This document shows positions 1 to 64,000 of a DNA stretch of 64,000 nucleotides, piece after piece. This DNA is from Laetmonice hystrix (Eukaryota), in NCBI GenBank assembly GCA_965235115.1, contig OZ249442.1, forward strand, positions 1,798,001 to 1,862,000. The letters are read 5' to 3'. Under the pieces are notes generated by a model. It was given only the letters and a program-made list of their open reading frames with translations, made no database searches and was not told where the DNA came from. The position numbers were made by a program, and so were the translations under genes. Position 1 is the first letter of the stretch. Every line of letters begins with the position of its first letter.

Positions 1-260
1 GGTATACCTGTCTATGAGCTAGCACCACTGTCTACCACGGTATACCTGTCTATAAGCTAGCACCACTCTACCACTGTATACCTGTCTGTGAGCTAGCACC
101 ACTCTCTACCACTGTATACCTGTCTATGAGCTAGCACCACTCTACCACTGTATACCTGTCTACCACTGTATACCTGTCTGTAAGCTAGCACCACTCTCTA
201 CCACTGTATACCTGTCTATAAGCTAGCACCACTCTCTACCACGGTATACCTGTCTATGAG
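1..260. repeat. 36-38 bp minisatellite including the VPS35 exon 8 donor
   Basis: Eight copies of (minus) ctcatagacag/gtatac; the copy at 244-260 is the real junction. Confidence 0.9.
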
Positions 261-3200
261 GGCTATGATGATATTCTTCACATTGACATCTTGATGGACA
301 TCAGCACATGCCCTGAGAAAACTCTGCAGAGCCTGCAGGTGGAACTCATCTGGGAACACCTGAAAAAATTTCAATAAAACCATACAGATTCCATTCTCTG
401 AATGGTATTGTAGAAGTGAATATTATAACACAAGAATACAAAGGATTAACAACTCGGTCAACAGTGAGGTTCTTACTTGTATGATACATTCCATGAGATA
501 CTCTTGGGCGATGGCATCTCTACAGCTCACAACTTGCTCCAGTACAGACGGCAACACCTGTTTGTACAGAGGAACACCAATGAGACACACAAATAAAGGA
601 AGCACAGGACACTAATTGTACATCTTCTATCTGGGTCAGAATAACTTCTGGCACCGCTGGCAGTGACTGCCTTCAGTGTGGAGCCATTGCTGGCAGTCAC
701 TGCCTTCAGTGTGGAGCCACCGCTGGCAGTCATTGCCTTCAGTGTGGAGCCACTGCTGGCACTAACTGCCTTCAGTGTGGAGCCACCCCTGGCAGTCACT
801 GGTCTTCAGAGTGGAGCCACCACTGGCAGTGATTGCCTTCAGTGTGGAGCCACCACTGGCAGTCACTGGTCTTCAGTGTGGAGCCACCGCTGGCAGTCAC
901 TGCCTTCAGTGTGGAGCCACTGCTGGCAGTCACTGGTCTTCAGTGTGGAGCCACCGCTGGCAGTGATTGCCTTCAGTGTGGAGCCACCGCTGGCAGTCAC
1001 TGCCTTCAGTGTGGAGCCACCACTGGCAGTGACTGCCTTCAGTGTGGAGCCACTGCTGGCAGTCACTGCCTTCAGTGTGGAGCCACCACTGGCAGTGATT
1101 GCCTTCGGTGTGGAGCCACCGCTGGCAGTGACTGCCTTCAGTGTGGAGCCACCACTGGCAGTCACTGCCTTCAGTGTGGAGCCACCCCTGGCAGTGATTG
1201 CCTTCAGTGTGGAGCCACCGCTGGCACTGATTGCCTTTGGTGTGGAGCCACCCCTGGCAGTGATTGCCTTCAGTGTGGAGCCACCGCTGGCATTCACTGC
1301 CTTCAGTGTGGAGCCACTGCTGGCAGTCACTGCCTTCAGTGTGGAGCCACCACTGGCAGTCACTGCCTTCAGTGTGAAGCCACCGCTGGCAGTCACTGCC
1401 TTCAGTGTGGAGCCACCACTGGCAGTGATTGCCTTCAGTGTGGAGCCACCGCTGGCAGTCACTGCCTTCAGTGTGGAGCCACTGCTGGCAGTGACTGCCT
1501 TCAGTGTGGAGCCATTGCTGGCAGTGACTGCCTTCAGTGTGGAGCCATTGCTGGCAGTCACTGCCTTCAGTGTGGAGCCATTGCTGGCAGTCACTGCCTT
1601 CAGTGTGGAGCAGCCACTGGCAGTGACTGCCTTCAGTGTGGAGCAGCCACTGGCAGTCACTGCCTTCAGTGTGGAGCCACTGCTGGCAGTGACTGCCTTC
1701 AGTGTGGAGCCACTGCTGGCAGTCATTGCCTTCAGTGTGGAGCAACCGCTTTAAGGTACTGATCCCATCATGTCAGGTACTGGTCCCGTCATGTAAGGTA
1801 CTGATCCCATTATGTAAGGTACTGGTCCCGTCATGTAAGGTACTGATCCCATCATGTAAGGTACTGGCCGTCATGTAAGGTACTGATCCCATCATGTAAG
1901 GTACTGATCCCATCATGTAAGGTACTGGTCCCGTCATGTAAGGTACTGGTCCCGTCATGTAAGGTACTGATCCCATCATGTAAGGTACTGGTCCCGTCAT
2001 GTAAGGTACTGATCCTGTCATGTAAGGTACTGATCCCGTCATGTAAGGTACTGATCCCGTCATGTAAGGTACTGGTCCCATTATGTAAGGTACTGATCCC
2101 ATCATGTAAGGTACTGGCCGTCATGTAAGGTACTGATCCCATCATGTAAGGTACTGGCCGTCATGTAAGGTACTGATCCCATTATGTAAGGTACTGGTCC
2201 CGTCATGTAAGGTACTGATCCCATCATGTAAGGTACTGATCCCATCATGTAAGGTACTGATCCCGTCATGTAAGGTACTGATCCCGTCATGTAAGGTACT
2301 GATCCCATCATGTAAGGTACTGGTCCCGTCATGTAAGGTACTGGTCCCGTCATGTAAGGTACTGGTCCCGTCATGTAAGGTACTGGTCCCGTCATGTAAG
2401 GTACTGATCCCGTCATGTAAGGTACTGGTCCCGTCATGTAAGGTACTGATCCCGTCATGTAAGGTACTGGTCCCGTCATGTAAGGTACTGGTCCCATTAT
2501 GTGGTCCCGTCATGTAAGGTACTGGTCCCGTCATGTAAGGTACTGGTCCCGTCATGTAAGGTACTGATCTAGAGTACACAAAACCTATTCATACCTTTTT
2601 AAACTTCTCCACATCAATACACTCAAGTTGTGAGAGTCGCACCAGGTTGGTGCCAACCAGAATACGCAGTTCCCGTCGTTCCTGTTCTCTTTTCTCACGG
2701 TCCCGAGAATGGCCTTGGTGCTGCATTCGCACCCACAACTTATTCATTTCATTAAAGTTGAGTTGAATGAAATCAATGGAGTCCTTCACTGTACCAGTGT
2801 CAGTGTCGCTGAAAGAAAAACACTGCTTAATGACCCACTGCTATAATATCAATTCATCAATTTCATCACCAACAGTCTGAGAATATCGACGTACCTTGCA
2901 CCCTCCTCCTCGACATCAGGCAGGACGTTCTTGGTGCACTGAAGGAGGTAGTTACGAAGGAAAAGACCTCGGAGTGGATGCTGCACCCCTCGACACATCT
3001 CCACCAAGTCCTTGAGGATATCCTTGCGGGAGAGTTCGTTGGACTTGATGTACACAACTCCTACTGTGATTAGCAGGTACCTGAACACACACATCCATTT
3101 GGAATGGTTAGTTCATGAGTCTGGCCAGCACTTTACCTAAAGACGCCACAGAAGTCATTGCTATGTGCGGTTATAAATTCACCTCTACTAATGTGGTAAG

Positions 3201-5034
3201 AAGAGATCACTTTCAACGGCCATTAACTGGAAAACTTGTAAAAAAAGGATTGTTGGGGTTGAACTGAAATCACCACTGTCTTGTAAAAATTCCAGTAGTG
3301 ATCAGGTTGATGTTCTCTGAGCAGTGCAATCCACTAATCCAAGCTAGTTAAATAGAAGCACTCACAATCGTGGCACAATGTTTCCTGCATACTGCACCAA
3401 CTCATAGAGGTCAGCCACCTTCCTACCCTTCTGAAACTCATCCACAAGATAAAGCTCTAGATGCCGCAGCTCATCAGATATGCCCATGTCTGGACAGTGT
3501 CAAGGACAAAAACTCACTATTCGTGCTAGGATTTTAAAGGCCACATCAAACTTATGTTTGTGGTAACACAACCAAGGTTTTAAAATAAGCCTTGAAACAC
3601 TCCGGTCTGAATTTCTTGTCAAGACTGACTTCCAAAGGATACAGAGTTCATAATAACTCTTTGGTGACAGCATGGATGTCCGCAGTTCACTCAGCATATT
3701 GGATGCATGCTTTAGGCCATCCATCAACTTGCCCTTGTCCTGTAGACAAGAAACATGTTTGAATGGACACAATTAATTAATCTTCTCTCACGAGCGAAGC
3801 CAGGTAGCACACTGGCCAGGTGAGCTGGTCACACTCGATGACCCGTTGGCGCAAAGAGGCGCCCTCTATTGTGGGCTGGTCACCCTCGATGACCCTCTGG
3901 CGCGAAGAGGCGCCCTCTATTGTGGGCTAAGCAGTACTCTCGATTAATCTAATAAATTACAAAAATGTGAAAAACAAACAGGACCTCTGAATATGACAAT
4001 GTCATGTCGAGGCCATGCAGGTTTATAAATTAATATTGTCAAAATACAAATTTAGTTCATCTGTCACAATTAGTCTAAGGGCACACTAAATCTCCTTATT
4101 TCCTTATTGAAAATTAATGTTTTGTCAAATGTCAGTTAATCTTTTCTCAACTCACCAAACATCGTTTCATTTGAAACGACTGGACTTTCACCACCCCCAG
4201 GGCCTCATCTAGAAGTTTCTCCTGCTCTTCGGCGGGCGTCATGTGTGGACTTGTAGGCTGTGAATAAGTTAATTATGGATTATGATTAATCAATTGTGCT
4301 CGATAACCTTGGAGTATACTTTGTCTAGGATACTGATGCTTGTGGTGAAGTTGCCTCCCTTACAACATACCGTCACCCGATCATTTTTTTAAATTATGAA
4401 ATAATTATCACACGCAAGTTTATGACTTAGTTTGCAAGCTCTTGGTGGCCTTGGTGGGCTGCTATAACCGTTTCATATAGTATAGACCGTATGTTATGTC
4501 ATACTTGATGACAATACATAGCTTCTAGATCCCAAACAGTTTTCACCACACAAGTCGTCCTGCCCCTCCCCCTCTCTCCCTGAAATGCAAATGGCAGAAT
4601 GCACTGCGCTGCCAAACCCAGCCTCAGACAGGGCTGTCATTTCAGTCAGGCTGTCAACAATCAATGTTATACTAAAACCTACCATATACCCTGAACTCAA
4701 GGGCACACATTAAGTATGGTCATATTACCGGCATGGACTAAAGTAATGGCCGATGTTTATAGGTGCTCCGGTGGTTCTGAAATAAAACGTGTTGTTCCTA
4801 CAAGCACGGAGTAGGTAAGCTGGCCGTGTATCCCCGGCCTCTCGCCCCGACCGCCAGTCCGTCTAGATACCGGGCCGTAATCTCAGCCGCCGGGGGTTAG
4901 GCCAAACACCCAGATAACGCTTCTGTAGGGGGCTAACTTTAAACTCACGTTTTATCTCGTTTTCGTCTTAGTTATGCAAAGGAACTCGTGATTTGGCCCG
5001 AACATTATTGATCATAATTTATTACACTCACCAT
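250..5034 (-). CDS. VPS35: Vacuolar protein sorting-associated protein 35 (retromer), 5' part, exons 1-8; gene continues beyond left edge
   Basis: Exons (minus): 5034-5032 (ATG only), 4257-4156, 3739-3643, 3489-3366, 3080-2895, 2808-2595, 557-477, 359-250. All have GT-AG boundaries with compatible phases. Translation [79 protein letters not shown]...[17 protein letters not shown]...[24 protein letters not shown]...[11 protein letters not shown] matches the VPS35 N-terminus. Confidence 0.97.
648..1750. repeat. 33-bp minisatellite, VPS35 intron 6
   Basis: ctggcagtcactgccttcagtgtggagccaccg, about 33 copies. Confidence 0.95.
1752..2570. repeat. 21-bp minisatellite, VPS35 intron 6
   Basis: taaggtactggtcccgtcatg, about 39 copies, abutting the 33-bp array. 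Confidence 0.95.
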
Positions 5035-5369
5035 TTTCGTTTCACGTGACCCGGTCGCTACAAGCGCGCGACACACTCGATATAAATTGAGGACGTTCGA
5101 GGGAACTGTGTTGGTTCCCGGCTTCTTCGCTAGGTGGCTCTGTGGTCGACACGAGAGCCACCTAGCGAGGTAGCCGGGAACCAGCATAGTTTGGTCTTTC
5201 TTGTCCCCGGGCTGGAGTCTGCACGCGGTACTGCCGTAACCCTGTCGCCAAACACACCTCTGTTACTGTTAGCATGTTCTGATTATTAGGCCAATCAATT
5301 TGTATTATCTTGAACTCTGTGCCCGTGGCCTCTCCACCGCTGGCGCTGGAAGACACCGTCTGTCACATA

Positions 5370-5511
5370 GGCAGCGCCTACTGGCGGGACTTACAAGAAA
5401 CTGGAACTAGAGTAGTTTAGAGTTAAAACGCCAGAGGGCAGCAAGCGGTTTCTACTAGCTGCCATCTGGCGGTTTGCATGGCACTATAAGTTCCCACCAG
5501 TAGGCGCTGCC
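5370..5511. promoter_or_regulatory. Four CTCF-like motifs in a symmetric arrangement upstream of VPS35
   Basis: Minus CCGCCAGTAGGCGCTGC 5371-5387; plus ACGCCAGAGGGCAGC 5428-5442; minus ACCGCCAGATGGCAGC 5458-5473; plus CCCACCAGTAGGCGCTGC 5493-5510. Confidence 0.55.
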
Positions 5512-5613
5512 GCATTTCCAGACCTGCCAACAGAACCAAATTTGAGTAGATCATAGACGTAGAGTAGATCTAGCGACATTCAGGCCTGTTCCCCTAAGGA
5601 GGGGCAAAGCCAG

Positions 5614-5728
5614 GTCACGTGCCGCCGGCACAGCCTGGGCACGTGCTGCCGGCACAGCCAGGGCACGTGCCGCCGGCACAGCCAGGGCACGTGCCGCCGG
5701 CACAGCCTCCAGGGCACGTGCCGCCGGT
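5614..5728. repeat. 24-bp GC-rich repeat with five CACGTG E-boxes
   Basis: CACGTG at 5616, 5640, 5664, 5688, 5715. Confidence 0.9.
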
Positions 5729-5896
5729 GTCGCGGTCTGTTTTCTCCGCCGGTCTGCAATCTCCGGGTGCATGGTTCCCTATTGTTTAGAGGCCGAATCT
5801 GACTAAGTGATGGCTGTGGGATGCATCAATTGGTTGGGATTCGGTGTGGGGGAGGGAGAATTAAAGATGCCGTATGAAGAATATTGGGATTCTTGG

Positions 5897-6421
5897 CCGT
5901 ATTGACACACTTTTAGTTTTAGGCGCGTGCGCCGAAGCGGATTTTTGCGGGTTTTTTTTAGGAAATTTCAAAATCAAAAATCGTCAGATAGAGCCTATCT
6001 AATTATAGCCCGGAATAGCTCAGTCGTCAAAGACTCTGGGGGGCGTTTCTCATAACGCCCCCCCATAACGTTAGCATAACGTGCCGCACCAGCCGAGTGC
6101 GTCAGGACCATGTTCTCAGGCCTACAGTAACACACAATATCATCATGTAGGCTATAGATCTACCTGGGTGGGCCTGTATCTGAATAATAGATTTAACACG
6201 GGACATTAGAAACTGTCTCATATACAGGCACCCACATGCCCCTTTATGTGAATATTGGCGCACCCACGCAGGTGGGTGCGCCTAGATAATTAGCCTATGT
6301 GAATATGGTTTTCACGAGAAAGTGCCCCGGATATATAGGCGCACGCGCCTGTATCCGGGTAGACTCCAGGCGACTATGCTCACGTATCTAAGCGCATGCG
6401 CCTAAAAGTGCATCAATACGT
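5897..6421. mobile_element. Tc2/pogo-like MITE (CCGTA termini)
   Basis: Left ccgtattgacacacttttag, right ctaaaagtgcatcaatacg (inverted). Shares ttttaggcgcgtgcg...aatttcaaaatcaaaaatcgtcagata with copies at 56328 and 56777. Confidence 0.7.
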
Positions 6422-6436
6422 ATGTACCGACGCGTT

Positions 6437-9400
6437 TGTACCAGTTTTCTAGGAGTATAGGCCTACCTATCAGTGTACGACCCCGTGTTTGTCCCGGTTT
6501 TCTAGAAGTAGGCCTACCTAATATCAGTGTACGAACCCCGTGTTTGTACCGGTTTTCTAGGAGTAGGCCTACCTAATATCAGTGTACGAACTCCGTGTTT
6601 GTACCGGTTTTCTAGGAGTAGGCCTACCTAATATCAGTGTACGAACCCCGTGTTTGTACCGGTTTTCTAGGAGTAGGCCTACCTAATATCAGTGTACGAA
6701 CCCCGTGTTTGTACCGGTTTTCTAGGAGTAGGCCTACCTAATATCAGTGTACGAACCCCGAGTTTGTACCGGTTTTCTAGGAGTATCTAATATCAGTGTA
6801 CGAACCCCAAGTTTGTACCGGTTTTCTAGGAGTACCTAATATCAGTGTACGAACCCCGTGTTTGTACCGGTTTTCTAGGAGTACCTAATAACAGTGTACG
6901 AACCCCGTGTTTGTACCGGTTTTCTAGGAGTACCTATAGGCCTAATATCAGTGTACGAACCCCGTGTTTGTACCGGTTTTCTAGGAGTATACCTAATATC
7001 AGTGTACGAACCCCGCGTTTGTACCGGTTTTCTTGGAGTATCTAATATCAGTGTACGAACCCCGTGTTTGTACCGGTTTTCTAGGAGTACCTATAGGCCT
7101 AATATCAGTGTACGAACCCCGTGTTTGTACCGGTTTTCTAGGAGTACCTAATATCAGTGTACGAACCCCGCGTTTGTACCGGTTTTCTTGGAGTATCTAA
7201 TATCAGTGTGTAATGAAAGATGGTTTCATTTATAAATGCGCGGGAACCAGCAGTTCCCAAACCCTCCAATAGAGGTCACTTAATTAGCAGGTGTCGCCAC
7301 CTATGGCCCTGAACAAGTTAATTTATTTATGCACTGGTCAGCAGACCATGTGACCAGTCTGACCATTTTGACCGCTCGCATTTTTGAGTTACCATCGGTC
7401 CGGTCATTTCACATTTGCGACACCATGAGAGGTGAATAATGGCTTAAAGCGGAAGAGGGAATTTGCGAAAACTGCGAATATGCGTATTGTAGAAGGTGGA
7501 TAGAGTTTTCACTGTGGCGGCAGGGGGGAAGAAGTAGCACTGGAACGAACGAGGAGACCAGAGGAACAAGTTGTAACAGACGAATAAAGTTCCAGTCGAA
7601 ACTCATCCGACCCAGTGCTACTTCTTCATAAAACTCCTACCAGGTCCCCCTCTCACAAATACCTTATTAGGAGTTTTATGCCGCTTTCGACAAGAACAAA
7701 CCGCATTCGTATGTGATATTGAACAAATGTTCTATCAATTTAAGGTAGATAAGAATCATCGCAACTTCTTGAGGTTCCTTTGGTGGAAAAACGGAGATTG
7801 TGAATCGAAACCTGTTGAGTACCGAATGAACGTTCACCTCTTCGGAGCGGCGTCCTCACCAGGGTGCGCCAATTTTGGTCTGAAGCGTATTGCCTCTGAT
7901 AATGAAAACAAATATGGCTCGGACGCAGCTCAGTTCATTCACCGGAACTTTTATGTTGATGACGGCTTTAAGTCGGTGTCCAGCCCCGTTGAAGCCATTG
8001 ACTTGATCAAAAGGTCACAGAAAATCTGTTACGAAGGTGGAGTCCATTTGCACAAATTCGTATCGAATTCAGAGGAAGTTATGCAATCCTTACCTACAGA
8101 AGAACTCTCGAGTGGAATGCAAAATCTCAACTTTCTCAAAACCACTGTTCCAGTAGAACGAGCCTTAGGGGTCTATTGGTGCATAGAAGTAGACGAGTTT
8201 TGTTTCCGCATAACTCTCAAAGACAAACCTTTGACTAGACGGGGTATTTTGTCGACAGTAAACTCAGTATATGACCCCCTAGGTTTCCTAGCACCGGTTA
8301 TTCTTAAAGGAAAACTGATCTTACAGGAACGAACGAGGAAACCAGAGGAACAAGTTGTAACCAGACGAATAAAGTTCCAGTCGAAACTCATCCGACCCAG
8401 TGCTACTTCTTCCCCCCTGCCGCCACACAGTGTACGAACCCCGTGTTTGTACCGGTTTTCTAGGAGTACCTAATATCAGTGTACGAACCCCGTGTTTGTA
8501 CCGGTTTTCTAGGAGTACCTAATATCAGTGTCCGAACCCCGTGTTTGTACCGGTTTTCTAGGAGTAACTAATATCAGTGTCCGAACCCCGTGTTTGTACC
8601 GGTTTTCTATGAGTACCTAATATCAGTGTACGAACCCCGTGTTTGTACCTGTTTTCTAGGAGTACCTAATATCAGTGTCCGAACCCCGTGTTTGTACCGG
8701 TTTTCTAGGAGTAGCCTACCTAATATCAGTGTACGAACCCCGTGTTTGTACCGGTTTTCTAGGAGTAGCCTACCTAATATCAATGTACGAACCCCGTGTT
8801 TGTACCGGTTTTCTATGAGTACCTAATATCAGTGTCCGAACCCCGTGTTTGTACCGGTTTTCTAGGAGTATCTAATATCAGTGTACGAACCCCGAGTTTG
8901 TACCGGTTTTCTAGGAGTACCTTATATCAGTGTACGAACCCCGTGTTTGTACCGGTTTTCTAGGAGTACCTAATATCAGTGTCCGAACCCCGTGTTTGCA
9001 CCGGTTTTTCTAGGAGTACCTAATATCAGTGTACAAACCCCGTGTTTGTACCGGTTTTCTAGGAGTATCTAATATCAGTGTACGAACCCCGTGTTTGTAC
9101 CGGTTTTCTAGGAGTACCTAATATCAGTGTACGAACCCCGAGTTTGTACCGGTTTTCTAGGAGTAGGCCTACCTAATATCAGTGTACGAACCCCGTGTTT
9201 GTACCGGTTTTCTAGGAGTACCTAATATCAGTGTACGAACCCCGTGTTTGTACCGGTTTTCTAGGAGTAGGCCTACCTAATATCAGTGTACGAACCCCGT
9301 GTTTGCACCGGTTTTCTAGGAGTAGGCCTACCTAATATCAGTGTACGAACCCCGAGTTTGTACCGGTTTTCTAGGAGTAGGCCTACCTAATATCAGTGTA

Positions 9401-9666
9401 GGAACCCCGTGTTTGTACCGGTTTTCTAGGAGTACCTAATATCAGTGTACGAACCCCGTGTTTGTACCGGTTTTCTAGGAGTAGGCCTACCTAATATCAG
9501 TGTAGGAACCCCGAGTTTGTACCGGTTTTCTAGGAGTACCTAATATCAGTGTACGAACCCCGTGTTTGTACCGGTTTTCTAGGAGTACCTAATATCAGTG
9601 TACGAACCCCGTGTTTGTACCGGTTTTCTAGGAGTACCTAATATCAGTGTACGAACCCCGTGTTTG
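6437..9666. repeat. 47-54 bp minisatellite interrupted by the BEL insertion
   Basis: cctaatatcagtgtacgaaccccgtgtttgtaccggttttctaggagta(ggccta) on both sides of 7209-8427. Confidence 0.95.
7209..8427 (+). mobile_element. Internally deleted, rearranged BEL/Pao LTR retrotransposon derivative with RT fragment
   Basis: TG...CA termini with CAGTG target-site duplication (7204-7208, 8428-8432) inside a satellite unit. About 7633-8325 encodes GPPLTNTLLGVLCRFRQ...DIEQMFYQF...FLRFLW...HLFGAASSPGCANFGL...FYVDD...RGILSTVNSVYDPLGFLAP, typical BEL/Pao RT. An LTR-end-like segment with AATAAA is duplicated (7542-7627, 8326-8412). Confidence 0.9.
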
Positions 9667-10508
9667 GTCAATGGTCAGAAATCAGAATAACAAATTATAT
9701 TTTTTAATTCTTTAATCGTCCTGGTCTCACATTTTGATTCCCTGTGCAAAGTTTGCGAAACCGCTGAATGAAATCGATCCTGAATAAACCTTTGAGTGAA
9801 TATAGCCATAGGGTCTATGAGTATGTTGTTTCCAAATTTCAAATAACCTTTTCCTGCCAAAGTCCAGGTATATGAACAAATGTTATTTAAAAGATGCTTT
9901 GTTTACTGATAATTTCTAAAGGAATCATGTCAGTAAATTCTTAATTATAAAGAAACGATACGCTACCTTTCGCCCACATGCTGCATTACCAGTTTCTCAC
10001 AGAACCAAATGATTGTTCCAGTATTTACACAGTAATTTCTGAAGTGTGATATCATATTTGGTTACAACACTAGTCTTTGGTTACTAGGATATATCCCGTC
10101 ACATACAAGCATACACTGACATTGCCATGTCTTAGTACAGACACAAATACACATCTACACCCAATATATTTCCACCGACTGAGTTTAAATACATTATATC
10201 TGCCACATCGCATATTTGGTAATAAAAAAGATTAGATAGTATTATTCAGTGCAATCGTAATGTCAACTCTGCATTTTGACACACTGTATAACTATTATTA
10301 TTTTGACACACTGTATAACTATTATTAAATATTTACTATCAACAAAATGTCTGATAAATAATATTGAGTAAATCATATGTTATAACATCATGCAGCCATG
10401 TTGGGAAACTGACCAAAATGGTTAGTGATGACCACATATATATGCAGATGGTTTTTTCATGTTGTCTGGATTGTCCCAAACACGAACCTCATTCAGAGCA
10501 TCCTTCTA

Positions 10509-11375
10509 CCTGAGCCCGTGTTGGGCTTTCCCTACAAACGTAGACAAATCTTTCACTAACCTGACCCCGTGTTGGGCTTTCCCTACAAACATAGACAAAT
10601 CTTTCACTAACCTGACCCGTGTTGGGCTTTCCCTCCAAACGTAGACAAATCTTTCACTAACCTCACCCCGTGTTGGGCTTTCCCTACAAACGTAGACAAA
10701 TCTTTCACTAACCTGACCCCGTGTTGGGCTTTCCCTACAAACATACAGACAAATCTTTCACTAACCTGACCCCGTGTTGGGCTTTCCCTACAAACATACA
10801 GACAAATCTTTCACTAACCTGACCCCGTGTTGGGCTTTTCCTACAAACGTACAAACAAATCTTTCACTAACCTGACCCCGTGTTGGGCTTTCCCTACAAA
10901 CGTACAAACAAATCTTTCACTAACCTGACCCCGTGTTGGGCTTTCCCTACAAACATACAGACAAATCTTTCACTAACCTGACCCCGTGTTGGGCTTTCCC
11001 TACAAACATACAGACAAATCTTTCACGAACCTCACCCCGTGTTGGGCTTTTCCTACAAACAAATCTTTCACTAACCTGACCCCGTGTTGGGCTTTCCCTC
11101 CAAACGTACAAACAAATCTTTCACTAACCTCACCCCGTGTTGGGCTTTCCCTCCAAACGTAGACAAATCTTTCACTAACCTCACCCCGTGTTGGGCTTTC
11201 CCTACAAACGTACAAACAAATCTTTCACTAACCTGACCCCGTGTTGGGCTTACCCTCCAAACGTACAAACAAATCTTTCACTAACCTGACCCCGTGTTGG
11301 GCTTTCCCTCCAAACGTAGACAAATCTTTCACTAACCTCACCCCGTGTTAGGGTTTCCCTACAAACGTAGACAAA
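10509..11375. repeat. 51-55 bp minisatellite
   Basis: ctgaccccgtgttgggctttccctacaaacgtagacaaatctttcactaac. Confidence 0.95.
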
Positions 11376-11482
11376 CTCGACAGATAACAGAGAATGCAAG
11401 TCGTGTTTACACACGACACACGATCACTTTTGTTGGCATTGGGGTAACAATGAAATCGGCTTCTCAACTAAAACTTATGGAG

Positions 11483-12258
11483 ACATACACGGATACAGAA
11501 CTGTGATATATCTCTTTCCATATACATGGATACAGAACTGTGATATATCTTTTACCGTATACACGGATACAGAACTGTGATATATCTCTTACTGTATACA
11601 CGGATATAGAACTTGCCATATAAATCTCTTGTCGTACACGGATACAGAACTGTGATATATCTCTTACTGTATACATGGATATAGAACTGTGATATATCTC
11701 TTACTGTATACACGGATACAGAACTGTGATATATCTCTTACTGTATACACGGATACAGAACTGTGATATATCTCCTACTGTATACACGGATACAGAACTG
11801 TGATATATCTCTTACTGTATACACGGATACAGAGCTGTGATATATCTCTTACTGTATACACGGATACAGAACTGTGATATATCTCTTACTGTATACACGG
11901 ATACAGAACTGTGATATATCTCTTACTGTATACACGGATACAGAACTGTGATATATCTCTTACTGTATACACGGATACAGAACTGTGATATATCTCTTAC
12001 TGTATACACGGATACAGAGCTGTGATATATCTCTTACTGTATACACGGATACAGAACTGTGATATATCTCTTACTGTATACACGGATACAGAGCTGTGAT
12101 ATATCTCTTACTGTATACACGGATATAGAACTGTGATATATCTCTTACTGTATACACGGATACAGAACCGTGATATATCTCTTACCATGAATACAGAACT
12201 GTGATATATCTCTTACTGTATATACGGATACAGAGCTATGATATATCTCTTACTGTAC
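11483..12258. repeat. 37-bp minisatellite
   Basis: tatacacggatacagaactgtgatatatctcttactg. Confidence 0.95.
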
Positions 12259-14699
12259 ATCTCCAACACATCACTGACTTAATATAATCATGATATGACT
12301 CAGTGAAGTACATCTGACTCGGCATTTCTTCCCCCAAGAGCAATTTTTTTTGTTATTGTATTATAGCAGAGGTAGTAATTCATTTGAAAATTTTCTGATC
12401 ATTTTCTTTATCACTATGAACGCTGTGAACGTTCCGCTGCCAACAACACATTACAATTAGTTTGAGCTTCAGAAGAACGAACTCCTAGATTGGCCTATGT
12501 TCCTTCACAACTGTAGTTTTATTAATGACCCTCCCTCAGATCTGGACATTATCTTCCCAGACTGTATTCAAAACGACTTTTCTTACATCAGAACATAATG
12601 AAACTGGGTCAAGGTCTGGTCCTGTGGCTATAACCATGACAATGAGGGGATAACATCCAATCATCTAGACATTATCTCATCATTCCAAAACTTTGCTTCA
12701 GCTAACATCGATATATATTTCCTATTGATACATAGATCTATAATTAATGGACGAATATGCAACTCAGTTTTCATTTCTGTTTACTTTGTACACATGTACT
12801 TTAAATGTCGCAGGTTATTTTGACTTAGCCACCTAAAGTAGTGGATGTTCCATTTTTAATGTTTTAGAGATTTTATGCAATGTTCAAAGGTGTTAGCTGA
12901 GACCTAGAACTGTATATTGATACATTATAACAGTTAAACTGTAAATAACATCTGTAAATAGCCTTAATTCAAACTCAACAGGGTGGATACTAAAGGCCTG
13001 CACCAGGTAAGTCTTCTTCCATGAGGGAAACTCGGCCGCACTCCATACTCAAAGTCAAAGATTGTTTTGTAAGCATTCAGTACTGGTTGGATGTACATGA
13101 CAGTCTTTCAATTTGTATTATGTACATCCGGTATATAAAAATGATTATACGTAATGACTGTTATCAATACATCATAACATTATGGCATGTACAACGAGTG
13201 GTTCATGGAATGGCTATATGCAAGACAAAATCTAACTAAAGACTGAACGTAACAGTCATTTTCATAGTTGGACAGTACATTTTGCAGTGCATGTAAGACT
13301 GTCTAGCCTAATCGATATCAATTGACTCAAGCTCACAGACACAGGAAACCATTTGCTAATCTGGAAATATTTAGACACCTTCAAACTTGGTTTTGAACCA
13401 AAAATAATTAATGAACACATGTTGCAGTAATGCACTGATTCAAGTGGAGACATTTTCTTGTATGGTACGGCATCTGATGGACATTTTGCAATGATTTTTA
13501 AGTACGTCACTAAACAGACATTACATTCTTAAACTCAATCACAAGTCAAAGTGCTCTGAAAACTCATTCAAAATCACCTTTAAAAGTTCAAAAATTTAGG
13601 AGAAAAAAAAATTACTTTTTAGACAAATTCTTTTCATATCATTCCATGTAAAGGTTTTAACTTTGTCCTTGGACAGGAAACAGAACCTAAATAAGTTAGC
13701 TTCTGCTTAAAGTAGGTACAAACAAAATCAGAAATAAACCAGGAACCATGAATAATCACTAATCCTCAGTTAAATATTCTATAAATAATAACTGTGCCTG
13801 AAGAGAAAAACAACATAATTATTTCACACTCCCAGGGTCAACCTTCATAACATTTACAGCTATACAGACCAGCATTTTCTTTTAATTTGTGGAACTTTGT
13901 ACAATTGCACTGCACAAGTTGTAATAACATCAATATAAAAAATTTTGACAATAAGTTGAATAACAACAGTTTACTATGAACTTTTGCCTCATCTATACAA
14001 AGCTATTAATTCAACTGATACATTTATGCTGTAATAGAGACTCAAATTGGCATGGAAAACTTTGTGGAATGATGAAGAATATAGATATAATATGAACTTA
14101 TATACACAGAATAATCCACGAATGAAGTTCTTAAATGTACATCATTTCTTCAATCTTCAGGAGTTCTATTGTTCCTTTAGTTATTCCCTTTTCATATGAT
14201 GAACAACAACTTTAGTAATGCTATATTCTTACTCTCAGATAACTAACCACATCTCTTTGGTCAGAGGCTCCTCGACATGTAGAAAATACTGATATTGTAA
14301 AAGTAACATAGTAAATGAAATGTTTCAGTATACGACTTCCCAATCTGCATGATAAAGACTGCTACAACCATCAAGAGCTGGTTTACTTCGGATCAAACTA
14401 ATTTCAAATGATCAATCAAAAAATACAGCTGAAAAAACATTCCTTTTTGAGTTGCATTCAAAATAAGGGAATTGATATGTATTGTACTGATACTAACATG
14501 ATAAAAATGATATCTAACGGAGTTGCACTCTGACTGAACCAGTACCACGGACATAACTATGAACATAACTATATCTACAGACTCTTAGATACTTAATGCA
14601 GATTATGTATGTGTGCTTGTAGGTACTAATAACAATGATCAAAGTTATTTTCACAAAATGTTACTCCGTCAGATTTTGCTGTAGTAACACCGACATATC

Positions 14700-15878
14700 T
14701 CAATACAATGAAAAAGTACTGCGTCTTATTGCAGCGGACAGGAAAGGGTCAGGGTCCGGTTCCTCCGTCATGATGTTCACTCTCACCCACTCCTGGGTTT
14801 TACTAGACTTACGTACAGCATCCACAACTGTCTGAACATACATCGCATCATCAAATGTGGCTGCAACTGCAACGGGGTCTTTGCTCCAGCCATGCTTATC
14901 CTCAACTGACTTGAAAGCATCTTTGATGGAGTCAATCATTTTTATCAACCCTTTGAGATACGGAATGGGAATGTCTGCCCTTATACTTTCAGACACTCCT
15001 GACCTCTGCTCATCCAATATGTTGAGGACGTCACGGTGAATCACTTCTTCCTTGAGAGAATCGTGCTTTTGTCCATACAAATCTGAGCAACGAGCAACCA
15101 ATCGTCCCTTTGTTCCACAAACCAGGATTTCATGGACGTACTGTCCCGGCAAGTGATTGTTGAGCGTAACGGTAGCACACGCACCACCATTAAGTTCCAT
15201 CTGAAACGAGCAGAAGTCGTCGCTTGTAATCTGCCTGATTCCTCTTATCTTCTCGGTCTGTTTTGTGAAGGTTTTACAGATGCCATGAACTTGGGTAGCT
15301 CGTTCACCGGTGAGAAATGTGATAATATCAGTGATGATACTGCCGTGCATGTTGAGTACTCCACCTCCCATCAGTTCGTCACACATCCAGTCAAACTTAT
15401 CCTTTAACAGGCTCCCACAATGTACGCGTGCTTCACATATCTGAACATCTCCAACATATCCATCTTCAATTAGCTGTCGCATTTTAATAAAGCAAGGTAG
15501 AAAGCGAAGTCCATGGCACATGAGAGACATTAACGAGGGGTAATACTGAGCTGCATTCACCATACGAAGAGCTTCAAGCTGACTCGGTCCGGCTGGGGTC
15601 CCACAAATAACATGTTTGCCTATCCCTAGAGCTTTCACAGCAATGGGAGACTGTTGGTGTGGGGGACAGTTAATGAACACTAAGTCCACATTTTTATGTA
15701 GCAACACTTCGTCTACTTTGTTTGTGCTGAATGAAATCTCCAGATCGTGTGCTACATCATCGGCTTGGTCCTTAGTGCGGCCCCAGATAGCTTCTACCTT
15801 GAAACCACAACTCTTGAGGATGGGTACCAGACATTTGACGGCTGTGCCCGTGCCAAATACTCCTATACCAGGCAACAT
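14700..15878 (-). CDS. GFOD1: Glucose-fructose oxidoreductase domain-containing protein (Gfo/Idh/MocA family), single-exon CDS, 392 aa
   Basis: ORF MLPGIGVFGTG...LRFLPCFIKMRQLIEDGYVG...WMCDELMGGG...IRQITSDDFCSFQM...ATFDDAMYVQTVVDAVRKSSKTQEW...RRSTFSLY is colinear over its full length with animal GFOD1/GFOD2. Confidence 0.95.
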   Translation of the reverse strand: MLPGIGVFGTGTAVKCLVPILKSCGFKVEAIWGRTKDQADDVAHDLEISFSTNKVDEVLLHKNVDLVFINCPPHQQSPIAVKALGIGKHVICGTPAGPSQLEALRMVNAAQYYPSLMSLMCHGLRFLPCFIKMRQLIEDGYVGDVQICEARVHCGSLLKDKFDWMCDELMGGGVLNMHGSIITDIITFLTGERATQVHGICKTFTKQTEKIRGIRQITSDDFCSFQMELNGGACATVTLNNHLPGQYVHEILVCGTKGRLVARCSDLYGQKHDSLKEEVIHRDVLNILDEQRSGVSESIRADIPIPYLKGLIKMIDSIKDAFKSVEDKHGWSKDPVAVAATFDDAMYVQTVVDAVRKSSKTQEWVRVNIMTEEPDPDPFLSAAIRRSTFSLY

Positions 15879-16317
15879 CCTTCAGCTACGGCCACGTAAA
15901 CTACACGCAAACTGATCCTATGTGCTTCTGCTCAAACACACTTGTAATTTCTCCATGCTGTCAAATTTTACGTCAGACATCACGACAAAACAGTAGGAAA
16001 ACTGCTCAACTCTAACCGCACCCTCCATCTTGTTTGTCTGCGGAAGTCATGAACGGTAACATTCTACGACAATAGAACATAAGAAAAAAATAAGTTTTTT
16101 GTTTGTTTTCTATGGCAAATATCTAAGTAAAACAGAAGAAATAATCCTTTTCTGACCATATACTCTTAATATGACCTAAAACTCTAAGGATTTCTATGAA
16201 GGTTGATTACGACATCGAGGAGGTTTAATGTGTTCACTGCGGCTGCGCAGAGCGCGTAAACGACCGACCGACCAGCTGATCGGACCGGAGGGGGAGGGGT
16301 CGCGGGCACAGGCCGAG
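15879..16317. promoter_or_regulatory. Putative bidirectional promoter of GFOD1 and MSRA, including probable non-coding MSRA exon 1
   Basis: Head-to-head genes about 1.1 kb apart (ATG to ATG). ETS-like CGGAAGT at about 16040; GC-rich segment ending in strong donor GAG/GTAAGG at 16317; acceptors tgtcag/ and ccaag/ just upstream of the MSRA ATG. Confidence 0.6.
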
Positions 16318-17003
16318 GTAAGGCGGCACGGGCCGGTAACATGTAGTCATACTTTAACCTAGTCGTTGATAAAGAAACCATGATTTTATACTAAACCAGG
16401 GCGTGGATAGATGTCATGCGCGCTTGATAGGCAAGCATTGCAATTTTACATCGGCAGGACTTTGAGTAGGGCAAGTTGTGCAGGGCTGAGCATCCACTGA
16501 TCGAGGGACCTAGCTGTCTGTCTAGAAAGTAGGTCCAGGGCAGTCTGGGTTGCCGGGCGGAGCTGAGTGCAAAAAGGCCAAGGCCGCCAAAAAATGTATT
16601 TAGCTCTGTCTGGGCCGTGTCTGGCTCGGATTTCTAGACCATAGGTAATTGTGAATCCAACCATGCAGAAATGAAAGAAATTAATCAGTCATGTAACATA
16701 TATAACGTTACAGCCTAATGCTGTTACTTGGATTGGAAGTCTGTAAATGTATGACAAGGGCAAGGGCAAGGGCAAGTTGTGTATAGTACTTATTACTATA
16801 GTCTATACACAACTTGCGCTTGCAATATACAAATGTATATTGGAATTTAATAGTGTTGTTTATTTTATCATGAGAATAATGTTCTACAGTATTGTAGGGG
16901 TAAGATTTTTTAATAGGCTATATTATAACCCTGCATTATAAAGCTTTTGCTATTAATATTTGTCAGTCTTCCAAGATACCACCACCATCGGCAGCACTTC
17001 AAC

Positions 17004-18426
17004 ATGCCACCACCATCAACACTGCGGTCACCACCCGTACACCCGGTGGGGACTGAGAAGGCCACCTTTGGTATGTCCTGATTCTGGTTCCCTGAAGCCA
17101 TCTTTGGTGCAGCACCAGGAGTAATTCGCACCAGAGTTGGCTTCGCAGGGGGAACCACTGCAAACCCAACATACCAACACATGTAAGATTTTACATTATG
17201 TTTTTTGTCTGTATAATGTCTGCATGTCTGTATGAAAGTTTTGATAATTACACAAAAATGAAGATACAATAAGGGATATGTTAAATGATAGCAGAATTGG
17301 CATTGAATGTTTTTATAGCTGATGTTAAAAACAGGATAAAAACTGATATGTTTGCAATGGATCCTGGGACTGAATATTAGCTTTTTAATTATTACAACAT
17401 AAAACTTCTTTTCTCAGCATCTATTTGTTGTAAATGAATGACAACAATTAAATGTCTTTTTCCTTGTTTCTTTAAGCGGGAACCATACAGAAACTATTGA
17501 CATTGACTTTGACCCATCCAACACTGACTACAAGACACTCCTTAACATGTTCTGGAAGAATCACAACTCCACCTCCCACAGCAGCCCCCAGTACATGTCG
17601 GCGATATTCTACCACAATGAAGACCAACAAAAATTGGCTGAAACAAGTAAGGAAGAAGAGCAGGTCCACCTTTCACAACCAATCAGAACCCGGATCAGCT
17701 CAGCTGGACAGTTCTTCAATGCTGAAAGGTGAGTTTTACAAAGTTTACATTGTTATCAGCATGATTGACAGAGAAAACAAATGTTATGTTTTAAAATGAG
17801 TGTAAACCTAATGATTGATCTGACGTGTCAAACACTGTTAATTTGTTTGTTTCTCAGTTATCACCAGAAGTACATGTTGAGGCGTCACGGTGATCTGTTG
17901 AATAGTCTGAACTTGACAGACGAGCAGCTGATCGACTCCCATGTGGCAGCAAGACTCAACGGTTATGTCGCCAGCAATGGAAAGCTAGAACTGTTTGAAA
18001 AGGTATAGCAAAATTGATTTGTATTGTTCTAGATTTTGGTTAAGAAACTGAGAAAAACGTTGTCATACTATTTCAAGGCATCAGTTCACCACGATAAACG
18101 TTAATGACACTAGGGGGCACTGTGTGTTCAATGATGTTACGTTGTTATTCACCAGGTGGCGACACCATATTGAGTTTTTTTTCGTCTCCTAGCAAACACT
18201 GAGTGCGTCATTTTCTGGTATTAAAACCAGAAACATATTTTGCACTTTATTTAACTAAATTACACCTCACGATTAACATGTTATAAAACAGTATTATTTT
18301 TGTGTAGCTGATGAAGAAGGGTACTGAAGTACAATATGTTCCTTACAGGAGGTGCCGACGTTTGGACTCAATGCCCGCCAGGTGGCCTACCTACGACGTA
18401 AACTGGTGTGTCAACGTAATCTTTAA
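17004..18426 (+). CDS. MSRA: Peptide methionine sulfoxide reductase A, selenocysteine form (UGA at catalytic position), about 217 aa
   Basis: Exons 17004-17182, 17477-17728, 17858-18002, 18349-18426 (GT-AG, phases 2/2/0, 654 nt). Protein MPPPSTLRSPPVHPVGTEKATFGMS[TGA 17079-17081]FWFPEAIFGAAPGVIRTRVGFAGGTTANPTYQHIGNHTE...MFWKNH...QYMSAIFYHNEDQ...FFNAESYHQKY...AARLNGY...KLVCQRNL*. TGA aligns to the Cys of the G-C-F-W motif and the rest is intact. Confidence 0.93.
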
Positions 18427-19205
18427 CAGATCACTGGCACAGTGACACACAGTCTCGTCCCTAGACCCCACTTATCTGACCAATACACCCTAACAGATCA
18501 GTGGCACAGTGACACACAGTCTCGTCCCTAGACCCCACTTATCTGACCAATACACCCTAACAGATCACTGGCACAGTGACACACAGTCTCGTCCCTAGAC
18601 CCCACTTATCTGACCAATACACCCTAACAGATCACTGGCACAGTGACACACAGTCTCGTCCCTAGACCCCACTTATCTGACCAATACACCCTAACAGATC
18701 ACTGGCACAGTGACACACAGTCTCGTCCCTAGACCCCACGTATCTGACCAATACACCCTAACAGATCACTGGCACAGTGACACACAGTCTCGTCCCTAGA
18801 CCCCACTTATCTGACCAACAGATCACTGGCACAGTGACACACAGTCTCGTCCCTAGACCCCACTTATCTGACCAATACACCCTAACAGATCACTGGCACA
18901 GTGACACACAGTCTCGTCCCTAGACCCCACGTATCTGACCAATACACCCTAACAGATCACTGGCACAGTGACACACAGTCTCGTCCCTAGACCCCACTTA
19001 TCTGACCAACAGATCACTGGCACAGTGACACACAGTCTCGTCCCTAGACCCCACTTATCTGACCATACACCCTAACAGATCACTGGCACAGTGACACACA
19101 GTCTCGTCCCTAGACCCCACTTATCTGACCAATACACCCTAACAGATCACTGGCACAGTGACACACAGTCTCGTCCCTAGACCCCACTTATCTGACCATA
19201 CACCA
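18424..19205. repeat. 67-bp minisatellite starting at the MSRA stop codon
   Basis: taacagatcactggcacagtgacacacagtctcgtccctagaccccacttatctgaccaatacaccc, about 12 copies; the first TAA is the stop. Confidence 0.95.
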
Positions 19206-19534
19206 TGTACCAGATATCTTCCACCCACATATAGTCACGGATGCCTTTCCTGCAGTATGTCCTGGGAGTATGTTATCCCATAAGTATGTAGAAGGATGGT
19301 AGCAAGACTAGAAGACAGGATTTACAAGCAAATGTAGGCCCTGTATAGGTCGAGGCCCATAACAGGAAAACGAGGGCTAGAAAGCAGACCTGTTCTACCT
19401 AATTTTCAGAAATGTACAATTTAGATTTAACGATGCGTATTTGTTCCACCCTTATTTATTTTACATTATTGGTCGGTTTTTGTAACGATGTCTTCAGAAG
19501 CCTGCCGTGTCTAGTTCTGTACTTCGCCGTTAGG

Positions 19535-19602
19535 GGGCCTTCATGAAGTACGTTGGTAAAACCAAGGTGACTTGTGTCCAGCGGACGGAAAATATTTGGT
19601 CA
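19535..19602 (+). ncRNA. SECIS-like element (type II) in MSRA 3' UTR
   Basis: ATGAA core (19543-19547); helix II gtacgttgg pairs with ccagcggac (8/9); apical AAAA (19558-19561); mini-stem caag-GTGA-cttg; 3' core GGAA (19587-19590). Spacing fits ATGA-N11-12-AA-N27-28-GA. Folded by hand only. Confidence 0.75.
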
Positions 19603-19764
19603 CAGTAACACGGAACTAGACACGTGATCTTGTGGCTACATCTCAGTAACACGGAACTAGACACGTGATCTTGTGGCTACATCTCAGTAACACGGAACTA
19701 GACACGTGATCTTGTGGCTACATCTCAGTAACACGGAACTAGACACGTGATCTTGTGGCTACAT
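19603..19764. repeat. 41-bp repeat x4 directly after the SECIS
   Basis: cagtaacacggaactagacacgtgatcttgtggctacatct. Confidence 0.9.
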
Positions 19765-20787
19765 TGTTTTGCAATATAACAGTTTCTTTCGACCTCTAAT
19801 TCTCATTTGGATTTAATTCATTAAAAAGCTTGATTATCAATAACAATCTCCCCCCCCCCCCAACGTTCGAATACGAGTACTTGCATACATATCAGATTAG
19901 GAAGAACATGACACAAGCCGAGTCAGGGTATAGTGTATCATAGAACCAGTATGTAGCGGGCACACATGATATAGTACCGGTATACTGGATACAGCCCATA
20001 TATAGCCTTGATGCGTGCGAATAACGTTAAGAAATCGTTTTATGTGTACATATATCCGTAGTGTAGATCGAAGCTTTACACCCTTTGAAGATTTACATAA
20101 AAAGCTGATGGTAGCGAATAGGTGTGTTCATTGTTGTGGAAGTAGGGATTTCAAATCTAGCGGTTTCATCTTCAGGTTTTAAAAAGTTATAAACAAATAA
20201 ACATCAATGTTGGGGTTTTCTACTGGATTTCACCTTTTATGGGGAGTTGAAGCGTTTTGGGGGCACTGCCTAGGGGTACGCTTTTGGGAAAAAAATGAAG
20301 CCAGAAAACTGTGGGGGGAAGTAACCGAATTTTAGGGAGGAAGCCCCCCTCCCCCTCCAAATACTAAAACAAGCATGGGGGAAGCTCTGATTATATGCAG
20401 CAGTAAAGTCGACCAGTTTTGAGTCTACCATACAGAACAATGTCCTCACTCATGCTGCCACGCATGCAGCGAGATTCATCATTCTCAGCGTATTACAATT
20501 ATAATCGGGCTACATGTGCGTATTACATTATAATCAGGCTACATGTGCGTATTACATTATAGCTATTGTATATATTATATCTTATCAATATTAAAAGTAA
20601 TTCGATGTAATATCCGTTTAGGTTCGAATATTTATTCATTTATAGTACTTCGGTGTGGGTTGATACTTTGTAATCCTTGAAGCTTTTGTTTCTTCGTTGT
20701 AGTTTCTCAATGTAAGGTATAAACCCAGAACTCTTTATCACCAAGGAAACTACATTGTATATGTGTGTAGGCTCGTAAATATCCCTC

Positions 20788-22035
20788 ATGGGCACAGCTG
20801 TCAAGGTAAAATGTAGAACAGCGTATCAGGATATCCATTATGGGTACAGCTGCCAAGGTATAATGTAGAACAGCGTATCAGAATATCCATTATGGGTACA
20901 GCTGCCAAGGTATAATGTAGAACAGCGTATCAGAATATCCATTGGGTACAGCTGCCAAGGTATAATGTAGAACAGCGTATTAGAATATCCATTGGGTACA
21001 GCTGCCAAGGTATAATGTAGAACAGCGTATCAGAATATCCATTGGGTACAGCTGCCAAGGTATAATGTAGAACAGCGTATCAAAATATCCATTGGGTACA
21101 GCTGCCAAGGTATAATGTAGAACAGCGTATCAGAATATCCATTGGGTACAGCTGCCAAGGTATAATGTAGAACAGCGTATCAGAATATCCATTATGGGTA
21201 CAGCTGCCAAGGTATAATGTAGAACAGCGTATCAGAATATCCATTATGGGTACAGCTGCCAAGGTATAATGTAGAACAGCGTATCAGAATATCCATTATG
21301 GGTACAGCTGCCAAGGTATAATGTAGAACAGCGTATCAGAATATCCATTATGGGTACAGCTGCCAAGGTATAATGTAGAACAGCGTATCAGAATATCCAT
21401 TATGGGTACAGCTGCCAAGGTATAATGTAGAACAGCGTATCAGAATATCCATTATGGGTACAGCTGCCAAGGTATAATGTAGAACAGCGTATCAGAATAT
21501 CCATTATGGGTACAGCTGCCAAGGTATAATGTACACCGATCGTTCTGAGACCGTTACCGTATTGATACGATTGTACACCTATCGTTCTGAAACTGTTACC
21601 CTATTGATACGATTGTACACCTATCGTTCTGAGACTGTTACCGTATTGATACGATTGTACACCTATCGTTCTGAGACCGTTACCGTATTGATACGATTGT
21701 AATCCTATCGTTCTGAGACTGTTACCGTATTGATACGATTGTACACCTATCGTTCTGAGACTGTTACCGTATTGATACGATTGTACACCTATCGTTCTGA
21801 GACTGTTACCGTATTGATACGATTGTACACCTATCGTTTTGAGACCGTTACCGTATTGATACGATTGTACACCTATCGTTTTGAGACCGTTACCGTATTG
21901 ATACGATTGTACACCTATCGTTTTGAGACCGTTACCGTATTGATACGATTGTACACCGATCGTTCTGAGACTGTTACCGTATTGATACGATTGTACACCT
22001 ATCGTTTTGAGACCGTTACCGTATTGATACGATTA
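20788..22035. repeat. Adjacent 49/52-bp (to about 21533) and 42-bp minisatellites
   Basis: gggtacagctgccaaggtataatgtagaacagcgtatcagaatatccattat, then tacacctatcgttctgagactgttaccgtattgatacgattg. Confidence 0.95.
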
Positions 22036-22344
22036 TTTACCGAGATATGTAGAGTAAGTGGTAAGAAGTATTTTATCGAGATATAGAGTAGAGTAAGATA
22101 AGCAGAAGGCTGTTAACGGTTGGATGCACATTGTGGATCACTGTCGCAAGCGCACAAGGATCGAGACAGGACCGAAGCGGAATATCTGCTATCAGGGTTC
22201 AGAATGGTTGGTGGTGTGTCCACTTCACGAGAGTCGTCCGCCCCCGACCATACGGGACACTGTCCGTTTGTACAACCTCACACCCCCACCCCGCCTACAC
22301 TTACTGCTGTTTTCTAAATGTTTTCACAATTTTCAATTCTCAAC

Positions 22345-24185
22345 ATGTACCGATCGCCAGTATGTATAATTTTACCCCACCCAACATGTACCTATCGCCA
22401 GTTGTATGATTTTACCCCACCCAACATGTACCTATCGCCAGTTGTATGATTTTACCCCACCCAACATGTACCTATCGCCAGTATGTATGATTTTACCCCA
22501 CCCAACATGTACCTATCGACAGTATGTATGATTTTACCCCACCCAACATGTACCTATCGCCAGTATGTATGATTTTACCCCACCCAACATGTACCTATCG
22601 ACAGTATGTATGATTTTACCCCACCCAACATGTACCTATCGCCAGTATGTATAATTTTACCCCACCCAACATGTACCTATCGCCAGTTGTATGATTTTAC
22701 CCCACCCAACATGTACCTATCGCCAGTATGTATGATTTTACCCCACCCAACATGTACCTATCGACAGTATGTATGATTTTACCCCACCCAACATGTACCT
22801 ATCGACAGATGTATGATTTTACCCCACCCAACATGTACCGATCGACAGTATGTATGATTTTACCCCACCCAACATGTACCTATCGACAGTATGTATGATT
22901 TTACCCCACCCAACATGTACCTATCGCCAGTATGTATAATTTTACCCCACCCAACATGTACCTATCGCCAGTATGTATGATTTTACCCCACCCAACATGT
23001 ACCGATCGCCAGTATGTATGATTTTACCCCACCCAACATGTACCTATCGCCAGTATGTATGATTTTACCCCACCCAACATGTACCTATCGACAGTATGTA
23101 TGATTTTACCCCACCCAACATGTACCTATCGCCAGTATGTATTGTACCCCACCCAACATGTACCTATCGCCAGTATGTATGATTTTACCCCACCCAACAT
23201 GTACCTATCGCCAGTATGTATGATTTTACCCCACCCAACATGTACCTATCGCCAGTATGTATGATTTTACCCTGGCACCCAACATGTACCGATCGCCAGA
23301 TGTATGATTTTACCCTGGCACCCAACATGTACCTATCGCCAGATGTATGATTTTACCCCACCCAACATGTACCTATCGCCAGTATGTATGATTGTACCCC
23401 ACCCAACATGTACCTATCGCCAGTATGTATGATTTTACCCCACCCAACATGTACCTATCGCCAGTATGTATGATTTTACCCCACCCAACATGTACCTATC
23501 GACAGTATGTATGATTTTACCCCACCCAACATGTACCGATCGACAGTATGTATGATTGTACCCCACCCAACATGTCCCGATCGCCAGTATGTATGATTTT
23601 ACCCCACCCAACATGTACCTATCGCCAGTATGTATGATTTTACCCCACCCAACATGTACCTATCGCCAGTATGTATGATTTTACCCCACCCAACATGTAC
23701 CTAGATCGCCAGTATGTATGATTTTACCCCACCCAACATGTACCTATCGCCAGTATGTATGATTTTTTACCCCACCCAACATGTACCTATCGCCAGTATG
23801 TATGATTTTACCCCACCCAACATGTACCTAGATCGCCAGTATGTATGATTTTACCCCACCCAACATGTACCTATCGACAGATGTATGATTTTACCCCACC
23901 CAACATGTACCTGTCGCCAGTATGTATGATTTTTTACCCCACCCAACATGTACCTATCGCCAGTATGTATGATTTTACCCCACCCAACATGTACCTATCG
24001 CCAGTATGTATGATTTTACCCCACCCAACATGTACCTATCGCCAGTATGTATGATTTTACCCCACCCAACATGTACCGATCGCCAGATGTATGATTTTAC
24101 CCCACCCAACATGTACCTATCGCCAGTATGTATAATTTTACCCCACCCAACATACATACCTGTCGCCAGTATGTATGATTTTTTA
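22345..24185. repeat. 41-bp minisatellite
   Basis: atgtacctatcgccagtatgtatgattttaccccacccaac, about 45 copies. Confidence 0.95.
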
Positions 24186-26590
24186 CCCCATAATATAAAT
24201 ATCGCCAGTATATCTTTGTTTTATGAAGTGTTTCTACGTTCGTTCACCCTGATCTCCTGGGTCCCACTCAGTAGCAGTTTCTTACATGGAGAGGTTCAAA
24301 CGGATAGTGTTCTGTTGTACAGTAGATTGTAGGTTGAATTCGATTGTTGCATAATGTCTTCTCATAGACTAACGAACACGAAACACAAATCTTTCACCAT
24401 AGAGTGGCTCAACAAGTTCTCATGGACAGATCTGGTCAGTAAGCTGATAGAGTCGATCTTGTATTTGTAGAGATACAAAACGGCCGATGGGTAAGAACAA
24501 GAATGGAAACGATGGAATAGGATGTGTAAATTATTTTAAGGATGGACTAAAATGACAGAGCCCATTGCGATACTCTCAATCTACAACATCGATACAGCCT
24601 ATAAACATATAGGATCTGTATTCGCGTATATTTCTGTTATATGAGCATACTCCTACTAGATCTATAAGGTAATCATTGTAAATCCCGATGTAATGCTATA
24701 ATAGACTTTGGTAGACTGGCTTTACAATTACTTATGTCCTCGTTGCATGTAAAATTACTTTCAATAAAAACTACGCACTGCACCCCCAACTGTGTGGGTT
24801 TGTTTTGGTCGTTACTTTGTGTCTGTCCTATGTGATAGGCCTAGCAATACTCCTATTGCCAAAGCTACACAAATGAGAGAATTTTAAAACGCGCAGAATG
24901 GAATGCTATAGCGCACATAGCCAATCATTTCAAATGAAGTTTTGCCATTACCTTCAGCCATTGAGTCCAATAAATTTAGCTCAATTCCTTCTACAAAGCA
25001 GATTCAGGTGATTTTTCAAACGAAGCGGGCACTTCGACATCGTCACGGCTGGCGGCCATTTTAAATAAACAAAGGGAGCAGCTATTATCTAAGAAGGGGC
25101 CTGGATCTCGGGCCATCATGGAGGAGAGCTTGGCTCCTTGTGTGATGGTATGCTCCCCTACTGGCCTTTAGTGCGCAAGCGCATTAGGACTAACAACATT
25201 GCCGGCAACGAAAATCAAACTGCTCGGTTCGCATTTTCAAACGTCTGATTTATAGAGGTCGGGTGGGCGGGTTCTCGAGGCCCACATTTCTGGGTTAAGG
25301 GGCCAGAAACAAAGGACATATAAAATATGTCTTTAATAAGTCATTTGGGATGATATAGATTGTCTTTAACCTCTACACTTCTGATGACACGATCCACAGA
25401 ATGAATATAAATATTAATTTACGGTTTTCAACGCAATTTCATCGTAATTTAGAGGCCTAATTAATCCAGAAAATGCTAATAGAAGAAACTTTGCTGTTGG
25501 CGTGACATATAGCATCAGCGTTAAATTTTTTTATGAAAGGCACGTTATATGTGTCGGTTTTACAATGTAGGTGCGACTTTAGTTCCTAATTTACTTGGCC
25601 CAACGATGCCCATCTTGGCACATCTCATAACGTCAACGTTTATGCGTGGTACAGGACACTTGTCCCGAATTTCGCACAGAGCTATTCATGCCGTTCTAGA
25701 GCGAAAAGCTTAGTAAGCTGTAGGCCGAGATGAGAGGAAATAGGCCTACACACATTTGAAATCAATTTAAATCTCTAGTTCTCAGACCGGCGGAAGAATA
25801 TGTTACGGTGAAAAGTTACGTCACGTGACGCGGTGACCAGAATGTTTGTCTACCATTGTTGGATTGCTGATCACAGACTTGAACGTAGCGTCTGAAGGTA
25901 TAGGTCTATAGAATAAATGAAAATAGATAATTAGGGAACAGCAGGTTTATTCATTACCCCCCCCCCCCCCCACACACACACACCCCAAGTCAAAGGAAGG
26001 GCGCATGCATAGCAATTCCGTCATTTCTTGTGTACCTAACTAACTCAAAATAGACAACTCTGTCTGAAAATACTTTGTACCTTGAAGTTTTAGCGATGAA
26101 AGAGGCGAAGAGTCTAGCCAAAATCTTTAGGGTCGAGAGTATTTGTGAGAAAACCACATTGTTAGGGATCAAAAATATAAATTTCTATTTTTGTTTGTCA
26201 GTGAAGAGTCTGATTCTAAGTAGCCTAGTCATGTAAGCTTGCTCAAGAAGGCAGCAGAATTATTTAGTGATGAAGACTATTTTTTAAGTGTCCCGTGCCA
26301 ACGCCTTTGTTACCTTGGTTTCTGGTTCAGTTATACAGTTCTAGTTTATGGACATAATTATCAATAATGCCTGTCCTAAAGTGGCCCGAGGATCGATCCC
26401 CCCCTCCCCTTCCCCGTTAACTAACGCGGCTACTATCGGAACCTCACGACGCGATCGTAAATAATTACGAGTTTCCAACTAGCGCGTGGTCCGTCGATTC
26501 CCACACTCTAACGCCGTCAGCCATTACACATGTGCACGCTATAAATTTGGTTGCTTACATGGGCAGGGATGAAATAACATTGAATATTAC

Positions 26591-27885
26591 AACAATGTTA
26601 GCTAGGGCCCCATGGTGAATTTAAAACAATGTTAGCTAGGGCCCCATGGTGAATTTAAAACAATATTAGCTAGGGCCCCATGGTGAATTTAAAACAATGT
26701 TAGCTAGGGCCCCATGGTGAATTTAAAACCAGTGGTTTGTCTTGAGCTTGTAAGCTTTGAGCCTTTTGGTATAGGCCTAGGATTCTGTAAAACAATTTTA
26801 GGGTTCTCTCAGATTTGTAGCCCGTATATAACCCTGCCTGTAGCCCTGACCCTAACCGTATATAACCCTGCCTGTAGCCCTGACCCTAACCGTATATAAC
26901 CCTGCCTGTAGCGCTGACCCTAACCGTATAACCCTTCCTGTAGCCCTGACCCTAACCGTATATAACCCTGCCTGTAGCCCGAACCCTAACCCTTCTGTAG
27001 CCCTGACCCTAACCGTATACATTTGTATAGCCCTGCCTATAGCTCTGACCCGTATATATCCCTGCCTGTAGCCCTGACCCTAACCGTATGTAACCCTGCC
27101 TGTAGCCCTGAACCTAACCGTATATATCCCTGCCTGTAGCCCTGAACCTAACCGTATATATCCCTGCCTGTAGCGCTGAACCTAACCGTATATATCCCTG
27201 CCTGTAGCCCTGAACCTAACCGTATATATCCCTGCCTGTAGCCCTGAACCTAACCGTATATATCCCTGCCTGTAGCCCTGAACCTAACCGTATATATCCC
27301 TGCCTGTAGCCCTGAACCTAACCGTATATATCCCTGCCTGTAGCCCTGAACCTAACCGTATATAACCCTGCCTGTAGCCCTGACCCTAACCGTATATATC
27401 CCTGCCTGTAGCCCTGAACCTAACCGTATATAACCCTGCCTGTAGCCCTGAACCTAACCGTATATATCCCTGCCTGTAGCCCTGAACCTAACCGTATATA
27501 ACCCTGCCTGTAGCCCTGACCCTAACCGTATATATCCCTGCCTGTAGCCCTGAACCTAACCGTATATAACCCTGCCTGTAGCCCTGAACCTAACCGTATA
27601 TATCCCTGCCTGTAGCGCTGACCCTAACCGTATATATCCCTGCCTGTAGCCCTGAACCTAACCGTATATATCCCTGCCTGTAGCCCTGAACCTAACCGTA
27701 TATATCCCTGCCTGTAGCCCTGAACCTAACCGTATATATCCCTGCCTGTAGCCCTGAACCTAACCGTATATATCCCTGCCTGTAGCGCTGAACCTAACCG
27801 TATATATCCCTGCCTGTAGCCCTGAACCTAACCGTATATATCCCTGCCTGTAGCCCTGAACCTAACCGTATATATCCCTGCCTGT
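26591..27885. repeat. Two 34-bp arrays (26591-26728; 26822-27885), the second with a telomere-like core
   Basis: aacaatgttagctagggccccatggtgaatttaa x4; ccctgcctgtagccctgaacctaaccgtatatat x about 31. Confidence 0.93.
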
Positions 27886-28536
27886 TAGTCCTGACCAAAA
27901 ATACAAAAATCGCATTTTCGAAAACTGATAAAGAAAATATATCGTGATCACATTGCTCTGTCTCTGTCTCTGTGTCGTTGTCTCTTTGTCTGTCTGCATG
28001 TCTGTCTCTCCCTGTCTCTGTCTCGGTGTCGTTGTCTCTTTGTCTGTCTGCATGTCTGTCTCTCCCTGTCTCTGTAAGTGTCGGAATCATGATTGACATC
28101 TATGGTCACTCAGTACTCAGTGAGCTTCCAGGGCATGTGTTAAATACTCGAGGGATATCACGGGAACAACTGTGGCACGTGGGTCGAGACAAATTATTTG
28201 ACCAGACATTTTAGAATGCCATGACATGGTCAGAGGTCCAGGGGTCGAATTTCACCACGACATTCACTGAAAATACCTTGACCCCTCCTCCCTCCCACAC
28301 ACACACAAACCTTTACCGTTATGCCCTTTAGTTTTACCTCTGACCACGGTATGACATTGCCGTGCGCTTATTGGCCTCTTGTCATGAATGCCCTCTTTCG
28401 CCAGTCCATGGTCTTACATCATCAGTGCATAAAGTACCGTCAAAAGGTTCCCACAATGTAGCCTTTAGTTACGTCTTGATATGGTGCTGATGAATTGGAC
28501 ACTGGAAAGGTTTTATGGCCTCAAAGTTGATAATAT

Positions 28537-28779
28537 CAGGCGCGTGTCCAGAGGGGGGGGGGGGGGTCCAGGGGGTCCGGACCCCCCCCTGCTCTCACAG
28601 AGCATAGATTTTTTCTAAGCATTCCCGCCGTTTTGACAATCGTTCAGCGATTTTTTCTAAGCATTTCCGCCGTTTTGAACCTGTTGATCGATGAATCTAC
28701 AAAATATAATGCCCTAAAATGGCCCCTAAATGGCGGGGAATCGCGTTTCAGAACTTCTAATTAAAAAAATTCGCGCCTG
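28537..28779. mobile_element. MITE, short TIR, 5-bp TSD
   Basis: CAGGCGCG...CGCGCCTG flanked by AATAT on both sides. The left end resembles the 60508 element (ccagggggg...ggaccccccc). Confidence 0.7.
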
Positions 28780-30133
28780 AATATTATGGTAACTGTTTCA
28801 ATTTTGTCCATCTCAAAGGTCAGGCAAGAACATGATATTTGAATCATAGTCACATTAAAGTGCAGAACTACCCCGACTTGTACGCGACGAGTCATCCTTG
28901 ACCAAGTCGAACAGTTCATTGGTCATCCTGAAGTACCTTTTAAATCTTGTATCGCTGATTGTCTCCAGCCGAGTAATCTCGTGAAATTCTCCATAATTGT
29001 GCCCTCAGGTTTAAAGTGTCGTGAACCCCAAACTTTTTGGGTCGATGAGCTCGTTGTTCAAGAAGTAGAGCTTCTTTGGATTCCGATCCGATTCGGCGGC
29101 CACACACCGATTAGGCCCCCCCCCCCCCCCCACATTCCAAAAACCCTAGATCCGCCACTAATATTAGTTTCAAGGCCTATGAACAGAGACTCAGCACAGC
29201 GCGTTGAGGCAAAAGTATCAGTGCTGAGACGCCGGAAGTACGTCGCCAGAATCACAATTGGGGAGCGATTTTTTTTCTGCATGCACTTGCCATTGGAGCG
29301 TGCCGCAACCCGCTGTACTGAGTCTGTTTGCCCTCGTCCACACATAAAAACGCTAAAGTCGACCACGCGAACTCGGCCATGGAGGCGAGTTTACCAGTAT
29401 GTCATGTACATGGACATGGGAACGTGTGACAAAAATAATTTTTAAAAATATAAGATCAAACTCTAGAGTAAACTTAACACGTATATGATTGTACCATCAA
29501 AACATAGGCCTACATGCTGAGTTCCAGTGTTTGTTATAAACCATGGACATGGTTGGATATAAGTGATAAATGGAATTAAACTGAGCACATTTTGCCTGCC
29601 GACCATCTGTCCTAACTAAGCTGTGCCAATGCACCTGTGTACCTAGAGCGTCAGAGGGACTCGTAGTAAAACAACTCTGTCTGACGGAACCTGTGCGGGT
29701 GGTCAAGTCGTGACCTTGCCTCACGTACACGGTGCAAACCGTGTGGCCAAACCTCTCCATTATTTGATTTAGGAATACCGAACTATTCAAGACTGTTTTT
29801 TTCACCGCATTGACAAGAGAATAGGTGCATTGTTTTCGAGACATACAATGAGATATACTCTGTTTTTGTCCCCACGTCATCATCATTCCTCTCCCGGGTC
29901 CCGGTTCCGACCAAAACTGAAGTAAGTAAAAAAGTTAGTTTCGGCCAGAAAGTGTCATTGTTTTCCTGATTCCTCTCAATAAAAATTATTATAAAAGAAA
30001 TCTAGAAATTATCGTTACATTTCTTATGAGTTGCTTGTTCATTATTAGGCCTAGGATTATTTTTCATCGTGTACTGGCCCTACAATGAAGGGAATCGATT
30101 GGTAAGGGACAGAAATCTGAAATAACCAAAATA

Positions 30134-31568
30134 TTGAATGCTACCACACGATCGTGGTTACAGGCCTATGTTTTGTCCTGTAACATTGAATGCTACCACA
30201 CGATCGCGGTTACAGGCCTATGTTTTGTCCTGTAACATTGAATGCTACCAGACCATCGCGGTTACAGGCCTATGTGTTGTCCTGTAACATTGAATGCTAC
30301 CACACCATCGTGGTTACAGGCCTATGTTTTGTCCTGTAACATTGAATGCTACCACACCATCGCGGTTACAGGCCTATGTTTTGTCCTGTAACATTGAATG
30401 CCACCACACGATCGTGGTTACAGGCCTATGTTTTGTCCTGTAACATTGAATGCTACCACACCATCGTGGTTACAGGCCTATGTTTTGTCCTGTAACATTG
30501 AATGCTACCACACCATCGCGGTTACAGGCCTATGTTTTGTCCTGTAACATTGAATGCTACCAGACCATCGTGGTTACAGGCCTATGTTTTGTCCTGTAAC
30601 ATTAAATGCCACCATACCATCGTGGTTACAGGCCTATGTTTTGTCCTGTAACATTGAATGCTACCACACGATCGTGGTTACAGGCCTATGTTTTGTCCTG
30701 TAACATTGAATGCTACCACACGATCGTGGTTACAGGCCTATGTTTTGTCCTGTAACATTGAATGCTACCACACCATCGTGGTTACAGGCCTATGTTTTGT
30801 CCTGTAACATTGAATGCCACCACACCATCGTGGTTACAGGCCTATGTTTTGTCCTGTAACATTGAATGCTACCAGACCATCGTGGTTACAGGCCTATGTT
30901 TTGTCCTGTAACATTGAATGCTACCACACCATCGTGGTTACAGGCCTATGTTTTGTCCTGTAACATTGAATGCTACCACACCATCGTGGTTACAGGCCTA
31001 TGTTTTGTCCTGTAACATTGAATGCCACCACACGATCGTGGTTACAGGCCTATGTTTTGTCCTGTAACATTGAATGCTACCACACCATCGTGGTTACAGG
31101 CCTATGTTTTGTCCTGTAACATTGAATGCTACCAGACCATCGTGGTTACAGGCCTATGTTTTGTCCTGTAACATTGAATGCTACCAGACCATCGTGGTTA
31201 CAGGCCTATGTTTTGTCCTGTAACTGAATGCTACCACACCATCGTGGTTACAGGCCTATGTTTTGTCCTGTAACATTGAATGCTACCACACCATCGTGGT
31301 TACAGGCCTATGTTTTGTCCTGTAACTGAATGCTACCACACCATCGTGGTTACAGGCCTATGTTTTGTCCTGTAACAATGAATGCTACCACACCATCGTG
31401 GTTACAGGCCTATGTTTTGTCCTGTAACATTAGCTAACATTGAATGCTACCACACCATCGTGGTTACAGGCCTATGTTTTGTCCTGTAACATTAGCTAAC
31501 ATTGAATGCCACCACACCATCGTGGTTACAGGCCTATGTTTTGTCCTGTAACATTGAATGCTACCACC
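30134..31568. repeat. 52-bp minisatellite
   Basis: ttgaatgctaccacaccatcgtggttacaggcctatgttttgtcctgtaaca. Confidence 0.95.
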
Positions 31569-32039
31569 TGTAGACCCCCCCCCCCCCTTGGCAACCATTT
31601 TGTCTTGTTCTCCCATGGATAGAAAGTATCCGAACTTTCTGAATTGACCATGCTGCCCCCCTGATCCTGAATCTGCCCCTGGGATGTTTACAGTTAGGTG
31701 TGCGGTTGGTCTCACCTGAAGTTGAATGTTGAGTGTGTGGAGAGCCTATGCATGACCGTGTTTAAACCGCCAGAGGGCGCGGCCATGCACGGGCCGGCCA
31801 TGCACGGGCCGGCCAGGCGTTTGGTCGGCGGCTGGCGGGAGGGGGTGGGAGAGGCGGGAGGGGGTGGGAGGGTGCCCTCGGCGCCGCCACCGGACGTCCG
31901 CGCACTCGCCCCTCGACAAGACGTCATCAGTCAACGCCACCTGGTGGCAGACAGAGAGCGGTGAGCGTCCACAGCCGGCCGTGGACGCTGCACGGAGGGG
32001 GGAGGAGTTTAAAAAAAGATAAATACACCAGGTATACAT

Positions 32040-33367
32040 CGTTGGACAGGAACCGTCGGGATACAGAATCTGGCTGAGATAAACACTATAAACATTGATG
32101 AACTCGGATACTGGTTGGACAGGAACCGTCGGGATACAGAATCTGGCTGAGATAAACACTATAAACATTGATGAACTCGGATACTGCAGGAACCGTCGGG
32201 ATACAGAATCTGACTGAGATAAACACTATAAACATTGATGAACTTGGATACTGCAGGAACCGTCGGGATACAGAATCTGGCTGAGATAAACACTATAAAC
32301 ATTGATGAACTCGGATACTGGTTGGACAGGAACCGTCGGGATACAGAATCTGGCTGAGATAAACACTATAAACATTGATGAACTCGGATACTGGTTGGAC
32401 AGGAACCGTCGGGATACAGAATCTGGCTGAGATAAACACTATAAACATTGATGAACTCGGATACTGGTTGGACAGGAACCGTCGGGATACAGAATCTGGC
32501 TGAGATAAACACTATAAACATTGATGAACTCGGGTACTGCAGGAACCGTCGGGATACAGAATCTGGCTGAGATAAACACTATAAACATTGATGAACTCGG
32601 ATACTGGTTGGACAGGAACCGTCGGGATACAGAATCTGGCTGAGATAAACACTATAAACATTGATGAACTCGGATACTGGTTGGACAGGAACCGTCGGGA
32701 TACAGAATCTGGCTGAGATAAACACTATAAACATTGATGAACTCGGATACTGGTTGGACAGGAACCGTCGGGATACAGAATCTGGCTGAGATAAACACTA
32801 TAAACATTGATGAACTCGGATACTGCAGGAACCGTCGGGATACAGAATCTGGCTGAGATAAACACTATAAACATTGATGAACTCGGATACTGCAGGAACC
32901 GTCGGGATACAGAATCTGGCTGAGATAAACACTATAAACATTTATGAACTCGGATACTGCAGGAACCGTCGGGATACAGAATCTGGCTGAGATAAACACT
33001 ATAAACATTGATGAACTCGGATACTGGTTGGACAGGAACCGTCGGGATACAGAATCTGGCTGAGATAAACACTATAAACATTGATGAACTCGGATACTGG
33101 TTGGACAGGAACCGTCGGGATACAGAATCTGGCTGAGATAAACACTATAAACATTGATGAACTCGGATACTGCAGGAACCGTCGGGATACAGAATCTGGC
33201 TGAGATAAACACTATAAACATTGATGAACTCGGATACTGCAGGAACCGTCGGGATACAGAATCTGGCTGAGATAAACACTATAAACATTTATGAACTCGG
33301 ATACTGCAGGAACCGTCGGGATACAGAATCTGACTGAGATAAACACTATAAACATTGATGAACTCGG
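32040..33367. repeat. 73/67-bp minisatellite ending about 10 nt before the secreted-protein ATG
   Basis: gttggacaggaaccgtcgggatacagaatctggctgagataaacactataaacattgatgaactcggatactg, about 19 copies. Confidence 0.95.
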
Positions 33368-33376
33368 GTTGACACC

Positions 33377-36300
33377 ATGCGAGCAGTGTGCAAGTCTCAG
33401 AGGACGCTCCTGGTCTGGGTGTTAGTGTTTGTCTTTCTCTCCACGGCAATCGCTAGGAGATCACGTCGGAGATCAACGACAGGTATGTGATAGCTTCCGT
33501 TCACGTCACTGGTAGATCATCGACTTGGTCTCGCTTCCGTTCACGTCACTGGTAGATCATCGACTTGGTCTTGCTTCCGTTCACGTCACTGGTAGATCAT
33601 CGACTTGGTCTCGCTTCCGTTCACGTCACTGGTAGATCATCGACTTGGTCTCGATTCCGTTCACGTTACTGGTAGATCATCGACTTGGTCTCATATGTGC
33701 AGTCAGTTGAAAGCTATAGATCCTAGATCTACAGCCTACACGGTGGCAGGCCTATTATGTACTTAGTTAGGGTACCATTTAATCTTCAAGGGTGGGGGGG
33801 GGGGGGTCTTTCTTCGTTAAATATTTTTTACACTTCCAAAACCAAACAAGTTCTTTTTCCCCTTGTGATTTTGTTTACATGTGTGGCCAGGACACATTTT
33901 TCTGCACACTTTTTTCTGCACCATTCTCAACAAACTTTTTTTTATCGTAAAACCAAACATATAGTCGCCCGGTTTTACGGTGACCCGCTCTTTTAACATG
34001 GAAATGGCTGAAGAAATCTTTTCAGATAAAATGAAAGCCGTTTATTAATGGTCATGTCATCGGTGACAGTCGACAGTTTAACGTTAGGCACTGCATTTTC
34101 TCTTCATTAAAATGAATAGCGTTTTTAATGCATGTGCATATATTATGGACAATCATGTTTAAAACAGTTTTCAAAGCCATTACACCGTTCGTTCCTTCGA
34201 GGAAAGACAATGAAGAGCGAATAACTTACCATCTACAAGCATTAAAACATGAACGTTAACCATGAAGTAATATTGACATGGCATATAGAATGAAATATTA
34301 TATATAGCTCATTAATGTCAGAAATACCTCCATACAATGAGGTGACTGCATTATATGTGAGCGACAGTTCTATCATAATATTATTAACATTAATATAACG
34401 TTAATAAAATCAATCTCCCTTTAAAAAACACGGTTCATTTAATATGTTTATGACTGCGATTTTTATAAGCCCATAGGACCCCGCCAGAGGGCCAGAGGGC
34501 CAATTTTCAAAAACAGTGACACGACGATCGTCTAAAAATAGTGTCGCTCTGTAAAAACAATTTTGCACTTGGTAAATTATGAGAAATAGATAACTAGCAG
34601 AAGATGTACTAATTCTGTTAACACATGACGCATATTTTTATGACTATAAAGTCTATGAGAATCTCCTAGTATACCGGGTGGGCCAAAACATTTTGGAACA
34701 CTCTTTTCTTGACTGTAATTTCTATCATTTTCACCGCAATGTCGTAATATTTGGAACATGATATCATCTGGTTATTTGGGGTCTGTGATACAAATTCCAG
34801 ATTAATGGGTCGAAACGTCTTCAAATAGGGCTATTTCTAAAGATTCGTGACGAAAATTGCAATGCCGGACCAGCAGGGCCATCAGCGTGAAGCCGCACCT
34901 CTTTTAAGCGGGAAACTGCCCTGAAAAACGGAGTCCCATAGCGTTGAATGACCCAGTTTTCTTGGTGTGTAGACAGTGTGCAGTGTGCAAGGCAGGGTTG
35001 TTGCCACTCTGTCTGAATGACGTTACGTCAAATGTATGAAATGTCTGAAAAAGTCTATAAAGGTCGCAAGCAAAAATTCGCTGAGAACGAACTGAAGGAG
35101 AAAATTCGGGAAAGGTGGGAGGGAATTACTCTAGAAGAAGTCAGGAAGTCAGCCGGAATATTCAAAAAGAGACTAAGGGGTGTGTGTGAACACTGAACAG
35201 GATGGGGGTCGCATCGATCACCTTTTCATTTCAACTGAAATAGGTGGGTGATACTTACATGGTTCTCCAGCATTGCATTTTTCGACATGTGATGTTTGAT
35301 TTGTTTCCACATAAAGAGTTTTTGGCCTATCTGCCTAAAACTTTCACCACAAAATGCTATTAACCATATAACGTGATGCCTTAAATATCAGTGACAAACT
35401 ATGAAAATTGTAGAAGCTTTAGTCAAGTAAAGAGTGTTCCAGACACAGCGGGACCAACTCTGCGGAGGACGCCTGGTCCGGCATTGCAATTTTTGACACG
35501 CAGTTTTTAAAATAACGCTATTTTTAGACATTTTGACCCATTTATCTGAACTTTGTACCACATGCCCCAATTAACCAGATGATATCATGTTGCAAATAAT
35601 ATGACATTGGAGTTAAAATTATAAAAGTTACAGTCAAGAAAAAAGTTTCCAAAATCTTTAGGCCCACCCGATATATTCAGCGATAAAACCGATATGATGC
35701 AAAACAGGATTTTTTAAAAGTTTCTTTTATCGTAATCTTAACGGTGTCTCGCGGGCCCCGGTGTAACGATTTCAAGTTCCCCCCTCATTCGAGTTCCCCC
35801 CCGGGAACTTGAAAACGTTTTCAAATTCCTCCTCCAGGAGCTTGAAAACGTTTTCAAATTCCCTCCCGCGATTTAACTTTCCCTCCCCCAGGGACTTGAA
35901 AACGTTTTAAGTTTATAAATAAAATATAGGCCTACCTTATTATTTTATGACAAATTTTAAATGTCGATACTTTTTGCCCTTCTTATTTCACCACATCTAG
36001 GGGGTAGGTCCTAGGCCTAGATATCTTTTGTCAGCTTGTTTCTCTCCATTCATTTTACTGACCGTTCATTTTCACCCTAACCTAAACCTAACCCTAACCC
36101 AAACCCTAACCCTAGCCCTAACCCTTTCCCAAGGGGACGCGTATTAACGTTTTTCACGTTCTCGTGGGGGAAAATGAAAACATTTTCAGAATCCTAGGGG
36201 GAATTTGAAAATGGGGGGATGAATCTGAAAACGGTTTTCAAATTCCTCCCCGGGAATTTGAAAACGATTTCAAATTCCTGGGAGGAAATTTGAAAACGTT

Positions 36301-38114
36301 TTCAAATTCCCGGGGGGAATTCGGGAGGGGGGAATTTCAAAACGTTACACCGGGGACGACTCATTATGGCATTGTCAATATCGGTGTCCCATGACTGATG
36401 CAGCACTATTAAAACTGCGTATACGCAATCCAGTCCAACTCAGCTCAACTCTTCAAACTATGAAAACACCTACTCACAGCTATATAGGTGCTAGGGTTGT
36501 GTGTTTTGTAAAGAATAAATTTTAATTTTTTTTATATGTGAAAATCACGAAACGAAAATTAACCAACGCGATATGTCTTTCCAGAGTATACCTAAAGGTA
36601 TATTCTATATTTATCTCTCCGTTTCAGTTCGCCGGGCCCTGCACTATACCCGCAGTCGGGAGGACGACTCCGCGAGCCTGGAGAAGAGTTGGGAGGACAG
36701 CTGGGAGGACAGCCGGGAGTACAGCCGGGAGAACAGCCGGGAGTACAGCCGGGAGGACAGTCGGGAGTACAGTCGGGAGTACAGCCGGGAGGACAGTCGG
36801 GAGGACAGTCGGGAGGACAGCCGGGAGGACGACCGTTCATTCCGGAGTACTGATAGACCAACCTACCACCGGCGCCGCTCAAACAATCATTACAGTTCCC
36901 ATCATCTCCGCCGGAGGAGCTCTGCCCGCCAGGACCGACATACACCAGGGCAGTTACTAACAGCGCAAAAATCAACCCTGCACAGAAAAAGGAAAGTGAG
37001 GAAAATAAAACGCTACGAGAGATACCCAGCTTCACATCTCAGCTATGAACGGCTTGCTGATAAAGTTTCCGAGTACAGCAAACCGACAGAGTATTCTGTC
37101 CCCTTGCGGCCAGTACGAAAACCTCACGACGATCATGGTTATTTCCCGGGAGGGAGTTTAAAACAGCACAGACAAGATAAGTTTTACCGAGACCGTTCAC
37201 GACTGTCGAGTTCGGGATTCAAAGTGTTCCACCAGTCCCCTGTTGTGAGCGGTCAGGGAACCTACCATAGTGGACGTCAGTCCCGCCAGGATGACCGCTA
37301 CAGTCCTTACATTGTGGACCACCATCAGGAGGACATGTACAGGACCATCCATGTCGACAACACCCCATACTACCGCCAACCCATCACAGCTAATGTCTAC
37401 GAGTCTGACCACCAGCCCGCTGACCACCACCAGCCCGCTGACCACCACCAGCCCGCTGACCACCAGCCCGCTGACCACCAGCTACAGGAGGTTCACGCCA
37501 AGGGGTACGATACTGTGGACCGTCACAACCCAGAAGGCCACGACAACCATCACAATGACGACGTCACCCACAGCTATGAGCGCTACCGTCACATAAACTA
37601 CGATCGTGTTCCTAGAGACGGCAAATCGTACCACCGGGAATGGCAGCAATCGCAATCTTCCAGTCACCAAAGTATGGATGACGATTCGCAGTTATATTAT
37701 GACACAGGCCAGGCCCACAGTGACACCACTTACCGCAGTGCCCGAACTCCTCACTCTGATCGCACCGAACTTTCTCACATAGATTCAACTCTGATGGCGA
37801 ACACCAAACAACATCCGCTCGCATCTCTAAAACATGCCAAGATCAAATTTATCTGCAACAGTTTCAACCGAAATCTAGAAGTTGTTCGCAGTCAGATCCG
37901 GCGACGGCGGAGTACGGGCGAGGACGACCGAAATCTAGAAGTTGTTGGCAGTCAGACCCGGCGACGGCGGAGTACGAGAGAGGACGATAGACAAGTAAAC
38001 CTTTACGTACACGTGCCTGATGACCGACCTAAACCCATCATCCATCACTTCGGACCGAAACTGGTTTTTCTGTGCATAGCTAACACCAACAAAAGGGATA
38101 CCGCAGGGACTTAA
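33377..38114 (+). CDS. Unrecognised secreted low-complexity protein, about 530 aa, two coding exons
   Basis: Exon 33377-33482 (GACACC-ATG; MRAVCKSQRTLLVWVLVFVFLSTAIARRSRRRSTT, signal-peptide-like, donor AG/GTATGT, phase 1) joins acceptor ccgtttcag/TT at 36628 in the frame of the 36573-38114 ORF. Contains SRED/SREY repeats, DHHQPA repeats and RRRRS sites. Confidence 0.75.
33494..33692. repeat. 40-bp repeat x5 just after the signal-peptide exon donor
   Basis: cttccgttcacgtcactggtagatcatcgacttggtctcg. Confidence 0.9.
34672..35673 (+). mobile_element. Decayed Tc1/mariner-type DNA transposon in intron 1 of the secreted-protein gene
   Basis: Long imperfect TIRs (taccgggtgggccaaaacattttggaac... 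/ ...tttccaaaatctttaggcccacccgata, over 100 bp) flanked by TA. Residual ORF 35041-35196 EKVYKGRKQK...LKEKIRERWEGITLEEVRKSAGIFKKRLRGVC followed by GGRIDHLF resembles a transposase C-terminus. Confidence 0.8.
35756..36355. mobile_element. Non-autonomous TIR element with subterminal repeats and an internal telomere-like (CCCTAA)n tract
   Basis: TIR ccccggtgtaacg...cgttacaccgggg; repeated ttgaaaacgttttcaaattcc subterminal motifs in both orientations; cctaacctaaacctaaccctaacccaaaccctaacc at about 36078-36126. No clear TSD. Confidence 0.7.
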
Positions 38115-38127
38115 CTGATATCGTATT

Positions 38128-38872
38128 AAGTTATACAAGTTACACAAGTATTAAAGCTGTGACTTTCGTAACTCAAGTTATACAAGTTACACAAGTATTA
38201 AAGCTGTGACTTTGGTAACTCAAGTTATACAAGTTACACAAGTATTAAAGCTGTGACTTTCGTAACTCAAGTTATACAAGTTACACAAGTATTAAAGCTG
38301 TGACTTTCGTAACTCAAGTTATACAAGTTACACAAGTATTAAAGCTGTGACTTTCGTAACTCAAGTTATACAAGTTACACAAGTATTAAAGCTGTGACTT
38401 TCGTAACTCAAGTTATACAAGTTACACAAGTATTAAAGCTGTGACTTTCGTAACTCAAGTTATACAAGTTACACAAGTATTAAAGCTGTGACTTTCGTAA
38501 CTCAAGTTATACAAGTTACACAAGTATTAAAGCTGTGACTTTCGTAACTCAAGTTATACAAGTTACACAAGTATTAAAGCTGTGACTTTCGTAACTCAAG
38601 TTATACAAGTTACACAAGTATTAAAGCTGTGACTTGAGTAACTCAAGTTATACAAGTTACACAAGTATTAAAGCTGTGACTTTCGTAACTCAAGTTATGC
38701 AAGTTACACAAGTATTAAAGCTGTGACTTTCGTAACTCAAGTTATACAAGTTACACAATTATTAAAGCTGTGACTTTCGTAACTCAAGTTATACAAGTTA
38801 CACAAGTATTAAAGCTGTGACTTTTGTAACTCAAGTTATACAAGTTACACAATTATTAAAGCTGTGACTTTC
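38128..38872. repeat. 47-bp minisatellite right after the secreted-protein stop
   Basis: aagttatacaagttacacaagtattaaagctgtgactttcgtaactc. Confidence 0.95.
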
Positions 38873-40226
38873 ACGGTTTTGGCGTGTACCGGGATATGGT
38901 AAGTAAACATGATCTCTTTGAGGCACCAGTGTATATTCACTACCTGGGCGATAAAATACCACTATATCTGGGGGGTTGGTACATGAAATCAAGGATATTT
39001 TCACGCCGCGACCTGATCTTATTAATCTAGTACGGTATACTCGTAAGAAATTGTATACCAAAAAAGATATACCCCCAGTTTATAGATCAAACGAAATCCA
39101 AACGAGAGAGAGAGTCAGTTCCCAAGGCACGTGCACAGTTATATGAGCCATAATTATATAGGCCTACACTTGAGAGGAAAAGCTACTTTGACCCCAAACC
39201 TTCACATAATTGTGACCCCAAACCTTCACATAACTGTGACCCCAAGCCTTCACATAACTGTGACCCCAAGCCTCACATAAAAAAAAAATAAATAAGTGGC
39301 ATTTAGCTCCATGTTACAGGATGAACATTTGGCGAGAATTTACGAAACGAGCAAAATATACTATTCATAACACTGACAAGTCGACATAGTAACGCGGAAA
39401 AGTAAGAGGTGTTGGGTGCACTTAGCCCATAGAATATTTAATAACTCTAGCCGTTATTCTTACCAATATAGTACACATAATATAATTATATACTTCATTT
39501 ACCGTGGGTGATAAAGCTAATGAGTAGGATTAAAATTAATGGATTAACTCGGCATATCTTTTTTAAAATATTCTGACCTGGATGAATCTCGTCGAGTATG
39601 GATTGAAATTTGACCAGGGTTACATTTCACTGCTCCAGAAATTTATATAAGGTCGGTGACCGTGAACACAGGTGATGGAAGTTGTTTAACGAGGTCATGT
39701 TTTGACTGGCGAGTTTAGGGAATCAATAAAGTTGTCATCATTATGTAGAACGACTTCGGGAATAAAGTTGTTACAAAACGAGTTTTGAGAATCAGTAAAT
39801 TTATTAATAAATACAAAACGAGTATAGCTAATCAATAAAGTTGTTTAGGGAATGAATAAAAGTATTTTACTATTTCGGGAGTTTCGGGACTAACTATTAT
39901 AAAGTTTATATTAATGTAAGAGTTTAGGAAATCAATAGAAATTGCTATTTTACTACTGGTTTTAGGGAATCAATTGAAGTTGCTATTTCATTACTGAGTT
40001 TCGGGAATCAATTAAAGTTGCTATTTCATTATTGAGCTTAGGGAATCAATAAAGTTGTATTTTATTATTGAGTTTAGGGAATCAATAAAGTTATTGAGTT
40101 TAGGAAATCAATAAAGTATTTATTATTACCATCACTTCACATCGTTTTGGCTTGCTGTCTCCTGACGTGATTCTGTGTTGGGTTTGTCCTGTCGTAACTC
40201 AAGTTCACTTCCCAATCTTCCCTTCA

Positions 40227-43200
40227 GGCTCTCCCTAACTCCTTCTCCCTAACCCGGACTCAGGCTCTCCCTAACTCCTTCTCCCTAACCCGGACTCAGG
40301 CTGTACTCAGGCTGTCCCTAACCCGAACTCAGGCTCTCCCTAAGCCGGACTCAGGCTCTCCCTAACCCGAACTCAGGCTGTCCCTAACCCGGACTCATTC
40401 TCCCTAACCCGGACTCAGGCTCCCCCTAACCCGGACTCATTCTCCCTAACCCGAACTCAGGCTGTCCCTAACCCGGACTCAGGCTCTCCCTAACCCGGAC
40501 TCAGGCTCCCCCTAACCCGGACTCAGGCTCTCCCTAACCCGAACTCAGGCTCTCCCTAACCCGGACTCAGGCTCTCCCTAACCCGAACTCAGGCTCTCCC
40601 TAACCCGGACTCAGGCTCTCCCTAACCCGGACTCAGGCTCCCCCTAACCCGGACTCAGGCTCTCCCTAACCCGGACTCAGGCTCTGTCTGACCCGGAATC
40701 AGGCTCTCCCTAACCCGGACTCAGGCTCTCCCTAACCCGGACTCAGGCTCTCCCTAACCCGGACTCATTCTCCCTAACCCGGACTCAGGCTCCCCCTAAC
40801 CCGGACTCAGGCTCTCCCTAACCCGGACTCAGGCTCTCCCTAACCCGGACTCAGGCTCTCCCTAACCCGGACTCAGGCTCTCCCTAACCCGGACTCAGGC
40901 TCCCCCTAACCCGGACTCAGGCTCTCCCTAACCCGGACTCAGGCTCTCCCTAACCCGGACTCAGGCTGTCCCTAACCCGAACTCAGGCTCTGTCTAACCC
41001 GAACTCAGGCTATCCCTAACCCGGACTCAGGCTGTACTCAGGCTCTCCCTAACCCGGACTCAGGCTCTCCCTAACCCGAACTCAGGCTCTCCCTAACCCG
41101 GACCCAGGCTCTCCCTAACCCGGACTCATTCTCCCTAACCCGGACTCAGGCTCTCCCTAACCCGAACTCAGGCTATCCCTAACCCGGACTCATTCTCTCT
41201 AACCCGAACTCAGGCTGTCCCTAACCCGGACTTAGGCTCTCCCTAACCCGGACTCAGGCTCTGTCTGACCCGGACTCAGGCTCTCCCTAACCCGGACTCA
41301 GGCTCTCCCTAACCCGGACTCAGGCTCCCCCTAACCCGGACTCAGGCTTTCCCTAACCCGGACTCAGGCTCTCCCTAACCCGGACTCAGGCTCCCCCTAA
41401 CCCGGACTCAGGCTCTCCCTAACCCGGACTCAGGCTCTCCCTAACCCGGACTCAGGCTCTCCCTAACCCGGACTCAGGCTCTCCCTAACCCGGACTCAGG
41501 CTGTCCCTAACCCGGACTCAGGCTCTCCCTAACCCGGACTCAGGCTGTCCCTAACCCGGACTCAGGCTCTCCCTAACCCGGACTCAGGCTCCCCCTAACC
41601 CGGACTCAGGCTCTCCCTAACCCGGACTCAGGCTCTCCCTAACCCGGACTCAGGCTCTCCCTAACCCGGACTCAGGCTCTCCCTAACCCGGACTCAGGCT
41701 CTCCCTAACCCGGACTCAGGCTCTCCCTAACCCGAACTCAGGCTCTCCCTAACCCGGACTCAGGCTCTGTCTGACCCGGACTCAGGCTCTCCCTAACCTG
41801 GACTCAGGCTCTCCCTAACCCGGACTCAGGCTCCCCCTAACCCGGACTCAGCCTCTCCCTAACCCGGACTCAGGCTCTCCCTAACCCGGACTCAGGCTCT
41901 GTCTGACCCGGACTCAGGCTCTCCCTAAGCTGGACTCAGGCTCTCCCTAACCCGGACTCAGGCTCCCCCTAACCCGGACTCAGGCTCTCCCTAACCCGGA
42001 CTCAGGCTCTCCCTAACCCGGACTCAGGCTCTCCCTAACCCGAACTCAGGCTCTCCCTAACCCGGACTCAGGCTCTCCCTAACCCGGACTCAGGCTGTCC
42101 CTAACCCGAACTCAGGCTCTGTCTAACCCGAACTCAGGCTATCCCTAACCCGAACTCAGGCTCTCCCTAACCCGGACTCAGGCTCTCCCTAACCCGGAAT
42201 CATTCTCCCTAACCCGGACTCAGGCTCTCCCTAACCCGAACTCAGGCTATCCCTAACCCGGACTCATTCTCCCTAACCCGAACTCAGGCTGTCCCTAACC
42301 CGGACTCAGGCTGTCCCTAACCCGGACTCAGGCTGTCCCTAACCCGGACTCAGACTGTCCCTAAACCGGACTCAGGCTCTCCCTAACCCGAACTCAGGCT
42401 CTCCCTAACCCGGACTCATTCTCCCTAACCCGGACTCAGGCTGTCCCTAACCCGAACTCAGGCTCTCCCTAACCCGGACTCATTCTCCCTAACCCGGACT
42501 CAGGCTGTCCCTAACCCGGACTCAGGCTGTCCCTAACCCAGACTCAGGCTGTCCCTAACCCGGACTCAGGCTCTGTCTAACCCGGACTCAGGCTCTCCTT
42601 AACCCGGACTCAGGCTCTCCCTAACCCGGACTCAGGCTGTCCCTAACCCGGACTCAGGCTGTCCCTAACCCGGACTCAGGCTGTCCCTAACCCGGACTCA
42701 GGCTCCCCCTAACCCGGACTCAGGCTCTCCCTAACCCAGACTCAGGCTGTCCCTAACCCGGACTCAGGCTCTCCCTAACCCGGACTCAGGCTCTCCCTAA
42801 CCCGGACTCAGGCTCTCCCTAACCCGGACTCAGGCTGTCCCTAACCCGGACTCAGGCTCTCCCTAACCCGAACTCATTCTCCCTAACCCGGACTCAGGCT
42901 CTCCCTAACCCGAACTCATTCTCCCTAACCCGGACTCAGGCTCTCCCTAACCCGGACTCAGGCTGTCCCTAACCCGGACTTAGGCTGTACTAAGGCTGTC
43001 CCTAACCCGGACTCAGGCTGTACTCAGGCTGTCCCTAACCCGGACTCAGGCTGTCCCTAACCCGGACTCAGGCTGTCCCTAACCCGGACTCAGGCTCTCC
43101 CTAACCCGGACTCAGGCTCTCCCTAACCCGAACACAGGCTCTCCCTAACCCGAACTCATTCTCCCTAACCCGAACTCAGGCCGTTCCTAACCCGAACTCA

Positions 43201-43586
43201 GGCTCTCCCTAACCCGAACTCATTCTCCCTAACCCGGACTCAGGCTCCCCCTGACCCGGACTCAGGCTCTCCCTAACCCGAACTCAGGCTGTTCCTAACC
43301 CGAACTTAGGCTCTGTCTAACCCGGACTCATTCTCCCTAACCCGAACTCAGGCTCTGTCTAACCCGAACTCAGGCTCTGTCTAACCCGGACTCAGGCTGT
43401 CCCTAACCCGGACTCATTCTCCCTAACCCGAACTCATTCTCCCTAACCCGGACTCAGGCTGTCCCTAACCCGGACTCAGGCTCTCCCTAACCCGGACTCA
43501 GGCTGTCCCTAACCCGGACTCAGGCTCTCCCTAACCCGGACTCAGGCTCTCCCTAACCCGGACTCAGGCTCTCCCTAACCCGAACT
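40227..43586. repeat. 22-bp satellite with a telomeric hexamer in each unit, about 150 copies
   Basis: ccctaacccggactcaggctct. Confidence 0.97.
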
Positions 43587-43940
43587 ATAACGGAGGAGGC
43601 GATTAGGGGGCCATCATGAGATTTTATGTGACCTCATCTGTTCCTAAAAGAAACCTTAAAAACACAAAAAACAACAGTTGTGCTAGCAGCAACATCACGT
43701 AACGTTTTAATCCGGTGTAAAAACAACATTTCAACAATCAATAGAAGTTGCTATTTTACTATTGAGTTCAACAGCTGTAAATGATCTCGAAGTAATTACT
43801 TGGCCCTCATACCCAAACATCATACTTGACCCCCCTGACCCGGGTTAGAGAATTCACCCTGAGGTCAACCGTACACCAATAAAACCTTTTCACATCCGTT
43901 CATTGCCCTAAACACCGTGTCAAGGGGAGACTGGGCAGAC

Positions 43941-45078
43941 TGCTGTCTGGACTGGAACTTTTGGCGATACAACCAAACTTTGGCGATACAACCAAACAGA
44001 TGCTACACCTGTTCTTGTAGACACACCAGATACTGTCTGGACTGGAACTTTTGGCGATACTACTAAACAGATGCTACATCTGTTCTTGTAGACACACCAG
44101 ATACTGTCTGGACTGGAACTTTTGGCGATACAACCAAACAGATGCTACATCTGTTCTTGTAGACACACCAGATACTGTCTGGACTGGGACCTTTGGCGAT
44201 ACAACCAAACAGATGCTACATCTGTTCTTGTAGACACACCAGATACTGTCTGGACTGGGACCTTTGGCGATACAACCAAACAGATGCTACATCTGTTCTT
44301 GTAGACACACCAGATACTGTCTGGACTGGAACTTTTGGCGATACAACCAAACAGATGCTACACCTGTTCTTGTAGACACACCAGATACTGTCTGGACTGG
44401 GACTTTTGGCGATACAACCAAACAGATGCTACATCTGTTCTTGTAGACACACCAGATACCAACCGTTACAAATTCACATTTACTGAGAGCTAACAACTGA
44501 GCAGTATTCCTCTACTGTGGACAATGTAATTAGCAAGGACCGCGGAACCGTTAAGGAAATGTTGGATGTCGGCGGGGGGGGGGGGGGGGGGGGGGGGGAG
44601 ATGGCCGCGATGCGACGCTTTGCGGTTAAGGTACCATAACATTTAGCAAATTTGATGTGTTTATACGTATATTCTGACGCATTTTTGCCGACGTAGACGT
44701 CGAAAAATTAATCTTAATTCTGTTGATAGTTTGTACCTGTGATTCGTTTTTTTGTTTCTGAGCTCTTAAAAAGTTAAGAAACGGGATAAATCCCGCCAGC
44801 ACCCCATCCTCCCCCCATCCTCCCCACCCCATCCTCCCCACCCCATCCTCCCCATCCTCCTCCCCCATCCTCCCCACCCCTATCCTCCCCATCCTCCTCC
44901 CCCATCCTCCCCACCCCATCCTCCCCATCCTCCTCCCCCATCCTCCCCACCCCATCCTCCTCCCCCCATCCTCCCCACCCCTATCCTCCCCACCTCATCC
45001 TCCCCACCCAATCCTCCTCTCCCCATCCTCCCCATCCTCCCCACCCCACCCTCCCCCCATCCTCCACATCCTCCCCCA
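43941..45078. repeat. 71-bp minisatellite (to about 44460), poly-G run, and (ccccatcctc)-type polypyrimidine tract (44805-45078)
   Basis: Direct reading; the stacked ORFs offset by 71 nt confirm the period. Confidence 0.9.
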
Positions 45079-45609
45079 TTCCGCAGTCCCATAACAAAAC
45101 AATGCGTTGCGTCGACAAAGTGAAATCCGCGCGGGAACTCCCTGGCGATAAAACTGACCACAACATTGCATCACAATGACCTTCACCTTGAACTGGTCAA
45201 CTCCCGTTTCCCACACCTATTCAGCCACCGACAGATCATGAGTGACACTTTAAACAAAGGCCAGGAATGTTTTCCACAACCTGTATCATAAGTTCTATTT
45301 TCATTCCCTATATTTGTTAGGGGCGGGCGGTGTTTTTTCGTTTTGTAGGGATGAGGAGGCGCTGTTAAAGTGACTTGTCTTTTTAAGGCAAGAATGTTAA
45401 TTATAAAGATTTAAAAATCTACCCATTCCTCCACACCAACACTACATCTCCTTCTACTCTCACTCCCTCATTAGTCTTAAAATGTCATAATTGATCTCCA
45501 CTCTGGGGTCAGGCCCATGTTCCGTTTTGTATTTGTGCGGTCTAGTATTTCTATCAGTATCACACTTGAGACCACTATCAACATTAGCCGTAATCTAAAA
45601 ACTGGGGCG

Positions 45610-64000
<18,391 letters not shown>

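What the first reader, a model, noticed from the sequence alone, without database searches (positions are those of the whole stretch)
17004..18426. Hidden selenoprotein: MsrA with UGA (Sec) at the catalytic cysteine
Seen: an intact four-exon MsrA whose G-[C]-F-W active-site codon is TGA (GGT ATG TCC TGA TTC TGG, 17079-17081). All other MsrA motifs (RTRVGFAGG, PTY, HTE, AExYHQKY) are intact with no frameshift, and a single Cys lies near the C-terminus (KLVCQRNL). Established: Sec-containing MsrA exists in some bacteria, algae and invertebrates, while vertebrate and insect MsrA use Cys; standard pipelines truncate or miss such genes, as the ORF track does here. Inference: this is a selenium-dependent Met-S-sulfoxide reductase, not a pseudogene. 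The UGA lies upstream of three introns, so the mRNA should be NMD-sensitive when selenium is low.
Basis: partly seen in the sequence, partly recalled or inferred. Interest (0 to 1): 0.9.

Follow-up and report, generated by a model that had tools for sequence, protein, structure and literature searches.

The report
Selenocysteine MsrA gene, real and expressed
This is a genuine, transcribed methionine-sulfoxide reductase A gene whose catalytic residue is selenocysteine encoded by UGA; this selenoprotein type is already known from marine invertebrates, so it is a sound but ordinary find, with one small extra, a strongly folded RNA stretch right after the UGA.

Summary
A four-exon MsrA gene (17004-18426, + strand, 217 codons) has TGA at codon 26, where the catalytic Cys normally sits. 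All three introns have GT..AG ends and there is no other lesion.

- **Not an error:** three DNA runs and one RNA-like run all show TGA. The RNA contigs carry the exon 1-2 and exon 2-3 joints exactly as predicted.
- **Conserved:** TGA sits at the same codon in eight other lineages, with conserved peptide on both sides. Cys-form homologues carry GCFW there.
- **Family:** exon 3 matches Pfam PF20939 (selenoprotein MsrA helical domain). A canonical Cys-MsrA lies elsewhere in the genome.
- **Machinery:** the genome has three tRNA-Sec genes and Sec-type GPx genes with SECIS elements.
- **SECIS:** a type II candidate lies at 19534-19603, behind a 780-bp minisatellite. Rfam SECIS_1 aligns it full length in the right register, but at only 13.6 bits. 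Orthologues score 24.2 and 16.4 bits about 330-360 nt after their stops.
- **Extra:** the 84 nt after the UGA fold far better than synonymous recodings in all nine lineages, which resembles a Sec redefinition element (SRE).

Sec-MsrA is already documented in marine invertebrates and non-insect arthropods, so this is a new member of a known kind. Earlier notes of this scan cover only this same window.

The parts
16972..17003 (+). Minimal 5' UTR
   Evidence: An RNA-like contig of run X4 starts at 16972 and runs through the start codon and the TGA without any difference.
17004..17182 (+). Exon 1 (ATG start, codons 1-59 plus 2 nt)
   Evidence: Translation. PMSR hit on the part after the UGA. The joint 17182>17477 with GT..AG is seen in an X4 contig.
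17079..17081 (+). TGA = selenocysteine codon 26 at the catalytic position
   Evidence: In frame. Unchanged in DNA and RNA contigs. TGA at the same codon in eight other lineages. Cys in homologues P0033, P0039 and P0049.
17085..17157 (+). SRE-like hairpin starting 4 nt after the UGA
   Evidence: -40.6 kcal/mol; z -4.6 against dinucleotide shuffles and about -4 against synonymous recodings. It is the only such segment of the CDS. L032 has the same register.
17477..17728 (+). Exon 2 (GNHTE...QYMSAIFYH core)
   Evidence: Translation. PMSR E 1e-18. Both flanking joints are seen in X4 contigs; 17728 is a G/A polymorphism.
17858..18002 (+). Exon 3 (YHQKY motif and start of the helical domain)
   Evidence: Translation. 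PF20939 E 9e-7. In the PDB it matches only the 4LWJ-group MsrA chains.
18349..18426 (+). Exon 4 (C-terminal tail with the sole Cys213; TAA stop at 18424-18426)
   Evidence: Translation. The tail matches in length and pattern the unspliced tails of the coral-metagenome orthologue and of lineage E. No RNA contig covers this junction.
18424..19204 (+). 67-bp minisatellite (12 copies) at the start of the 3' UTR, between the stop codon and the SECIS
   Evidence: Tandem Repeats Finder.
19534..19603 (+). Type II SECIS candidate (ATGA 19543-19546, unpaired AAAA 19558-19561, GA 19588-19589)
   Evidence: My own descriptor scan. Rfam SECIS_1 aligns full length in the right register at 13.6 bits. Helix II lines up column for column with the coral orthologue's SECIS, with three pairs changed on both sides. 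No differences are listed within it in the DNA contigs that cover it, while nearby positions vary.
19603..19764 (+). 41-bp perfect tandem repeat (4 copies) abutting the SECIS; its first unit pairs with 19506-19518 to extend helix I
19820..19825 (+). ATTAAA, first candidate poly(A) signal after the SECIS
   Evidence: Pattern search.
20196..20201 (+). AATAAA, second candidate poly(A) signal
   Evidence: Pattern search. An X4 RNA-like contig covers 19972-20163 just upstream.

Best explanation
The locus encodes a 217-residue selenoprotein methionine-S-sulfoxide reductase A. It belongs to the divergent subfamily that carries a C-terminal helical domain, the same subfamily as the Clostridium oremlandii selenoprotein MsrA.

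Proposed mechanism, with its status:
- **Shown:** the gene is transcribed, and introns 1 and 2 are removed.
- **Inferred:** the UGA at codon 26 is read as selenocysteine by tRNA-Sec, directed by a type II SECIS in the 3' UTR about 1.1 kb after the stop.
- **Inferred:** recoding is probably helped by a very stable hairpin that starts 4 nt after the UGA, acting like a Sec redefinition element.
- **By analogy with characterised MsrAs:** Sec26 attacks the sulfoxide of Met-S-SO, releasing Met and forming a selenenic acid.
- **Hypothesis:** the only Cys, Cys213 in the flexible C-terminal tail, resolves this intermediate as a selenenylsulfide, which a thiol reductant then reduces.

The genome also keeps a canonical Cys-MsrA, so this gene is a second, selenium-dependent paralogue.
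For: - **Gene model and domains:**
- **TGA is real:** it is present in three DNA runs and in RNA-like contigs. Spliced joints 17182>17477 and 17728>17858 are seen, and the RNA contigs lie on exons, not introns.
- **TGA is conserved:** it sits at the identical codon in L001/L015, L005/L008, L030, L031, L032, L035, L036 and L037. The ATF-x-M-S/G motif upstream and the F-W-x-P-E/D-A motif downstream are conserved. Cys forms P0033, P0039 and P0049 have GCFWGPD at that place.
- **Sec machinery:** three identical tRNA-Sec genes score 79.9 bits, and ARAGORN calls them SeC with anticodon TCA.
- **Other selenoproteins in this genome:** the two best SECIS_1 hits genome-wide lie just downstream of GPx genes, one of which stops at the NVASL-stop Sec site.
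- **SECIS:** the candidate at 19534-19603 is aligned by Rfam SECIS_1 over the whole model in the right register. The reported E of 5.8 is multiplied by 4227 families. For this one family, over about 1.8 kb of one strand, I calculate about 0.008.
- **SECIS in orthologues:** elements lie 330-360 nt after the stop at 24.2 bits (L030) and 16.4 bits (coral metagenome), and there is a textbook type II element in lineage E.
- **Spacing:** without the minisatellite, the window's SECIS would lie about 400 nt from the stop.
- **Post-UGA structure:** z against synonymous recoding is -1.3 to -5.4 in all nine lineages, and this is specific to that segment.
- **Paralogue:** a canonical MsrA with GMGCFWG lies on contig C18.
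Against: - The SECIS score (13.6 bits) is far below Rfam's gathering score (35).
- Helix II has an A-G mismatch at its third pair.
- My looser descriptor finds 6 such sites per 128 kb, so one falling in the UTR by chance has p of about 0.05-0.07.
- Covariance models built from orthologue SECIS elements did not recover the window's element. Those models also missed L030's SECIS and the GPx SECIS elements, so this says little.
- No RNA contig covers exons 3-4 or the SECIS, so the 3' UTR extent is inferred.
- There is no protein-level evidence for Sec insertion.
- The hairpin's pairing register is shared only with L032. Other lineages fold differently.
- Cys213 is not conserved. Other lineages instead have a Cys nine residues after Sec.
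Confidence: 0.88

Rival explanations
1. The gene descends from a real Sec-MsrA but is decaying in this genome. Minisatellite expansion and weak SECIS features would have impaired recoding, so the mRNA mostly yields a 25-residue peptide and is degraded.
For: The window's SECIS is the weakest of the set, at 13.6 bits against 16.4 and 24.2 in orthologues, and it has a helix II mismatch. A 780-bp repeat lies between the stop and the SECIS. RNA-like coverage is low, at depth 5-8.
Against: The reading frame, all splice sites and all motifs are intact. Of four polymorphisms seen in the coding exons, two are synonymous and two are conservative replacements, and none is disabling. No differences are listed within the SECIS in the DNA contigs, while its flanks vary. 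The post-UGA hairpin is maintained well above the synonymous-recoding expectation. In known selenoprotein mRNAs, SECIS elements work at distances of 1 kb or more from the UGA (textbook knowledge).
Confidence: 0.07
2. It is a pseudogene or null allele created by a TGC/TGT-to-TGA nonsense mutation at the catalytic Cys codon.
For: A single transition or transversion from a Cys codon gives TGA. Standard ORF callers truncate the gene.
Against: TGA sits at the same codon in eight other lineages whose exon 2 peptides are only about 46-60% identical to the window's, with conserved sequence on both sides. SECIS elements are present in orthologue 3' UTRs. The Sec machinery is present.
Confidence: 0.02
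3. It is an assembly or sequencing error, and the true codon is TGC or TGT.
For: None was found.
Against: Contigs from three DNA runs and one RNA-like run cover 17079-17081 with no difference listed, while nearby SNPs at 17120, 17171 and 17178 are reported.
Confidence: 0.01

Closest known systems
Sec-containing MsrA predicted in marine invertebrates and non-insect arthropods (Jiang et al. 2012, PMC3473315; Chipman et al. 2014, PMC4244043)
   Same: It is an animal MsrA with UGA at the catalytic position and a 3' UTR SECIS. The papers report it in sponge, Trichoplax, Nematostella, Capitella, amphioxus, centipede, Daphnia and Ixodes.
   Different: This copy is in another genome, whose identity is hidden from me. 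Its 3' UTR carries a 780-bp minisatellite between the stop and the SECIS. The papers as I read them do not mention a post-UGA structured element. PMC4244043 proposes conversion to Cys in vertebrates and insects, whereas here the Sec form coexists with a separate canonical Cys-MsrA.
Clostridium (Alkaliphilus) oremlandii 1-Cys-type selenoprotein MsrA (PDB 4LWJ/4LWK/4LWL/4LWM, 4U66, 7C13; Pfam PF20939)
   Same: It has the same subfamily signature: a PMSR core plus the C-terminal helical domain. Exon 3 matches only these PDB chains, and PF20939 hits at E 9e-7. The protein lengths are also close: 217 residues here, and 208-217 for the PDB chains.
   Different: That protein is bacterial, so its SECIS is a hairpin directly after the UGA (from my memory of the literature). 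The window's gene has introns and a eukaryote-type 3' UTR SECIS. Identity is modest, with exon 2 at E 7e-9.
Chlamydomonas reinhardtii selenoprotein MsrA
   Same: It is a eukaryotic Sec-MsrA with a characterised enzyme (cited in PMC4244043).
   Different: I did not compare the sequences here. It is algal, not animal.
Canonical animal Cys-MsrA (paralogue in this genome, G000 contig C18:22562217-22562603)
   Same: It has the same PMSR fold and presumably the same reaction.
   Different: It has GMGCFWG with Cys, a GYCG...VSCP C-terminal pair of resolving Cys residues, and no helical domain.
Sec redefinition elements (SRE) of SEPN1 and other selenoprotein mRNAs
   Same: They are stable stem-loops starting a few nucleotides 3' of the Sec UGA within the coding sequence, detectable as constraint on synonymous sites.
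   Different: None is described for MsrA in the searched library. The pairing register is not conserved across all lineages here. Function is untested.

Membership tests
Eukaryotic selenoprotein gene | In-frame UGA aligned with Cys in homologues | tested here: met
   TGA at codon 26. P0033, P0039 and P0049 have GCFW at that place.
Eukaryotic selenoprotein gene | UGA and its flanking coding sequence conserved across species | tested here: met
   Eight further lineages have TGA at the same codon and conserved peptide on both sides.
Eukaryotic selenoprotein gene | SECIS element (ATGA / AA / GA kink-turn stem-loop) in the 3' UTR | tested here: inconclusive
   The candidate at 19534-19603 has all the core features. 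SECIS_1 aligns it full length in the right register, but at only 13.6 bits against a 35-bit gathering score. True GPx SECIS elements of this genome also fall below gathering, at 28-29 bits. Presence in the transcript is not shown.
Eukaryotic selenoprotein gene | Host genome has Sec-decoding machinery | tested here: met
   Three tRNA-Sec genes at 79.9 bits, called SeC (TCA) by ARAGORN. Sec-type GPx genes with SECIS are present. The protein factors (SBP2, eEFSec, SPS2 and others) were not searched.
Eukaryotic selenoprotein gene | Selenium actually incorporated at the UGA | not testable with these tools
   This needs 75Se labelling, mass spectrometry or ribosome profiling.
MsrA (Pfam PF01625, PMSR) | PMSR domain with the catalytic G-C/U-F-W, the H-x-E and the Y-H-Q motifs | tested here: met
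   PF01625 hits at E 5e-8 and 1e-18 on the pieces. The motifs S-U-F-W, GNHTE and AESYHQKY are read directly.
Selenoprotein-type MsrA with C-terminal helical domain (PF20939) | MsrA_helical domain after the PMSR core | tested here: met
   PF20939 at E 9e-7, 29 bits against a 23.7-bit cut-off. In the PDB only the 4LWJ-group chains match exon 3.
Selenoprotein-type MsrA with C-terminal helical domain (PF20939) | Strict '1-Cys' chemistry (no resolving Cys) | tested here: inconclusive
   The window's protein has one Cys, Cys213, in the tail. All eight Sec-form lineages with both ends known have a Cys either nine residues after Sec or in the C-terminal tail. The chemistry cannot be tested here.
Sec redefinition element (SRE) | Stable stem-loop beginning within a few nucleotides 3' of the UGA | tested here: met
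   The hairpin at 17085-17157 has -40.6 kcal/mol and z -4.6.
Sec redefinition element (SRE) | Structure beyond what the encoded peptide imposes, conserved among orthologues | tested here: inconclusive
   All nine lineages show excess stability over synonymous recodings, specific to this segment. However, RNAalifold finds no single conserved pairing, with covariation term +0.72. Only L032 shares the window's register.
Sec redefinition element (SRE) | Raises UGA recoding efficiency | not testable with these tools
   This needs reporter assays with synonymous stem-breaking mutations.

The most novel reading that the evidence does not exclude
Eukaryotic Sec-MsrA mRNAs of this subfamily carry a selected RNA structure directly 3' of the Sec UGA. 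This would be an SRE, or possibly a relic of the bacterial in-frame SECIS of the same protein family, that tunes recoding. In addition, these enzymes are not truly '1-Cys': they use a resolving Cys that has moved between two positions, nine residues after Sec or in the C-terminal tail, as here with Cys213.
Probability: 0.4. Interest if true: 0.45.

Novelty: new member of a known kind. Interest (0 to 1): 0.3.

Why it matters
- **Annotation:** standard pipelines truncate or miss this gene, so the genome's selenoproteome and methionine-sulfoxide repair capacity would be under-counted.
- **Evolution:** a Sec-type MsrA with a helical domain coexists with a canonical Cys-MsrA in one animal genome. 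This suggests the Sec form is a separate old paralogue that vertebrates and insects lost, rather than one they converted to Cys. That qualifies statements in the literature.
- **RNA structure:** the post-UGA structure is seen in nine lineages. It gives a cheap, testable case for how in-frame structures assist Sec recoding outside vertebrates.
- **Overall:** none of this changes the field's picture. It is a well-supported routine selenoprotein find.

Tried and rejected
- **Rfam, wide searches:** the gathering threshold over the whole window gave no hit. E-value searches over 8 kb and 2.4 kb showed no SECIS, because the reported E-value is multiplied by 4227 families. The same held for nine orthologue loci. 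Only 161-nt searches revealed the SECIS_1 alignments. Lineage E's textbook SECIS was still missed.
- **Reading by eye:** I first dismissed the 19543 element because I paired ATGA with the wrong GA (after). My scan corrected this.
- **My covariance models:** R1 (coral metagenome only) and R2 (coral plus lineage E) did not recover the window's SECIS. They also missed L030's SECIS and the GPx SECIS elements. I discard this as an insensitive test.
- **Plain local alignment:** aligning 3' regions between lineages did not single out the SECIS, and scores were at the shuffled level.
- **L031 and L032:** my scan found no convincing SECIS in these transcript contigs. The cause could be contig ends or unusual elements.
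- **Conserved pairing after the UGA:** RNAalifold did not support a single conserved scheme.
- **RNA runs:** none is on record for this organism. Run X4 is labelled '?' and I judge it RNA-derived only from its spliced, exon-only contigs.
- **Not done:** I did not fold or structure-search the protein, because a read-through protein cannot be given by reference. I did not identify the organism.

Full report
**1. The observation**

- Exon 1 (17004-17182) encodes 25 residues ending ATFGMS, then TGA at 17079-17081, then FWFPEAIFG...RTRVGFAGG...PTYQH.
- Exon 2 (17477-17728) carries the GNHTE...QYMSAIFYH core.
- Exon 3 (17858-18002) starts with YHQKY.
- Exon 4 (18349-18426) ends KLVCQRNL followed by TAA.
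- All introns have GT..AG ends and the phases fit. The product has 217 codons, and Cys213 is its only Cys.

Pfam PMSR hits the post-UGA part of exon 1 (E 5e-8) and exon 2 (E 1e-18). Exon 3 hits PF20939, 'Selenoprotein methionine sulfoxide reductase A, helical domain' (E 9e-7). Among solved structures, exon 3 matches only the 4LWJ/4LWK/4LWL/4LWM/4U66/7C13 MsrA chains.

**2. Real sequence, and expressed**

Four public runs from one sample hold the stretch. Laid on 16800-20200, they show the following.
- Contigs of the three deep runs (X1-X3) cover introns and exons. They list nearby SNPs (17120, 17171, 17178, 17728) but nothing at 17079-17081.
- Contigs of the small run X4 lie on exons only and carry two spliced joints. 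One is 17182>17477 (GT..AG). The other is 17727>17858 with one extra A, which is simply the A allele of the G/A SNP at 17728 and so gives the predicted junction 17728>17858.
- One X4 contig (16972-17121) spans the start codon and the TGA unchanged.
- The joined form is absent from the DNA-like runs. The genome has no third PMSR locus, so a retrocopy is excluded.

I therefore take X4 to be RNA-derived. The gene is transcribed, introns 1 and 2 are removed as predicted, and the mRNA keeps the UGA. The exon 3-4 junction has no RNA support. It is supported instead by homology of the exon 4 tail to the unspliced C-terminal tails of orthologues.

**3. Conservation of the UGA**

Exon-sized queries found homologues in public assemblies, and I fetched their contigs. 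Eight further lineages have TGA at exactly this codon.
- L001/L015 (genomic).
- L005/L008, which includes TARA metagenome scaffolds and which I call coral in this report (genomic).
- L030, L031, L032, L035 and L037 (intron-free contigs, most likely transcripts).
- L036 (a metagenome contig with no intron downstream of the UGA).

In all of them the motif ATF-x-M/L-S/G is conserved upstream and F-W-x-P-E/D-A-x-F-G downstream. Exon 2 identities to the window are only about 46-60%. A stop codon held in place at that divergence, with conserved peptide on both sides, is the classical signature of Sec.

More distant members of the same subfamily (P0033, P0039, P0049) have GCFWGPD there. Many database proteins of the family start just after this position, as expected for miscalled selenoproteins.

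**4. Sec machinery**

The genome (627 Mb, 35 contigs; the window is contig C7:1798001-1862000) has three identical tRNA-Sec genes at 79.9 bits, against a 47-bit cut-off. ARAGORN calls them tRNA-SeC with anticodon TCA.

The two best genome-wide hits of Rfam SECIS_1 (28.8 and 28.0 bits, below the 35-bit gathering score) lie just downstream of glutathione peroxidase genes. One of these genes has an ORF ending ...NVASL at a stop, which is the GPx Sec site. So the organism makes selenoproteins, and Rfam's model under-scores its true SECIS elements.

**5. The SECIS**

Wide Rfam searches found nothing, because the tool multiplies E-values by 4227 families. My descriptor scan found one ATGA-type candidate in the first 2 kb after the stop.
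- ATGA lies at 19543-19546.
- A 9-position helix II follows, with 8 positions paired.
- An unpaired AAAA starts 12 nt after the ATGA.
- There is a short upper helix with a GUGA loop, which makes it type II.
- GA lies at 19588-19589.
- A helix I follows, which a unit of the adjacent 41-bp repeat extends.

This is the element another first-stage note (s1-337691) flagged.

In a 161-nt search, Rfam SECIS_1 aligns 19534-19603 over the whole model in this same register, at 13.6 bits. The reported E of 5.8 includes the factor of 4227. For this one family, over about 1.8 kb on one strand, I calculate about 0.008.

Orthologues have SECIS elements 330-360 nt after their stops.
- L030: 24.2 bits, E 0.007 even with the family factor.
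- Coral (L006): 16.4 bits.
- Lineage E: a textbook type II element plus a second, weaker copy, which Rfam misses.

The window and coral elements align without gaps through helix II. They share ATGAAGT and GGACGGA, and three pairs are changed on both sides with pairing kept.

In the window the SECIS lies 1117 nt after the stop, because a 67-bp x 12 minisatellite (18424-19204) sits in between. Without the extra copies the distance would be about 400 nt. No differences are listed within the element in the DNA contigs that cover it, while positions 19343-19417 vary. ATTAAA (19820) and AATAAA (20196) follow, and an RNA-like contig covers 19972-20163.

Weak points:
- The score is low, and there is an A-G mismatch in helix II.
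- My loose descriptor hits 6 sites per 128 kb.
- Covariance models built from orthologue elements did not find it. They also missed L030's and the GPx elements, so that test is uninformative.
- No RNA contig covers it.

I rate the SECIS as probable, not proven.

**6. Structure right after the UGA**

The stretch 17085-17157 folds into a long hairpin of -40.6 kcal/mol, with z -4.6 against dinucleotide shuffles.

Coding sequence could impose such a structure, so I compared each native sequence with synonymous recodings of the same peptide drawn from the gene's own codon usage.
- The 84 nt after the UGA are more stable than expected in all nine lineages. The z-scores are -3.96, -5.42, -1.69, -3.80, -1.29 and -2.11, and -2.13, -1.47 and -2.30.
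- In sliding windows along seven full coding sequences, this segment has the lowest folding energy in every case. Its z-score is the lowest or close to the lowest, and the other segments mostly scatter around zero.
- The window and L032 share one register, in which the WFPEA codons pair with the VGFAGG codons (L032: -50.4 kcal/mol, z -4.9). L030 and L031 share a different local hairpin.
- RNAalifold finds no single conserved pairing.

This looks like a Sec redefinition element whose stability, rather than its exact shape, is kept. No paper in the searchable library links an SRE to MsrA. Function is untested.

**7. Mechanism**

By analogy with characterised MsrAs, Sec26 attacks Met-S-sulfoxide and becomes a selenenic acid. 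How it is recycled is open.

Those orthologues instead have a Cys nine residues after Sec, in the motif FGC. Among the eight lineages whose two ends are both known:
- Four have only the FGC Cys: the coral lineage, L030, L031 and L036.
- Three have only a tail Cys: the window, L032 and L035.
- One has both: L037.
- None has neither.

This suggests a resolving Cys that has changed place, and it is a hypothesis only.

The NMD prediction rests on the mammalian rule that a stop more than 50-55 nt upstream of an exon junction triggers decay. The UGA lies 101 nt upstream of the first junction. This is untested here.

**8. Comparison with what is known**

Sec-MsrA is reported as widespread in marine invertebrates: sponge, Trichoplax, Nematostella, Capitella and amphioxus, though not Lottia (PMC3473315). 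It is also reported in centipede, Daphnia and Ixodes (PMC4244043). The subfamily with the helical domain includes the solved C. oremlandii selenoprotein MsrA.

This genome also has a canonical MsrA on contig C18, with GMGCFWG and a GYCG...VSCP tail. The Sec form is therefore a distinct paralogue here. That fits loss in vertebrates and insects better than conversion, but I built no tree.

**9. Verdict**

This is a new member of a known kind. The post-UGA structure and the moving resolving Cys are modest additions worth a bench test. Earlier notes of this scan (s1-337656 and s1-337691) concern this same window only.

Noticed in passing
window 18424-19204: A 67-bp minisatellite (12 copies, 93% matches) begins exactly at the MsrA stop codon and fills the first 780 bp of the 3' UTR, pushing the SECIS to 1.1 kb from the stop. 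Short-read contigs collapse it, so its copy number could not be verified.
   Followed up: partly
window 19603-19764 (and 19506-19518): Four perfect copies of a 41-bp unit start right after the SECIS. The first unit pairs with 19506-19518 to give a 12-13 bp outer stem around the SECIS, and any of the four units could in principle supply that arm.
   Followed up: partly
window 17085-17157; L030:183-270; L031:138-225; L032:174-260; L035:128-215; L036:509-596; L037:52-139: The 84 nt after the Sec UGA are more structured than synonymous recodings in all nine lineages. No other part of the CDS stands out this consistently. This is an SRE-like feature not found in the searched literature for MsrA.
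   Followed up: yes
window 18409-18411 (Cys213); orthologue loci L005, L030, L031, L032, L035, L036, L037: Sec-form orthologues carry a Cys either nine residues after Sec (FGC) or within the last 8 residues of the tail. Of eight lineages, four have only the first, three only the second, one both, and none neither. Cys-form homologues P0033 and P0049 have neither.
   Followed up: partly
L024:1712-1764 and L024:1887-1938: One orthologue lineage (metagenome scaffolds) has two tandem SECIS-like elements 175 nt apart in its 3' region. The second is a weaker copy of the first.
   Followed up: no
L019 (G000:C1:30981186-30984249, - strand) and L020 (G000:C2:43515457-43518522, + strand): Two glutathione peroxidase genes have SECIS elements just downstream (Rfam SECIS_1 at 28.8 and 28.0 bits). 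The L019 ORF stops at the NVASL Sec site. The L019 SECIS shares the CUUCAUGAAG start and a GUGACU apical motif with the MsrA candidate.
   Followed up: partly
window 17178 and 17728: Two replacement polymorphisms are seen in the sample's contigs: C>A at 17178 (His59Asn) and G>A at 17728 (Ser144Asn, the allele seen in the RNA-like contig). Two synonymous ones lie at 17120 and 17171.
   Followed up: no
window 16759-16831: A near-perfect inverted repeat (about 29-nt arms) lies about 180 bp upstream of the MsrA start codon, preceded by a GCAAGG hexamer run. It gave weak chance-level miRNA-model hits only.
   Followed up: no
window 20778-24000 and beyond: Several back-to-back satellite arrays (52-bp x 15, 42-bp x 12, 41-bp x 40 or more) fill the region downstream of the gene.
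   Followed up: no
G000:C1:40495451-40580032: A dense array of more than 30 tRNA-like hits at about 2-5 kb spacing showed up as sub-threshold tRNA-Sec model matches (43.6 bits each). It is probably a tandem tRNA gene cluster of another isotype.
   Followed up: no

What the first reader, a model, noticed from the sequence alone, without database searches (positions are those of the whole stretch)
19506..19624. Type II SECIS-like hairpin on an extended stem completed by a repeat unit
Seen: ATGAA...gtacgttgg-t-AAAA-c-caag(GTGA)cttg-tgt-ccagcggac-GGAA, giving the non-Watson-Crick core, an 8/9 helix II, apical As and a GNRA-capped mini-stem. In addition cgtgtctagttc (19506-19517) is the exact reverse complement of gaactagacacg (19613-19624), which belongs to the first unit of the 41-bp repeat; the next three units offer the same pairing partner. 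Inference: this is the recoding element for the MsrA UGA, and the repeat may lengthen or compete for its basal stem. Helix I directly under the core looks weak by hand.
Basis: partly seen in the sequence, partly recalled or inferred. Interest (0 to 1): 0.72.

Follow-up and report, generated by a model that had tools for sequence, protein, structure and literature searches.

The report
SECIS hairpin of a selenocysteine MsrA gene
This hairpin is very probably the ordinary 3'-UTR signal (SECIS) that lets the neighbouring methionine-sulfoxide reductase A gene read its UGA as selenocysteine; the only unusual point is that one arm of its long lower stem lies in the first unit of a small tandem repeat.

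Summary
On the + strand at 19543-19590 there is an AUGA...GA core, an 8/9 helix II, an unpaired AAAA 11 nt after AUGA and a GUGA-capped mini-stem. A 12-nt exact inverted repeat brackets it (15 bp counting one G-U), and its 3' arm lies in each of four identical 41-bp units.

The hairpin lies 1116 nt after the stop codon of an intact four-exon MsrA gene whose catalytic codon is TGA, as in its orthologues. My SECIS scan recovered four verified SECIS elements (two MsrA orthologues, two GPx genes of this genome). It found only this site on either strand of the 64-kb window. Shuffled sequence gives about 0.005-0.01 such sites per kb.

Rfam SECIS_1 aligns it end to end but weakly, at 13.6 bits against a cut-off of 35. 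The verified SECIS elements also miss that cut-off (24-29 bits). The genome has tRNA-Sec genes. No canonical poly(A) signal lies between the stop codon and the hairpin; the first is at 19820.

I obtained no RNA evidence and no close-relative copy. The stem-lengthening idea is plausible; the competition idea is untested. This is a new member of a known kind, of low interest. The scan had already noted the gene itself (s1-337656).

The parts
17004..17182 (+). Sec-MsrA exon 1. ATG at 17004. In-frame TGA (Sec) at 17079-17081 in the motif GMS-U-FWFPE.
   Evidence: PF01625 match with one TGA inside. Translation. Orthologues carry TGA at the same position.
17477..17728 (+). Sec-MsrA exon 2 (GNHTET...AE).
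   Evidence: PF01625 match at 68 bits. AG/GT splice sites read. 46-60% identity to orthologues.
17858..18002 (+). Sec-MsrA exon 3 (YHQKY...ELFEK).
   Evidence: tblastn of orthologues runs to 18002. Splice donor GT at 18003.
18349..18426 (+). Sec-MsrA exon 4, the C-terminal tail EVPTFGLNARQVAYLRRKL..., with stop TAA at 18424-18426.
   Evidence: tblastn of the C-termini of P0033 and P0034 hits 18343-18417. Splice acceptor AG at 18347-18348.
18424..19204 (+). 67-bp x 12 minisatellite that fills the first 780 nt of the presumed 3' UTR.
   Evidence: Tandem Repeats Finder.
19506..19520 (+). 5' arm of the 15-bp distal clamp (extended lower stem).
   Evidence: the repeat finder I1-I4. Pair probabilities 0.72-1.0.
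19534..19538 (+). Helix I, 5' strand (weak: 4 of 5 pairs with 19599-19603).
   Evidence: Rfam SECIS_1 alignment.
19543..19590 (+). SECIS proper. AUGA 19543-46. Helix II 19548-56 with 19578-86. AAAA 19558-61. Mini-stem 19563-66 with 19571-74 and GUGA loop. GA 19588-89.
   Evidence: Constrained dG -12.9 kcal/mol.
19599..19603 (+). Helix I, 3' strand.
   Evidence: Rfam SECIS_1 alignment.
19610..19624 (+). 3' arm of the distal clamp, inside unit 1 of the 41-bp array.
19603..19764 (+). 41-bp x 4 perfect tandem array. Every unit carries the same 15-nt partner for the 5' arm.
   Evidence: Single copy in the genome.
19820..19825 (+). First canonical poly(A) signal (ATTAAA) after the stop codon. Presumed end of the 3' UTR shortly after it.
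   Evidence: Hexamer scan. Inference only; no RNA ends were seen.

Best explanation
The hairpin at 19543-19590 is the type II SECIS element of the selenocysteine-MsrA gene at 17004-18426.

Proposed mechanism, from established knowledge of eukaryotic Sec decoding:
- In the spliced mRNA the hairpin lies about 1.1 kb after the stop codon and about 1.7 kb after the UGA.
- Its AUGA/GA strands form the kink-turn of tandem sheared G.A pairs that SBP2 binds.
- SBP2 brings eEFSec carrying Sec-tRNA to the ribosome at UGA 17079-17081, so selenocysteine is inserted at the catalytic position instead of termination.

Inferred for this element: the weak helix I is continued, after an internal loop, by a 15-bp clamp (19506-19520 with 19610-19624). 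The clamp closes the SECIS domain and probably shields it from the two flanking minisatellites. The 3' arm of the clamp was later amplified together with its 41-bp unit. The extra three copies are most likely neutral.

Shown here: the sequence features, their rarity, the intact Sec gene, and the Sec machinery in the genome. Inferred: transcription through the site, SBP2 binding, and any role of the clamp.
For: 1. The gene needs a SECIS.
- It has four exons with GT-AG introns, and TGA at the catalytic site of the PMSR domain.
- Eight orthologous contigs from other organisms have TGA at the same place: L006, L010, L011, L012, L013, L014, L020-L024.

2. The genome decodes Sec.
- It has three tRNA-Sec genes at 79.9 bits, with anticodon TCA.
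- It has two Sec-GPx genes with SECIS elements.

3. This is the only candidate.
- Loose and strict scans of 18000-26000 (+) give no rival inside the mRNA.
- The strict scan of both strands of all 64 kb gives this site alone.

4. It is rare by chance.
- Shuffles give 0.005 sites/kb at dG <= -12.9, so about 0.007 are expected in a 1.4-kb UTR.
- Rfam's E = 3.1 covers 172 nt of search space x 4227 families. By my arithmetic that equals about 0.006 for one family over 1.4 kb of one strand.

5. Positive controls behave the same way.
- The scan recovers 4 of 4 verified SECIS elements, at dG -9.1 to -12.4.
- They share the layout: one unpaired base after AUGA and one before GA, a 9-12 bp helix II with one mismatch, a 3-4 nt A-rich 5' bulge and a mini-stem.

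6. No AATAAA or ATTAAA lies between the stop codon and the site. ATTAAA follows at 19820.

7. The clamp forms with probability about 1.0 in the ensemble. Its one mismatch is a G-U only on the + strand RNA. A verified GPx SECIS (L019) shows a comparable distal clamp.
Against: - Rfam SECIS_1 gives no hit at gathering. It gives none at E <= 10 on 600 nt. It reaches only 13.6 bits on an 86-nt slice, lower than the verified elements (24.2, 28.0 and 28.8 bits).
- Helix I is weak.
- The unconstrained MFE does not form the core. A 7-bp helix, 19519-19525 with 19545-19551, sequesters AUGA with probability 0.35. Helix II forms with probability 0.28. The SECIS-constrained fold is 4.1 kcal/mol above the MFE.
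- The 81-nt hairpin alone is not unusually stable (z = -0.86).
- There is no RNA evidence. The only runs holding the stretch are genomic DNA, because introns are covered and there are no splice joints.
- No close relative was available, so no covariation could be assessed.
- My scan criteria were fixed after I had seen the candidate.
Confidence: 0.8

Rival explanations
1. This is a chance SECIS-like hairpin. The real SECIS would be elsewhere, either a non-canonical form that my scans miss or one further downstream. Alternatively this allele has no working SECIS.
For: - The Rfam score is low, 13.6 bits against a gathering score of 35.
- Helix I is weak.
- The MFE prefers other pairings.
- There is no RNA or conservation evidence.
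- Several orthologue mRNA contigs (L012, L014, L021, L022) show no SECIS recognisable by my scan. So either the scan has blind spots or those contigs are truncated.
Against: - The expected number of chance sites of this quality in the 3' region is about 0.007-0.03.
- No other candidate lies in 18427-26000, even with GTGA cores and no requirement for the A motif.
- The gene is intact.
- 4 of 4 verified SECIS elements pass the same scan.
Confidence: 0.1
2. The inverted repeat is a structural by-product with no RNA role. It could come from template switching at the birth of the 41-bp minisatellite, or be the ends of a small foldback insertion. The SECIS would then work through its own helix I and II alone.
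For: - Inverted repeats of 12 nt or more are about 25 times commoner in this window than in shuffles. The region is full of minisatellites.
- The four units are 100% identical, so the array is young.
- Complementarity stops abruptly at 15 nt.
Against: - The sequence is single-copy in a 627-Mb genome, so it is not a MITE family.
- The arms sit almost symmetrically around the core, 22 nt and 20 nt away.
- The sole mismatch is G-U on the mRNA strand.
- Bracketing by chance is about 1% by my arithmetic.
- A similar distal clamp is seen in a verified GPx SECIS.
Confidence: 0.45
3. The four repeat units act as alternative 3' partners. By register choice or copy-number variation they would tune SECIS folding and hence Sec insertion.
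For: - There are four identical 15-nt partners.
- The 301-nt MFE pairs the 5' arm with the last unit rather than the first.
- Depth of the repeat unitigs differs between runs, at about 3.5x to 6.6x of the flank depth. This is a weak hint of copy-number differences.
Against: - Nothing was tested.
- Co-transcriptional folding favours the nearest unit.
- The distal partners only enlarge an already large internal loop.
- Unitig depth is a poor measure, as the tool itself says.
Confidence: 0.07

Closest known systems
Eukaryotic type II (form 2) SECIS element, Rfam RF00031 SECIS_1
   Same: - AUGA...GA kink-turn core with one extra non-Watson-Crick pair (A.G).
- 9-bp helix II.
- Unpaired A-run 11 nt after AUGA.
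- Mini-stem above the A motif.
- Position downstream of a UGA-containing ORF.
- End-to-end alignment to the model.
   Different: - It scores 13.6 bits, below the gathering score of 35.
- Helix I is only 4 of 5 bp.
- The lower stem resumes after an internal loop of about 13 nt on the 5' side and 6 nt on the 3' side, as a 15-bp clamp whose 3' arm is part of a tandem repeat.
SECIS elements of Sec-MsrA orthologues (L013:1093-1159 and L024:3252-3297, found here) and the Sec-MsrA genes of marine invertebrates reported by Jiang et al. 2012 (PMC3473315)
   Same: - Same gene family, with UGA at the catalytic position.
- The SECIS begins AUGAAG.
- A-rich 5' bulge and mini-stem.
- Similar constrained stability.
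   Different: - There is no sequence homology beyond the core motifs.
- In the orthologues the SECIS lies 21 nt (L024) and 340 nt (L013) after the stop codon. Here it lies 1116 nt after, of which 780 nt are a minisatellite.
SECIS elements of two Sec-GPx genes in the same genome (L018 minus strand, L019 plus strand)
   Same: - Same organism and the same architecture.
- L018 even shares CUUCAUGAAG.
- L019 has a distal clamp of about 10-12 bp below a large internal loop.
- Both also fall below Rfam's gathering score.
   Different: They serve different genes and score higher in Rfam (28-29 bits). No tandem repeat supplies their stems.

Membership tests
Eukaryotic SECIS element (type II) | 5' AUGA and 3' GA able to form tandem sheared G.A pairs (kink-turn core). 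| tested here: met
   AUGA 19543-46 and GA 19588-89, flanked by A19547 and G19587.
Eukaryotic SECIS element (type II) | Helix II of about 9-12 bp directly above the core, placing the A motif 10-13 nt after AUGA. | tested here: met
   8 of 9 pairs, 19548-56 with 19578-86. AAAA starts 11 nt after AUGA.
Eukaryotic SECIS element (type II) | Unpaired AAR motif, followed by an additional mini-stem (type II). | tested here: met
   UAAA is unpaired in the constrained fold. Mini-stem of 4-6 bp capped by GUGA.
Eukaryotic SECIS element (type II) | Helix I below the internal loop. | tested here: inconclusive
   Only 4 of 5 bp directly below the loop. A 15-bp clamp further out forms with probability about 1.0.
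Eukaryotic SECIS element (type II) | Lies in the 3' UTR of an mRNA with an in-frame UGA at a Sec position. | tested here: inconclusive
   Same strand, 1116 nt after the stop codon of an intact Sec-MsrA gene, with no canonical poly(A) signal in between. No RNA evidence was obtained.
Eukaryotic SECIS element (type II) | Reaches Rfam SECIS_1 gathering score (35 bits). | tested here: not met
   13.6 bits. But the verified SECIS elements of this genome (28.8 and 28.0 bits) and of an orthologue (24.2 bits) also fail, so the threshold is not diagnostic here.
Eukaryotic SECIS element (type II) | Binds SBP2 and supports Sec insertion at UGA. | not testable with these tools
   Needs a reporter assay, 75Se labelling or EMSA.
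Selenocysteine-containing MsrA (PF01625) | PMSR domain with UGA aligned to the catalytic Cys, conserved as UGA in orthologues. | tested here: met
   The Sec form in marine invertebrates is described in PMC3473315.
Sec-decoding organism | tRNA-Sec gene and other selenoprotein genes with SECIS in the genome. | tested here: met
   Three tRNA-Sec genes at 79.9 bits with anticodon TCA. Two Sec-GPx genes with SECIS.

The most novel reading that the evidence does not exclude
The 41-bp minisatellite is more than a passenger. Its units would offer alternative 3' arms for the 15-bp clamp, so copy number or register choice would change how well the SECIS core is presented. The competing 19519-25/19545-51 helix hides AUGA when the clamp slips. 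Alleles would then differ in selenocysteine insertion efficiency for MsrA. That would be a repeat-length-tuned recoding element.
Probability: 0.06. Interest if true: 0.55.

Novelty: new member of a known kind. Interest (0 to 1): 0.25.

Why it matters
It completes the annotation of a selenoprotein gene that standard pipelines truncate at UGA. It also shows that Rfam's SECIS_1 threshold misses every SECIS examined in this genome, including two verified GPx elements. Selenoproteome annotation in this lineage therefore needs dedicated tools.

The clamp made with a minisatellite unit is a small curiosity. It would matter only if repeat number were shown to affect Sec insertion. Otherwise this is an expected element of a gene class known in marine invertebrates since 2012.

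Tried and rejected
- **Rfam.** Gathering search over the whole window gave nothing. The E-value search on 601 nt gave no SECIS, only chance snoRNA and mir-27 fragments.
- **RNA evidence.** The single run search returned three runs of one sample. On laying they proved to be genomic DNA, with introns covered evenly and no splice joints. They say nothing about expression or the RNA 3' end.
- **Exact look-up of a UTR ORF.** The 44-aa ORF at 19412-19543 was looked up to fish for transcript contigs. It is not on record.
- **Metagenome pattern scan.** A scan for the apical part of the hairpin gave three AT-rich microbial chance matches that are not homologous.
- **Closer relatives.** The best orthologues are 60% identical or less at protein level, and cluster look-ups gave no names. 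No orthologous UTR alignment or covariation test was possible.
- **Own covariance model.** I aligned four verified SECIS elements, but MAFFT misaligned the 3' GA strands and no hand-curated alignment can be submitted. I dropped this.
- **Decayed copy in intron 3.** A by-eye resemblance at 18126-18146 (ATGATGTTACGTTG) is not significant: 58 of 300 shuffles score as well.
- **Stop codon reading.** I first read the stop as FEKV-TAG at 18006, possibly with a 30-nt micro-intron. I rejected this once exon 4 (18349-18426) matched the orthologues' C-termini.
- **Inverted copy of the unit.** The 5' arm is not part of an inverted copy of the whole 41-bp unit. Similarity ends at 15 nt.
- **Repeat family.** The hairpin and the array are each single-copy in the genome.

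Full report
**Observation.**
- AUGA lies at 19543-19546, followed by A19547.
- The 9-nt 5' strand of helix II (19548-19556) pairs with 19578-19586 at 8 of 9 positions, with one G-U and one A.G mismatch.
- After U19557 come four unpaired A (19558-19561).
- A CAAG/CUUG mini-stem follows, capped by the GNRA-type loop GUGA (19563-19574).
- After the 3' strand of helix II come G19587 and GA 19588-19589.
- The 12-mer 19506-19517 is the exact reverse complement of 19613-19624.
- The repeat finder extends this to 15 nt at 14/15. The mismatch, T19518 against G19612, is a G-U pair only on the + strand RNA. The same arm is present in all four units.
- The array is 19603-19764: 41 bp, 4.0 copies, 100% identical.

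**Context: the gene.**
- The window is G000:C7:1798001-1862000. A PF01625 search of the genome finds two MsrA exons in the window, one containing a TGA.
- From the sequence, the three-frame translation and tblastn with orthologues, I derive a four-exon gene with GT-AG introns: 17004-17182, 17477-17728, 17858-18002 and 18349-18426.
- TGA 17079-17081 sits in GMS-U-FWFPE, the catalytic position.
- Exon 4 encodes the helical C-terminal tail seen in orthologues and ends in TAA at 18424-18426. This corrects my first reading of a stop at 18006.
- Orthologous contigs from other organisms all have TGA at the same position, both genomic ones (L006, L010, L011, L020-L024) and spliced mRNA ones (L012, L013, L014).
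- Sec-MsrA is a selenoprotein already described as widespread in marine invertebrates (Jiang et al. 2012, PMC3473315).
I re-derived the gene model but could not test expression.

**Context: Sec machinery.** The genome has three tRNA-Sec genes at 79.9 bits with anticodon TCA. It also has at least two Sec-GPx genes. UGA-to-Sec decoding is therefore available, and this gene must have a SECIS.

**Is this hairpin the SECIS?**
- It lies on the coding strand, 1116 nt after the stop codon and about 1.69 kb after the UGA in the spliced mRNA. Of the intervening UTR, 780 nt are a 67-bp x 12 minisatellite that starts at the stop codon.
- No AATAAA or ATTAAA occurs between the stop codon and the hairpin. 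The first, ATTAAA, is at 19820, 56 nt after the 41-bp array.
- A crude pattern scan of 17900-26000, an energy-based scan with A/GTGA cores and a scan without any requirement for the A motif all put this site first. None gives a rival inside the mRNA. The only other hit, at 18311, is in intron 3.
- The strict scan requires: ATGA...GA; at least 7 of the first 8 helix II positions paired; an unbranched fold; an unpaired AA 8-13 nt into the stem; and dG <= -10. It finds this one site on both strands of the 64-kb window.
- The same scan on 60 dinucleotide shuffles (7.68 Mb) gives 0.010 sites/kb, and 0.005/kb at this site's dG of -12.9 kcal/mol. About 0.007 are therefore expected in a 1.4-kb UTR.
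- The scan is not blind. It recovers four verified SECIS elements: two from MsrA orthologues (L013, L024) and two from GPx genes of this genome (L018, L019; searches show the GPx exons upstream). Their dG values run from -9.1 to -12.4.
- The layout of those elements is very similar to this one. One unpaired base follows AUGA and one precedes GA. Helix II has a single mismatch. There is a 3-4 nt A-rich 5' bulge and a mini-stem. Three of the four also begin AUGAAG.

**Rfam.**
- SECIS_1 gives nothing at the gathering score, and nothing at E <= 10 on 601 nt.
- On an 86-nt slice it aligns the element over all 64 model positions at 13.6 bits, E = 3.1. That E-value covers 172 nt of search space x 4227 families. 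For the single hypothesis 'SECIS_1 in 1.4 kb of one strand' it corresponds to about 0.006 by my arithmetic, in line with the shuffle estimate.
- The gathering score of 35 bits is not diagnostic here. The two GPx SECIS elements are the best hits in the whole genome at 28.8 and 28.0 bits, and the L013 orthologue SECIS scores 24.2.
- The score of this element is nevertheless the lowest of the set, and I count that against it.

**Thermodynamics.**
- The 81-nt hairpin alone is not unusually stable (z = -0.86).
- Its unconstrained fold uses the 3' strand of helix II with 19525-19534 instead.
- In the 146-nt context the MFE (-50.4 kcal/mol) keeps the upper six pairs of helix II, the mini-stem and the clamp. 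It pairs 19519-19525 with 19545-19551, which hides AUGA.
- The SECIS-constrained fold is 4.1 kcal/mol higher. Nearest-neighbour models give no credit for the sheared G.A pairs or for SBP2 binding, so this is a mild objection.

**The extended stem.**
- The clamp has pair probabilities of 0.72-1.0. It makes the 146-nt and 301-nt folds significantly stable, at z = -2.6 and -4.1.
- Exact inverted repeats of 12 nt or more with a gap of 120 nt or less occur at about 12 independent loci in this window, against 0.48 raw hits per shuffled window. An inverted repeat that brackets this particular element within about 40 nt has a probability of roughly 1% by my arithmetic, and that estimate is post hoc.
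- The hairpin and the array are each single-copy in the 627-Mb genome, so this is not a MITE family.
- Complementarity does not extend beyond 15 nt, and the 5' arm is not an inverted copy of the whole unit.
- A verified GPx SECIS of the same genome (L019) also shows a distal clamp of about 10-12 bp below a large internal loop. A discontinuous long lower stem is therefore ordinary here.
- The simplest history is that a single 41-bp segment carrying the 3' arm was recently amplified to four identical copies. The first copy still closes the stem and the other three are spare partners.
- I give about 45% to the clamp having no RNA role at all, and about 6-7% to real competition or tuning by the spare units.

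**What is missing.**
They are genomic DNA, with even cover of introns and no joints. I therefore have no evidence on transcription through the site or on the poly(A) site.
- Those runs show a 17-nt deletion at 19401 and SNPs at 19343, 19395 and 19398, but no difference in 19418-19632. About 1.2 SNPs would be expected there, so this is not significant.
- No close relative could be found, so there is no covariation test.

**Verdict.** The SECIS reading is well supported at the level of sequence, structure and context (confidence 0.8), but it is not demonstrated by RNA or by conservation. The idea that the repeat lengthens the stem is plausible. The idea that it competes is unsupported. This is a new member of a known kind and of low general interest.

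Noticed in passing
window 18424-19204: A 67-bp x 12 minisatellite starts exactly at the MsrA stop codon and fills the first 780 nt of the presumed 3' UTR. Its length sets most of the stop-to-SECIS distance. The window holds at least eight further long minisatellite arrays between 10 and 28 kb.
   Followed up: partly
G000:C1:30982686-30982749 (-) = L018; G000:C2:43516957-43517022 (+) = L019: These are two Sec-GPx genes of this genome, with the NVAS-U-G motif in L018 and the WNFxKFLID exon upstream of both hits. Their SECIS elements are the best SECIS_1 hits in the genome, yet score only 28.8 and 28.0 bits, below Rfam's gathering score of 35. Rfam at gathering would therefore annotate no SECIS here.
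   Followed up: partly
G000:C1:40495451-40580032: About 35 hits to the tRNA-Sec model at 39-46 bits, below the cut-off, spaced about 2.1-2.5 kb apart on one strand. This looks like a large tandem cluster of a long-variable-arm tRNA gene, not tRNA-Sec. The true tRNA-Sec genes are three identical copies on C1, C2 and C7 at 79.9 bits.
   Followed up: no
window 19519-19525 with 19545-19551: A perfect 7-bp helix (GUACUUC/GAAGUAC) can sequester the AUGA core. It has probability 0.35 in the ensemble, against 0.28 for helix II. It may be noise, or an alternative conformer.
   Followed up: partly
window 19395-19417: All three DNA runs of one sample differ from the reference by a 17-nt deletion at 19401 and by C>T at 19395 and 19398, in the UTR just upstream of the clamp. 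This is an allele or strain difference.
   Followed up: no
L012, L014, L021, L022 (orthologue mRNA and metatranscriptome contigs): These Sec-MsrA transcripts carry the in-frame TGA but show no SECIS recognisable by my scans or by Rfam in 0.3-1.5 kb of 3' sequence. Either the contigs are truncated or their SECIS forms are atypical.
   Followed up: partly
P0037 (Logan contig, orthologue): The called protein reads MSWFWFPE, with W where the others have TGA. The cause may be a gene caller using a code that reads TGA as Trp, or a true TGG. Not examined.
   Followed up: no
G000:C18:22562217-22562603 (L001): A second MsrA gene of the genome, a much stronger PF01625 match at 169 bits with one TAG inside, probably an intron. 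It is presumably the Cys-type paralogue. Not examined.
   Followed up: no

What the first reader, a model, noticed from the sequence alone, without database searches (positions are those of the whole stretch)
33377..38114. Orphan secreted protein with Fam20C-type S-x-E repeats, His/Asp repeats and furin-type sites
Seen: a signal-peptide exon absent from the ORF track joins in phase to a 1.5 kb exon. The product has about 12 tandem S-[RW]-E-[DYN] units (SWEDSWEDSREYSRENSREYSRED...), a basic block (HRKRKVRKIKRY), DHHQPA repeats, His/Asp/Tyr-rich stretches, almost no Cys, and polybasic sites (RRSRRR, RRRS, two RRRRS). Established: S-x-E is the Fam20C secretory kinase consensus, and phosphorylated acidic/basic disordered proteins typify biomineral matrix, cement and adhesive proteins. 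Inference: a lineage-specific extracellular matrix, biomineralisation or adhesive precursor processed into several peptides.
Basis: partly seen in the sequence, partly recalled or inferred. Interest (0 to 1): 0.7.

Follow-up and report, generated by a model that had tools for sequence, protein, structure and literature searches.

The report
Orphan charged repeat protein gene, annelid
This is probably a real worm gene, found in no other organism, for a long, floppy, highly charged protein that looks built for export from the cell; no RNA data confirm the splice and nothing supports the proposed shell, cement or glue role.

Summary
The sequence observation holds. Exon 1 (33377-33482) joins exon 2 (36628-38114) in phase through a good GT-AG pair. 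The product is 530 aa with a textbook-looking signal peptide, 12 S-[RW]-E-[DYN] units, a basic block, DHHQPA repeats, three R-x-[KR]-R sites and 3 Cys.

GC content steps from 0.32-0.41 to 0.54 exactly at the proposed exon borders. Both exons are single copy in the 627-Mb genome, which other agents of this scan call an annelid.

Nothing related was found: Pfam, two very large protein searches and the ESM Atlas gave no relative. AlphaFold gave mean pLDDT 41.5, which fits disorder.

No RNA evidence was reached. Three runs are clearly DNA. A fourth small run covers only part of exon 2 and none of the unique intron, so it may be RNA. The junction is untested.

The "Fam20C" signal is one 12-bp DNA unit amplified 12 times. 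Outside it S-x-E is barely enriched. Fam20-family genes do exist in the genome.

Secretion is plausible. A nuclear RS/NLS-like protein, a membrane-anchored protein and an unused ORF remain open. The matrix, biomineral or adhesive role is unsupported.

The scan has noted other orphan secreted precursors with convertase motifs elsewhere in this genome, but not this gene. Interest is modest.

The parts
33377..33482 (+). Exon 1: start codon in a caccATG context and 35 codons plus 1 base. It encodes a signal-peptide-like leader (n-region with +3 charge, 11-residue apolar core, STAIA c-region) followed by RRSRRRSTT. The donor is ACAG|GTATGT.
   Evidence: GC is 0.538 against 0.36-0.41 around it. It is the only hit of a strict leader-plus-donor scan in 128 kb, and the only relaxed hit between 28074 and 36627. 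It is single copy in the genome.
33483..36627 (+). Intron (3145 nt). It holds a locus-specific 40-bp array (33493-33692) and two elements with terminal inverted repeats (34661-35684 and 35756-36355). It ends in a pyrimidine tract plus CAG.
   Evidence: DNA runs show the two elements at 100-1000 times the unique depth.
36628..38114 (+). Exon 2: 494 codons plus a stop. It encodes the whole disordered, Arg/Ser/Asp/His/Tyr-rich body of the protein.
   Evidence: GC is 0.542. The in-frame stretch upstream of the acceptor (36573-36627) has GC 0.327, like the intron. Single copy. No Pfam family.
36691..36830 (+). 12-bp tandem array, 11.7 copies, encoding the S-[RW]-E-[DYN] units. An in-frame 24-bp length allele is seen at 36757.
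36981..37016 (+). Basic block HRKRKVRKIKRY (residues 154-165). It could be a convertase or heparin-binding-like site if the protein is secreted, or a classical NLS-like motif if it is intracellular.
   Evidence: The motif reading is inference.
37405..37482 (+). 18-bp tandem array encoding the DH(H)QPA units.
37867..37987 (+). 60-bp duplication, 2 copies at 93% identity. Each copy encodes NLEVV-x-SQ-x-RRRRS-x-x-EDD and so carries one canonical R-x-R-R site.
32040..33367 (.). 73-bp minisatellite, 19 copies, ending 9 nt before the start codon. Each unit carries a TATAAA-like word. It is found only at this locus.
38128..38872 (.). 47-bp minisatellite, 16 copies, starting 14 nt after the stop codon. 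Each unit carries ATTAAA, first at 38150, a possible poly(A) signal. It is found only at this locus.

Best explanation
This is a taxon-restricted, single-copy, two-exon protein-coding gene of an annelid. Exon 1 supplies an ER signal peptide, probably cut after A-I-A at residue 26. Exon 2 supplies a roughly 500-residue intrinsically disordered polyampholyte with pI about 9.5 (Arg 14%, Ser 12%, Asp 9%, His 7.5%, Tyr 6%).

The most likely working model is a secreted, non-globular protein. It would act through charge and through metal or aromatic contacts, as a matrix, mucus, coating or coacervate-type component. It may be phosphorylated on its S-R-E-D array by a Golgi Fam20-type kinase and trimmed at R-x-[KR]-R sites.

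Shown: the ORF, the splice motifs, the phase, the composition step at the borders, single copy, no homologues, and no confident fold.

Inferred: transcription, use of this junction, secretion, phosphorylation, cleavage, and any material role.
For: - In-phase GT-AG model with a 530-aa open frame.
- GC is 0.54 in both exons against 0.32-0.41 in the intron and flanks. The step falls at the acceptor, not at the internal ATG 36573.
- The leader exon is the only strict signal-peptide-plus-donor candidate in 128 kb, and the only relaxed one in the 8.5 kb upstream of the acceptor.
- Exon 1 fills 106 of the 125 unique bases between two locus-specific arrays.
- Arrays inside the ORF have periods 12, 18 and 60, all in frame, and the length allele is an in-frame 24 bp. 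Flanking arrays have periods 73, 40 and 47.
- No stop or frameshift appears in the alternative haplotype, and pN/pS is about 0.45.
- The mature part has an even Cys count (2).
- Fam20 domains are present at 3-4 or more loci.
- FAM20C kinases are proposed to phosphorylate secreted adhesive proteins in another annelid (PMC12621633).
- A small run, X4, holds pieces of exon 2 at depth 6-8 but none of the unique intron. That is what an RNA-type run would show.
Against: - There is no RNA record and no junction read. X4's nature is unknown and it does not cover exon 1, the junction or the first 600 nt of exon 2.
- pN/pS is not significantly below 1 (p = 0.13).
- Exon 2 is about 9 times more polymorphic than the unique intron, so there is no simple sign of constraint.
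- Five Arg lie in the six residues right after the predicted cleavage site. Together with a 16-17 residue apolar stretch, that is atypical for a cleaved leader.
- There are no N-glycosylation sequons.
- No signal-peptide predictor could be run.
- There are no homologues, so conservation cannot be tested.
Confidence: 0.4

Rival explanations
1. The gene is real but the protein is not secreted. Exon 2 would be translated from its own ATG at 36573, or joined to some other upstream exon. The product would be a nuclear or cytoplasmic disordered protein of the RS/RE-rich, speckle- or nucleolus-like kind.
For: - HRKRKVRKIKRY matches a classical monopartite NLS (established motif knowledge).
- Arg plus Ser make up 25% of the protein, and the S-R-E-D/Y units resemble the mixed-charge R/S/E/D tracts of splicing-related proteins.
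- RRRS and RRRRS fit R-R-x-S basophilic kinase sites, and S-R-E-D fits the S-x-x-D/E CK2 pattern (15 such sites).
- There are no N-glycosylation sequons and almost no Cys.
- An ATG (36573) with a TATATAG word about 90 nt upstream exists.
- The junction is unverified.
Against: - The stretch 36573-36627 has intron-like GC (0.327). It reads as a pyrimidine tract plus CAG, with the GC step exactly at 36628.
- A high-quality leader exon in the right phase with a consensus donor lies upstream.
- There is no RRM or any other nuclear-protein domain.
- The units are tetrapeptides rather than runs of RS dipeptides.
Confidence: 0.2
2. Exon 1 is used, but its apolar segment is an uncleaved membrane anchor. 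The polybasic RRSRRR would act as the cytosolic juxtamembrane stop, leaving the 500-residue charged tail in the cytosol. The result would be a single-pass membrane protein with an N-out, C-in topology and an intracellular disordered, phosphorylatable tail.
For: - The apolar stretch T10-A26 is 16-17 residues long.
- The 15 residues after it carry +7 charge against +3 before it. By the positive-inside and charge-difference rules (established knowledge), that favours a cytosolic C-flank.
- The intracellular reading of the NLS-like, CK2-type and R-R-x-S motifs then applies too.
Against: - An n-region with three positive charges and a short polar c-region with A at -3 and -1 is the classic pattern of a cleaved signal peptide.
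- Translocating an N-terminus that carries three basic residues is unfavourable.
- No topology predictor could be run.
Confidence: 0.15
3. The frame is open but is not a working gene. It could be a young, untranslated or decaying ORF in a repeat-packed region about 1.8 Mb from one end of the contig, kept open by chance and by in-frame slippage.
For: - No run on record as RNA holds it.
- There are no homologues anywhere, and the Atlas recognition score lies in the range of shuffled sequences.
- Nucleotide diversity in exon 2 is high, and 8 of 13 changes are non-synonymous.
- The surroundings are dominated by minisatellites and transposon remnants.
Against: - A 494-codon frame is very unlikely by chance. 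My estimate is about 2e-4 per window even without its repeats.
- GC is raised in both exons with sharp borders.
- The splice signals and the leader are coherent.
- Both haplotypes are intact, and the length variation is in frame.
Confidence: 0.2

Closest known systems
Sabellariid tube-cement proteins (Pc-3/Sa-3 polyphosphoserine proteins; His-rich basic Pc-4, Pc-5 and Sa-5)
   Same: They are annelid proteins with a signal peptide, low complexity, few Cys, and Ser-rich acidic and His-rich basic chemistry. FAM20C kinases have been proposed as the modifying enzymes (PMC12621633).
   Different: No sequence similarity was detected in any search. Ser is 12% here against about 73% in Pc-3. This protein is 530 aa against 128-405 aa for those. 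Acidic and basic chemistry sit in one chain here rather than in separate proteins. It is not known whether this worm builds a cemented tube, or where the gene is expressed.
Vertebrate Fam20C substrates of the SIBLING/SCPP type (osteopontin, DMP1, caseins)
   Same: They are secreted, disordered and Cys-poor, with clustered S-x-E motifs. Some are also cut by convertases (my own knowledge).
   Different: Those form a vertebrate-restricted gene family, with no homology to this protein. They are net acidic, while this protein has pI 9.5. The S-x-E sites here lie in a single array with Arg at +1.
RS/RE mixed-charge domains of nuclear splicing-related proteins (U1-70K-type, SR-related proteins)
   Same: They have Arg/Ser/Glu/Asp periodic low-complexity tracts, basic NLS-like blocks, predicted disorder and dense kinase consensus sites (my own knowledge).
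   Different: This protein has no RRM or other domain. Its unit is a tetrapeptide with Tyr, Trp or Asn variants. A signal-peptide-like exon lies upstream. It also has a long His/Asp/Tyr-rich part that is not typical of SR proteins.
His-Pro-rich metal-binding repeats (histidine-rich glycoprotein GHHPH units) and His-rich worm jaw or squid beak proteins
   Same: They have short tandem His-containing units (DHHQPA here) in a secreted disordered context. Coacervation of His-rich disordered beak peptides is documented (PMC6884462; title and abstract seen).
   Different: Only about 4 units are present and His is 7.5% overall. Gly is 3%, whereas jaw and beak proteins are Gly/His-rich (my own knowledge). 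No homology was found.

Membership tests
Fam20C (Golgi casein kinase) substrates | Entry into the secretory pathway through a cleaved signal peptide | tested here: inconclusive
   A heuristic n/h/c-region and -3/-1 rule is met. However, the junction is unverified, a polybasic run follows the cleavage site, and no SignalP-type tool was available.
Fam20C (Golgi casein kinase) substrates | S-x-E/pS motifs | tested here: met
   There are 16 S-x-E motifs, 12 of them in the 12-unit array. Outside the array 4 are observed against 1.8 expected.
Fam20C (Golgi casein kinase) substrates | A Fam20-type kinase encoded by the same organism | tested here: met
   PF06702 matches above the cut-off at loci on contigs C1, C8 and C6. 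Which of them is Fam20C-like rather than the Fam20B xylosylkinase was not resolved.
Fam20C (Golgi casein kinase) substrates | Serines actually phosphorylated in the secreted protein | not testable with these tools
   This needs phosphoproteomics.
Proprotein-convertase (furin-type) processed precursors | R-x-[KR]-R motif in a lumenal, accessible segment | tested here: met
   RSRR at residue 28, RRRR at 460 and RRRR at 480, plus KIKR at 161. Being lumenal depends on the unverified leader.
Proprotein-convertase (furin-type) processed precursors | Repeated or conserved product peptides, amidation or spacer signals | tested here: not met
   There is no G-[KR]-[KR] signal. The only duplicated unit is the 20-residue segment that carries the site itself.
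Sabellariid cement proteins (Pc/Sa-1 to -5) | Sequence similarity or a matching composition class | tested here: not met
   There were no hits in searches of 5.8 billion and 1.84 billion proteins. The composition differs from the values given in PMC12621633.
SR / SR-related nuclear proteins | RRM or another nuclear domain, plus an RS-dipeptide domain | tested here: not met
   Pfam finds no domain. The repeats are S-R-E-D/Y tetrapeptides, not RS dipeptide runs.
Protein-coding gene (expressed) | Spliced transcript with the 33482^36628 junction | tested here: inconclusive
   Runs X1-X3 are DNA because their contigs cross the intron borders. X4 covers only 37252-37839.

The most novel reading that the evidence does not exclude
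This would be a species- or genus-restricted secreted polyampholyte carrying two opposite chemistries in one chain. One is an S-R-E-D array turned into a dense phosphate block by a Golgi Fam20 kinase. The other is a basic His/Tyr/Arg-rich metal-binding block. Convertase cuts at the RRRR and RSRR sites would separate them, so that the pieces coacervate into an extracellular material such as a tube lining, mucus, jaw or chaetal matrix. Its unusually high allelic diversity would then reflect fast evolution of a structural or defensive secretion.
Probability: 0.1. Interest if true: 0.55.

Novelty: new member of a known kind. Interest (0 to 1): 0.25.

Why it matters
If the gene is expressed and its product secreted, it adds one more lineage-specific, disordered, repeat-built secreted protein to an annelid genome. 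According to other notes of this scan, that genome already holds several such orphans.

Proteins like this are where new extracellular materials and adhesives come from. The S-R-E-D array would be a clean natural test substrate for invertebrate Fam20 kinases.

As it stands it is an unverified gene model with no relatives, so its value is as an annotation lead rather than a discovery.

The way locus-specific minisatellites stop 9-14 nt from every coding border is a small, neat illustration of constraint on exons in a repeat-rich region about 1.8 Mb from one end of the contig.

Tried and rejected
- **Pfam, coding frame:** no family at E up to 1 on the exon 2 product.
- **Pfam, other frames:** only sub-threshold noise on ORFs in other frames and on the minus strand, and on the transposon-remnant ORF. 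Exon 2 is therefore not a frame-shifted relic of a known domain.
- **Word-indexed search of 5.8 billion proteins:** 8000 candidates were scored and none reached E 0.01, not even the protein itself.
- **Exhaustive phmmer over 1.84 billion representatives:** one hit, P0001, at E 2.9e-4. It aligns only to the repeat and basic region at about 30% identity and is itself an internally duplicated, unrelated-looking protein. I rejected it as compositional.
- **ESM Atlas:** no usable hit and a low recognition score.
- **AlphaFold2, single sequence:** no residue above pLDDT 70, so no fold search was worthwhile.
- **Paralogue search in the own genome:** only low-complexity matches to the repeat. None were found with the non-repeat part.
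- **Run search for RNA:** no holder is on record as RNA. Laid contigs show no joint at 33482/36628.
- **Relaxed signal-peptide scan:** too permissive to give a useful chance estimate, at about 1 candidate per 3 kb per strand.
- **Bacterial promoter and terminator scan:** irrelevant for this eukaryote.
- **Literature search for the repeat words:** no biological hit.
- **Not done:** the spliced 530-aa protein has no reference form. It was never sent to the exact-match tools (look-up of encoding contigs, the listing of cluster members), and all searches used the 494-aa exon 2 product.
Full report
**What is there**

- An ATG at 33377, in a caccATG context, opens 106 nt that end in ACAG|GTATGT.
- 3145 nt downstream, a pyrimidine-rich tract ending in CAG precedes 36628.
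- The last G of exon 1 and the first TT of exon 2 make a Val codon. The joined frame runs 530 codons to the stop at 38112-38114.
- The exon 1 frame on its own is only 37 codons, which is why it is missing from an ORF list.

The product has these features:
- It begins MRAVCKSQR, then an 11-residue apolar core, then S-T-A-I-A, followed at once by RRSRRRS.
- Residues 56-103 hold 12 S-[RW]-E-[DYN] units, encoded by a 12-bp DNA array (36691-36830, 11.7 copies, 91% matches).
- The block HRKRKVRKIKRY lies at residues 154-165.
- About four DH(H)QPA units come from an 18-bp array (37405-37482).
- A 60-bp duplication (37867-37987) gives two copies of a 20-residue unit, each with RRRRS.
- Composition is Arg 13.8%, Ser 11.7%, Asp 9.1%, His 7.5% and Tyr 5.7%, with 3 Cys (one in the leader). 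The pI is about 9.5 and GRAVY is -1.45 for the precursor and -1.6 for the mature chain.
- Strict R-x-[KR]-R motifs occur at residues 28, 460 and 480. The two RRRS sites have His or Leu at P4 and are only dibasic.

**Is the gene model real?**

Several independent sequence properties favour it.
- *Composition.* GC is 0.538 in exon 1 and 0.542 in exon 2. It is 0.33-0.41 in the intron and 0.32 downstream. The in-frame stretch upstream of the acceptor, which includes the internal ATG at 36573, has intron-like GC of 0.327. Coding-type composition therefore starts at 36628, not at that ATG.
- *The leader exon stands out.* A strict scan asked for an ATG, a positive n-region, a 10-residue apolar core, small residues at -3 and -1, and a GTRNGT donor. 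It finds this exon and nothing else on either strand of the 64-kb window. I set those criteria after seeing the exon, so the scan is biased. The relaxed version is very permissive, but even it finds no other candidate between 28074 and 36627.
- *Single copy.* Both exons occur once in the 627-Mb genome and there are no paralogues, so this is not a transposon ORF.
- *Flanking arrays.* Three minisatellites occur nowhere else in the genome, and each stops 9-14 nt from a coding border. They are a 73-bp array ending 9 nt before the ATG, a 40-bp array starting 11 nt after the donor, and a 47-bp array starting 14 nt after the stop. Exon 1 fills 106 of the 125 unique bases between two of them.
- *Array periods.* The arrays inside the ORF have periods of 12, 18 and 60, all multiples of three. 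The flanking arrays have periods of 73, 40 and 47.
- *Allelic differences.* Contigs of the sequenced sample differ from the assembly by an in-frame 24-bp deletion in the 12-bp array and by 13 substitutions in exon 2. None is a stop or a frameshift.

**What is missing**

The run search found four runs of one sample, and none is on record as RNA.
- Runs X1-X3 have contigs that cover the unique intron and cross the intron-exon 2 border, at a depth of the same order as the exon. They are genomic DNA.
- X4 is small, with 58 Mb of contigs. It holds three pieces of exon 2 (37252-37437, 37508-37657, 37689-37839) at depth 6-8, plus transposon sequence.
- X4 holds nothing of the unique intron, exon 1, the junction or the first 600 nt of exon 2.
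- That unevenness is what an RNA-type run would give. Another agent's note on this genome mentions "RNA-type contigs" (s1-319913). The library type is still unknown, so I count this only as a hint of transcription.

Population signals are weak.
- 8 non-synonymous against 5 synonymous changes give pN/pS of about 0.45. This is not significantly below neutral (p = 0.13).
- Exon 2 has about nine times the variant density of the roughly 1030 nt of unique intron (13 against 1; Fisher p = 0.011). The variants cluster at 37249-37364 and 37618-37653.
- I cannot explain this excess. Fast or diversifying evolution, gene conversion, or a hidden second copy in the sample are all possible.

**Relatives and fold**

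No relative and no confident fold were found.
- Pfam finds nothing in the coding frame or in ORFs of other frames.
- The word-indexed search of 5.8 billion proteins returned nothing, not even the protein itself.
- An exhaustive phmmer run over 1.84 billion cluster representatives returned one borderline hit at E 2.9e-4. It aligns at about 30% identity to the repeat and basic region only, and I read it as compositional.
- The ESM Atlas gives no usable neighbour. Its recognition score lies in the range that shuffled sequences reach.
- Single-sequence AlphaFold2 gives mean pLDDT 41.5 with no residue above 70. It shows only a short helix (exon 2 residues 412-428) and a small hairpin near the C-terminus.
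- By charge and hydropathy the mature chain lies far on the disordered side: mean hydropathy 0.32 against a boundary of 0.42.

The protein is therefore an orphan that is predicted to be largely disordered.

**How it most likely works**

Other agents of this scan identify the genome as an annelid. They report several other orphan secreted precursors with convertase motifs in it; I did not verify those.

My best reading, at about 0.4, is a secreted, non-globular polyampholyte.

- The S-x-E signal comes from one 12-bp unit amplified by slippage. Outside it there are 4 sites against 1.8 expected, and two of those sit next to the array.
- The genome does encode Fam20-domain proteins at three or four loci or more.
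- FAM20C kinases have been proposed to phosphorylate secreted cement proteins in the annelid Sabellaria (PMC12621633). A kinase-substrate relation is therefore feasible.
- Nothing links the protein to mineral, cement or adhesive. It has no similarity in sequence or composition class to Pc/Sa cement proteins, no repeated product peptides and no amidation signals.

**Rivals**

The same motifs have a coherent intracellular reading.
- KRKVRK-type blocks are classical nuclear localisation signals.
- R-R-x-S is a basophilic kinase site.
- S-R-E-D fits the CK2 pattern S-x-x-D/E.
- R/S/E/D periodic tracts typify splicing-related nuclear proteins.
- There are no N-glycosylation sequons.

If exon 2 is translated from 36573 or joined to another exon, the protein would be nuclear or cytosolic (0.2).

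If exon 1 is used but not cleaved, the protein would be membrane-anchored (0.15). The 16-17 residue apolar stretch is followed by +7 charge in 15 residues, against +3 before it. By the positive-inside rule that would place the long tail in the cytosol.

An unused or decaying ORF cannot be excluded without RNA (0.2). Its length, composition and coherent signals argue against that reading.

**Verdict**

Orphan status is well supported, and function is unknown beyond "disordered, highly charged, probably exported".

Noticed in passing
window 32040-33367, 33493-33692, 38128-38872: Three minisatellites with periods of 73, 40 and 47 bp each start or stop 9-14 nt from a coding border of the gene. They occur nowhere else in the 627-Mb genome, so they arose in place from the gene's own flanks and intron start. 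Each 73-bp unit carries a TATAAA-like word and an ATG. Each 47-bp unit carries ATTAAA.
   Followed up: partly
window 36628-38114 versus 33792-34611 and 36416-36627: Exon 2 shows 13 substitutions and a 24-bp in-frame indel between the sample contigs and the assembly. About 1030 nt of unique intron show only one (Fisher p = 0.011). The variants cluster at 37249-37364 and 37618-37653, and 8 of the 13 are non-synonymous. This is unexplained.
   Followed up: partly
window 34661-35684: An element with inverted terminal arms of about 180-220 nt (82% complementary) has an internal 59-aa ORF remnant. In the DNA runs it sits at about 100-1000 times the unique depth. It is a high-copy DNA-transposon derivative inside the intron.
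   Followed up: partly
window 35756-36355: A second high-copy element has terminal inverted repeats (31-nt arms, 90% complementary) and nested palindromic 32-bp units. It contains a short telomere-type (CCCTAA)n run at 36074-36125.
   Followed up: no
window 31770-32000: A GC-rich island (GC 0.61) has short G-rich repeats and a GACGTCA word, just upstream of the 73-bp array, followed by an A/T-rich TATA-like stretch at about 32008-32025. It may be a promoter or a non-coding first exon for this gene or for a neighbour.
   Followed up: no
window 30133-31567 and 40305-43500: There are further long arrays: a 52-bp unit with 27 copies, and a GC-rich, strongly C-skewed 22-bp unit with more than 78 copies. 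The gene sits in a very repeat-dense stretch about 1.8 Mb from one end of contig C7.
   Followed up: no
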